Of a stretch of 45,766 nt of DNA, positions 1-45,766 are shown piece by piece. A program made the translations under genes and the position numbers. Source of the DNA: a virus. Its lineage: Duplodnaviria; Caudoviricetes. The notes under the pieces are model-generated. The model was not told the origin of the DNA. It saw only the letters and a program-made list of their open reading frames with translations, and made no database searches. The first letter of the stretch is position 1. The number at the start of each line of letters is the position of its first letter. The stretch covers positions 1 to 45,766 of the IMG/VR virus record IMGVR_UViG_3300020554_000012, one strand, 5' to 3'.

Positions 1-65
1 ACACCGGAATTGTGTACAACATTATGGACATAGAAGGAGCATACGATGACATCGAAACGGTTGAG
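1..65. repeat. Terminal overlap with 45702-45766 (circular assembly redundancy)
   Basis: 1-50 is identical to 45702-45751; the last 15 nt differ at positions 51, 58, 59 and 62. Confidence 0.95.
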
Positions 66-1694
66 AGACCTATCATGGGTCGAGAGACTAGCGTTCAAGT
101 TGCGACACCTAAAGCGCTCCCGGATTACGCTGATGCGCTGGCGAAACTACCGCAAGATGCGCTCAATCTCGCGCTCGCGGAACCGAAGGTTGGTCCAGAT
201 GGAAATCGCTCAGAGGCTAGGTATAAATTACTATGCGAGCTCTTCCGACTGGAGGGACTTATCACTCAAGAGGAGGCTCTCTCGATTGCGTGGAATGCAC
301 CGGCATCCCGCAAGTGGAAGGAAGAGGACCCTCGGGGCATCGAGGGACTAATCGCCGAAGCGAGCAAGGCTTACGGTGAAATCCAGTGGGAGAGGGGCGA
401 GGGTAGGGAAGCGCCAGAGCTAGACACCACGGAGAGTAATCCTGACCTGCTAGAAGACGACGAACGTGAGGCACTGAAGCACCATAGAACCTGGGTTGAT
501 CACTACATGGATTGGTCTGGGCGCAAGGTGGCCAAGCAGAACCCACCCTACGATCGCATCAATGCCTGGACCGTACTATCGTGCGCATTCTCCGACATGG
601 CATTTATTCCCAGGAAGAACGGACCGGAGGGACTCAACCTGTACACGATGACACTGGGCGAGACCACGACCGGTAAGTCGCAGTCACTCAAGATGATGCG
701 CACGGTGCTCGATGAGGTGTTCGCGGAGGACTTGGGCTACAACTTGGGCGGTAACGCTAGCCCCAACGCGCTAGGAGAGAAGCTGCTGGAGCGCGACGGC
801 AAGGTATCGCTGTTCAACAAGGACGAGGCGCACGGTCTGTTCAAGCAGTGGGCCACACAAGAGTGGACAACCGGCATGATGGAAGACTTGGCCCTGTTAT
901 ACGACGGCACGGTGCCACCTATGCTGCGCGTTGGTAAAAAAGAAATGGCCAAGCCAGCTAAGACACAGTTCGTTATGCACCTAATGGGCACACCGGAAGA
1001 GATTGCTCGCAGTCTCAACCGCGAGATGTTCAAGTCCGGTTTCCTGGCGCGATTCATGTGGTCGATTGGCGAGCCACGCACGCTCACCAAGGATGCGGTA
1101 ATCGAAGAGGACTCTGACGGTACCGAAATTCGCCTGGGCTTCGAGCCCATGGCTCGCCAGTGGGGCGCAGAGTTTGCGGAAATAAAAAGGCAACTCCGCA
1201 GTGAGGTCAGCTCGGGCAGGGTTTCGATTGGTATCACTAAGCAGGCCGCTGATCGGATGACTCAAGTGAAGTGGAAGCTGAATAACTTGGTCAAGGTGTC
1301 TGACCCCAACTGGGACATCATCAATCCGTCTCTCGTACGCATGGGCGTGACTATCCGTAAATGCGCCACCCTGCTAGCCGTATCGGACGGGCGCAAAGAG
1401 ACCGAGCTAATCGATGTACTCAAGGCCATTGAGGCAGCCGAGGAATGGGTAAAGAACCTACTGATTGTAGCCAGGAAGATTAATGCCAGCGACTTCGAGC
1501 GTTCATGCGACGAGGTGGAAGCATTCGTGCGCAGTAAGGACGACAGGGTGAAGCTCGAGTTCGTGAACCGACGTTTCAAAGCGTGGCGCGTTAGGGATTT
1601 ACACGAAGCAATCAGTGCACTAGCATCACAAGGTAGAATTAGAGAAGTACTAGAATCGGGCAGCAAATGGTTAGCAATCAACAAGAAGGATTAG
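1..1694 (+). CDS. C-terminal part of primase-helicase (P-loop ATPase domain); the gene starts at 45170 and runs through the circular junction, about 741 aa in total
   Basis: Walker A GETTTGKS, Walker B-like FNKDEAH and SGFLARF motif. Frame is continuous with 45170-45701 via the end overlap. Confidence 0.85.
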   Translation, partial: TGIVYNIMDIEGAYDDIETVERPIMGRETSVQVATPKALPDYADALAKLPQDALNLALAEPKVGPDGNRSEARYKLLCELFRLEGLITQEEALSIAWNAPASRKWKEEDPRGIEGLIAEASKAYGEIQWERGEGREAPELDTTESNPDLLEDDEREALKHHRTWVDHYMDWSGRKVAKQNPPYDRINAWTVLSCAFSDMAFIPRKNGPEGLNLYTMTLGETTTGKSQSLKMMRTVLDEVFAEDLGYNLGGNASPNALGEKLLERDGKVSLFNKDEAHGLFKQWATQEWTTGMMEDLALLYDGTVPPMLRVGKKEMAKPAKTQFVMHLMGTPEEIARSLNREMFKSGFLARFMWSIGEPRTLTKDAVIEEDSDGTEIRLGFEPMARQWGAEFAEIKRQLRSEVSSGRVSIGITKQAADRMTQVKWKLNNLVKVSDPNWDIINPSLVRMGVTIRKCATLLAVSDGRKETELIDVLKAIEAAEEWVKNLLIVARKINASDFERSCDEVEAFVRSKDDRVKLEFVNRRFKAWRVRDLHEAISALASQGRIREVLESGSKWLAINKKD

Positions 1695-1698
1695 AAGA

Positions 1699-2022
1699 AT
1701 GGCCGACGATAACTATAGAATTCCGGCAGGAGCCAGAGCCGCTGCTAAACGAGCTTTGGCGTGGATCAAGGAAGGCAAAGCCGGTAAAGGTTTTACGGAT
1801 GTGGGACGCGCTCGTGCCGCTCAGCTCGCGCGGGGTGGCAACGTTTCTCGAGATGTGGCGGTTAAGATGCGTAGTTATTTTGCGCGCCATGAAGTCGATA
1901 AGAAAGCTGAAGGGTTCCGTGCGAACCAAGATGGATATCCTTCACCTGGTCGTGTCGCTTGGGATGCTTGGGGCGGAGACGCTGGACGTTCGTGGGTCAA
2001 CGGACTAAGCCTTGATGACTAA
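1699..2022 (+). CDS. Stand-alone 'AWDAWGGDAG' phage domain protein
   Basis: Motifs G.ARA.QLA, MRSYFARH and YPSPGRVAWDAWGGDAG. I recall this domain as usually fused to phage portal/prohead proteins. Confidence 0.75.
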   Translation: MADDNYRIPAGARAAAKRALAWIKEGKAGKGFTDVGRARAAQLARGGNVSRDVAVKMRSYFARHEVDKKAEGFRANQDGYPSPGRVAWDAWGGDAGRSWVNGLSLDD

Positions 2023-2335
2023 CGTATTGCCACTGCCCATATACCCGTCAATGCCGACAGGTGACGATCTGGCGATGCTAAAAGAAGCGAAGGCCAAAGT
2101 GGATACCGACATTATGATTCAGCCTGTAAGAGCGGTACGCGGCTCGCCAGGTAGGGTTATCGCACTACGCGAAAGACCGGATTGGATATGTGATTACGCA
2201 TACATACCCAATCCTAACCAACAGTTAATGAAGGAGGCGTTGGAATGGGCGCTTGGTTTAACGGAAGATTCACGAGCTTTCACCGTGGTTCGAATGCTCA
2301 AGGAGATATTCGGGGACGGGACAAAAGAATTGTGA
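2015..2335 (+). CDS. Hypothetical protein
   Basis: Operon-like overlaps with both neighbours; ATG at 2015. Confidence 0.65.
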   Translation: MTNVLPLPIYPSMPTGDDLAMLKEAKAKVDTDIMIQPVRAVRGSPGRVIALRERPDWICDYAYIPNPNQQLMKEALEWALGLTEDSRAFTVVRMLKEIFGDGTKEL

Positions 2336-2508
2336 TTGGCGGCAGGGTACGCATTTTAGATACCGCAGAATGCAGCCCTTACTGGCATGATAGAAGAGGC
2401 ACCGTAATAGATACTGTGCAGGACGACGGGAGATTCTATTGGGAAGTTCAGATAGACGACCACGCTGTACCTGTGCCGTTTGTAGAACACGAGATGGAGA
2501 TACTGTAA
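2332..2508 (+). CDS. Small SH3/KOW-like hypothetical protein
   Basis: GTGA overlap at the start and TAATG at the end; IGGRVRI...GTVI...Y.V..D...F.EHEM pattern. Confidence 0.6.
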   Translation: MIGGRVRILDTAECSPYWHDRRGTVIDTVQDDGRFYWEVQIDDHAVPVPFVEHEMEIL

Positions 2509-3020
2509 TGAAAGATAACCTGTTTGAAACTGAAGTAGATCGCGCACGCAGAGAAAGATATGAGCAGCAGGAGGCCAAGCGAGCCCCCAAGATTCAGGTG
2601 GACCAGGCGTTCACCCTCAATGCGTGGCTGATTGGTGTGGCGATTGCGTTCATATCATCCGCCATCGTATCGTTCAACGGCATCACCTCGGTGGCCGTAT
2701 TCGTTGGCCTATCCGTGGAGTGGATGGCTTACCTGTTCTTCTTCTTCATCGAGCTTATGTACCTGCTGTTCCTGGTGGCGTACCTTATCCTCGAGTCGAG
2801 AGAGAACGAGGATAGTCGTGGCGCTCTAGTGGGCATGATTTTCTTTGCCGCGATTGCCGTGCTGGCTAATGGATTCCACACCGCCGATTACTGGGAGTGG
2901 GACTTTACGGAGCCACGCGCATGGGCTGGTGTAATCCTTTCCGTATCCGCACCTATCGCAATTATTTCCGCATCCAAGATGGCTAGCCGCGTTATTTTTG
3001 CTAAAGCACTGGTAGTGTAG
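2508..3020 (+). CDS. Four-TM membrane protein (DUF2637-like)
   Basis: Four hydrophobic segments; TAATG-coupled start at 2508. Confidence 0.7.
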   Translation: MKDNLFETEVDRARRERYEQQEAKRAPKIQVDQAFTLNAWLIGVAIAFISSAIVSFNGITSVAVFVGLSVEWMAYLFFFFIELMYLLFLVAYLILESRENEDSRGALVGMIFFAAIAVLANGFHTADYWEWDFTEPRAWAGVILSVSAPIAIISASKMASRVIFAKALVV

Positions 3021-3025
3021 CGTCC

Positions 3026-3544
3026 ATGAGTGTTGACTACTACATGGCCATTGACCCCGGTAAAGCTACAGGGGTCGCCATTGGCCGTGTCACCGACGAG
3101 AGGGCGATGGACGTAATATATACGGCCATCATCCCCGGCGGTGCCAAGGGACTGATTGATTGGCTCGAGCTGACCAGAGACGGTAAGAACATTACCGAGC
3201 TGGACTGCATGGCTTACTTTCCCGGCGAGTATGACAACATTGATTATCACCTTGACGTTATATGCGAGACATTTCAACTAAGGGGTGGTAGATTTACACC
3301 AGACCTAGAGCCGCTTCGAATTGAGGGAGTACTCATGGACAGGTTCGGATCAGTTGTTCACTGGCAATCACCAGCGGACAAGAGCCTTGTCGGTGATGCT
3401 TTCCTCAAGGAGAACGACCTCTGGCTCACCGGAAGAGATGTGTCGCACGAAGATGGGCGGGACGCTAACGATGCCTTGCTGCACCTGTTTGCTTTCGCCA
3501 TGAAGCTGCGCCACATGCCAACACTAGAAGCATATTGGAGGTAA
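3026..3544 (+). CDS. RuvC-like Holliday junction resolvase/nuclease
   Basis: AIDPGKATG, VICE and DANDA..H acidic RNase H-fold motifs typical of actinophage RuvC-like proteins. Confidence 0.75.
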   Translation: MSVDYYMAIDPGKATGVAIGRVTDERAMDVIYTAIIPGGAKGLIDWLELTRDGKNITELDCMAYFPGEYDNIDYHLDVICETFQLRGGRFTPDLEPLRIEGVLMDRFGSVVHWQSPADKSLVGDAFLKENDLWLTGRDVSHEDGRDANDALLHLFAFAMKLRHMPTLEAYWR

Positions 3545-3545
3545 A

Positions 3546-3719
3546 GTGGCACCGTACTATATTGCGCCAGACAGGCCAGGATGCGAAAGCGGATGGGCCG
3601 TCGTTAAAAAAGATGGCGAAGTCATCAACTGTAAAGATACCAAGAACGAAGCCATTCGGCAGATGGTTGCCATGAGTATCGCCGAGGGCATTGAGCCAGG
3701 AGGAGAGTGGGAAGGATGA
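3546..3719 (+). CDS. 57-aa 'PYYI...GWAVVKKDGEVINC...QMVAMSIAEGIEPGGE' module protein (not in ORF track)
   Basis: GTG at 3546 after GGAGG, TGA at 3717-3719, ATGA overlap with the next gene. Confidence 0.75.
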   Translation: MAPYYIAPDRPGCESGWAVVKKDGEVINCKDTKNEAIRQMVAMSIAEGIEPGGEWEG

Positions 3720-3910
3720 TTAAAAAAATTGAAGAGGCTTGGACCGAGTACCAGTTCGGCAAGATGATTGACCCCGTGCACAGATACGAGCACGATGACA
3801 AGGCAATCTTCACCGCAGGCTGGGAAGCGGGACAAAAGAAACCGACAAACACTCAAAGAGAGTCGGTCTGGGTCTCCGTCCCTATCGCACCAGACGTTGA
3901 CCCCGAGTAG
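3716..3910 (+). CDS. Hypothetical protein
   Basis: ATGA-coupled start; F.AGWEA motif; followed by a terminator. Confidence 0.6.
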   Translation: MIKKIEEAWTEYQFGKMIDPVHRYEHDDKAIFTAGWEAGQKKPTNTQRESVWVSVPIAPDVDPE

Positions 3911-3924
3911 CCAAACAGGGAAAC

Positions 3925-3956
3925 GAAAAGGCCCGGGTTAATTCCCGGGCCTTTTC
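3925..3956. terminator. Bidirectional intrinsic terminator between convergent arms
   Basis: GAAAAGGCCCGGG-TTAATT-CCCGGGCCTTTTC perfect hairpin with T/A tracts on both sides. Confidence 0.9.
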
Positions 3957-3972
3957 TGTTGTATCGGATCAC

Positions 3973-4185
3973 CTACCCTTCTTTACTTGGCTCCTTGTCA
4001 TAAGTAAGAACTGAGGTGAGTAATGACATGACTCCGGCTAGAGCCGCAACGCCGACGGCTTGACCGAAGTCAACGTCAACGATGCTGAGTGCGGAGCTCG
4101 CGGTAATAAAAGCGATGAGGGTCTGTGCTACCGTTTTGATTGCACGTTCTGTGCCATAGGCGTGGAAACGCTTGAGCTTATCCAT
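3973..4185 (-). CDS. Holin, r1t family
   Basis: ERAIKTVAQT...LAGVMSLLTSV two-TM pattern; AAGGAG RBS before ATG 4185. Confidence 0.85.
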   Translation of the reverse strand: MDKLKRFHAYGTERAIKTVAQTLIAFITASSALSIVDVDFGQAVGVAALAGVMSLLTSVLTYDKEPSKEG

Positions 4186-4405
4186 CTGGATTTTCTCCTT
4201 TATGTTTATGTATCTGGGTATCTTCGTATGCTGCAAACCCAGTATACGCGGTAAGTATTACAGTGATGAGGCCAACGCCACCGATGACCATCTGCGACCC
4301 AATCTGCGTGTCGCTGGGATAAGTGATGGCACCAAAGATAACCATGCCGGCACCGAGGATATACGATGCGTAGATTAGCCTGCGTCTGTGCTTCCAACTA
4401 GGCAT
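4178..4405 (-). CDS. Two-TM membrane protein, lysis-associated
   Basis: PSWKHRRRLI...AYTGFAAYED; two TM helices; directly upstream of the holin. Confidence 0.75.
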   Translation of the reverse strand: MPSWKHRRRLIYASYILGAGMVIFGAITYPSDTQIGSQMVIGGVGLITVILTAYTGFAAYEDTQIHKHKGENPDG

Positions 4406-4417
4406 CTGGTCGGGTTT

Positions 4418-4471
4418 CTATTGTACTTTTGGGCAGGTGTTGCACCTGGGGTCGCAGTCGCAACACCTCAT
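4418..4471 (-). CDS. Putative 17-aa Cys-rich micropeptide MRCCDCDPRCNTCPKVQ
   Basis: ATGA overlap with the upstream peptide; 5 Cys in 17 aa; very short, so uncertain. Confidence 0.35.
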   Translation of the reverse strand: MRCCDCDPRCNTCPKVQ

Positions 4472-4548
4472 TGACATGAATCGCAATTCAGCGCCTCCAT
4501 TGGATCGACCGGACAAGCTACACCATCTACGAGTTCATATTCATTCAT
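4468..4548 (-). CDS. 26-aa peptide MNEYELVDGVACPVDPMEALNCDSCQ
   Basis: Extended -10 TGGTAAAAT 6 nt before the ATG; C-terminal CDSCQ motif. Confidence 0.7.
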   Translation of the reverse strand: MNEYELVDGVACPVDPMEALNCDSCQ

Positions 4549-4604
4549 TACCCTATTTTACCACCGCACCGTGTTAGACTTGGGCAACATTACTGGAGGA
4601 TTCT

Positions 4605-5336
4605 GTGAAGATACTGCACCTCGACCTAGAAACAAGCCCAATTACCGCACATACATGGGGCTTGTGGCAACAGAATATTTCACTTAAACAAATACTTCAA
4701 TCTACTGAGGTCATGTGTTTCGGAGCGCGCTGGAATCATAGCAAAAAAGTAATCTTCAAATCAATTCACCACGATGGCAAGCCCGAGATGCTGAAAGAGC
4801 TGCACGCCTTGATGGACGAGGCTGACGCTATCGTCGGCTGGAACTCTAAGGGCTTCGATCACAAGCACATTCGTCGGGAGTTTCTCGAGGCTGGAATGCT
4901 ACCGCCATCACCGACCGCAGACATCGACCTGATGCTCGAGGTCAAGCGTAACTTCAGGTTCCCCTCCAACAAGCTGGACTACGTGGCCCAGACCCTTGGC
5001 GTTGGTGCCAAAGTGGAGCACAGTGGGTTCGACCTGTGGATTAAATGTATGGCCGGTAACGACAAGGCGTGGGCAGAAATGAAGCGCTACCAGATTCAGG
5101 ACGTCAACCTACTGGTGGAGCTATACGACAAGCTTCTGCCTTGGATTAAGATGCCTAGTGTCGCAGCGCACGATCTGGTGGAGGATGGCTGCACGAACTG
5201 TGGCTCTACCAATATTCATTCGCGTGGCATGAACGCTACTAACACCGGGAACTACCGCAGATACCAGTGTGTGGACTGCGGGACGTGGATGCGTGGCTCG
5301 AAGAGAGAGACTTCTACCTCCATGAGGAAGTTATGA
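4605..5336 (+). CDS. RNase H-like (DnaQ/PolB-type) 3'-5' exonuclease with C-terminal Zn ribbon
   Basis: LDLETSP, WNSKGFD, KLDYVA and Y.IQDV Exo motifs; CTNC...CVDC ribbon; GGAGG RBS. Confidence 0.85.
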   Translation: MKILHLDLETSPITAHTWGLWQQNISLKQILQSTEVMCFGARWNHSKKVIFKSIHHDGKPEMLKELHALMDEADAIVGWNSKGFDHKHIRREFLEAGMLPPSPTADIDLMLEVKRNFRFPSNKLDYVAQTLGVGAKVEHSGFDLWIKCMAGNDKAWAEMKRYQIQDVNLLVELYDKLLPWIKMPSVAAHDLVEDGCTNCGSTNIHSRGMNATNTGNYRRYQCVDCGTWMRGSKRETSTSMRKL

Positions 5337-5551
5337 AAACCTGCTTTACCTCCGAAGAGTTCGATGAGGTCGAAAACAACGCTTATCTGGTTGGCATAAC
5401 GGTTGGCACTACTACTGAGCGTGCGCGGATTATTGATTTATTGAAACTAGAAGCATCGGAATGGCTGTCGCATGACGGTGGATGCGACTGCGCAATTCGG
5501 GGCGAAGAGGTTTTCAGGCTAATATCTCTTATTGAGGGAAAGAAGCCGTGA
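5333..5551 (+). CDS. Hypothetical protein
   Basis: ATGA overlap; ERARII.LL motif common in small phage proteins. Confidence 0.6.
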   Translation: MKTCFTSEEFDEVENNAYLVGITVGTTTERARIIDLLKLEASEWLSHDGGCDCAIRGEEVFRLISLIEGKKP

Positions 5552-5790
5552 GCACCAAAACCTACAATGCCCTCCAGGAAGCCATCACAGCCCACGTGGC
5601 GAGCGAACTAGACGTCTCCGTGGTGGTAATAAGGGACTGGGTTCTGGTGGCCTCACCGAGCGACCTACAGGACGTAGAGGGGCTTGAGAATATCGTGGTA
5701 CACCGCTCCGCCCACACTCCATTGTATGCCGTTACGGGCCTACTACAGTGGGGCTCGGAGACAATGGCCCCTGCCGAGTTCTTTGACTAA
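5548..5790 (+). CDS. Hypothetical actinophage protein (paralogue of 39140 and 40420)
   Basis: DWVLVAS...P.YAVTGLL motif. Confidence 0.7.
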   Translation: MSTKTYNALQEAITAHVASELDVSVVVIRDWVLVASPSDLQDVEGLENIVVHRSAHTPLYAVTGLLQWGSETMAPAEFFD

Positions 5791-6050
5791 CCAATCATCT
5801 TAATAATCACTGGCATTCCCGCAGCGACAAAGCCGGCGACCGCCATGATTTGCCAAACGCGCATCTCCACCTTGCGGATTCGTGCCTCGTGATCGGCAAA
5901 AATCTTAGCGGTATCGCGTTCGTGCTCTTCAAGTCTTTGGGTTGTGGTCGGTAGATTCTCAGCCAGTCTCTCGAGTAGCGACTTCATCTCCTGGACCTGT
6001 GTGTACACGTCCTTCAATGTAATCCTTAATGATGGTTCGGTGTCTGCCAT
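5787..6050 (-). CDS. Coiled-coil protein with C-terminal TM helix, lysis-associated
   Basis: DHEARIRKVE coil followed by a hydrophobic C-terminus. Confidence 0.75.
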   Translation of the reverse strand: MADTEPSLRITLKDVYTQVQEMKSLLERLAENLPTTTQRLEEHERDTAKIFADHEARIRKVEMRVWQIMAVAGFVAAGMPVIIKMIG

Positions 6051-6238
6051 TACAGTGTTCCGTCTTCAATCTTTTGATAGATTTCTTCAATGCTTAAATC
6101 TCCCCAAAGCTCGGCCGCCATTGCCTGCTTTTCCGGCCAGGTAAGGTCTTGGCCAGACTCGGGCAGGCACTCGAACATGTCCGTGAAGATTTGATTGACC
6201 AGTACTAACTGATTGTGCAAGTCTTTAAGTAGCATCAC
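6050..6238 (-). CDS. Hypothetical protein
   Basis: Coupled to both neighbours. Confidence 0.55.
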   Translation of the reverse strand: MMLLKDLHNQLVLVNQIFTDMFECLPESGQDLTWPEKQAMAAELWGDLSIEEIYQKIEDGTL

Positions 6239-6963
6239 ATTGTCCCATCATTAATTGTGCGCTGAATTGCCGACACGGTGACCGGTCCCCAGACACCATC
6301 GGGCTTTTCGCCAACGTGTTTCTGGACGGCCTTGCGGGTCGCGTCATCGAGGACGCCGGTCTTGGGCGCTCCCACCGACTGCTGAATTGCACGGTATGTC
6401 ATCGGTCCGGGCTTGCCGTCGATAACTCCGGTGTATCCATGGTCCCTAAGAACCTCTTGCCAAGCTTTCCACGTTTCGTTATTAAGTCGGCCCGTAACTT
6501 TGACCGTATTATGTGATGCCGTAGGCGTGTTGCTGGCGTTGAGGTAAGGGATAGGATCGACGTGGCCAGCACTTTGGCTGGTTCGCACCTCGAAGTGTAG
6601 GTGGTTGCCCGTGGACAAGCCGGTGCTTCCGGATCGGTAGATGACATCTCCGGGAACGACGCGCTGACCAATCTTGAGCGGGCTCTTGTACGCGCCGTGG
6701 AAGTATGCTGTATAGCAATCCGATGCGTGCTGAATGATGACGACGTTGCCACCAGACTGCCTGCGCTTGGCGGCCGCACTTAGCGATGCCCAATCGGGAG
6801 AGACGTGCACAACTTTACCCTCGCCAGCTACCAGCACATCGAAGACGCCGCCGTAGTCGATACCACGGTGAAAGGTGCGCTTCTTGCTGATCGGGTGTAC
6901 GCGCCATCCGAAGCCGCTGCGCATCTGCTGACCTGGTGCAGGGTTGGATAGACGATAGAGCAT
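6235..6963 (-). CDS. Endolysin: M23 peptidase plus peptidoglycan-binding repeats
   Basis: HRGID, Y.H and STGNHLHFE motifs; DGKPGPMT and DGVWGPVT PG-binding repeats. Confidence 0.92.
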   Translation of the reverse strand: MLYRLSNPAPGQQMRSGFGWRVHPISKKRTFHRGIDYGGVFDVLVAGEGKVVHVSPDWASLSAAAKRRQSGGNVVIIQHASDCYTAYFHGAYKSPLKIGQRVVPGDVIYRSGSTGLSTGNHLHFEVRTSQSAGHVDPIPYLNASNTPTASHNTVKVTGRLNNETWKAWQEVLRDHGYTGVIDGKPGPMTYRAIQQSVGAPKTGVLDDATRKAVQKHVGEKPDGVWGPVTVSAIQRTINDGTM

Positions 6964-7001
6964 GTATCTATTTTAGCAGAGCGCCCAGCCGGGGCAGGGG
7001 A

Positions 7002-7748
7002 TTAGGCCCAGTTGCCAGAAATTAAATCGCCAGCGTAGGAACCCAACGAATTAAATCTTGTGTAAGAAAGCCTCGTAACTTGATTTGTTCCAGTTGGGTT
7101 AGCGCTAAAAGCAATTTGCGGACGCAGTGTTCCGGCGGTTGAGGTTTCGATAAGGCCGGAAATCCTGAATGATTTAGTTACCGTAGTAGAGGCGGGGCTG
7201 ATAACACCGTTCGCAGCGCTGTTTGGGTTTCCGGTGAATGTTACGTTAGTAGATGACGCGGGCGCTGCGGGAGCAGCCACACCGGTAGAAAACAATGAGT
7301 TGGAAAAGTCTGTAAAATACTGAATCTTGTCGATGCCAGCAGTTCCACCGAAGGCGAATGACACCGTGTGAGACGTGGCACCGGTCCTAAGCCCTACAAA
7401 GATGTCGAAAAGATACGAACTGGACGCCGGCATACTGATGCCAACTCCAAAAATATCGTAAAAAGTGTTAGCGACAACGGTGGCGACAATTGTTCTATCA
7501 TTGTCAAGTCCATAAAAAAGACTGTCATCATTGAAAGCCTTACCCGAAACCGAACTAGAGGTAGTTAGAAAAGTATTTCCGTTATACTCCAGGCTTCCGG
7601 CAACGGGAGAAGTGAGACCCGGACCAGCGGTGAAACGCATTGGAGCGCGATCGGTGGAGCCGGCCGTCATGACCATGGTGCCAGATGAGCTATTAAAAAT
7701 ACTTTGGCCGTTTAGATTCTGATGCGTATTTACTTTAATGGTACTCAT
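7002..7748 (-). CDS. Tail fibre/receptor-binding-associated protein
   Basis: Ser/Thr/Gly-rich beta protein; AG.T..AP....G...P.AG..EY.G motif; located in the tail block. Confidence 0.6.
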   Translation of the reverse strand: MSTIKVNTHQNLNGQSIFNSSSGTMVMTAGSTDRAPMRFTAGPGLTSPVAGSLEYNGNTFLTTSSSVSGKAFNDDSLFYGLDNDRTIVATVVANTFYDIFGVGISMPASSSYLFDIFVGLRTGATSHTVSFAFGGTAGIDKIQYFTDFSNSLFSTGVAAPAAPASSTNVTFTGNPNSAANGVISPASTTVTKSFRISGLIETSTAGTLRPQIAFSANPTGTNQVTRLSYTRFNSLGSYAGDLISGNWA

Positions 7749-7757
7749 TTGTTTCTC

Positions 7758-8861
7758 CTAAAGAACTACCCAAACTGTGTCGCTTGGAATTGTTATGGTG
7801 ACACCGTCATTAACCGTAACCGGACCGACCGTCAATCCATTATACCCCGCGGGTAAAGTTTTGTTAGCCAGATATATCGGGTCGGCAACAATCTTATCGA
7901 ATGTCAGGCTGCTCCACTCGGTGTCGTAGTCGTCTCCGGTTGATTTTGCCAGTACTTGACCGGTAGTCCCACCCGGAACGACCCCCGCCCCGTATCCGGT
8001 TACAGCAGAAGCTACAATGCGACCACGTCCCAAAGTTATCGATTCGGTTCCGCTGTGGTTGGCCACATAAACCGCAACTTCCGAATCGTCGGGGACGTTA
8101 ATAATCCAAGATGTTACAAGCTTGGCCTCCGCGCCAGCCTGACCGGTCGCGGCCCTACACTCAGTTGCGTCTATCTGCGCGCCATCTATTGCCAGTTTGA
8201 TACCCAGTGTTTTATTTGAAGAGCCAACAGAAGCGTCAATCGATGCGTAAAAACGTAGCGTTCGTTCGTGCCCAGAAATATTTTTCAGGGAGAATCCGTC
8301 CGTGCCGACTACCATGTCCAAGTCGGTTGCCGTATCGAGCGTCAGAGTCAGCCCCGTGGATTGATAAACGCCCTGAGTGGCAATTGAAATTGTACCGCTG
8401 GTGGTCTTGGACGCCTGACCCTGCTGGGGGGTGCCGTTCGCAATCGGTCCCTCTGGCCCAACCGGTCCGATGGGGCCCTCAACGCCGCGAAGGCCGTCAG
8501 AAAATCTGTATTTAATAATAAAATCGTAATCGGGGTCGCCGGTTAGGTTGGGCAGATTGAATGTGTTGACTCCGTCGCCATCGCCGTAAAAGGTTCCGGT
8601 TGCGGCAAACAATTGTACATAAACAGTTCTTGAAACCGCCGACCCGTCACACAGGAACCAGTTATCCGGTGGCGCTGTAACCTTGGGCCAGCGAACAATA
8701 ATACCCGGAGCCACGGCAGCAACCGACCTTTCATCAATTTCGATGCGGTAGGTATTGAGTGCGTTTTGTATCGAGGAAGCTTCGGCGGCGCTAATCGCAG
8801 CGGCCGACATTTTGGCGGTGGAGTCTGCGTAATAAATACCGTCAGGAGTAGTTAATGGCAT
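7758..8861 (-). CDS. Tail fibre with collar domain and short collagen-like repeat
   Basis: WFLCDGSAVSRT.Y..LF...G..YG.GDG..TFNLPNL collar; GPIGPVGPEGP; GGTTGQVLAK...DYDTEW. Confidence 0.85.
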   Translation of the reverse strand: MPLTTPDGIYYADSTAKMSAAAISAAEASSIQNALNTYRIEIDERSVAAVAPGIIVRWPKVTAPPDNWFLCDGSAVSRTVYVQLFAATGTFYGDGDGVNTFNLPNLTGDPDYDFIIKYRFSDGLRGVEGPIGPVGPEGPIANGTPQQGQASKTTSGTISIATQGVYQSTGLTLTLDTATDLDMVVGTDGFSLKNISGHERTLRFYASIDASVGSSNKTLGIKLAIDGAQIDATECRAATGQAGAEAKLVTSWIINVPDDSEVAVYVANHSGTESITLGRGRIVASAVTGYGAGVVPGGTTGQVLAKSTGDDYDTEWSSLTFDKIVADPIYLANKTLPAGYNGLTVGPVTVNDGVTITIPSDTVWVVL

Positions 8862-8989
8862 TATTGTCTCCTAGCATCTACTTGCGCTCTTAGAATGCCG
8901 AGGCTTCTCTTGAGATCAGCCAATTCCTTCTCGACCTCCGCCTTCCAGCGCTGGTCGTCTCCTTGCGATTGAATACTATTTATGGGCAT
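8861..8989 (-). CDS. 42-aa coiled-coil minor tail protein (not in ORF track)
   Basis: MPINSIQSQGDDQRWKAEVEKELADLK...; TAATG coupling; extended -10 upstream. Confidence 0.65.
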   Translation of the reverse strand: MPINSIQSQGDDQRWKAEVEKELADLKRSLGILRAQVDARRQ

Positions 8990-9017
8990 AATTCATTCTA
9001 TCAAAGTTATAAAAATT

Positions 9018-11630
9018 CTAAGAACCCTGTTCGCCGATTTCGGGGTAGCCCACTTCTCGGAATGGAAATATTTTCTGATCCTGAACCTGATTTTCCCCCC
9101 ACAAATCATCGTGCACGGATACATCGATGTCGCCCCATAGCGAATCAAATTGCCCGACAGTTACATATTCCGTGGCGGAAAATTCTACCGAAAGGTTCCC
9201 AATGGTGGCATCGTTAACCCTGTATATATTATCTCTGTATTGGATAAGAGACCCTGCCACGAAGCCAAATCCTTCGATTGCCGACACCGGGATTGTCCCG
9301 GTTAGAGTAACATTAGGGCCGGCCGCAATGTCGGCTGCGGTTGAGCCAAGATCGTAAGCCTGCTCCAGCGTGTTAATAAATGGATTATTAATAGTCGTGG
9401 CGGTAACTCTTGTAACCCTATCGGTGGGGGCCCCTGTTAATATTTCTACGTTTTTTATGTCGAACAAAACGCCGGAGCCAATGATTGCTAGAGCGCCACT
9501 ATCTGCCCCCTCCCCAGAAGAATACGCAACACTATAGGGGGCCGTCGTTCCCGGTATCTCCTGCCTGGGCCCCTTGAGTCTAACGTTTATCGAGTTTGGG
9601 ATTTGCGTGTTTATGGAAACCTCAAGAAGTCCCTCGTAGTCAGCCCACTGCTGGGGCAAGATGGGAAGGCCGGTCTGGTCAATAATTCCGTAAACGCTAA
9701 AAGGGAAACTGCCGGCCTCTATATAGGTCAGGTATTGCTCAACTTCAATCAGAATTGGCTGCTGTACAAATGACGGCGAGCCTGGTGTTTCTACCGTTGT
9801 TGTAATATCTTCCCCAAAGCTTGCGGTAAAGATTCTATTATTGTCTTCCAGCGAATAATATAGTAAGCCCTGAGAAAGAATGCTTGCGTTGGTATAGGAG
9901 ACATCAATAGCCTGACCAGACGAGGCGGTCGTCGGCGTGATGTTTGGCTGAGGCGCAATGTTTGTAATGTCTATCAGCCTTACCCCGATGTTTCGTGCAG
10001 TTGGCAAATTGTCAACCACGCTAACTTCCGCCCTGCTCGAAGTTGCCGCATCCTGGACATAGTCCCAAACGTTTCCAATTAAAGATGGGACCGACCCGGA
10101 CAGCGAAAAGTTTCCGTCAATAGCATACTCCGGGTTCCTTTCGTATTCAAAAACCTCGTCGGGCCCCAGTGTTCTAAGGTTGTTGGACACGCAGAGCGAC
10201 CTAATGTTTCCGGAAATTTGAACCCGCTGCGTAACGGCATCCCGAGCGTCCGTTTCGTATTGAAGTAGAACGCTAACCGGAGCGCTAAAATCTGATACTG
10301 GACAAACCGAAACAAGTAAATCATATTCGTATGTGACCGCAAGTGTTACCTGATTAACTTTGGACACTCTTTGATATTGAACCGTTACCGCTATCTCCTC
10401 GTTCAAATCAATCGTTGACAGAGAAGTGCTTTCGGTTGTTTGCACCCTGGTGCCATCTAGAGAGTATTCCGATGTAGCGGTTAGTGTTTCGTCTTCGTAG
10501 TCAATTGTTATATTAAAATCTTTCCCGCCGTAAACGGAGGGAAAGGATGGGTTGCCCACCCAAGATACCGAGCAGTTCTCTCCGGACAAAATAGTCTTAA
10601 ACCTTATTGCGTTTAGGGAGCTGATTGATGGACTGATTGGGTTTGGCACGAAGTAGAGTGTGTCAGTTGTTACGTTTTTTGCATAAATATTATTACCAAT
10701 AATTTCGTACGCATTTGTTGTTGGCGTGTATAGCCTCACCTCGTAATCTAAATCTGTCTCAACGCCCGGAACAAATTTTCCGTTCACATCAAATCCGGCT
10801 ACGTGTCCGGCCAGAGAGTAGAATACCGGGTCGTAGGTTCCCGGACTATCAATTCTTGATTCCGTTGGGAAGAGTTCTAATACGATTAAAACTGAAACCA
10901 CCGTTGATGGCGCACCCTCGCCGTCTGCGTTGACGGCACGCACCCTAAAGTAATAAACCTCGCCCTGATCCAAGCCGGTAAACAATCTGTTATTGACTTC
11001 TGGGTCCACGGATGCCGATGATACTCCGGTGGCAAAAGTTGCGTCTTTACTATATTCAATTTTAAATGAACTAACGGGGTTTATCGCCAAACTTTGAGTT
11101 GCTGGAGTAAAGGCCACGAGGGCAGAGCCGGCAAAGAATGAGTTAACCGTAACGCTTGTTGGTGGTAGCGGGGGAACTAAACCCACAACCTTATCAAAAG
11201 TTTCGCTCCATGGCGAGTATGATCCTATAGAAGTATTTTCGGTCCAGGTACCAAAAAATTGTCCCTGGGTAAATACGTTACCATTTCTCATTCTTACTCG
11301 GCAATAGTGAATACTATTATTTGCAATGGCGTTAAACATCGAGGTACCAAACGTTGCGCCCATAAGAAAACCATTGGCGCCAAATTGACCTATGCTATTA
11401 GAAACAGTAGGGTTGGTATAAGTTTTGGTGTTTACTAAAAATGCCGGGTCGGTAGAAACTTGTATTTGGGCACCGGCCAAGGCGGAGCTTCCAACTGAAG
11501 TCGGATAATTCCATGTTATATATAAATACGGGGCAACCCTGGGGAACGGGTCGGGACTCCAATAGCCGTCAAGATCTGGAGTAAAATTTAAGGTCGCTTG
11601 AGTAATAACCGATGGACCGGGTGCCGTCAT
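9018..11630 (-). CDS. Minor tail/baseplate hub protein with fibronectin type III domain(s)
   Basis: PPTSVTV...GLDQGEVYYFRVRAVNADGEGAPS FN3 signature; position after the distal tail gene. Confidence 0.8.
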   Translation of the reverse strand: MTAPGPSVITQATLNFTPDLDGYWSPDPFPRVAPYLYITWNYPTSVGSSALAGAQIQVSTDPAFLVNTKTYTNPTVSNSIGQFGANGFLMGATFGTSMFNAIANNSIHYCRVRMRNGNVFTQGQFFGTWTENTSIGSYSPWSETFDKVVGLVPPLPPTSVTVNSFFAGSALVAFTPATQSLAINPVSSFKIEYSKDATFATGVSSASVDPEVNNRLFTGLDQGEVYYFRVRAVNADGEGAPSTVVSVLIVLELFPTESRIDSPGTYDPVFYSLAGHVAGFDVNGKFVPGVETDLDYEVRLYTPTTNAYEIIGNNIYAKNVTTDTLYFVPNPISPSISSLNAIRFKTILSGENCSVSWVGNPSFPSVYGGKDFNITIDYEDETLTATSEYSLDGTRVQTTESTSLSTIDLNEEIAVTVQYQRVSKVNQVTLAVTYEYDLLVSVCPVSDFSAPVSVLLQYETDARDAVTQRVQISGNIRSLCVSNNLRTLGPDEVFEYERNPEYAIDGNFSLSGSVPSLIGNVWDYVQDAATSSRAEVSVVDNLPTARNIGVRLIDITNIAPQPNITPTTASSGQAIDVSYTNASILSQGLLYYSLEDNNRIFTASFGEDITTTVETPGSPSFVQQPILIEVEQYLTYIEAGSFPFSVYGIIDQTGLPILPQQWADYEGLLEVSINTQIPNSINVRLKGPRQEIPGTTAPYSVAYSSGEGADSGALAIIGSGVLFDIKNVEILTGAPTDRVTRVTATTINNPFINTLEQAYDLGSTAADIAAGPNVTLTGTIPVSAIEGFGFVAGSLIQYRDNIYRVNDATIGNLSVEFSATEYVTVGQFDSLWGDIDVSVHDDLWGENQVQDQKIFPFREVGYPEIGEQGS

Positions 11631-12022
11631 TCGAACGCCTCCACGTTGACCCTACTTCTACCCACTAGCTGGCTTGCCATATCAAGCGCGGACCAAACAG
11701 AGCCGGCACCGAGCGGCGGTATAAATCTTTCCGCGTCAAGTAAATCTAAAACGGTGGAGTGTGTAATGGAAGCAACGAGCCCACTGTCGGAAACGGTTTT
11801 CACGACCCCGCGAATTTCCCCCAGACCGTCATCGTGCGTTGTGATGGCGTCGTTGTTAACGAGCAGCAAAGAGTTTTCTTTGGCCTTCGCGTTTATTGTA
11901 ACCGATCCGGTGCCACCGGCGCGACCGCCAATCTCAACGGGTGAAACAAACTCCTGGACCGACCATCCGGGTTGATTGTCGCCAATGTCGCCCTCCCCAG
12001 ATATCTGAATATTTATCGCCAA
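11627..12022 (-). CDS. Minor tail protein (hub N-terminal-like)
   Basis: GWSVQEFVSP...GGTG motif; ATGA coupling to the 870-aa gene. Confidence 0.6.
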   Translation of the reverse strand: MAINIQISGEGDIGDNQPGWSVQEFVSPVEIGGRAGGTGSVTINAKAKENSLLLVNNDAITTHDDGLGEIRGVVKTVSDSGLVASITHSTVLDLLDAERFIPPLGAGSVWSALDMASQLVGRSRVNVEAFE

Positions 12023-12894
12023 GCGCCAACCTCCATCATCTCAAAGGCCGTGGCCTTGCGTGGTGGGTCTATATAAACATATGACTCCTGCACGACGGGG
12101 GTGGCGAACTCCACCCCGGTGTGACCCTCGCCGTGGATGTGGTTGCTAATTGCGGGTGTCGTGTTGCTATCGGTAATCTGAGCCATCATTGACGTGAGGT
12201 TTAGCACTGAAGTGGGTGTGACTGTTGTTGGCATTGATATTTTTACTGCTTGATAAGTGTCGCCACTAAAAACTCTATTCATCCTAACGCTGCCGGTGGC
12301 GCTAAGTAGGGTTAGATTAACGGCAGTGTCTTCTGCGTTGTTGGCAAGTATTGGAACAACCCTTACAACCGCAGCCCCCGTGGCCGATCCGGATGCCCCC
12401 AGGTGCAAAAACTTTCCGGGGGGAATTGTAATAGTGCAATACGAGTTGGCTCCGGTAATTGGCTCAATATTACTAAGATTAAAAACAGCAGTTTTTGCGG
12501 GTTGCAACCTGGTATTAGCGGCCGTGTTGACAAAAGTTGGGGTTATGTCAGAAATGTTCTTCCAGCCCTTATTGATTAAAGCCGGGGTCGCCCACGCCGG
12601 GGGCAACACATTAGTTGCGTATGTATACGGGTCAACAAAAAAGAATGGACCGTCCCCGTGGAAACCGGATGCGAATCTGGAGTAACCATTAATTCCCTCG
12701 TAGTCCTCAACCGTGCCAGAAACCTGAAACGAAAACATTTTTCTAAACTGATTGGACCTTCTAATATCTCCGCCGCCATTTTCAAACTCAATCGCTTCGA
12801 CATAGGACGCGCTAGAGGAACTCGATTGGATCGATGGCGCTGGCAATAATTCCATATGCACGCCAGGTATCCCGAACCAAAGCTTCTTACTCAC
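12013..12894 (-). CDS. Distal tail (Dit-like) minor tail protein
   Basis: Immediately follows tape measure; LWFG...G.GPFFFVDP...NVLPP.WATP...EVGAW. Confidence 0.75.
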   Translation of the reverse strand: MSKKLWFGIPGVHMELLPAPSIQSSSSSASYVEAIEFENGGGDIRRSNQFRKMFSFQVSGTVEDYEGINGYSRFASGFHGDGPFFFVDPYTYATNVLPPAWATPALINKGWKNISDITPTFVNTAANTRLQPAKTAVFNLSNIEPITGANSYCTITIPPGKFLHLGASGSATGAAVVRVVPILANNAEDTAVNLTLLSATGSVRMNRVFSGDTYQAVKISMPTTVTPTSVLNLTSMMAQITDSNTTPAISNHIHGEGHTGVEFATPVVQESYVYIDPPRKATAFEMMEVGAWR

Positions 12895-15800
12895 GGACGG
12901 CCGCCTTCCGAAATGATTGACTTGTTGCCCTTGTTTGCAGCGCGAGCTATCTCCCTCGAGTCTACGGACACAATGATATCACCAGAGCCGCCGACCGACC
13001 TTAAGAGGTTTCTGTCAACGGGTGACAATTCAACTATCATCGCGCTGGCCGGCGAAGAGGAACCAACCGGACCGCCGACATTGTAGCTGCGCATACCGTT
13101 CTGCAACTGCGCCAGGAATGATGAGTCTGGCATTCCGGTTGACTGGTTTACATACTTTTTGGGAACGACATACTCACCCTTGTGGACAATGCCGGCCGGC
13201 TCCATTGTCCCACCCTGCCCGGTGAAGCCGCCGCGGGAGTATCCTCGGAGATTTCTGAGCTGTCTCTCCAGTGTTTCTAGCTCTCGCTGGAGTCTATCCC
13301 TAGTGGTCTGCCACGCCGCAAGGTTTCCCGCTCTTGCGTACAGCCCACGGTCCGAGTTGTGCGCCGAGATGAAAGTTCTTTGCCTGTTTATCTGCCTTTC
13401 CACCTCAGCAACTTGGGCAGCACTACCGCCGCCGCCACCCCCACCCCCACCGCCCCCACCGAAATTGGGCTGACCCAGGGCTGTATTTAACGCCCTCGCG
13501 GCATCGATGTTTTTATTGAGGCTAGCATTGAGTTCATTAAGTGCCTGGAGTGCGGGGTTGACATTGGCGTCTACCGTAACGTTGCGCGGAACTTTATCTA
13601 TTGCCGTCTGCACGTCATCGAACGCCTTGGCGTACTCTAGGACAACCGACTCCTGGAAGCCAAGCTCGGTTGCCTGCTGAATAAATTCTTGTCTAGCTTG
13701 CTGCGTTGCCGCTGTAAGCTCGGCCTGCGTCGCACCAGATTCCGCAAGAGCCGTAATGTAGTCTTGGTATTCCCCAACCAGGCCAAGAAGGGCGCGCCTG
13801 TTCTGAATAGATGCGGGATTGGAGCCGGTTAGGTTGCCGCCGGTAGCGGCTTGAGATTCTTCCAGTCTGCTGGCGTTCTCGGCCTGCTCGCGGTCTAGTT
13901 CGGCAATCTCGTTGCGCAGCTTTGCCGCCCTTAAGGTATCGCCATACGCCTCGGCAACCGATAAGAAGTATTCTTTAATTGCCCTATCCGCGCCAAGGCT
14001 TTGCTGGGTAGCTTGTAGCTCTTCAATTTCTTTTCGCGCATCTTCTACTCGATCTGCCAGGTCGGCCCACGATTCGGCAATGTCGTCAATCGCCATTGTT
14101 TCAGCAAATCTAATATCAAACGCGCGGCTAAAGACTTGCTCGAGGTCGGATGCGTAATCAAGTAGCGTGCGAACTTCTTTCTGCGCGTTCTGTACGCCAC
14201 GGTTGAAGTTGTCGAGGTTGATGTTGGAAAGACCACCGCCGGCAGTGTTAATAAACTGCTGCACCTGTGCCTCTGTCATACCGAACTGTGCGCCGACCTG
14301 AGAGATTGCTTGACGAAGAATCTGTAGTGATGGTGCCGACTGACCTCCAGCCGTTTTGGATAGGTGTACGAATAATGCGGCAAGATTAGCAACGCCTTGT
14401 TCGGCGCTTCCCGACTGAGCCAAGATGGCTCCGATAGCATCTTGCATCTCGTCGCTGGCATACAAAGCCTCGCTTCCGGTTTCGCCGAAAGCCTCACCCA
14501 GTGCGAAGATTGCGTCCTCCGTGTCTCTGCCCAAGTTGATTGCCTCAAACATGGAGTTGGTGAGCTTATCGAATTGCTCAGCAAGGGTCTCCGCCCTAGC
14601 GCCAGCTCCACCCATCTTTGTTCCGGCATCTTCAGCACCAGCGCCAATGCCACTAAATAGGTTGACAAGAGGCTCTGCCTTAGAAATGAGGAATTCCATT
14701 TTATCCTCGACCGTTGTCAGGCCCTCTGGCATTCCCTCGATTCCTAGGGTTCCGAGGTCTGCTGCGGCAGCCAATTGGAGCATGGCCTGTGTCAACAATA
14801 GTGCCATCTGTGACGTTCCCTGGCCCTCGTCCTTGAGCCTTTGCAGTACGGCGTTCATGTCTCCCAGTCGGTCTTGAACGCTCCTGAATTCATTGCCCGC
14901 CAGGGCGACAATCATTTCCTGAAAGCTTTTGGATGTAACGTCCGATGTGTCTGCGCCATTGGCGAGTTCGTCGAAGAATTTTCCAACAGCGTCGCGTCCG
15001 GCGCCCGCCGCATTCTCTGCGCCGAACAATGACTCCATTAGACCGTCTACCTCGCCAGCAGCAAGTGCCGCCTGGGCCTCAAGTTGGGGCATTCCCTCGT
15101 TGAGAATATCGTTTGCCTTTGCGAGCTCGAGAATTCTTTCGGGATTGCCCGCCTCCACGTATCCAGTGAGAGCGTCCTTGGCGGCGTTTATTGCATCTAT
15201 TTCGTCACGGTTCTGAAGGAATAGTGTACTAAAGAATGCTCCAGTAGAGGAGTACATATTCGTTGCTTTATCAATCTCGGCAAATACTTCATCAAGCCTA
15301 GCGCTTGCCTCTTCCGGGTTTCCTATGATTAAGTCGGTAAAACTTTCAAAATTATCAAACTGGCCAACGAACGCCGTGCTTACTTCTGGTATTGAAAGGG
15401 CCCCTTGGATTTCCGGGCTCTCCGATGCCTGCTGGCGCAAGTAGAGTGCAACATTTTCTCCGAGTATTAGATACTCGTCCGCGGCTTTTTTGGCCGCCTC
15501 GGCCTCGGCATCAAGGCTCGACACGAGATCGCCCGATGTAGATACAGAGTCTCCCTGGACATCAAGTAATCTTCTGGCCTTTTCTTCTTGTAGCTCAGTG
15601 GCGGCTGCTTCTTTCTCTTTTGCTACTGCAACTCTTCTGCTTAATTCGTCAATTGCCTGAAGATAAAAGGGTTGGTCACTGCTTGTTTTCTCAACACCAA
15701 TTTGAGCCTTTTCGAGAACCATATAGCCCTCGGCCGCTTCTTTTGCGGAATCGGAAAGTTTGCTGTACCCATCCGCATCGGCCTGCAAAGCCTTCGATAA

Positions 15801-17612
15801 GCCGGCCTGGTCGGAAAGCAAGCTGTTCGTTACTGATTGAACCTGCTGCACGCGCTGTCCATAGGCGGACATAATCCCACCCACGACAGCGATAGCAACA
15901 CCAATCGCACCGAAAGCCAGGGTCCCGAACTTTATTGTCGTAGCAAGCCTCATGAAAGAAGCGTTGGCCGTGAGCGCACCAAGTCCAGCTGACTGTAAAC
16001 CCTTGGCGCTAAAAATAGCCCTGAAGCCAAGAAGGCCAAGGTCGACACCCAGTGTTCTAGACGCAAACACAAGCGCGCTGAATCCAGCAATTAGTGCGGT
16101 AAGAATTGCTCCCGCGGCAGTAGCGGCGGATACTACAAGGGCCAGCGCAATAGCAACACCGGAAAGAATTTGACCCGGAGTGGTGGCAAGGAAGTCTGTA
16201 ATTCCGGCGGTAACATTGCTGAGGGAAGCGAACAATTGAGCAAGGCCGGGGATTGACTGCCCCACGGTTGCGGCAAGTAGTTCAAAGTTTTGTACAAGTC
16301 TACGAAGTTCTTCTGCCGTGGTGCCGGCAATAATTGCGTATTGCTCTTGAATCTTTTGACCGCGATCGAACTCATCATTGCTTAGAGCAACAAGACGGCG
16401 AACCTCGTCAGAGCTTTGCGCCAAACGTAGCAACGCTGGAATGTCGCGCACGGAGGTGATGCCGAGATCGCGCAGGGTTCTCTCGGCGTCGCCAGCGGTC
16501 TGGCCCAGGCCATCAAAGAAGTCTAGGATTACATTGATTGATTGCGAAGTTCCCCACGCTGAGGTAAATTCTTCTGCGCTCCTACCCGAGAGTCTAGAGA
16601 ACTCCTCGAGCTCGTATCCACCCGTTGCCACAGCAGCGCCGATATCAGAGAAGAGCCTGGTTACAACACCACGCGCAAGTTCCGGTGCGATACCGAGCGA
16701 GGCCAGCGATCCGGAAAGACCAATAATATCTGCAGCGCTAAGTTCAGCCAAGTTACCCATCGAGGCAATCTGCGTAGCCACGCCAACAATCTGAGATTCT
16801 GTAGCAATAGAGTCAACACCGACCGCGAGGATTGCGGAGCCCAACTCGGCGAACTGACCCTCGGCACCATCGATGAGCATGGTAAGTCTACCGAACGCCG
16901 TTGCAGCAGCCTCCACAGTAAGGTCGGTGGTTGCGGAGAACTTGGCCACGTTGTCAGTAAAGTCAGCAACAAGTTCTGTAGAAATACCCAACTGTCCGGC
17001 CAGTGTGGCTATGTCGGTGATTTCAGTCCAAGAAATTGGCGTTGCTTGGCTAATGTCCCTAAGCGCCCCAAGAAGCTGGTCCCTGGCCTCGTTAGCAGCC
17101 TGCCCCGCCAAGTCACTTGTGCGGACTACGTTGGCAAATTCTCTTTCGTACTTAATGGCAAAGCCGATTGGCGCTACGGCAAGGGCGGCAGTGGCGAGGG
17201 CTACCTGACGAAGACTGCTGGAGATGTCATAAAGAGCGTACCTAAGTGCCGGCTTGCTAATTTTTTCAAGCGCTTCGCCATAAGCTTTGGTCGCAGCAAT
17301 GCCTCTCTTGAGACTATCAATCTCTCGCTGGCGAACTTGAATCTGTGCGTTCTGCCCACCAATAGAACGCCCCAGTGCCGCTCGCTCTTCCTTGAGACTA
17401 GCAATCTTGCGTTGTCTGGCTGCGGTAAGCTTCTTATCGGCAGCAAGCTCTTCGTTAATCTTGTCAATGCGCTGACGATTAGAGGAAACGTTCCCTTCGG
17501 CTTTTTTGTTCTGCGCCTCTAACTGCTTTAGCCTCTTTGTTAGTTCGCCAATTCTTTCAATAATTTGGTCAGCATTACTTGATATGTTAATGCTGATATC
17601 ACTGGTGGCCAA
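12891..17612 (-). CDS. Tape measure protein
   Basis: 1573 aa, Ala-rich helical, TP901-like core (AGQLGI...DFT), central TM block, C-terminal GGFTG...AGIVHKGEYV. Confidence 0.95.
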   Translation of the reverse strand: MATSDISINISSNADQIIERIGELTKRLKQLEAQNKKAEGNVSSNRQRIDKINEELAADKKLTAARQRKIASLKEERAALGRSIGGQNAQIQVRQREIDSLKRGIAATKAYGEALEKISKPALRYALYDISSSLRQVALATAALAVAPIGFAIKYEREFANVVRTSDLAGQAANEARDQLLGALRDISQATPISWTEITDIATLAGQLGISTELVADFTDNVAKFSATTDLTVEAAATAFGRLTMLIDGAEGQFAELGSAILAVGVDSIATESQIVGVATQIASMGNLAELSAADIIGLSGSLASLGIAPELARGVVTRLFSDIGAAVATGGYELEEFSRLSGRSAEEFTSAWGTSQSINVILDFFDGLGQTAGDAERTLRDLGITSVRDIPALLRLAQSSDEVRRLVALSNDEFDRGQKIQEQYAIIAGTTAEELRRLVQNFELLAATVGQSIPGLAQLFASLSNVTAGITDFLATTPGQILSGVAIALALVVSAATAAGAILTALIAGFSALVFASRTLGVDLGLLGFRAIFSAKGLQSAGLGALTANASFMRLATTIKFGTLAFGAIGVAIAVVGGIMSAYGQRVQQVQSVTNSLLSDQAGLSKALQADADGYSKLSDSAKEAAEGYMVLEKAQIGVEKTSSDQPFYLQAIDELSRRVAVAKEKEAAATELQEEKARRLLDVQGDSVSTSGDLVSSLDAEAEAAKKAADEYLILGENVALYLRQQASESPEIQGALSIPEVSTAFVGQFDNFESFTDLIIGNPEEASARLDEVFAEIDKATNMYSSTGAFFSTLFLQNRDEIDAINAAKDALTGYVEAGNPERILELAKANDILNEGMPQLEAQAALAAGEVDGLMESLFGAENAAGAGRDAVGKFFDELANGADTSDVTSKSFQEMIVALAGNEFRSVQDRLGDMNAVLQRLKDEGQGTSQMALLLTQAMLQLAAAADLGTLGIEGMPEGLTTVEDKMEFLISKAEPLVNLFSGIGAGAEDAGTKMGGAGARAETLAEQFDKLTNSMFEAINLGRDTEDAIFALGEAFGETGSEALYASDEMQDAIGAILAQSGSAEQGVANLAALFVHLSKTAGGQSAPSLQILRQAISQVGAQFGMTEAQVQQFINTAGGGLSNINLDNFNRGVQNAQKEVRTLLDYASDLEQVFSRAFDIRFAETMAIDDIAESWADLADRVEDARKEIEELQATQQSLGADRAIKEYFLSVAEAYGDTLRAAKLRNEIAELDREQAENASRLEESQAATGGNLTGSNPASIQNRRALLGLVGEYQDYITALAESGATQAELTAATQQARQEFIQQATELGFQESVVLEYAKAFDDVQTAIDKVPRNVTVDANVNPALQALNELNASLNKNIDAARALNTALGQPNFGGGGGGGGGGGGSAAQVAEVERQINRQRTFISAHNSDRGLYARAGNLAAWQTTRDRLQRELETLERQLRNLRGYSRGGFTGQGGTMEPAGIVHKGEYVVPKKYVNQSTGMPDSSFLAQLQNGMRSYNVGGPVGSSSPASAMIVELSPVDRNLLRSVGGSGDIIVSVDSREIARAANKGNKSIISEGGRP

Positions 17613-17656
17613 AGGGATTCCTTACAGGATGCGGGCGTTATATATATTCTACCCCA

Positions 17657-18118
17657 TTACGCTTTTCTGCCCTGGAGTATATGTGGGCCAGAGTTGCGCT
17701 GCTGAACATTGGACATCCCGTTCTTGCGATGCTGTTCGTCTAGCCATTCTTCTCGGGTTGGCATATCTCCACCGTCAATAACCTTCGGTTCGGCTACATA
17801 ATATTTTCCGTAAGACTTTGACTTCTTCTTCGAGTCGGACTCTTGCGCCCTCTCAATGGACGCTCGAGACTTAGAGAAGCGAGCTTTGGCGTCAAAGGTT
17901 ACACGATCAGACTCATCCCACCATAGTGGAATACCATCCCTGTACCAATCCTCCAGGATATAGTGCGCCTTGAGTAGTCGGTAGTCCCACATCGTCCACT
18001 TCTTGTGCGATGGGTCGCTAAAAATAACAGCAATGGGTGGTTGCCCCGTACCGACCGCGGCCTTGAGGTAGGTCGCTATGAACCTATTCTGTGGCCAGGT
18101 TAGGGCTTCGCTAAAAAA
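17657..18118 (-). CDS. Tail assembly chaperone, -1 frameshift extension (gpGT-like)
   Basis: The -1 frame is open from slippery T TTT TTA (18112-18118): FSEALTWPQNRFIATYLKAA...WTMWDYRLL..., ending at 17657. Confidence 0.85.
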   Translation of the reverse strand, partial: FFSEALTWPQNRFIATYLKAAVGTGQPPIAVIFSDPSHKKWTMWDYRLLKAHYILEDWYRDGIPLWWDESDRVTFDAKARFSKSRASIERAQESDSKKKSKSYGKYYVAEPKVIDGGDMPTREEWLDEQHRKNGMSNVQQRNSGPHILQGRKA

Positions 18119-18726
18119 TCCTCACCAGTGTCCATGGTGAAGATTGCCGTAGACGCCCTCAGCTTTTCAATGGCCTCATTGATTCTTACCATTGCGTTCA
18201 GCGGGAACGATTCGCGCATCGTGCGGATGGTGGAGTAGGCAAACTCTGTTTGCTCGTCGCCATCGGGGTTTACAATCTTCTGGATATGACCTTGCCACAA
18301 GTAGTCAGTAAAGAGTGCGTCACGTTCCGGTGAGTTTTTTTCAATCTTATTAGACTCGACACCGATAAGACTAGAGATACCGCTCTGTGCTTGATACTCG
18401 ACGGGATACTTCTTTACTGCCTGACGGTAAAACTCTTCCCTCTTACCCTCGGAGATACCCATAAGATGCACGGTATATTTGGAGGCAACCAGTCGGGCTT
18501 GGGTCTCGTTACGCTTTGTTGTCAACTCTTCGCGCTGAACATTTTGTTTTTCTGTAAGCCCCTCGAGTTCCTCTGCAATTGTAGAGAGTTCGTACATGGC
18601 TGCTTCGTCCATGTAAATATCAATCTCGGTCTTGGGGTAGCCACGCTCTTGTAGAACCTGGACAATATTAAAAGTGCCGGGTGCCTTGGCGGCTTCTACC
18701 GACTCAAGGATATCTTCTTCTGACAA
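18100..18726 (-). CDS. Tail assembly chaperone (gpG-like)
   Basis: Between tail tube and tape measure; ends EDFLAKP over the slippery site; AGGAGG RBS. Confidence 0.88.
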   Translation of the reverse strand: MSEEDILESVEAAKAPGTFNIVQVLQERGYPKTEIDIYMDEAAMYELSTIAEELEGLTEKQNVQREELTTKRNETQARLVASKYTVHLMGISEGKREEFYRQAVKKYPVEYQAQSGISSLIGVESNKIEKNSPERDALFTDYLWQGHIQKIVNPDGDEQTEFAYSTIRTMRESFPLNAMVRINEAIEKLRASTAIFTMDTGEDFLAKP

Positions 18727-18770
18727 TGTTCCTCCTAGTTTGTGAACACCTTGATACTATCACAGCAAAG

Positions 18771-18795
18771 AAAAAACCCCCGCCGAAGCGAGGGC
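18771..18795 (-). terminator. Intrinsic terminator after the major tail gene
   Basis: CCCTCGC-TTCG-GCGGGGG-TTTTTT on the minus strand. Confidence 0.85.
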
Positions 18796-18814
18796 CTTTC
18801 CCGTCCTAAGGTAG

Positions 18815-19570
18815 TTAGGAAACTGTTACAACACAAGTGTCGCTGTTGCCGTTGTTTGGCCATGTTCCAGTAATGGTAGCCGAACCGTTTGAAAGCGCAG
18901 TTACAACACCGGCGGTGGAGACCGTAGCAACCGCAGGGTTGCTGGACTTCCACTGAATGCCATAGGTGTAGTTGCGTCCACCAAGAGTGGCGCTCAGCTT
19001 GCTAACAGCAGGATCGGTCACAGCCAAGGTGGCTGGCAACACAACTGGTGTCAGGGCCGAACCGATGACCGTGCGAACAGCAAAGTCACCCTGGGGGAGC
19101 ATGGTTACCGTATAACGGAACGCTTCCTCACCAACAATAGACTCAGCGTATCCATCGGTCATTACCTTGAATACGTGCACAAGTTGACCGTTGGCGGCCA
19201 ATGGGTTGGTGCGCTCGCCATCGATACGGATGACAAGGTAACCCTTAGTGCGTGGTGCGTCAAGCGCGTCGTAAGCCAGCGAGTAAACACTGGATGCGTC
19301 GTCAAAGTCGCGTGGGTAGTAAAGGGAAAGCGATCCACCGAAGTTAGTAAAACCACGGTCAATGACTTTACCAATAGCGGTGATGGCTGGGTCATCCAGC
19401 TCATTGCTCGCCTCGAGGTTGAAGTCAAAATCGTTCCAAGAGATAGCGTCCGAGATGTCCAACGATGCGTTGATCTCGGCTGCTGTGGGGGCCTGGTAGT
19501 TAGCGAAGGCGTTTTCCAATGCCCACCATACACGGATGTTACCGCTTGCGGGTACTCTTACGTCAGTCAT
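18815..19570 (-). CDS. Major tail tube protein with C-terminal Ig-like (Big_2) domain
   Basis: APTAAEIN...DISDAI actinophage tail-tube motif; WKSSNPAVATVS..GVVTA...GSATIT. Confidence 0.85.
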   Translation of the reverse strand: MTDVRVPASGNIRVWWALENAFANYQAPTAAEINASLDISDAISWNDFDFNLEASNELDDPAITAIGKVIDRGFTNFGGSLSLYYPRDFDDASSVYSLAYDALDAPRTKGYLVIRIDGERTNPLAANGQLVHVFKVMTDGYAESIVGEEAFRYTVTMLPQGDFAVRTVIGSALTPVVLPATLAVTDPAVSKLSATLGGRNYTYGIQWKSSNPAVATVSTAGVVTALSNGSATITGTWPNNGNSDTCVVTVS

Positions 19571-20112
19571 TAGGAGTTAGTCACCTCGTAGTTCCAGTTC
19601 ACGAAGTCGTTGTTAAGGAACGACTGGCTGATGCGAAGGTTCTCGCCGCTAGCGGCAACATCAATACCAAAGTCAGTCTTAACGCCAACCATCTTTACGC
19701 GGTCGTCCACAGCGAATGGAGTATCGCTGCGTCCGCCCACACGGAGGATTGCAATATATTCAATGTCCGGCCAAGCCAAAAGGTCAAAGGCCAGGTTGTA
19801 CTCACCGGCGGCAGTAACGTCAGCGTCGCGGAACGCTTCGAAAACAACCTCGGGGTTGTAGAACGTGGGGGTAGAAACGTTGCCGGCGTCACAGAATGTA
19901 ACTGAATCGTCGGTGTCCGAATCTCCCAGCGTGAAAGTGGTTCCGTCCTCATTGAGCGCACAGGTGATGTTGTAGACCAGGCCGTCTGCGTTGGTGCTTG
20001 CGTCGAACCAGTCGTTCAATTCAGCAGCAGTTGGAGCGGTACGGTCAGCAAATGCCTCCGGGTGCGCGAGGAGGAACGTAATATTCTCACGGTAGAGTCT
20101 TACGTTTGCCAT
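19570..20112 (-). CDS. Second tail-tube-like protein (paralogue)
   Basis: AFADRTAPTAAELN...NITCAL...SDT.D...C motif. Confidence 0.75.
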   Translation of the reverse strand: MANVRLYRENITFLLAHPEAFADRTAPTAAELNDWFDASTNADGLVYNITCALNEDGTTFTLGDSDTDDSVTFCDAGNVSTPTFYNPEVVFEAFRDADVTAAGEYNLAFDLLAWPDIEYIAILRVGGRSDTPFAVDDRVKMVGVKTDFGIDVAASGENLRISQSFLNNDFVNWNYEVTNS

Positions 20113-20357
20113 TAGTTCTCTTCCTCAATATCGATATTGGATGTAGTCTCTTGCGCGTCAGTCTCTTTTTTCTTCGCGAAGAATCCAGAACGCAGTTCTT
20201 CCTTGCCCTCTACCGTGCCAGGTTTGTACATGACGGGGTTGTAGGGCTTTTTATCCGCATCAACGGGCACCAAGATGTCCTTGAATTTTGGGTGAAGAAG
20301 TGTCTTGGGTGACACGTCAGCGATCTGTCCGGAGACAGTATTAAGCGCAAGTACCAT
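20112..20357 (-). CDS. Small virion-block hypothetical protein
   Basis: Leaderless promoter TGGTAAACT; TAATG coupling. Confidence 0.65.
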   Translation of the reverse strand: MVLALNTVSGQIADVSPKTLLHPKFKDILVPVDADKKPYNPVMYKPGTVEGKEELRSGFFAKKKETDAQETTSNIDIEEEN

Positions 20358-20376
20358 AGACCCAGTTTACCACTAA

Positions 20377-20835
20377 CTAAGAGCCTATATACGAGTCCGG
20401 GTTCTCTGAGTTGAATCGGAATCCAAGTGTTCCAATACCCAAATAAAGATGTGGCGAACCGTTCCTATCTGTTACCGGAAACACAGTCTGCCCCAGCGTG
20501 GGCGTCAATGCCGCACCGTTTGATATCTTCCAACCAATCAGTTGGTCCATAAAAAGATTCAATACCTTGCGCGCAATTCTTGGCGCTGGTGCCACTGCAA
20601 TAATGTCAAATCTAGATGAGTACTCATCGTGTCGAACTCCGGCAAAAGATGCGTTAGCTACCTCGCGGGTTAGCCCGCTCCAACGGATAACTACAAAGGG
20701 TTTTGTTTTTCTGTCTATACGCATGAGGTATTCGTCATCAAGAACCTCGTCTTCCTTGACCTCGTACTGCGGAAAAGATGTCTCAATATGTAAAGCTATT
20801 TCGTCCTGAATAGCCACCAGGTCTATGCCATTCAT
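20377..20835 (-). CDS. Tail terminator/completion protein
   Basis: Synteny and size; PFVVI motif. Confidence 0.6.
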   Translation of the reverse strand: MNGIDLVAIQDEIALHIETSFPQYEVKEDEVLDDEYLMRIDRKTKPFVVIRWSGLTREVANASFAGVRHDEYSSRFDIIAVAPAPRIARKVLNLFMDQLIGWKISNGAALTPTLGQTVFPVTDRNGSPHLYLGIGTLGFRFNSENPDSYIGS

Positions 20836-21386
20836 GCTTTGTTAATCCTCCTGGTAATTCTGGACTTGTATTTTGTTGTCAGTCTTGGCAATTGAGATTC
20901 GGCGTCAGCGCCAGAATCCCGAAGAGCAAACATTCCCTTGGTGTTCTTGTAGCCACCAAACGGGTTACGCATGATTACGGGACCGCCGTTGACAATTCTA
21001 AGCCTACCCGAACCAGTATAAGCCGCAATGAATTTGTTCTTGAATCCAGTCTCCTGGTATTCAAAGTATTCCTCAAAGTTTCTTATCCAACCAAACTCGG
21101 CAGAGACTCTGGTTCCGGAAGCATTCGAACCGACAAGCGAAACTCGAGCATCTACGGAGTCGTACATCTTTCCAGTTCTAATTCTTCCCGGTCCCTTGTT
21201 CAATCCAGCAGCCGCGGCCGCGGCGCTAAACTTCGTCCCCCTCTGCTTGATGTATTCGCGCATTCTTTCTGCGCCAAATTCAGCAAGCTCCTCGGCCATT
21301 AGCTTGGATTCCTGTTTAATTATTTCTTTAGCAGAGGCGAGTTTTCTTTCCAGGCCGGAAATATTTATTGTGATAAACCGTGCCAT
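20832..21386 (-). CDS. Neck protein (HK97 gp10-like)
   Basis: GRIRTGKMYDSV, FGW...YFEYQETG and MFALRD motifs. Confidence 0.7.
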   Translation of the reverse strand: MARFITINISGLERKLASAKEIIKQESKLMAEELAEFGAERMREYIKQRGTKFSAAAAAAGLNKGPGRIRTGKMYDSVDARVSLVGSNASGTRVSAEFGWIRNFEEYFEYQETGFKNKFIAAYTGSGRLRIVNGGPVIMRNPFGGYKNTKGMFALRDSGADAESQLPRLTTKYKSRITRRINKA

Positions 21387-21850
21387 TATGAACCGCCGGA
21401 ATCCGCAGTGGACTTGACATCAGCGTCACACTCGATAGTTCTGTTCCATCCGTAGGAGGAATTGATAGCGGATCGCACGGTAAGAATCAGGTTCTCGAGA
21501 ACCACATCTTCCCCGCCGTCGGTAATCCTAATTTGCATACCCTCGCGAATAAGGGAAAGGTTGGCGTCATAAGGAACTTGAATCCTAACCCCCCGGACGG
21601 CACCCTGCATGATGTCCATATCCGGCAATCTCTCTGTTTTGATTGGCTGTACCCTGGCCGACCCAGACCAAATTACGGTCTCCGAGTTGGAGATGTAGTC
21701 GTTAGTAAACTCATCCCACTCCTGCTCGCGAATGTTTGTATCAATGATTTCTATTTGAGCGTTATACCAGCGCGCAACAGCGGCGCGCATTTCCATAGCA
21801 ATGCTGGCGAAGTCGATGGGCGAGCTACTAGATACCGGCATTAGTTCCAC
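21386..21850 (-). CDS. Head-to-tail stopper
   Basis: IWSGSARVQP...RIQVP...R.IEC; synteny. True start may be the ATG at 21841. Confidence 0.7.
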   Translation of the reverse strand: MELMPVSSSSPIDFASIAMEMRAAVARWYNAQIEIIDTNIREQEWDEFTNDYISNSETVIWSGSARVQPIKTERLPDMDIMQGAVRGVRIQVPYDANLSLIREGMQIRITDGGEDVVLENLILTVRSAINSSYGWNRTIECDADVKSTADSGGS

Positions 21851-22266
21851 CAGGTGTAGTCTTCGTACTCCCGTTCCGCGAAGTCCATGTAGTGATCTTT
21901 ATCGACATACATTGCAACCAGGTTAAAGTATTCTGAGGACTCGTCAGCAAGGGCCTCTTGGCGCAACTGAGCCGCAATCTTGCGAAGCGATTCGGCAATG
22001 CGATCGCCATTGACAGTAAGGTCGTCGCTGGACCAGGACTTGAGTAGTAGTGCCTGAGAGGAGGCAATCGTCTCCATCGCACGGGCGGTAGCCAGCTTGA
22101 CGTTCTCGCCATACATTTCAAGGAAAGCGTTGATTTCATCATCGCTAAAATAAAGGTATTCACCGACGCCACTAATAACATTAGTAGCAACCGTGTCACC
22201 TAGAAGTACTCTTACTTTTCCGGTATCGGAATTGAAGTTAACAGGAGAGACGCCAAGGTTTGCCAT
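21841..22266 (-). CDS. Head-to-tail adaptor
   Basis: GKVRVLLGDT...FSDDEINAFL...DDLTVNG..A..LR..A motif. Confidence 0.8.
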   Translation of the reverse strand: MANLGVSPVNFNSDTGKVRVLLGDTVATNVISGVGEYLYFSDDEINAFLEMYGENVKLATARAMETIASSQALLLKSWSSDDLTVNGDRIAESLRKIAAQLRQEALADESSEYFNLVAMYVDKDHYMDFAEREYEDYTWWN

Positions 22267-22284
22267 GTTCTTATTTTACCGCAT

Positions 22285-22361
22285 AAAAGGGAACCCCGCA
22301 CCGGAGCCGGGGAAGGGGGGTTAGGCTCGACGGTGCGGGGAATCCAGCAGGAGGGGCTGGT
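22285..22361 (-). ncRNA. Candidate two-hairpin small RNA with C-rich/anti-SD loops
   Basis: Extended -10 TGATAACTT (22368-22376); hairpin CCAGC-CCCUCCU-GCUGG; long hairpin with loop UAACCCCCCUUCCCC; UUUU tail. Confidence 0.55.
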
Positions 22362-22381
22362 ATTACAAAGTTATCATAAAA

Positions 22382-23056
22382 ATGAAGTACTATTTGAGTG
22401 TGCCCAGACTTGCCGTTGTTCTCACATTGTACGACAGATTAGAGTATTTAGATAGGCAAATATCAGAACTCGGCGCTCAGCGCAATCAAGATTTTGATTT
22501 GTATATATGCAATAACAGCGCGCAAGATGTATCGTTTCCTGGCGCCCGTGTATATAACTACTTCAACAAATACAAAATGTACGGCAGGTTCTATCTAATC
22601 AGGGACCACATTGCAAACGCCGACTACGATATGGTGCTGCTCGTGGATGACGACGAGACGTTTCCGCCCGACCTAATAGACGAATGCTACCGACAGTTCG
22701 ACGAGTGTATCGTAAAGTCCTTCTGGGGCTTCCAGACGTACCAGGATTACTGGGTGAGGGATAGACTGCGGGGCGACTGGAAAGGCGATTACGCGGGCAC
22801 TGGTGGCCTGCTGAGCCCTATTGAGCTGTGGCGTGTCCCCGAAGTTTATGAGGCACCGGAAGAATATTGGATTATAGATGATCTCTGGTTGTCTCACTGC
22901 ATATTGAGATATACCGACTACTTGATTATGGGGCTCAACGTTGCAATTACCTTCTATAAAGATGAGGGAAAGAAGGCAACGTACTTATCAATCAAGCCAT
23001 TGAAGTCAGCGTTTCATAAAGAATATATTATGCCTTACCGCAGAGCCATCGAATAG
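22382..23056 (+). CDS. Glycosyltransferase, GT-A (GT2-like)
   Basis: VVLTLYDR..L, YICNN, LLVDDD and IDDLWLS motifs. Real start may be GTG 22400, 6 nt after TACTAT. Confidence 0.8.
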   Translation: MKYYLSVPRLAVVLTLYDRLEYLDRQISELGAQRNQDFDLYICNNSAQDVSFPGARVYNYFNKYKMYGRFYLIRDHIANADYDMVLLVDDDETFPPDLIDECYRQFDECIVKSFWGFQTYQDYWVRDRLRGDWKGDYAGTGGLLSPIELWRVPEVYEAPEEYWIIDDLWLSHCILRYTDYLIMGLNVAITFYKDEGKKATYLSIKPLKSAFHKEYIMPYRRAIE

Positions 23057-23984
23057 CGTTGTGCAGTTCCCCAATCTGTTTAGAAAACTCTTTGGATAAA
23101 TTGAACGCACGGGCCTCGGCCTTCTGGGAATACTTCTGATAAGTCCGCTCGTCGTCAAGCGACTTTATTAATCTGACAAAAGAGTTTACGTCGTCGGGCT
23201 CGGCAAGCATTCCAGCGTCTCCAACTGATTCGACCAGGCCACGAGCATTTGAGCCAACGACAGGTATCCCTGATGCCATTGCCTCGACAGCAGCCCTGCC
23301 CCAGCTTTCGTACTTTGAGGGCATAAAGAATATTTTCGTCTGAGCGTAAATCGACTTCATGTTGCCAGTGTTTTCTACCACGCTCACGTTGCCCAACCTC
23401 TTGACTATTTGAGTTCCATAGCCACCCCTCACTGCCAGGAACTCTCGATCGCTAAGAATTTCCGCAACCCGCCAAAACATATTGACACCCTTGATGTCAA
23501 TGAGATTTATAAATGTAATCTTGCTCGCGTCTTGTCGCTCGGTTTTGTAAGTGTCAATGTCCGTGTGTGGATTGACAATCATCTTGGTTAGATTGTTAAT
23601 CTTTATTCCGTCGTAGACCCACTTGGAGTTCGCGACTACTAAGTCGGAATTTGTTGTATTTAATCTAAAGAGTTTTACGGCCTGATCATTGTGAACGAAA
23701 TGAACAATCGGTTTATTGATTGACTTGGCGTGGGTTATGGCGTGCTTGGTATCGTGATTTTGCGTGAAGACAATATCCGCATCAAACTCATAGACCTGTG
23801 AGTACTTGATAATCCGTATTCCGTCTACAACCTTGTGCTGAGGATTTGGCTGCGCCACCATAACTTCGTGCCCAAGATTGCGCAGGGACAAAAGTATTTC
23901 ATGCAACATCAACTCAGCGCCGGCCCGAGTGGATGGTGGATATAGATTTACATAGGCGAGAATTTTAGCCATTGGCCCAACCAT
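23028..23984 (-). CDS. Glycosyltransferase, GT-B (GT4-like)
   Basis: AGAE...GHEV and MPSKYESWGRAAVEAMASGIPVV signature. Confidence 0.92.
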   Translation of the reverse strand: MVGPMAKILAYVNLYPPSTRAGAELMLHEILLSLRNLGHEVMVAQPNPQHKVVDGIRIIKYSQVYEFDADIVFTQNHDTKHAITHAKSINKPIVHFVHNDQAVKLFRLNTTNSDLVVANSKWVYDGIKINNLTKMIVNPHTDIDTYKTERQDASKITFINLIDIKGVNMFWRVAEILSDREFLAVRGGYGTQIVKRLGNVSVVENTGNMKSIYAQTKIFFMPSKYESWGRAAVEAMASGIPVVGSNARGLVESVGDAGMLAEPDDVNSFVRLIKSLDDERTYQKYSQKAEARAFNLSKEFSKQIGELHNAIRWLCGKA

Positions 23985-24696
23985 GCAGCCCTGGCAAAGA
24001 TTTCAACAATTGCTCATCCCTAAATCCTATGTGTGTTATGTAAGCGTCGTATGGATTGTCCGCCCAGAATCCAACCGTAGCGCTACTGTCAAGCTTTAGT
24101 AACTGTATTCCAAAATCATACTCGTGGCTTGGTGTGTTGGGATACTTGTTGTCAAGCACTCTTCTATGAAACACTGATGGATTATGCGCCCAGAAGTAGA
24201 AGTGCCCTCTTGTTTCGTACCAGTGGTCTCGCTTTATCGCAACTTGCCCCTTGTCATCGTTTAAGTGATGCAACAACAGGCTGCCAGCATCCAGATCAAG
24301 ACGATGGTATTCGGAGTGCCACACCGTGCGGGGAACGCGCATCTGGATAATGTGTGGATTATTGCATAACTCATATATTACGCTCTGAACATCTAGCGGC
24401 CTGAATAGCATCCAGTCTTCTTCGATTCCAAGGAAGTAGTCAACGTCAAGCTCGCGCAACGTGTCGAATATCTTCTGTACCGCTATGGCTTGACCGGCCA
24501 CGCCACTGGATATGGGAACAATCGTAAAGTCCTGGCCGTAATTATTGACAAGCCATTTGACGTGCTCAGGGTCGCCGGAGTCATCGAAGATATAACTATA
24601 CTTAGGCTTGTCTACCAGATTTGCCAGCCAAGAAGCTATGGTTCGCTCTATGTATCCGCGTCTACCGTTCCCTAAAATATACCAAGCGTAATCCAT
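23965..24696 (-). CDS. Glycosyltransferase, GT-A (GT2-like)
   Basis: GRRGYIERTI.S, IFDDSGD, EEDW, HNPS and HIG motifs. Confidence 0.8.
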   Translation of the reverse strand: MDYAWYILGNGRRGYIERTIASWLANLVDKPKYSYIFDDSGDPEHVKWLVNNYGQDFTIVPISSGVAGQAIAVQKIFDTLRELDVDYFLGIEEDWMLFRPLDVQSVIYELCNNPHIIQMRVPRTVWHSEYHRLDLDAGSLLLHHLNDDKGQVAIKRDHWYETRGHFYFWAHNPSVFHRRVLDNKYPNTPSHEYDFGIQLLKLDSSATVGFWADNPYDAYITHIGFRDEQLLKSLPGLHGWANG

Positions 24697-24700
24697 GCTT

Positions 24701-25327
24701 CTATTTTAGTGCAAACACTCCGGACTTATTAGTGGCATTTGGACCTGGCAATGTAAAGTTCGTTTCTTTTTCATTTATGCCATCTTGATACACCATTGGA
24801 TCAGTGAGCCCGTAAACCTCAAAATACTTTACGAGCTCGGCGTTCGCCTTGTCTACTGGTTCGGATACTGATACAAGAAAGTCATATGACCTCATAAGTA
24901 ATTTGGCATAATCTCTATTGAAGTAAACAATGCCGTGCGTTGAGAGCATATTGTAAATCCGATATAAATCTCTACTGTGTTGCTCAACTGATATGCGTGT
25001 GTGCCCCGTGCCATTGTAAATGCCCCAGCGGGATATGCCGACGTACAAAGCATCGGCGCTGTCCGGCACATCTATTGTGGTGTTTGGGTTTTTTATGAAG
25101 ATGTCATCTTCGAATATTGCGAATGGGCCACTTGTTGATTCAAGAGCGGTGCCGATTGCCTTGATGTGCGCCATGGTGCAGCCAACAATTTTGCCCAGGC
25201 CCTCGATGCCGGAAATTCTTGTAACGCTTTCGAACCCAAGAATCTTTAGAACGGATTCTGTAGATTCTTTTTTATGGACATCGGCATCCATGTTTATGTA
25301 GAACGCCGGAATCTTATTTATTTCCAT
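24701..25327 (-). CDS. Glycosyltransferase, GT25-like
   Basis: FYINMD...RISG...GCTMAH...IFEDD...LYVG motifs. Confidence 0.8.
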   Translation of the reverse strand: MEINKIPAFYINMDADVHKKESTESVLKILGFESVTRISGIEGLGKIVGCTMAHIKAIGTALESTSGPFAIFEDDIFIKNPNTTIDVPDSADALYVGISRWGIYNGTGHTRISVEQHSRDLYRIYNMLSTHGIVYFNRDYAKLLMRSYDFLVSVSEPVDKANAELVKYFEVYGLTDPMVYQDGINEKETNFTLPGPNATNKSGVFALK

Positions 25328-25348
25328 TGGTCAAGAATACAACACAAA

Positions 25349-25370
25349 GGCCCCCGGTTTCCCGGGGGCC
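25349..25370 (-). terminator. Intrinsic terminator after the major capsid gene
   Basis: GGCCCCCGG-GAAA-CCGGGGGCC followed by TTTGTGTT. Confidence 0.8.
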
Positions 25371-25386
25371 AAAGTGTTTGTTTTTG

Positions 25387-26511
25387 TTAGGAGCCTGCTG
25401 CGCCAGTCGAGTAGCGCAGACCATCCTTGGTGATGTTGTACGCCTGTACAACGTGGCGGATACGGGTCTGAACGTCGTCCTCGTCGAAGCTACCGTCACG
25501 AACGGGGACCTCTCCACCGGCGAGGGTGAAGTGTCCGTTGTCCTTGATGGAGATAAGAGGAGTGCGTGCGCCCGAGAGGAAGACCTCCCAGAAGTACGGA
25601 CGGGTGTTCAGGTCCGGAATCACGAACCACCATGCGTCAGTCTGTCCACCCGAAACCGTGTCGAGAGCATTGAACTCGATTGGGTTGAATGGGCTGGTGA
25701 TGAACGATGGGTTCAGGATTGTGGTCTCAGAACCGGAAACGCGCTCGATCTGCGAGATAGCAAACAAGTTACGAACGGTCATCGCGAGCGAGGTGCCGTA
25801 GACGAGCTTGTAGTTGTTTGCGACCACGCGGTTGCCACCAACGGTGTCTTCGCGCGATGATGCCATAGCGTTCTCGAGGGCGGTAAGGCTCAGGGCTGGG
25901 TTACCAGCAAGGCCCTTGCCCGAGAAGCCGGTGCCGACAGCGCCAGCGGTGGTAACAAACAACTTGGCCAGAGCGATGTCTTCCTGACGCGCAGCGTACT
26001 GTGCGAAACGAGAAGTCATCTGTCCGATCATGTCGAAGTTACCAATGCGACGCAAGGATTCCCATGACATACGGGCACGGATACCAGTTTTGCCTTCGAA
26101 GTCCTTGTCGAGCTGAGTGGTGGTGAACGGAACTGCGGGGTACTCTTCGTACTCTCCGACAGCGGGAAGTCCACCCTCAATGAATTCCTCACCAGTGCCG
26201 CTTACAAGCGCGCTGGGGTCAACCTGGAAGTCACCGAAACGAATGATGCCAAAGTTGTCGGTGATGTACTCATCGGCAATCTGGTTCCATACGTTCTGCT
26301 CCGCAGCGTACTGTGCGAGGAAGATAACGTTAATAGCAGGCTCCAGGACGGTGGGAATGTCCGAAGAGGAGATTCCTTCCTGAAGCATCACCTTTGCACG
26401 AAGGTCACCCGACAGTGCGTTAGTCAGAAGCTTTGCAGCCTCAATCTGACGCTTGGTCGAACGCTCTTCAATGCGGGCGATCTCCTGCTCAACAACTTTA
26501 ATGTTAGCCAT
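25387..26511 (-). CDS. Major capsid protein (HK97 fold)
   Basis: LQEG.SSSD.P, LP.VGE.EEYP and GSFDEDD...RIRH motifs; follows cement gene; followed by a terminator. Confidence 0.9.
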   Translation of the reverse strand: MANIKVVEQEIARIEERSTKRQIEAAKLLTNALSGDLRAKVMLQEGISSSDIPTVLEPAINVIFLAQYAAEQNVWNQIADEYITDNFGIIRFGDFQVDPSALVSGTGEEFIEGGLPAVGEYEEYPAVPFTTTQLDKDFEGKTGIRARMSWESLRRIGNFDMIGQMTSRFAQYAARQEDIALAKLFVTTAGAVGTGFSGKGLAGNPALSLTALENAMASSREDTVGGNRVVANNYKLVYGTSLAMTVRNLFAISQIERVSGSETTILNPSFITSPFNPIEFNALDTVSGGQTDAWWFVIPDLNTRPYFWEVFLSGARTPLISIKDNGHFTLAGGEVPVRDGSFDEDDVQTRIRHVVQAYNITKDGLRYSTGAAGS

Positions 26512-26528
26512 TAGTCAATCACCTATTC

Positions 26529-26876
26529 TTAGTTGTTAATCCGGACGAAAACGTCACCAGCAACAGCACCCTTGGCCTTGATCGCGTAGCCAACAAGCTT
26601 GTTGGACCCAACGGTCGTGGTCAAAGCGGTGCCGTAAGTAGCGGCGCTTGCCAGGTAGATAGCGGCGCCCAGGGTGACGGCGTCAGCGGTTGTGCCGCGA
26701 AACACGCCAATGTGGCGAATGGTTGCGTAGTGCTCTCCGTCTGCGCCAAGCTCGGCGTCAGTTTCGGCCACACCACGGATGCCAGCGCTCAACCAAACAA
26801 AGTCACCAGATTCAACGTTCTCGTCGACCTCGTAGTTGAGTGAGTTGCCATCCTTGTAAACTTCGTTAAGAGCCAT
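26529..26876 (-). CDS. Capsid cement/decoration protein (DUF2190-like)
   Basis: MALNEVYKDG...VESGD.V...GVA.TD...GVF...G.AIY...VGYA. Confidence 0.85.
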   Translation of the reverse strand: MALNEVYKDGNSLNYEVDENVESGDFVWLSAGIRGVAETDAELGADGEHYATIRHIGVFRGTTADAVTLGAAIYLASAATYGTALTTTVGSNKLVGYAIKAKGAVAGDVFVRINN

Positions 26877-28009
26877 TAGGCACCAACCTTTACATTGAGA
26901 ATGTCAGAGAGGCGGGGGGCCTTCTCTGAGGTGTTAACAATAACGGTCTCTTCGATAGCCTTAGCGGAAGCGTTGGCCTCCTCCTTGAAGTGCGACTTGA
27001 CGGACTCAACGAAAGCCTTCTGGCTCTCGATGGCGTCATTCAAGTTTGCACCGGCGCGAAGTGACTCGTACACGGCCTTGCGGGAAACCTCGGGAAGGTC
27101 AGCGGCAACCATAGCCTCGGCTACAGCCGCAACGTCAACTTCTTCCTTCTCCTCTGGTTCCTCAGCAGGCGCAAGGGCTTCTGCAACAGCAGCTGCTACC
27201 AAGTTTGGCAGCTCAGCTAGCTGGTCGCTCAATTCCTTGAGTTCCATAATTGAGTATCCTTCTTTCGTATTGATAACGGTGGCTGCGGCTGTAGGAGCAG
27301 CAGTACCTTTTTCCCCGCCCATAGGGGCGGAAGATTCTTCTCTGGCTTTCCATGCGTTGCAGTAGGAGCCGCCAGCGGCGTATGCGTCCCACTTTTCGCA
27401 GTAAGCCTTGCCATCTTCGTCAACCTTGTTCTCATTGAAGAACATACAGTTGCCACAAGCGCGACCCTCGGGCACGTCGTCCGATGTTGCTGGACGATAG
27501 TTATCCGGCAATGCCTCGGCGACCATAGAGATGGCTGCCTCGTAGAGTTTATCGGCAAGCTTTGATCCGGGGCGGCCAGGATATGAAACCAGGTCAACGG
27601 AGTTCTGTGTGTGGGGAACGAGAGATTCAACAACAACTTCGCCGTCGTCGTTGTAGTTACCCTCGCCCATCGCGTAGATAGACAGGCCGGTGTGCGGGGC
27701 AACGGCCTCGACAAATTCTTTCCAGTGGGGCATGATGGACAGCTCGGCCACTAGGCCAACACCCTTTTCGTAACGAGCGTCTTCCGCTAGTACACCGATA
27801 AGATTCTTGGGTGAGCGGATGTCGCCTTCGTCGCGAGGGTGATCGACATAAGAGTGAGTGCCCTTCTTGAATGCTTGCGGGCCGTACTCGCGTAGCATCT
27901 CCTCGGTGTAAACACCAGAAGAACCTTTACCGGGAGTGATTAAAACGGCACGCCAATTGTTCCCAGATTTTACCGGCGCAGAACCGGACTCAGATAGAAG
28001 CTTGGCCAT
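26876..28009 (-). CDS. Capsid maturation protease/scaffold with inserted HiPIP-like 4-Cys domain
   Basis: ITPGKGSSG.Y, YVDHP, GLSI and SVDLV.YPG..G protease motifs; CGNC...C...YCNAW insert; helical acidic C-terminus. Confidence 0.85.
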   Translation of the reverse strand: MAKLLSESGSAPVKSGNNWRAVLITPGKGSSGVYTEEMLREYGPQAFKKGTHSYVDHPRDEGDIRSPKNLIGVLAEDARYEKGVGLVAELSIMPHWKEFVEAVAPHTGLSIYAMGEGNYNDDGEVVVESLVPHTQNSVDLVSYPGRPGSKLADKLYEAAISMVAEALPDNYRPATSDDVPEGRACGNCMFFNENKVDEDGKAYCEKWDAYAAGGSYCNAWKAREESSAPMGGEKGTAAPTAAATVINTKEGYSIMELKELSDQLAELPNLVAAAVAEALAPAEEPEEKEEVDVAAVAEAMVAADLPEVSRKAVYESLRAGANLNDAIESQKAFVESVKSHFKEEANASAKAIEETVIVNTSEKAPRLSDILNVKVGA

Positions 28010-28030
28010 ACCTCTTATATTACCACGATA

Positions 28031-29515
28031 TCATCGGGGGTTATCTTGAAGGTCCCTCAGATTATTGTCCCCATCGGAGAGGTCGTCAACTCCAGCACCG
28101 GAGTTGCCCTGGCTACTGGCCACGTTATTTGGGTTACCGGCACCTAGCGTGCGCCCAGTGTTAGGGAAACTGCTTGTGTTGTTTGGAACAAGAACACCTC
28201 TCGGTACATTACCCGGTGCCTCGATGCCCAGCTGCTCTGCCATGGCGTCCTGCATAATCTCTGCGTCGAATAGACCCGTCATCCACGCTTGGCTCAGCGA
28301 TTGAATGGTGCGGTACGCGGGGTCAACGATAATGTTATTGAAGGTAACGCTAGGGTCTGGCACGCCAATCACGCGAAGCACGCGCATAAAGAAGTCCTCC
28401 CAGTTACCCTGGCGTGCGTAAGCAGAGTTGATGGTTGACTGGTCGAGAATCTGCGAACCGCCACCACCCTGCTGACCAGCACCGGCAAGAAGGGCGTCAA
28501 CCGAAACTTCCATCGCCGTAGCGGCCATAGCGGCCAAAGGCTGACCGGTAGCCAAATCAACGGAGTTATTCCTTGGCATGGCGTTGAGCTCAATATCAGC
28601 GCCAGTCACCGCAGTAGAAGCGACTTCCCTGTTGGTCAAAAGCTTGGAGGAGATATTTGCCCCACCCTTAGCGGTCTTCGTCTTTACCTGCCACGCAATG
28701 CTCGAGAGAGCCTTGAGCATCTTCGAGCCATCCTTGAGATACTCGGAGTATGCCCATGACCACGGCAAAGCCGGGAGCGCATCGGGCAAACCCCACAGCG
28801 ATCCGGTCTCGTCGTTAGCCTTGGTGTCGATAATGACAAAGTTGCGGTCCACTGGGATGTCGTTAATCTGCGACACTGGGTTATCTACGTAGTCCAGTGG
28901 GTACCAGACCTTGACCGTCTCGGCGAGATATGAGTTGTAAGGATCGGTTACTGGCTCGCGCTTGGAGTACTCGCGCAGGTAGTACCGAATCATCTCGGGG
29001 TCGTCGGGGTCTGTAGCCCAGCCGCTTATCTCATCAAGAGGGACACGACTAAAGCGCCGGTTACGACGGTCGTACCGAACGAAAAAGTTACCGTCCGTAA
29101 AAAGCGCTCGTTCATTCTTCTTGCACGCACCTTCGCTAAAGAGAACCTGTTGGTTTACGGCGTCATCAATAATGCGCTGGAACCGTGGGGCCAGGGGATT
29201 GCCAGCCTGAGACATCTTGAATCCGCGACCAAACACATAGCTAGCTCGCAGTGATGCGCCGCGCTTGAGGATTGGGTTGGATGCTGTCTGCCTCCGTGCC
29301 TGCTTGGCTACAATCTTTACGTCCTCGAGGCGAACACCAGCCTCGGTGAACTGGTTGATTGGTGCCCAGCCCTTGTCATCGAACTCTAGGGTTGCACGAG
29401 CAAGCGCGGAGTAGGACTCAGAAAGAATTTGATTGTTCTGAGAAAGCTCCTGAATCTCCTGCAAAAGTGCATCAGAGGCGGAAGAACTAGAAGTAAACCT
29501 GTCAAAAATTCCCAT
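28031..29515 (-). CDS. Portal protein
   Basis: Follows terL; NPILKRG..LR.SYVFG.G, DGNFF and G.PDAL motifs. Confidence 0.9.
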   Translation of the reverse strand: MGIFDRFTSSSSASDALLQEIQELSQNNQILSESYSALARATLEFDDKGWAPINQFTEAGVRLEDVKIVAKQARRQTASNPILKRGASLRASYVFGRGFKMSQAGNPLAPRFQRIIDDAVNQQVLFSEGACKKNERALFTDGNFFVRYDRRNRRFSRVPLDEISGWATDPDDPEMIRYYLREYSKREPVTDPYNSYLAETVKVWYPLDYVDNPVSQINDIPVDRNFVIIDTKANDETGSLWGLPDALPALPWSWAYSEYLKDGSKMLKALSSIAWQVKTKTAKGGANISSKLLTNREVASTAVTGADIELNAMPRNNSVDLATGQPLAAMAATAMEVSVDALLAGAGQQGGGGSQILDQSTINSAYARQGNWEDFFMRVLRVIGVPDPSVTFNNIIVDPAYRTIQSLSQAWMTGLFDAEIMQDAMAEQLGIEAPGNVPRGVLVPNNTSSFPNTGRTLGAGNPNNVASSQGNSGAGVDDLSDGDNNLRDLQDNPR

Positions 29516-29530
29516 GAACTAATCTTATCA

Positions 29531-29735
29531 CCAATAAGGCTTGTGCCTTACTCTTTACAAATATGCGTCGTTGCGCAGATTAGGGTACTTATTCCCTGTC
29601 TGAGCGTGCGCATTGCCCCCTTTGTGTGTGAGCGCGCAGATTAAAAATGTCGGCGTACTCAGTCACGTTAGTGTTTGTCGGCGAACGCCGTAACCCCGGT
29701 GACGTGCTCGCGCAGAGGCCATCCGGGGTCTTCGC
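29531..29735 (-). ncRNA. Candidate structured RNA between terL and portal
   Basis: Extended -10 TGATAGTAT at 29741-29749; several hairpins; no convincing ORF. Confidence 0.35.
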
Positions 29736-29746
29736 TATAAATACTA

Positions 29747-31282
29747 TCACCAGTAAGACTCGCTGTAAAACGGATGCTCGGCCATGACTTCCTCGGCCTG
29801 GATAATCTCACCGGGGCGTGGCCCATCATGCCTGTGGTCGATGGTACTCAATATAGCCGCGTCCAAAGAGTCGGGGGACGCCATGCCAGACTTACGCATC
29901 TCATCCTTGCTTGTCATGGTGATTGACCCTCGCGTGCTGAAGTGATAAGTCTGACTTATCATCTCATCGCGCAGCTGATGATCTTCGTAGTCTAGGTCCA
30001 AGCGCCCGTCTGCAAGGAGTTCTCGGAACGTGTCGTAGTAGTAGGCCCTGGCGTTGGTCCACCTGGCGTTGTCCGGCGAAGCATTAGAGTTATTAATAGC
30101 CCCAACAGAATAAACGGCGTCAGCAAACTCATCAAGGCGAAGAAGAGCATCAACAACACCGCCACCGACGCCATTGACGTCAACATTAAGAACGCTTGCC
30201 AGATACCTTTGAGCAAAGCCATGAACCCTCCTAGCCGTTTCGATGAGGTCAAGTTTAGACCACTTATCAACAACGCGAACCCTACCACCCCGATTAATAT
30301 ATAACACATTCTCATCACTACCAAAGCGCGCAACGTCGAGACCCAGGATTGGTCGCTCATTTTCGTCCTCCGCAATCTCCGTGTCAAAGCCCTTGTCGAT
30401 AACAACCTGCCCAAAGAACGTGTTGTCCGCCTCATCGGGGAACTCTCCCAGCACCTTGGCCTTGTACCGTGCAGAGTCCTCACCCCAGGCACGCTTCTTG
30501 TGCTCAACCCAATCAACGCTGGTTAGTCCGCTGAGGAAGTTCTTCTGCTCTTCTGGCTCCGGGTAAACAGACTCTTCGGTAAATGTAGGGAGATCGAAAG
30601 CGCTGATGGTATGGAGGGACCAGTCCTGAGATAGTTGAGGATCAGTGAAAATTCTATGAAATTCTGTTCCTCTTCTATCAGGGTTACCAATCGCAAGAAT
30701 CCGGGAACCCGCTCCAGTGGCAACGGCCTCAGCAGCCGTAAACATATCTGTAGGTAGTCCACCTGCCTCGTCAAGAAATACATAAGTATTCCGCTTTCTA
30801 GTTCCCTGAAAGCTCGAGACAATATCCTGGTCGCTGGGTCGTTTTCCAAATACGAGGAACTCCGCACCGTTATCTCCGTCCAACTTCCATGCCAATGTTT
30901 CGGTAATCCTACCAGGAAGTACCATCCCTCTGGAATCCGCCATACCCTTGTTTACTTTTAGATACGCGAAGATAACCTTCTCAATCTGCGAGAGAGTCGG
31001 TGCGCTCACGATGCACAGTGTCTCAGCGGGGACACCAGTGGCAACAATCCACGTAATCAAGTCGGCGACTACAGCAGACTTACCACAACCGTTAGCGCTC
31101 TTGACCGCGGTGCGAGTAGACGACATAAAGGAGTCTACGATTTCTGCCTGCTTGGAATACCAGCGCTTGCCGAGTACGTCCGCCAACCACGCCTGCGGGT
31201 CGTTCTGGTAAATCCTTAGTTTGCTCTTGCTGCGCATCTCCCCAATAGCGCCGTCAAGAACATCACTCAAATAGGTTGGCAT
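29747..31282 (-). CDS. terL: Terminase large subunit
   Basis: SANGCGKS Walker A, FLDEAGG Walker B, IGNP, GLDVARFGSD and SPDSLDA nuclease motifs. Confidence 0.95.
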   Translation of the reverse strand: MPTYLSDVLDGAIGEMRSKSKLRIYQNDPQAWLADVLGKRWYSKQAEIVDSFMSSTRTAVKSANGCGKSAVVADLITWIVATGVPAETLCIVSAPTLSQIEKVIFAYLKVNKGMADSRGMVLPGRITETLAWKLDGDNGAEFLVFGKRPSDQDIVSSFQGTRKRNTYVFLDEAGGLPTDMFTAAEAVATGAGSRILAIGNPDRRGTEFHRIFTDPQLSQDWSLHTISAFDLPTFTEESVYPEPEEQKNFLSGLTSVDWVEHKKRAWGEDSARYKAKVLGEFPDEADNTFFGQVVIDKGFDTEIAEDENERPILGLDVARFGSDENVLYINRGGRVRVVDKWSKLDLIETARRVHGFAQRYLASVLNVDVNGVGGGVVDALLRLDEFADAVYSVGAINNSNASPDNARWTNARAYYYDTFRELLADGRLDLDYEDHQLRDEMISQTYHFSTRGSITMTSKDEMRKSGMASPDSLDAAILSTIDHRHDGPRPGEIIQAEEVMAEHPFYSESYW

Positions 31283-31769
31283 CTAAAACACTTCCCGCAC
31301 GCTTCAAGCCCTGCTCAACGAGATCGTCTACGTCCTCGTCCGATGGTACACCGTCGAATGCTTTGAACCCGGAGATGATGTACTGGAGCGCGGAGTCAAA
31401 CGCCTGTGCGAATATCTTAGCGTGCGCTGCGGTAATCTTCTGGATATCGTCGTCCACGAGCTTACGTCTGGCGTCTAGCCTCTCTGAGACCAGCCTCAAG
31501 GTCTTGAGCACCACGTTGGCGACACCGGCGAACTCTTGCGGTCCGACGTCCTCGAGCATCCCAAACGCCTTGTCCTTCAGCGTTGCGGCCTCGATGAGAA
31601 TGAGGCGCTCCTCCTGGCGGTCGGTCAACCAGTCTTTGCTATCCAGTAGGTACGCAATACGCTCGGCGACAAAGCCCGCATCGAGCCCTGTGGCTTCCGC
31701 AATCTCCATTGGCGACTTCCGGGCAAGCGACAGTAACTTCTCGTCCAGGTTCGTGCGCTCCAGCTCCAT
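31263..31769 (-). CDS. terS: Terminase small subunit
   Basis: N-terminal HTH (SPMEIAEATGL) and helical body; directly upstream of terL. Confidence 0.7.
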   Translation of the reverse strand: MELERTNLDEKLLSLARKSPMEIAEATGLDAGFVAERIAYLLDSKDWLTDRQEERLILIEAATLKDKAFGMLEDVGPQEFAGVANVVLKTLRLVSERLDARRKLVDDDIQKITAAHAKIFAQAFDSALQYIISGFKAFDGVPSDEDVDDLVEQGLKRAGSVLDANLFE

Positions 31770-31803
31770 GGCTATATTCTATCCCATGCGATAGGATATC
31801 CGC

Positions 31804-31938
31804 ATGATTATTGAAGAGACGCAACACAGCGGTATCACCAGGGTATTCCACCTTACGGCAGAACACCGAGAACGGTGGATCGAATTCTTTGAGTGGCTCA
31901 TCGCTCAGGGTGAGATAGTGAGCTTCCGGATTCTGTAA
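31804..31938 (+). CDS. 44-aa hypothetical protein (not in ORF track)
   Basis: TAGGAT 6 nt before ATG; ungapped similarity to 33883-34023. Confidence 0.6.
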   Translation: MIIEETQHSGITRVFHLTAEHRERWIEFFEWLIAQGEIVSFRIL

Positions 31939-32157
31939 TTTCGAAATTAAAAAAAAATAAACATGCGGTAGGGCCGTACTCCCAAATTGAGATTTTCCAA
32001 AAGTGAGAATTGTTTACATAACGATTAGATAACGCTCGGCGTGTCGGCTTGACACGGCCAAGGGCAATACAGATTAGTCCCGCTGCATGTTGTGTAGTTG
32101 TCCTATGTGTTATAGACTTGTGGCATGGCCAAGATATGGCCGGATAGGGGTAACATA

Positions 32158-32325
32158 ATGGATAACTACACTGACGACATGGTGGAGACTGAGCGAGACA
32201 TGACACTCTCATACATTGACGCTGACACTCTCGCAATTGCGAGACTGGTGGCGGACGCTGAGGGTATCACTTTCGAGCAAGCACTGTCGGAAGAATTGGC
32301 ACTATGGGAAGGGGTGGCACTGTGA
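32158..32325 (+). CDS. Small acidic early protein
   Basis: TAGGGG RBS then ATG 32158; GTGA coupling downstream. Confidence 0.6.
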   Translation: MDNYTDDMVETERDMTLSYIDADTLAIARLVADAEGITFEQALSEELALWEGVAL

Positions 32326-32441
32326 GCGCGCTGTGTGGCGAGTGCTACTCTGAGCCGGTTGTGGTCGTAGGGTACACTTGGGAGAGTGTGCCCTATGCCC
32401 TAGGCGTAGAGTGTGCCACATACTACGGGGTAGCGCTGTAG
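32322..32441 (+). CDS. 39-aa Cys-containing early protein (not in ORF track)
   Basis: MSALCGECYSEP...GVECATYYGVAL; GTGA overlap; followed by a terminator. Confidence 0.55.
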   Translation: MSALCGECYSEPVVVVGYTWESVPYALGVECATYYGVAL

Positions 32442-32454
32442 GCTACCACGCCAC

Positions 32455-32486
32455 GGGGGGGGGAGTAATCCCCCCCCTATTTTTTT
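32455..32486 (+). terminator. Intrinsic terminator
   Basis: G-run/C-run hairpin with GTAA loop followed by a T tract. Confidence 0.8.
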
Positions 32487-32564
32487 GGCCGCCAAAGTGA
32501 AGAATCCTCACTTCTTGATCGAATATGTGAGGATTCCTCATTTATAACGATTTGGTAACGGGAC

Positions 32565-32593
32565 TTGACAAAGTGGCATTTTTTTGCTAGGCT
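32565..32593 (+). promoter_or_regulatory. SigA-type promoter
   Basis: TTGACA-N17-TAGGCT with TG extension. Confidence 0.7.
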
Positions 32594-32834
32594 TGGTTTG
32601 GTGCCCAAAAAACAGATAACGATTTGGTAACGGTCGGCGTGTCGATTTGACAGCGCGTTGCCAATCGAACATTTGTTCAGGCCCAGATAACAATTCGATA
32701 ACGGTGGGCGTGTCGACTTGACAATTGGATTTTCGATCCGCTCGGCGTGTCGACTTGACAATACGCTGCCGATATGATAAGCGGACATCACGGTTTCCGT
32801 TATGAAACTGTTACCAAAAAACTACGGTTTCGAC

Positions 32835-32863
32835 TTGACATTATCCCCCCCCCGTGGTATAGT
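32835..32863 (+). promoter_or_regulatory. SigA-type promoter
   Basis: TTGACA-N17-TATAGT with TG extension. Confidence 0.85.
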
Positions 32864-32928
32864 GTAACTATGAAGATGAGGGATAGAACATAGGGGTGAA
32901 ACACTCAATAACACATTGAGGGTTTGAC

Positions 32929-32957
32929 TTGACAAGTAGCGCCAAGTGTGCTATAGT
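32929..32957 (+). promoter_or_regulatory. SigA-type promoter
   Basis: TTGACA-N17-TATAGT with TG extension. Confidence 0.85.
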
Positions 32958-32985
32958 GTTCTTACACAACAAGATAGGGGATATT

Positions 32986-33147
32986 GTGAAGACCGTGAAC
33001 GATAGTATCGTTCGCCCAATTCTTAAGTCTAGGAATGGGTGGAACACTAAGGGATACAAGACTACCCGCGGGGTCAAACTTAAGGGGTCATATTACAATC
33101 GCGCCACGCCAGTAGTGGTGCGATACATAGAACAACCGGCCAACTAG
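32986..33147 (+). CDS. Small basic early protein
   Basis: TAGGGG RBS and GTG 32986 downstream of a strong promoter. Confidence 0.55.
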   Translation: MKTVNDSIVRPILKSRNGWNTKGYKTTRGVKLKGSYYNRATPVVVRYIEQPAN

Positions 33148-33219
33148 CCGCCAAATTGTCCTGGGCACGACACTAAACTACCCACGAATGAACACACCGA
33201 TCGAACTAGGGGGACAACT

Positions 33220-33492
33220 ATGGCACGCCTACGACGGCGTGTAGTCACCAGTAGGCGTGTGCCTGTGCGATTCGTGGAAACACGCACGCGGAAACAGACA
33301 CGCGAATACATGGACGAACTACTCGCGCAGAAGATACAACAGTGGCGCACGGATTTAGCGGAGCGCGGGATTACTCTCACTGACGCAATGGTGGAGGAAC
33401 GACGGTTTAGGGTGAGCGCTGCCGAACCGGTCTACGACTTTGGCGACACTCTATTACTAGGCTATCGCTACGATATTACGGCTCTAGTCTAA
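33220..33492 (+). CDS. Hypothetical early protein
   Basis: TAGGGGG RBS; 90 aa. Confidence 0.6.
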   Translation: MARLRRRVVTSRRVPVRFVETRTRKQTREYMDELLAQKIQQWRTDLAERGITLTDAMVEERRFRVSAAEPVYDFGDTLLLGYRYDITALV

Positions 33493-33630
33493 CAGTAGTC
33501 CTATATACCTATTATACTATAATAGCATTATAGTATTACCTTATAGTAGCACCAGAACACGCAAACACACATCGGCGGATCGACGGGGAAGTCTATCCGC
33601 AGCGGAATCGAAAATTGCCAAAATTAGGAC

Positions 33631-33659
33631 TTGACAACACGAAAACACTATGCTATGCT
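33631..33659 (+). promoter_or_regulatory. SigA-type promoter for the early gene chain
   Basis: TTGACA-N17-TATGCT with TG extension. Confidence 0.85.
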
Positions 33660-33712
33660 GTAGATATTACAGCGAACTAACCTAGCAATAGCGCTAGAGA
33701 ATAGGGGGGAAT

Positions 33713-33880
33713 ATGACACGGCCAACACTAAAAGACATCACGGTAAGTCGTCCTAGTGGCGCTTACGTTATCGACTGTGACCGGTCTTGCGAGAATCCAC
33801 GACTGGACCATATGTTCATGGGATACACCAAAAAAGAAGCGCTACAAGTGTGGCGCATGCAGCACCCTAGGGGGGGGTAA
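33713..33880 (+). CDS. 55-aa hypothetical protein (not in ORF track)
   Basis: TAGGGGGG RBS; SGAYVI...FMGYTKKEA motif. Confidence 0.65.
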   Translation: MTRPTLKDITVSRPSGAYVIDCDRSCENPRLDHMFMGYTKKEALQVWRMQHPRGG

Positions 33881-33882
33881 CT

Positions 33883-34023
33883 ATGTGGGTAGTGGAATAC
33901 CACCACGACGGTGGCCAGATGATTACGACCTACGACCCAGGACACTATGACGGTGTACTGGAGTGGTATCAGGACCAAGTAGCACGTGGAGAACTGTACG
34001 CATATCAGATAGGGGACAAGTAA
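33883..34023 (+). CDS. 46-aa hypothetical protein (not in ORF track)
   Basis: G-rich RBS; TAATG coupling; similar to 31804-31938. Confidence 0.65.
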   Translation: MWVVEYHHDGGQMITTYDPGHYDGVLEWYQDQVARGELYAYQIGDK

Positions 34024-34214
34024 TGACACGCAAGGACTATCAAGCGATAGCACGGGTAATCAGCACGACAACGCGACACATCATGCCGAACAACGAGTGG
34101 CAGTATATGGTGACACGTCTGGGCAATCTGTTTGCGGCGGACAATCACCTATTCGACCACGACAAGTGGTACAACGCATGTAACACGGAATATCGGGAAG
34201 TAGGGGGACAATGA
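34023..34214 (+). CDS. Hypothetical protein, 'MTRKDY..IA' small phage family
   Basis: MTRKDYQAIA...F.ADN..FD..K...AC pattern. Confidence 0.75.
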   Translation: MTRKDYQAIARVISTTTRHIMPNNEWQYMVTRLGNLFAADNHLFDHDKWYNACNTEYREVGGQ

Positions 34215-34459
34215 TAACAATCTTCGAGACCAAGTACCACGGACCAACGGACCACGCTGGGCCACGGATCAACGTGAAGAATACGCGGACCGGTAAGTCA
34301 CGGTGGCACAGTTGGGACTACAGCGTGAACGGTGGACCGGACCAGCACGCTCACGCTGTGAGAGAGTGTTCTGCGGCCATATTCGAGAAGGTGGAGTACG
34401 GCGGGGAGACCAAGGACGGATACCTATTCATCACGACAACGAGAGAGGACGAACTATGA
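34211..34459 (+). CDS. Hypothetical protein
   Basis: TKYHGPTD..G.RI...WDY...H...GYLF pattern; ATGA coupling. Confidence 0.75.
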   Translation: MITIFETKYHGPTDHAGPRINVKNTRTGKSRWHSWDYSVNGGPDQHAHAVRECSAAIFEKVEYGGETKDGYLFITTTREDEL

Positions 34460-34557
34460 ACCCAGCGCTATATGAGGGGACAGAATCGCTGTGGCCTATG
34501 GGGATAGTCGCGGTTGTACTGTGGCTAATCGTACTAATCAATTGGAGGAAGCAATGA
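34456..34557 (+). CDS. Small membrane peptide
   Basis: One TM helix; ATGA coupled on both sides. Confidence 0.55.
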   Translation: MNPALYEGTESLWPMGIVAVVLWLIVLINWRKQ

Positions 34558-34628
34558 ACACAGAGGACGACGACGAACAATTTTGGGACGAATTCTTCGG
34601 GATAAAGGAGTGGGCTAATGAGGAGTAA
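34554..34628 (+). CDS. 24-aa acidic peptide MNTEDDDEQFWDEFFGIKEWANEE
   Basis: GGAGG RBS, ATGA overlap. Confidence 0.45.
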   Translation: MNTEDDDEQFWDEFFGIKEWANEE

Positions 34629-34881
34629 GACAGACAGCACAACGCAGACAGCGTTTATGACGAAGTACTACCGGAAGGAATATGCAGCGCTAATCGGCCG
34701 GAAGGTGGTCGACATGAGAGCAATGTATCCGGAGGAAATGGAACTATTCATGTGGCACGGTGAGCCAGGGTGTGTGCTAATCCTGGACGACGGGGGATTA
34801 GTAATCCCAATGATGGACGAAGAGGGCAACGGGCCAGGCCAACTAATGGTACAAGTCAAATACACAAGGGAGACAGCATGA
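34618..34881 (+). CDS. Hypothetical protein
   Basis: L.GRK....R.M..EE.....W...LDDG...P..DEEGNGPG.L motif. Confidence 0.75.
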   Translation: MRSKTDSTTQTAFMTKYYRKEYAALIGRKVVDMRAMYPEEMELFMWHGEPGCVLILDDGGLVIPMMDEEGNGPGQLMVQVKYTRETA

Positions 34882-35066
34882 CAGAGTGGCGATTCACAAT
34901 CAAGCGCACCGACTTGGGAGAAGTCACGGTGGCAGCGGACACGGAAGCAGAAGCACGAATCAAAGCACGCGACTATGCCGAGCGCATAATCCAAGTGGAC
35001 GGTAAGTCTTGGCAGACCATGCGGTTCGTCAAGGAGAATCTGATCGAAGTAATCGGGGGAGAGTAA
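34878..35066 (+). CDS. Hypothetical protein
   Basis: V.ADTEAEARIKA motif; ATGA coupling. Confidence 0.65.
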   Translation: MTEWRFTIKRTDLGEVTVAADTEAEARIKARDYAERIIQVDGKSWQTMRFVKENLIEVIGGE

Positions 35067-35152
35067 TGAGCCGCCACTACGGGGAATACGCATTCCCGAT
35101 ATCAGAAGAAGAAGACAACGAAACAATCCAGGAACTAACGGAGGAGAACTAA
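35066..35152 (+). CDS. 28-aa acidic peptide
   Basis: TAATG-coupled at both ends. Confidence 0.5.
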   Translation: MSRHYGEYAFPISEEEDNETIQELTEEN

Positions 35153-35466
35153 TGGGAGACCGGAACAACATCAAGGTGACCTATAGCAACGGTGGGAGTG
35201 TGTATCTGTACTCACACTGGGGCGGCAGCGGACTGAAGGATATCGTGGAGGGAGCGCTGGACTGTGGCAGAGTGAGCGACGAATCATACTTCACGCGGAT
35301 ACTGTTCTCGCGTATGGTGGCGGACGATATCAACGGGGAGACCGGATACGGTATCGCACCCTATGCGCCGGACCAGGACTACGGGAACGACATGATACAT
35401 ATCGACTACACCAGTGGCGAAGGAAGACTGCCGCAGATTGACTGGGCATACAAGGAGGAAGAATGA
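35152..35466 (+). CDS. Conserved hypothetical phage protein
   Basis: MGDR.N...VYLYSHWGG...R..D.SY.TRI.F..M...ETGYGI. Confidence 0.8.
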   Translation: MGDRNNIKVTYSNGGSVYLYSHWGGSGLKDIVEGALDCGRVSDESYFTRILFSRMVADDINGETGYGIAPYAPDQDYGNDMIHIDYTSGEGRLPQIDWAYKEEE

Positions 35467-35687
35467 ACGAGAGCGTAATTACTCACGAGTACTACAACCC
35501 TAACGAACTATCGGAAATGGTGGTGGAAGCAATCATCAGGCACGTTGGGGACTACGCGAACCTACACGGACAAGGGTGGCTTGATATCGAGGAGACACTG
35601 ACGACAGCGTTCTCGGATATCGTGCGAGTCGAGGACGACGGGTACGGTGGCTTCACGAAGGTAATCACCATCAAGAAGGGGGAGTAA
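35463..35687 (+). CDS. Hypothetical protein
   Basis: AAGGAGG RBS; coupled to neighbours. Confidence 0.65.
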   Translation: MNESVITHEYYNPNELSEMVVEAIIRHVGDYANLHGQGWLDIEETLTTAFSDIVRVEDDGYGGFTKVITIKKGE

Positions 35688-35875
35688 TGGAAGTATTCTA
35701 CGTCGATCACCAGTGGAAGCAGAGCGACGAATTCTGGCAGTGGGAGTGCAGCAAGTGCGGAGAGCGTTGTCGCGTTAGGCGAACAGCAAGGGGTGGCTTC
35801 ATCTACGCGATGAGGGAACCAGGAGACACACGCGGACAGTTGTGTGTTGTAATCGAGAGAGAGTGGAGGAACTAA
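35687..35875 (+). CDS. Small CxxC-containing protein
   Basis: H.W...WECSKCG; TAATG coupling. Confidence 0.6.
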   Translation: MEVFYVDHQWKQSDEFWQWECSKCGERCRVRRTARGGFIYAMREPGDTRGQLCVVIEREWRN

Positions 35876-36252
35876 TGGGTACAACGGGTAATCCAGTAGG
35901 TTACTGGGACGTGGACAGCACCGAGAAGATTAGAGAATGGATACGCAAGACCTACTCATGGGAGGGTTGCGAAGTCCTCGACGTGGCACAAGGTACCAAG
36001 CGCAAGAGTAATTGGTGGCTGGTGCTGCGCGAGCCAATGAGCGGCAAGATCAGAGCAATGGTAGTCATCACACAGAATCGTGCGAAGCGCGAGGGTATGT
36101 TCTACACCAAGGAAGTAGTGGAGGATATGGGACCATACGCTACGGATATTCCCAAGCGGTTGTTCTCCATGCTCACGCCACTGGAAGAGGGAGAGAACGA
36201 GTTCGCCGAGAACTGGCGAAACCTGGTAAGCAGCGGAACAGTGAGGGGATAG
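35875..36252 (+). CDS. Hypothetical protein (DUF6927-like)
   Basis: KEV.EDMGP....P...L..LTP...A.NWR motif. Confidence 0.7.
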   Translation: MGTTGNPVGYWDVDSTEKIREWIRKTYSWEGCEVLDVAQGTKRKSNWWLVLREPMSGKIRAMVVITQNRAKREGMFYTKEVVEDMGPYATDIPKRLFSMLTPLEEGENEFAENWRNLVSSGTVRG

Positions 36253-36254
36253 CA

Positions 36255-36578
36255 ATGAAGGTAAGCATTAGCGAAACCTATGCGCGCAAAAAGAACTGGG
36301 AGCGCAAGCAATACAAGTACGACCGACCAGAGTATCCAAGCAGGGTATTCCTGGAGTTTGGCGAGACGGTGTGGGAGCACCTAGAGAATCGCCGATCACG
36401 ACCATGGCAGGAACTCAAGCCATTAGTTAGTGACGCACTGGTAGAGATTGGTGTGTCGGTGGATAAGTTGCGGTGGGATATCAACGCAGGGTGCGGCATG
36501 TGTCCATGCAGCGGTGGCTTCCTTGTCGAGGGTGAGGAAGGTAAGGACTACTTCGCAAAGGTGGTAAGCAATGCCTAG
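36255..36578 (+). CDS. Hypothetical actinophage protein with AGCGMCPCSGGF motif
   Basis: E...E.L.NR..RP...W...AGC..CPCS.GF. Confidence 0.75.
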   Translation: MKVSISETYARKKNWERKQYKYDRPEYPSRVFLEFGETVWEHLENRRSRPWQELKPLVSDALVEIGVSVDKLRWDINAGCGMCPCSGGFLVEGEEGKDYFAKVVSNA

Positions 36579-36642
36579 ACGACGCAAGACCTATAGAGCA
36601 CCACGGAAGTGGTGGCAGATATGGAGGAAGAAAGATGCCTAA
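36571..36642 (+). CDS. 23-aa basic peptide MPRRRKTYRAPRKWWQIWRKKDA
   Basis: Fills the gap with 8-nt overlaps on both sides. Confidence 0.4.
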   Translation: MPRRRKTYRAPRKWWQIWRKKDA

Positions 36643-37291
36643 CTGGGTATACAACACGATGACAGTGAGTGGCGACAAGGCCACAGTGGAAGCGTTCGCC
36701 AAGCAAGCAGCGCAGCCATACAATGCCAAGTACATGAAGCACGTCATGACTGGTACCGAATGGGACTGGGTTATGGTGGACTCAGTGAACGAAGGGCCAC
36801 TATCATTCTGGAACTTCATCAAGCCAGACGATAGTATCTTAGAGGAGTACTGGGGACCACAACCACGGTTCGAGTCGCTGGCTGACTCCATGGCGAAGAA
36901 GACCAACCATTGGTACGACTGGAACTGTAGGAACTGGGGGACCAAGTGGGACGCTTGTGAGCCTGAGTCTGGTGGCATTGAGAAGCAAGCAGACAACTTC
37001 TACAGCGTGGACTACGACTTCAGGACAGCGTGGGGTGATCCGAAGGAAGTCTTCGAGGCCATGGTGCAGCAGTATCCAACGCTCTACTTCTCCGTTACAT
37101 GTAACGAGGAGCAAGGCTGGGGCATGGAATACTGGGGGGAGAATGGTGAACTCACCATGACCGACCAGTGGGATATCCCCAGCACGCACGAAGAACAAGA
37201 GTCGCGCACTGGTAACTGCTACTGCGAAATCAATGACGACTACCGACCATTCGATGACTGTCCAGTAAAGAAGGAGGCAGTCAGCGCATAG
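36635..37291 (+). CDS. YubB/DUF1281 ferredoxin-like domain protein
   Basis: MPNWVYN...WYDWNCRNWGTKW...F.TAW..P signature. Confidence 0.85.
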   Translation: MPNWVYNTMTVSGDKATVEAFAKQAAQPYNAKYMKHVMTGTEWDWVMVDSVNEGPLSFWNFIKPDDSILEEYWGPQPRFESLADSMAKKTNHWYDWNCRNWGTKWDACEPESGGIEKQADNFYSVDYDFRTAWGDPKEVFEAMVQQYPTLYFSVTCNEEQGWGMEYWGENGELTMTDQWDIPSTHEEQESRTGNCYCEINDDYRPFDDCPVKKEAVSA

Positions 37292-37294
37292 ACC

Positions 37295-37377
37295 GTAGCG
37301 AGGGCTTTGGGGCGTTCATCCCCTACCTTTCACCTCGCTACTCAAGGTGGGCGGCGTTACCCCTAGCGCCGCCCACC
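37295..37377 (+). other. Tandem hairpins upstream of the methyltransferase cluster
   Basis: GTAGCGAGG...CCTCGCTAC (37295-37341) and GGTGGGCGGCG...CGCCGCCCACC (37346-37377); no U-tract. Confidence 0.7.
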
Positions 37378-37403
37378 ATCTCTCAATGGGGTAAGGAGAA
37401 GCA

Positions 37404-37895
37404 ATGACTAACTGGGGTAACGAAACAACGGTGGCCAAGACAGAGGTGTGGCTCACACCACCGAGCATGGTGGAAGCACTAGGTCACTTCGACTTGGACC
37501 CATGCTCAGCGGAGAATATGCCATGGCGCATTACCGATCGGTATTACACCGAGAAGGATGACGGTTTGGCGCAGCAGTGGGAAGGCAGGGTGTTTATGAA
37601 TCCACCCTACGGTCCGAAACTGGACCCGTTCTTACACAAGTTAGCGCAGCACGGAGACGGTATCGCCTTAGTGTTCGCTCGCACGGAGACGCGCGCGTTC
37701 TTTCGCAATGTGTGGGGAATAGCAGACGCCATTATGTTCCTGAAGGGAAGGGTCAAGTTCTATCGGCCAGACGGCACGCAAGGTCAGTCCTCTGGCTCAC
37801 CGAGTTGCCTAATTGCTTACGGCCAAAACAATGTAGACGCGCTCTACGAATCGGGACTAGAAGGATTCATTATCAGATTGGAGAAGCAATGTTAG
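37404..37895 (+). CDS. DNA N6-adenine methyltransferase (phage Dam-like)
   Basis: W.TP, FDLDPC, DGL...W.G.VFMNPPY and ARTET motifs. Confidence 0.92.
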   Translation: MTNWGNETTVAKTEVWLTPPSMVEALGHFDLDPCSAENMPWRITDRYYTEKDDGLAQQWEGRVFMNPPYGPKLDPFLHKLAQHGDGIALVFARTETRAFFRNVWGIADAIMFLKGRVKFYRPDGTQGQSSGSPSCLIAYGQNNVDALYESGLEGFIIRLEKQC

Positions 37896-38542
37896 TGTTT
37901 GATTTTTTCGCGGGTACTGGGTCATCTACCCGTGCGTTCGGGGACGCCGGAGATACAGTAATCAAGTTTGAGATTGATCCTCAGTTCGATGCCGAGGAAC
38001 AAGTAGATATGTTCTACGTGGACAGCAAGGAACTACTGGAGAAGTACGGTAGGCCAGACTTTATCTGGGCAAGTCCACCATGTACAGCCTTTAGTGTGGC
38101 TAGCATTGGTCACCACTGGACTGGTGGCAAGGGTGCCTACATTCCAAAGACGGAAGCAGCGGTTATGTCACAGCAACTTGTGGCTCACACGCGCAGGCTG
38201 ATAGAGAACCTAGAACCAAGGCTTGGCTTCGTGATGGAGAACCCACGCGGTGTGCTGCGCAAGTTGCCAGTACTTCAGGACTTATCACGCAAGACGGTGA
38301 CGTACTGCCAGTACGGTGACGATCGCATGAAGCCGACCGACCTCTGGACCAACTTAGATTGGGAGCCAAGGGCAATGTGTAAGAACGGTGATTCGTGCCA
38401 CACAGCAGCGCCACGTGGCTCTAGGACTGGCACGCAGGGTAGGGCTGGTGCCAAGGATAGGTCAATGGTTCCCTACGAACTAGGGCTAGAGATAAGAAGA
38501 ACAATCACGCTGAGGGAAAAGATTAGGGAGTTGGTCAAGTGA
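37889..38542 (+). CDS. DNA C5-cytosine methyltransferase (short form)
   Basis: DFFAGTG, WASPPC, MENP and CQYG...KPTDLW motifs; true start ATG 37889. Confidence 0.88.
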   Translation: MLVFDFFAGTGSSTRAFGDAGDTVIKFEIDPQFDAEEQVDMFYVDSKELLEKYGRPDFIWASPPCTAFSVASIGHHWTGGKGAYIPKTEAAVMSQQLVAHTRRLIENLEPRLGFVMENPRGVLRKLPVLQDLSRKTVTYCQYGDDRMKPTDLWTNLDWEPRAMCKNGDSCHTAAPRGSRTGTQGRAGAKDRSMVPYELGLEIRRTITLREKIRELVK

Positions 38543-39147
38543 AGATACTAAATCTGTACGCGGGTATCGGTGGCAATAGAAAGTTGTGGGGCGACGAGCA
38601 TGACATTACAGCAGTGGAGTACGACGAGGGTATCGCCAAGGTCTATGCCGATCTGTTCCCGAGTGACACTCTGATTGTTGATGACGCTCACCAGTATCTG
38701 CTAGAGAACCACAAGAAGTTCGACTTCATCTGGTCATCGCCACCATGTCAGACGCACTCATCGTTTCGATACAACATCGACGTGAGGTTGCGGGGCAGCG
38801 AGGAGAAGTACCCAGACATGACACTGTATGAGGAGATTGTATTCCTGAAGTACCACAGTTCAGCGCTCTGGGTTATAGAGAATGTCGTACCTTACTACGG
38901 TGCGGTGATGGGTCCAGTGAAGCGCAATCGCCACCTGTACTGGTCAAACTTCGAACTGCCAGAGGTACCTAAGACCGAAGAGAAGTTGCGATCGATGAAC
39001 AAGATTAGCGAACTCGAAGCGCTGCACGGTTACGACCTATCGAATTACAAACTGCCAAACAAGAGGCAGGTGTTGAGAAATGTAGTTGATCCCAACGTGG
39101 GGCGACTATTCCTGGAGCAAGCAATGAGGAAGAGGGACAATGGATAA
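38539..39147 (+). CDS. DNA C5-cytosine methyltransferase (short form)
   Basis: NLYAGIGG, WSSPPCQ, IENV, RH.YWSN and LRN.V motifs. Confidence 0.88.
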   Translation: MKILNLYAGIGGNRKLWGDEHDITAVEYDEGIAKVYADLFPSDTLIVDDAHQYLLENHKKFDFIWSSPPCQTHSSFRYNIDVRLRGSEEKYPDMTLYEEIVFLKYHSSALWVIENVVPYYGAVMGPVKRNRHLYWSNFELPEVPKTEEKLRSMNKISELEALHGYDLSNYKLPNKRQVLRNVVDPNVGRLFLEQAMRKRDNG

Positions 39148-39382
39148 GCGAGAACTGGAAGAACAGATTCAGAAATATGTCAGGGCTAATGCTGACGGTA
39201 AAGAAATTATTACCGGATGGGTGCTATCGTTATCAGTCAAGCATCCAGCAGCAAATAATAGTGATGGTTATATAGTTGAGAATAGTGAGGGTTTGCCGTA
39301 TCATTCTCAGTTAGGGTTGCTTATGGCAGCAATGGACGAGAAGAAGAACATCATCTTGTCTCAGGTAATTAGAGAGGAGTAG
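39140..39382 (+). CDS. Hypothetical protein (paralogue of 40420 and 5548)
   Basis: ITGWVL...DGY...LPYH.QLGLL..A.D.K.NI. Confidence 0.7.
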   Translation: MDKRELEEQIQKYVRANADGKEIITGWVLSLSVKHPAANNSDGYIVENSEGLPYHSQLGLLMAAMDEKKNIILSQVIREE

Positions 39383-39386
39383 TGCC

Positions 39387-39542
39387 ATGAAGGATGTTGC
39401 GTGTCAGTATTGCGATGTTGATCTCGGTCGTGAGGCTCTGGTCTGGGAACTTCTGGACGGTTACGCTAGACCGTATGGCGTGGCTTGTATGAACTGCGCT
39501 GAGGGTGCTTACGATATCTACATGGAATCGAGGGTGGGGTGA
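39387..39542 (+). CDS. 51-aa Zn-finger protein (not in ORF track)
   Basis: CQYC...CMNC; GAGGAG RBS. Confidence 0.6.
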   Translation: MKDVACQYCDVDLGREALVWELLDGYARPYGVACMNCAEGAYDIYMESRVG

Positions 39543-39676
39543 TGGGGAGAATCACAGACTACGGTTCCTTCCACTGGTGCGAGACATGCGACAACATGTA
39601 TGTCCCTAGTGACTGGGACTCTGACGCAAGGATGTGCGTGTACTGTGCGGTTATAGACCTGATGGAGGAAGAATGA
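39542..39676 (+). CDS. 44-aa Zn-finger protein (not in ORF track)
   Basis: CETC...CVYC; TGATG coupling. Confidence 0.6.
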   Translation: MGRITDYGSFHWCETCDNMYVPSDWDSDARMCVYCAVIDLMEEE

Positions 39677-39915
39677 AAATGACAATCGGCAGCATCACGA
39701 AGGTGCACCCGGACAAGCTTCAGAAGTTATATGAACTACTGGATGACATCGGGGCTAACTTGGATTACAGCGAAGCACGTGGTCAGCTCTCGGTATATGC
39801 CAAAGATATTGGCATAGTGTTCGAGGCAGACGAAGCAATTATGAAAGACAGATACGCAGATGCGTACTGGGCAGATGACGCAGAGCGCGTCGCGGAAGGA
39901 TACTGGAGAGAATGA
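39673..39915 (+). CDS. Hypothetical protein
   Basis: GGAGG RBS; ATGA coupling. Confidence 0.6.
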   Translation: MKMTIGSITKVHPDKLQKLYELLDDIGANLDYSEARGQLSVYAKDIGIVFEADEAIMKDRYADAYWADDAERVAEGYWRE

Positions 39916-40436
39916 GCGCACGATTAGATGCCGTATTTAAGGCAAAGCAAGCATACGTAATGGCAAGAGCAACGCTTGAGCACAGGCTGCGCGATCAACT
40001 GAGTCAAGAGTTGAGCAACCTACAGGCACAGGTAGACATGGCCGTTAGGTTCGCTTACGAGTCCGGAGAGAACAAGGCCAACATCCTTCGATCGCTTGGG
40101 ACTAAGGACTACAACACGGTAACCAAGTCACTGGCGCGTACCGATGCGGTAGTCATCGTCGAGGGAGAGGACCCGCTGGACAAGGTGTATCGCTTCGATG
40201 CTGCCGAGGATAAGTTATATGCCACGTTATATAATCACGGACCAAGTAACATCACCGGGACGGCGACCTTTGTGGTCAAGAAGATGGACGATGGCACGAC
40301 GTGGTTCATGGCTATTGATCCGCTGTGGAATGCGGACTACACCGTGCGAAACGAAGTGGTGGCCGCGCTTGATGGCAGGCAGGATGGCTACTACTACGAC
40401 GAAGCAATCAGGTGGGTCAGTGGACGCCAATTTTAA
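39912..40436 (+). CDS. Hypothetical protein with possible HTH
   Basis: A...G..KA.I...LGTKDY.TV helix-turn-helix-like segment. Confidence 0.65.
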   Translation: MSARLDAVFKAKQAYVMARATLEHRLRDQLSQELSNLQAQVDMAVRFAYESGENKANILRSLGTKDYNTVTKSLARTDAVVIVEGEDPLDKVYRFDAAEDKLYATLYNHGPSNITGTATFVVKKMDDGTTWFMAIDPLWNADYTVRNEVVAALDGRQDGYYYDEAIRWVSGRQF

Positions 40437-40698
40437 AAAGACGCTGCGTGGTATTGACGACGCCATAAACACGCATGTCAAGACCAATCGCACTAAGTCC
40501 TCGATCGTGACGGGCTGGATTGTGATTGCTTCTGTGTCAGACGCTGAGCATGAGGAGCGTGATGGCTACATCATGCAGTCAAGTCAGAGCCTTCCGCACC
40601 ACACGCAAGTGGGGCTGCTGAACATGGCGCTGGATGACAAGCGCAACATCGGAATCCTATCGACACTAAGGTCAATGATGGGAGATGGCGGTGGGTAG
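40420..40698 (+). CDS. Hypothetical protein (paralogue of 39140 and 5548)
   Basis: VTGWIVIASV...DGY...LPHH.QVGLL..A.D.K.NI; GTG 40420. Confidence 0.7.
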   Translation: MDANFKKTLRGIDDAINTHVKTNRTKSSIVTGWIVIASVSDAEHEERDGYIMQSSQSLPHHTQVGLLNMALDDKRNIGILSTLRSMMGDGGG

Positions 40699-40978
40699 TC
40701 CGGGTGACTGGATGGTGTTTTTGGTTTTCCATCTGGTTGGTTTTGGATTCTTTTGGTTTTTTATTGTGAGACCAATTGCTAATCTAACCAACTGGGAACC
40801 GCCGCCATACCAATATGAATGGCAAAAGTCTAGCGAATACGATTACTGGGATGGGGAAGATATAGATTATGACACTGGAGAAATTGGTACCAACAGCGGA
40901 CCAACAATCCGCCATCCAAAGAATCGCGACCGAGCCTACTCGGGCAGCGCTGAACGCTTCGACGATGGGGGCTGGTAA
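40685..40978 (+). CDS. Small membrane protein
   Basis: N-terminal TM helix; overlaps the helicase start by 110 nt. Confidence 0.45.
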   Translation: MAVGSPGDWMVFLVFHLVGFGFFWFFIVRPIANLTNWEPPPYQYEWQKSSEYDYWDGEDIDYDTGEIGTNSGPTIRHPKNRDRAYSGSAERFDDGGW

Positions 40979-42254
40979 AACACTCAAGGCCGTCGAGGTG
41001 GCCAAGCTGATTAGTGCGCAGACAATCCTATTGATTGCGCCGCTCAACACCAGGCTTGGTTGGCAGGTAACCTTCGAGCGTCAAGGTGTCACGTTGCCAT
41101 TCAGGTGGATCAACTCTACCAATGACGGTAAGGCTAGCCTTAGCGATTGGGAGTGGCAGAAACCCGGAGTTTACTTTGTCGGTGTTGAGTACTTCGTGCG
41201 CAAGGGTTGGGTCGGTAAGGCTAGGTCAGATACGTGGACCAGGCAGCCAGACCTAGTTCTTTTCGACGAGGTGCATCGTGGGCAGAATCGTAAGAGCAAG
41301 ACACATCGCACGCTGAAGCAGGTCAAGGCGGGGTTCAAGTTAGCCATGTCTGGCACCCCGACCGGTAACAGTTTCTCGGGAGCTTGGGCAGTGACCAAGT
41401 GGCTATGGCCCGACGTAATAGACAACTCTTACTGGGCATGGGTAGCCAAGTGGTGTGCTACCGAGTACGATCACTTCGCACCCGGTGGCAAGAAGGTAGT
41501 GGGCGAGCGCCGCCCTGGTGCCTTCTTCAATTCCCTTCCCTGCTACGTGAGGATTGAGTCAGAGATTGATGCTGAGATACACGAGGAGCAAGTCTTCGTC
41601 GAGCTGACTAGGGAACAACGCAAGGCTTACAACGACCTCGAGGAAAAGATGGTGACATGGATCGAGAACAAGCCACTGGTTGTGGAGTTCCCTATTGCGC
41701 TCCGCATCAGGCTTAGGCAGGCCACTCTTGGTCTATTCAACATTGACGACGAAGATAACGTGACCTTCGATAACGATTGCAAGTCAAGCAAGATTGATGT
41801 GATGTTCGACATACTGGAGGATGACTTCGAGAATGAGTCGGCACTAATACTTACGGACTCGAGGAAGTTTGCCGATGTAGTGGTGCAGCGCTTGCGCAAC
41901 GATGGCAAGACTGCCCTACCCTGGCACGGAGAAGTGACCGGAGATAAGAGACAGCAAGCCAAGGAGTCCTTTGTCAGTGGTCAGTGCAAGTATTTAGTAG
42001 CAGTGATTTCTGCGATAGCAGAGGGTGTCGATGGCTTGCAGCACGGCACACGTAATATACTGTGGCTAAACAGAAGCGATAATCGAATACTTAATGAGCA
42101 GGTAATCAAGCGAGTTCACCGCAGAGGACAAGAGAAGGCGGTGAGATCGATTGAGTTGATTGCCGTTGATACGTATGACTCGGGTGTTCTAAGCTCACAC
42201 ATACGGAAAGCTATTGATATGAATAGAACACTAAAGGAACGCAGTGGCAATTGA
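40869..42254 (+). CDS. SF2 (SNF2/DEAH-like) DNA helicase
   Basis: MGAGKT, FDEVH, MSGTP, EGVDGLQ and QVIKRVHRRGQ motifs. Confidence 0.92.
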   Translation: MTLEKLVPTADQQSAIQRIATEPTRAALNASTMGAGKTLKAVEVAKLISAQTILLIAPLNTRLGWQVTFERQGVTLPFRWINSTNDGKASLSDWEWQKPGVYFVGVEYFVRKGWVGKARSDTWTRQPDLVLFDEVHRGQNRKSKTHRTLKQVKAGFKLAMSGTPTGNSFSGAWAVTKWLWPDVIDNSYWAWVAKWCATEYDHFAPGGKKVVGERRPGAFFNSLPCYVRIESEIDAEIHEEQVFVELTREQRKAYNDLEEKMVTWIENKPLVVEFPIALRIRLRQATLGLFNIDDEDNVTFDNDCKSSKIDVMFDILEDDFENESALILTDSRKFADVVVQRLRNDGKTALPWHGEVTGDKRQQAKESFVSGQCKYLVAVISAIAEGVDGLQHGTRNILWLNRSDNRILNEQVIKRVHRRGQEKAVRSIELIAVDTYDSGVLSSHIRKAIDMNRTLKERSGN

Positions 42255-42912
42255 GATTGGCGATACATGCAAGAACGGTCACGAAATATCTGGGAGCAAT
42301 ATCCAGTACTACGTAAGCCAGGGCAAGAAGCGGGTTCGCTGCGCACAATGCAATCAGCCACCAAGACACGGGAATCCAAAAATAAAACCTGGTGACACAT
42401 GCAAGAACGCGCACCAGATAGTCGGTGACAATGTTGGGGAGAAGAAAACTTCAACCGGAATAAGTTACTTCTGCAAAGAGTGTAGACGCAACAGTGTGCG
42501 TCTTACCCAGAAGAAGAACGTGTGGAGCTCCAAGGAGCAGGATCAAGTCGATCGCAATAAGGCGAAGGCTCAAATCCAATCCGCACGCAGGGCAGCAGAG
42601 AGGGCTGACGACCTTATCACATCTGGTAAGGAAGAGAACGCACTCAATTATCTGAAGCTCACACGTAGGGCGGAGCGAGCAAGCGACGCGCTACAGAAGT
42701 CAATGACAGTAAGAAAAGCCAAGTGCGCAGACAATCCTGGACCTTGGATTGACTACGACGAAGAGAACCCACCCAGCAAGAATCGTGCATATCTTATGTG
42801 CGTGGATTGCCCCGTCTTGGTAGAGTGTGCTAGATTCGCTAGCGCATATCGACCACCCATCGGGGTATGGGGCGGCGAAGTGTACGAACAAGGCAAGATA
42901 CTCTACAAATAG
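42244..42912 (+). CDS. Fusion of two CKNxH/CxxC Zn-finger repeats with a C-terminal WhiB domain
   Basis: GDTCKNGH...CAQC; GDTCKNAH...CKEC; C...CVDCPVLVEC...GVWGG. Confidence 0.8.
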   Translation: MAIEIGDTCKNGHEISGSNIQYYVSQGKKRVRCAQCNQPPRHGNPKIKPGDTCKNAHQIVGDNVGEKKTSTGISYFCKECRRNSVRLTQKKNVWSSKEQDQVDRNKAKAQIQSARRAAERADDLITSGKEENALNYLKLTRRAERASDALQKSMTVRKAKCADNPGPWIDYDEENPPSKNRAYLMCVDCPVLVECARFASAYRPPIGVWGGEVYEQGKILYK

Positions 42913-42920
42913 GAGGAACC

Positions 42921-43580
42921 ATGGCAGAAGTGCCGAAGATATACAAGGCCATTGCAGCAATTCAGGCTGGCGTTGGCAACATCCCAAAGACTGGGATCGG
43001 TCCTGCATCGCAGGGCAGCTACAAGTACGTCAAGAACGACGACATCCTTGAGGCTATCTCCAAGCTGATGATTGAGCACAAGGTAATTACTAAGCCGGTA
43101 ATCACTAACCACCAGCTCGTGACCAGAGAGATTGGCGCTAACCGCACCGTCCCGATGACCGTTGTAACGCTTGACGTTACATACATCAGCATCGAGGATG
43201 GCTCGGAGTTCACCGTCAGTGTTACCGCTGAGGGTGCCGACAACGGGGACAAGGGTGGCCGCAAGGCAGTGACCCAGGCTCAGAAGATTGCCAACCTGCT
43301 CACCTTCAACATCGCGACCGGAGAGCCCGACCCCGATGGCATGGAGGTGTCGCCTGTTGCGAACTCCGCAACATCCGTTACCAACAGAATCGAGAAGGCG
43401 GCGGCATCTGGTACGTATAACCAGATCAAGACGTTTCTCGGAGCCAATGGTCTTAGTGGATCGGTCGCGAATACTATTGGCGGACGTATCTCGGGAGGCA
43501 AGCCCTCGAGCGAGTGGACAACCGACGAGGCTGTCCTCAAGCAAGTTCTTGCTGCACTCAAGGCGGGCGAGGTTGAATAG
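42921..43580 (+). CDS. erf: ERF-family ssDNA annealing protein
   Basis: IPKTG...YKY..DDI, EGADNGDKG..KAVTQA.K and F.I.TG..DPD motifs; AGGAGG RBS. Confidence 0.85.
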   Translation: MAEVPKIYKAIAAIQAGVGNIPKTGIGPASQGSYKYVKNDDILEAISKLMIEHKVITKPVITNHQLVTREIGANRTVPMTVVTLDVTYISIEDGSEFTVSVTAEGADNGDKGGRKAVTQAQKIANLLTFNIATGEPDPDGMEVSPVANSATSVTNRIEKAAASGTYNQIKTFLGANGLSGSVANTIGGRISGGKPSSEWTTDEAVLKQVLAALKAGEVE

Positions 43581-44428
43581 TGGAACCCAAGCTTAGGGTC
43601 CGGTCTTCCGGGCATGGTGGTAGTGGGTATAAGCACCCCCACACCGGGGTAATCGTACCCGGTGTGACCACCGTGCTTAAGAAGCTAGACAAGCCTGCGA
43701 TAGTTCAGTGGGCCGTTGACAACACCGCAGCGTATGCCGTGGCTAACGTCGATAGTCTGCTGAACCGCACGCAGGAACAAGGCTATGGTTTCCTACGCTG
43801 GTACTGGAAGCGCGACCCACTGGATGGGGACCTGAGTGATATCAGGAACTATTCCAACGGCGTGCTCAACGATGCGGCCGAGCTCGGCACGCTACTGCAC
43901 GACTGGGTGGCTGCCGAGCACGACGACCTGCCATTCCCCGACGTAACCAACGCATCGGATTACTTCTGGGAGATGGTTGCCGAGTGGGATAAGTACAAGT
44001 CGCAACACACCATCGAGCCACTGCACACAGAGGTCACACTCTGGAACGAGGAGTATGGCTACGCTGGAACCGCTGATGGCATCTGGAAGATTGACGGCAA
44101 GACAACACTTGTCGATCTCAAGACATCTCGCAACACTTGGGATGAACACTGGATGCAGTTGACGGCGCTAGCGATGTGTGAGACTATGCTTGTCGAGGTT
44201 GATGGCGAGTGGGTCGAGCATCCACTTGATGACATGGAGCAGAAGGCTCTGCTGCACATTAGGCCCAGCGATATAGACAAGAACGGTAACCCAATGTTCC
44301 CGTTCGCAGAGTTAAAGATTATGCCAGACGATGAGTATGATGTACTCTTTAACGCATTCACAGGCTTGCTCAGCGTGACTCATGCGCTGAGTGATATCAA
44401 AACCCTACGCAATAGGAGGAATAAATGA
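43580..44428 (+). CDS. PD-(D/E)XK exonuclease (recombination partner of ERF)
   Basis: PGVTTVL..LDKPA...WA, GT.LH, E, GYAGTAD, VDLKTS and QLTAL motifs. Confidence 0.88.
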   Translation: MEPKLRVRSSGHGGSGYKHPHTGVIVPGVTTVLKKLDKPAIVQWAVDNTAAYAVANVDSLLNRTQEQGYGFLRWYWKRDPLDGDLSDIRNYSNGVLNDAAELGTLLHDWVAAEHDDLPFPDVTNASDYFWEMVAEWDKYKSQHTIEPLHTEVTLWNEEYGYAGTADGIWKIDGKTTLVDLKTSRNTWDEHWMQLTALAMCETMLVEVDGEWVEHPLDDMEQKALLHIRPSDIDKNGNPMFPFAELKIMPDDEYDVLFNAFTGLLSVTHALSDIKTLRNRRNK

Positions 44429-44793
44429 GTCGCATCAGTGCCGTATTTACCGGCAACGTGGTGGCCGAGCCCACCAAGAAGGACGTCAACGGAACCTCGC
44501 TCCTGGAGTTTCCGGTCTACGTCAATCACACCAAGAAGGACAAGGACTCGGGAGAGTATGTCAAGACTGGTGACACTAGCAAGATTCGCGTGACAGTGTG
44601 GCGCGATCTGGCTAACTCTTTGGATGTTCGCCAGGGTGACTTGGTTGAGGTTCACGGAACCCTTGTCGAGAAAGAGTTCGACAAGAAGGACGGCACTCAG
44701 GGTCGCTCGCTTCAGACCGATTACATTGAGTCGGTCGTGGTGAAGTACCGCAAAGACGGTGCAGCACCAGCGTCGGACGACGGCGCATTCTAA
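44425..44793 (+). CDS. ssb: Single-stranded DNA-binding protein
   Basis: GNVVAEP, V.VWRDLA, G..VEV.G.L OB fold; acidic tail DDGAF. Confidence 0.9.
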   Translation: MSRISAVFTGNVVAEPTKKDVNGTSLLEFPVYVNHTKKDKDSGEYVKTGDTSKIRVTVWRDLANSLDVRQGDLVEVHGTLVEKEFDKKDGTQGRSLQTDYIESVVVKYRKDGAAPASDDGAF

Positions 44794-44805
44794 CCCGATA
44801 GGGTT

Positions 44806-44877
44806 TGGCCACTAGCTCAATGGCAGAGCAACCGCCTGTTAAGCGGTAGGTTCTTGGTTCGAGTCCAAGGTGGCCAG
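44806..44877 (+). tRNA. tRNA-Asn (GTT), CCA not encoded
   Basis: Acceptor TGGCCAC/GTGGCCA, D arm GCTC/GAGC, anticodon arm ACCGC-CTGTTAA-GCGGT, T arm CTTGG-TTCGAGT-CCAAG, discriminator G. Confidence 0.95.
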
Positions 44878-44889
44878 CGGAAGGGAAAC

Positions 44890-45186
44890 ATGTATAACAC
44901 AACACGAGCAACAGATTTATATAAAGAACTAACAGAACGCATTAGGGAACAGGGTGGGGTGCCCTGCGAGAATGCACCAGATATGTTTTTTATCGATCAT
45001 TCTGATAAGTTGATTCGAGAAAAAATTAGAACAACAAAAATATTGTGCGGTGGCTGCCCACTGAAGAATCTGTGTCTAGAGTATGCTTTGGAAGCAAGCG
45101 AACAAGATGGTATATGGGGCGGTCTGACCAGACCAGAGCGCAACTCACTTAAAAGAGGCAGGGCTATCCGTGAAAGACTTCATTGA
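44890..45186 (+). CDS. whiB: WhiB family Fe-S transcription factor
   Basis: C...PDMFF...CGGCPLKNLCLEYAL...GIWGGLT..ER. Confidence 0.93.
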   Translation: MYNTTRATDLYKELTERIREQGGVPCENAPDMFFIDHSDKLIREKIRTTKILCGGCPLKNLCLEYALEASEQDGIWGGLTRPERNSLKRGRAIRERLH

Positions 45187-45766
45187 GAAGGTGCTCGGTA
45201 CGTCTTCCGGCAACGCCTTCGTCAGTCGAGCTAGCGGTAAAACCGCGAACGGGAAACTCAACGTCAACATTCATAAAACATTTTTATATCCTAAACAGAT
45301 TAAGGAGATGATTGAGTATGCAGAGCAGCATTCGACAGAAGATGTCTACCTTTCGCCTTTACTTTATGGTGACAAAAGAAACGACAAAGGTAATATTGCT
45401 CGCACTCCTGAGAATGCGCTAAGTTCCAGGACTATCTACATGGACTCGGACTTGTGTACACCAGACAAGTTCAGGCTCAAGCCCTCTATCCACGTTGTCA
45501 CCTCGCGTGGTCGTGGCCATGACTACTGGTTGCTCGATGAGCCGGTCGATGCCAAGCGCGCTGCTGAAGTTGCGCACAAGATTACTACGGCGCACAAGGA
45601 CGACGGGTGCGATCCATCTGGATGGTCGGCCAACAAGGTTCTAAGACTTCCGAATACCGTCAACACTAGCCACGGGTTCCCCGAGTCCGTTGTCGCCGAG
45701 TACACCGGAATTGTGTACAACATTATGGACATAGAAGGAGCATACGATGACGTCGAAATTGTGGAG
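45170..45766 (+). CDS. N-terminal RepB-like (AEP-superfamily) primase domain of the primase-helicase; continues at position 1
   Basis: IYMDSD, VTSRGRGHDYW and VLRLPNTVN motifs; GTG 45170; absent from the ORF track because no stop occurs before the window end. Confidence 0.85.
   Translation, partial: MKDFIEKVLGTSSGNAFVSRASGKTANGKLNVNIHKTFLYPKQIKEMIEYAEQHSTEDVYLSPLLYGDKRNDKGNIARTPENALSSRTIYMDSDLCTPDKFRLKPSIHVVTSRGRGHDYWLLDEPVDAKRAAEVAHKITTAHKDDGCDPSGWSANKVLRLPNTVNTSHGFPESVVAEYTGIVYNIMDIEGAYDDVEIVE
45702..45766. repeat. Terminal overlap with 1-65
   Basis: 61/65 identity. Confidence 0.95.

Follow-up and report, generated by a model that had tools for sequence, protein, structure and literature searches.

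A candidate two-hairpin small RNA with anti-Shine-Dalgarno loops among the structural genes of a probable Microbacteriaceae phage and its relatives

Known C-rich-loop RNAs and the phage locus

The control of translation by phages is usually credited to proteins. Among bacterial regulators, the staphylococcal RNAIII and RsaE carry C-rich loops that pair with Shine-Dalgarno (SD) regions, in a phylum, size and structure different from those of the element considered here. The actinobacterial 6C RNA binds mRNAs through its C-rich loops in a chaperone-free manner, as stated in the available text of PMC6486639, and the Pleft region of the mycobacteriophage cluster A is described in the accessible part of PMC5712189 as abundant and toxic to the host.

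The element lies in the virus record IMGVR_UViG_3300020554_000012, whose 45,766 nucleotides (the window, i.e. the whole stretch of DNA that was analysed) represent a siphophage estimated to be 85% complete, probably a Microbacteriaceae phage. The host family is taken from one of the two genome-collection matches to the window, a contig in a Microbacteriaceae metagenome-assembled genome (MAG), the other match, in an Opitutia MAG, being probably a mis-binned contig. The window encodes WhiB, its closest cultured capsid relatives are Pan2 and the Clavibacter phage CN1A (~40%), and its virion genes occupy the minus strand and its early genes the plus strand. The unit sits between a gene named head-tail adaptor from gene order and four glycosyltransferase-like genes inserted as a block, among the following features:

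18100-18726, minus strand: tail assembly chaperone gene, a late gene with an AGGAGG SD, full match to loop 1
21841-22266, minus strand: putative head-tail adaptor gene, which always follows the unit; phrog_18316 and phrog_1732 (unknown function)
22273-22281, minus strand: separate -10 box (TAAAAT) of the adaptor gene, 6 nt before its ATG; leaderless start
22285-22361, minus strand: predicted 77-nt small RNA, +1 A at 22361
22285-22293, minus strand: pyrimidine/U tail UUCCCUUUU, a weak intrinsic terminator
22294-22340, minus strand: hairpin 2, a long covarying stem with the loop UAACCCCCCUUCCCC at 22323-22309
22324-22331, with its 3' side at 22307-22303, minus strand: near-invariant bulge motif, G-UY-GAG paired with CUC-C
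22344-22360, minus strand: hairpin 1, a 5-bp stem (CCAGC 22360-56, loop CCCUCCU 22355-49, GCUGG 22348-44)
22368-22376, minus strand: extended -10 promoter TGA-TAACTT (TGA 22376-74, TAACTT 22373-68) without a TTGACA -35, predicted to be of the late class
22382-23056, plus strand: GT2-like glycosyltransferase gene, divergently oriented and variable in occurrence as an insert, with a Pfam PF00535 match short of the cut-off (E = 0.003)
23028-25327, minus strand: three more glycosyltransferase-like genes, an insertion that separates the capsid terminator from the RNA promoter
25349-25370, minus strand: the major capsid gene's own terminator, whose equivalent stands directly before the RNA promoter in insert-free relatives
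25387-26511, minus strand: major capsid gene, with the SD AUAGGUGA
32835-32957, plus strand: two early-arm promoters (TTGACA/TATAGT), of a class different from the RNA promoter
33200-36260, plus strand: the earliest genes, with G-rich SDs (UAGGGGG, GAAGGGGG, GGAGG), the best predicted targets

Several other features of the window were recorded in passing. The four-gene glycosyltransferase block (22382-25327) has leaderless starts in part, and a possible -10 of its divergent gene overlaps the RNA promoter region. Ahead of the early promoters, three repeats spaced 71-72 nt (ATAACGATTTGGTAACGG, GTGTCGACTTGACA; 32544-32843) form a possible operator or origin array, and a G9/C8 hairpin with a T tail (32455-32478) separates the late arm from the early one. 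At 18815-20112 two paralogous major tail protein genes stand in tandem, each assigned to phrog_2491, and a tRNA gene is on the plus strand at 44806-44877.

Fold, conservation and strand of the unit

The first-pass annotation had described a minus-strand extended -10 followed by two hairpins and had seen no open reading frame (ORF) there, and both points hold on re-reading: TAACTT is separated by a 6-nt spacer from the A at 22361 (minus strand), and the window ORF list contains no ORF of at least 70 aa overlapping the element. The 5' side of hairpin 2 runs as CCCCGCACCG (22340-31), a UC bulge (22330-29) and GAGCC before the loop, and the 3' side as GGCUC and CGGUGCGGGG to 22294, giving the layout of 10 bp, UC bulge, 5 bp and loop; this hairpin is likely also the 3' boundary of the RNA. 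The U-tract is short and offset by 5 nt. The minus strand folds at -36.3 kcal/mol, with the two hairpins in both the MFE and the centroid structure, both loops almost wholly unpaired in the prediction, and z = -3.91 (0/200 shuffles as good). Loop 1, CCCUCCU, matches the CCUCCU core of the host-family 16S tail in three Microbacteriaceae genomes, where the 16S gene ends in GAUCACCUCCUUUCU and the mature 3' end is taken from the gene end. The plus strand folds too (z = -3.28), and an extended -10 by itself would often arise at random (167 copies vs an expected 143), so the window alone proves little, and it is the sequence conservation across relatives that constitutes the evidence beyond chance.

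The related loci were pooled via the adaptor protein (n = 109); 13 had too little upstream DNA, and the 96 left represent 61 distinct regions, in all of which the unit stands ahead of the adaptor gene. The model R1, by which the window copy scores 87 bits, gave 49 matches in the 50 loci submitted to it. Parsing located a TANNNT box in 59 of the 61 relatives, and the remaining two read TAACTT by eye; the hexamer has 16 variants and is TG-extended in 49. Among the 49 relatives with the CCAG stem, the distance from the -10 to stem 1 is 7-8 nt in 46 of the 47 measured, and 25 different spacer sequences fill it; key bases and a distance that stay constant around a freely changing spacer suggest promoter selection.

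Conservation of the loops, on which the first-pass annotation had staked its distinction from an ordinary terminator, is pronounced: CCTCC (CCUCC in RNA) occurs in 61/61 distinct upstream regions, including the locus L418, where loop 1 reads UUUUCUCCUUUC and CCTCC sits in loop 2, and loop 2 is C-rich in 51/61. A plain intrinsic terminator was rejected on these conserved loops, on the separate terminator upstream and on the conserved -10 between the two. Stem 1 is unchanged in 44/49, carries a compensatory two-sided change in 4/49 and is broken in 1/49. Covariation across the related phages was found in stem 2, with two-sided changes in 11 of 16 pairs in an unfitted MAFFT alignment of 16 sequences, and in 12 of 16 pairs in 47 distinct model-aligned copies, an alignment which, being fitted to the model, leans toward it; 97.3% of 746 cells are paired vs 33-49% in slid controls, and the covariation of the model-aligned copies was reached in 0/500 shuffles. 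The 3' tail is U-rich in most relatives and almost absent in the locus L019.

As concerns the strand, in the inner 14 pairs of stem 2 read on the minus strand, G-U occupies 16 cells vs 1 for A-C (a count of cells and not of events), an imbalance that speaks for a minus-strand RNA. A function of the plus strand, as the 5' untranslated region of the glycosyltransferase gene or a G-rich sponge, or of the DNA as a cruciform or G-quadruplex, would agree with the good folding and G-richness of that strand, but the glycosyltransferase gene is upstream in only 6/61 relatives, the wobble pairs speak for the minus strand, and the conserved -10 has the orientation of a minus-strand promoter; the plus-strand reading, which the first-pass annotation had itself raised for the glycosyltransferase leader, is largely refuted and very improbable.

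The neighbourhood bears on a further alternative, namely that the unit acts in cis as a second terminator, a processing signal or a leader setting the expression of the adaptor operon. The capsid gene ends at most 500 nt upstream in 50/61 relatives, neither it nor the glycosyltransferase gene is upstream in 5, and the element does not depend on the glycosyltransferase insert. A regular expression found a -10 belonging to the adaptor gene itself, 5-7 bases ahead of its ATG, in 59/61 relatives, the two misses being start-coordinate offsets; the gene lacks an SD, and its leaderless start means that no upstream leader is needed. Since the upstream terminator and the downstream promoter belong to other genes, the unit is bracketed between them. 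That the unit precedes the adaptor gene in every near relative and in most of the cultured cases, and that its weak U-tract would allow read-through, speaks for cis action; against it, the capsid gene already ends in a terminator, the adaptor gene starts from its own promoter, a terminator needs neither conserved loops nor a -10 of its own, and in the phage Yappy the unit precedes a different gene, so that cis action is judged distinctly improbable.

Taken over the relatives, the self-contained minus-strand RNA with conserved anti-SD loops claimed by the first-pass annotation is well supported by the conservation, the -10 and the covariation: the unit is very probably a real RNA element and probably a standalone small RNA. 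A blastn search of the region against GenBank phages gave no match. Pattern scans were discarded, as a portal-gene family dominated the matches in the viral scan and those in the genome scan were due to chance. A search for a host homolog with R1, which scored at most 32 candidates in each of 141 Microbacteriaceae genomes and is a weak negative, gave one match, the tuf terminator, which was rejected.

Cultured actinophages, Shine-Dalgarno contrast and the bulge motif

The gap before the adaptor homolog was read in 14 cultured phages plus Lupine, and the succession of a -10, CCUCC hairpin loops and a leaderless adaptor start was found in CN1A (loop UUUCCUCCUUCU), Pan2 (GUUUCCUCCUUUC), Jojan60 (UUUCCUCCUUUC), OlinDD, Lupine, Amigo and Molivia. 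CMP1 shows the layout with degenerate loops, and Satis an unclear one. No unit stands before the adaptor homolog in LuckyBarnes, TripleJ, BV-113, MinS1, Nonagon and Yappy, the last of which carries a complete unit relocated before gene 51, with a -10, the loop UUACCUCCA and a terminator loop UGCCUCC; the scan for relocated units covered the fetched genomes at up to 50 kb each and was non-exhaustive, having missed the unit of Pan2. Nonagon, which is ambiguous and was counted as negative, shares with Commonplace a common 5-bp CCUCCU hairpin before the protease gene, without a terminator. In the cultured phages the stems are wholly different, while CCUCC is present in the loops, some of which are almost identical to the 16S tail. 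R1 gave no significant score on the cultured units (CN1A and Amigo best, E about 3), so their likeness rests on position and layout, and they may be homologous to or convergent with the window unit.

The unit is unannotated in the records of the cultured phages. The Pan2 record has a spurious antisense ORF, Pan2_07, covering it, and the deposited adaptor starts of CN1A (L296:5285), OlinDD (L319) and Jojan60 (L313) miss the leaderless ATG 6-7 nt after the -10. Jojan60, Pan2 and MinS1 (L336, L337, L341) are deposited with non-actinobacterial hosts, yet they are actinophage-like, with WhiB or Lsr2 annotated in two of the three and related structural genes in all, and these host labels look doubtful.

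The strength of SDs was compared between late and early genes on deposited starts (one CN1A start corrected), with our own early/late split, made from arm and function. The late/early medians (kcal/mol) are -4.6/-9.2 in the window, -6.5/-9.4 in CN1A (p 0.003), -7.8/-9.3 in Amigo (p 0.019), -6.8/-8.2 in OlinDD (p 0.025), -6.4/-11.0 in Jojan60 (p 0.0001), -3.9/-9.5 in Pan2 (p 0.0002) and -6.1/-10.1 in Yappy (p 0.0002). Thus, the virion SDs are weaker than the early ones at p<=0.025 in 7/7 unit-bearing and 0/5 unit-less genomes, a comparison confounded by the relatedness of the genomes, by integrases in 3 of the 5 negatives and by the reclassification of Yappy after the genome scan. The unit-less values are p = 0.39 for LuckyBarnes, 0.08 (reversed) for TripleJ, 0.48 for BV-113, 0.11 for MinS1 and 0.96 for Nonagon, in which 7/21 late genes are leaderless without a clear unit; CMP1, with its degenerate unit, gave p = 0.07. 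Most early starts of the window had first been picked by their SD, and the contrast holds at the 21 early starts that were fixed, whatever their SD, by coupling to the stop of the preceding gene (-9.2 vs -4.6, p = 1.6e-5). Among the uncultured relatives with at least 7 early homologs, it is significant in 3/6.

In line with the G-rich early genes named as possible targets in the first-pass annotation, duplex prediction in the window gave pairing at -9 kcal/mol or better for 27/34 early vs 6/25 late genes, the top early pairings being with loop 2 at 34211 (-20.5 kcal/mol), 33883 (-17.9) and 35687 (-17.7). The capsid gene SD, the same in 4/6 relatives and AAGGAU in 2, gives -2.6 and -3.0 kcal/mol against the loops, and the capsid gene is predicted to escape them. 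The proposed escape of leaderless late transcripts is an oversimplification: 8 of 25 late genes of the window look leaderless, but 17 do not, and two (18726, 20835) carry AGGAGG, the full match to loop 1. At the tail chaperone gene this match (-10.3 kcal/mol) is kept in 4/5 relatives with a located start; the match at 20835 is not conserved in the relatives.

These data also bear on a narrower job for a trans-acting anti-SD RNA, which would tune a few targets, whether the leading G-rich early genes, the tail chaperone gene or host defence mRNAs, the SD contrast then arising from another cause, e.g. the competition of early genes with host mRNAs for ribosomes. The clustering of the best pairings on few early genes and the conserved tail-chaperone match fit it, as does the count of AGGGG-led starts, 5-17 per contig in six contigs with loop 2 vs 0-3 in three without it (two of them fragments), which is suggestive of a link with loop 2. 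Against it, no single early target site is conserved among the relatives, and the loops are short, generic and near the 16S tail in distant phages. The narrow job is judged rather unlikely. Co-evolution of the loops with their own SDs was not seen, own loops fitting early genes no better than the loops of other phages, and hence these data do not separate host from phage targets. Judged by the modelled pairing, the RNA is probably an SD-pairing repressor.

The stem-2 bulge motif is kept more strictly than the loop above it: in the 47 copies the flanking G and GAG are invariant (47/47), the first bulge base is U in 46, the second is U in 36, C in 9 and A in 2, and the motif persists in relatives without loop 2. 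By eye, related bulges are present in CN1A and Pan2 and, with the strands swapped, in Yappy and Amigo, and none is clearly evident in OlinDD, Jojan60 and CMP1. From its sequence pattern, the bulge is a possible protein-binding site. The arginine sandwich motif of 7SK and TAR, as given in the available text of PMC6189040, comprises a bulged pyrimidine, a triple with a stem pair and arginine binding; the pyrimidine bulge, the invariant first U and the succession of G-C and then A-U pairs are similar here, and the resemblance lies in sequence pattern and secondary structure alone. An early gene at 33220-33492 encodes an arginine-rich N-terminus without a Pfam match, and its product would be a speculative partner for the bulge.

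The bulge is central to another explanation, in which the unit is a decoy or protein scaffold, its loops mimicking the 16S 3' tail for toxins that cut the anti-SD or for tail-binding proteins, or the bulge being the main ligand. The greater invariance of the bulge, its survival after the loss of loop 2 and its fit to the arginine-sandwich description in the accessible part of PMC6189040 favour such a role, as does the cutting of the 16S anti-SD by actinobacterial toxins reported in the available text of PMC12620021. However, the loops do not seem to include the 5' portion of the tail, which adjoins the cut site reported there, the bulge is not evident by eye in the three phages named above, and the SD contrast is left unexplained, which makes the decoy improbable.

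A separate observation concerns an unrelated abundant phage family (L027-L146; e.g. L037:2490-2564, L033, L044), the portal of which is 46% like that of Streptomyces phage Immanuel3. A conserved hairpin inside the end of its portal gene, formed by CCUCCUGCUGG and an arm further downstream that contains AGGAGG (89/89 distinct filtered copies), has the same G-UU-GAGC/GCUC-C bulge, with a covarying flanking pair (GC 69, AU 12, UA 4, GU 4); this likeness is partly forced by the search pattern, the outer arm and the covariation being not forced.

Proposed role and comparison with described RNAs

On the observed fold, covariation, strand, promoter-like conservation, match of loop 1 to the 16S tail and SD contrast of the unit-bearing phages, we infer transcription, late timing, repression and a chaperone-free pairing as in 6C. 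The preferred reading is that of a conserved two-hairpin late small RNA, whose loops would pair with strong SDs and damp host and early phage translation, and we hold it with about even confidence. The own -10 box would yield an RNA of roughly 77 nt late in infection, the timing being suggested by a promoter which lacks the early-type TTGACA and resembles the leaderless virion-gene promoters. The open loops, capable of G-C-rich pairing, would cover strong SD sites without a chaperone, so damping the translation of host and early phage mRNAs and shifting the ribosomes to virion mRNAs. Escape would come in degrees: the heads of operons are leaderless, the capsid and major-tail genes have weak or GGUGA-type SDs that the loops leave uncovered, and the few late genes with AGGAGG would be repressed too. 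The invariant bulge may serve for protein binding or for the stability of the RNA.

A broad role in the early-to-late switch or in host shut-off is evenly poised between acceptance and doubt. The widest version, in which an RNA mimicking the 16S tail runs both the switch and the shut-off in many lytic actinophages, with virion genes rebuilt to resist it and a TAR-like bulge recruiting a protein, is tentative and doubtful. If true, the scheme would present a simple RNA-only takeover device, a phage RNA competing with the ribosome for SD sites, and a reason for the leaderless late genes of actinophages. The presence of the unit in phages of easy laboratory hosts, such as Lupine (Microbacterium foliorum), Amigo and Molivia (Arthrobacter), makes the idea directly testable.

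A literature search, to which most subscription papers were closed, found no published description of the element, a term search of the preprint 10.1101/2021.04.21.440840 gave no mention matching it, and the motif may be among the 10,006 candidates referred to in the available text of PMC10690425. In the Rfam search of the window only a tRNA was above cut-off, with no match to RNAIII or RsaE, and nothing relevant was obtained for 12 related loci. The Rfam comparison proposed in the first-pass annotation thus yielded no 6C (RF01066, 47-bit cut-off) match in the window or these loci even below cut-off, and a single sub-threshold likeness, that of hairpin 2 to F6 / SfdS (RF01791), which aligns over the whole model at 28.3 bits (E = 0.0034, 351-nt search), short of the 46-bit cut-off, and was not recovered in the relatives tested. 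In the F6 search of 81 genomes and the 6C search of 3 genomes, controls reached the cut-off in 0/14. The unit shares with F6 a long stem and a C-rich loop, but F6, by the accessible text of PMC8557902, is SigF-driven and chromosomal, in the fadA2-fadE5 context, whereas here a TANNNT -10, phage structural genes and an extra anti-SD hairpin are found.

The cuckoo RNAs, as described in the available part of PMC4615179, are similar in their adjacent hairpins (two to four there, two here), variable stems and anti-SD loops. They differ in having CCUCCUCCC in every loop, where the unit has CCCUCCU and UAACCCCCCUUCCCC, in stems of similar size, and in alphaproteobacterial hosts, the WhiB gene, the actinophage relatives and the Microbacteriaceae MAG contig pointing elsewhere. 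The cuckoo or RNAIII design claimed in the first-pass annotation therefore gives way to 6C as the closer analogue. The cluster A Pleft RNAs and the WC1 nc regions are likewise actinophage non-coding RNAs, which, compared by description only and as far as the accessible texts of PMC5712189 and PMC10986025 go, differ as early-promoter transcripts at the genome end.

With 6C / B11, as presented in the available text of PMC6486639 and PMC5014011, the element has in common the host phylum, the C-rich hairpin loops and, as predicted, the short standalone form, the U tail and the proposed chaperone-free pairing of the loops with G-rich ribosome-binding sites. The differences are that it is phage-borne, about 77 nt long vs the 93 nt of 6C, and marked by the additional bulge, and that loop 1 reads CCCUCCU, not the six conserved C of the 6C loops; the number of C in loop 2 is six in the window and four to six or none in the relatives. 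The element would work like the C-rich-loop small RNAs, such as 6C or cuckoo, and is a member of no family tested; what is new is its phage origin and the early/late SD split that accompanies it in the cultured phages.
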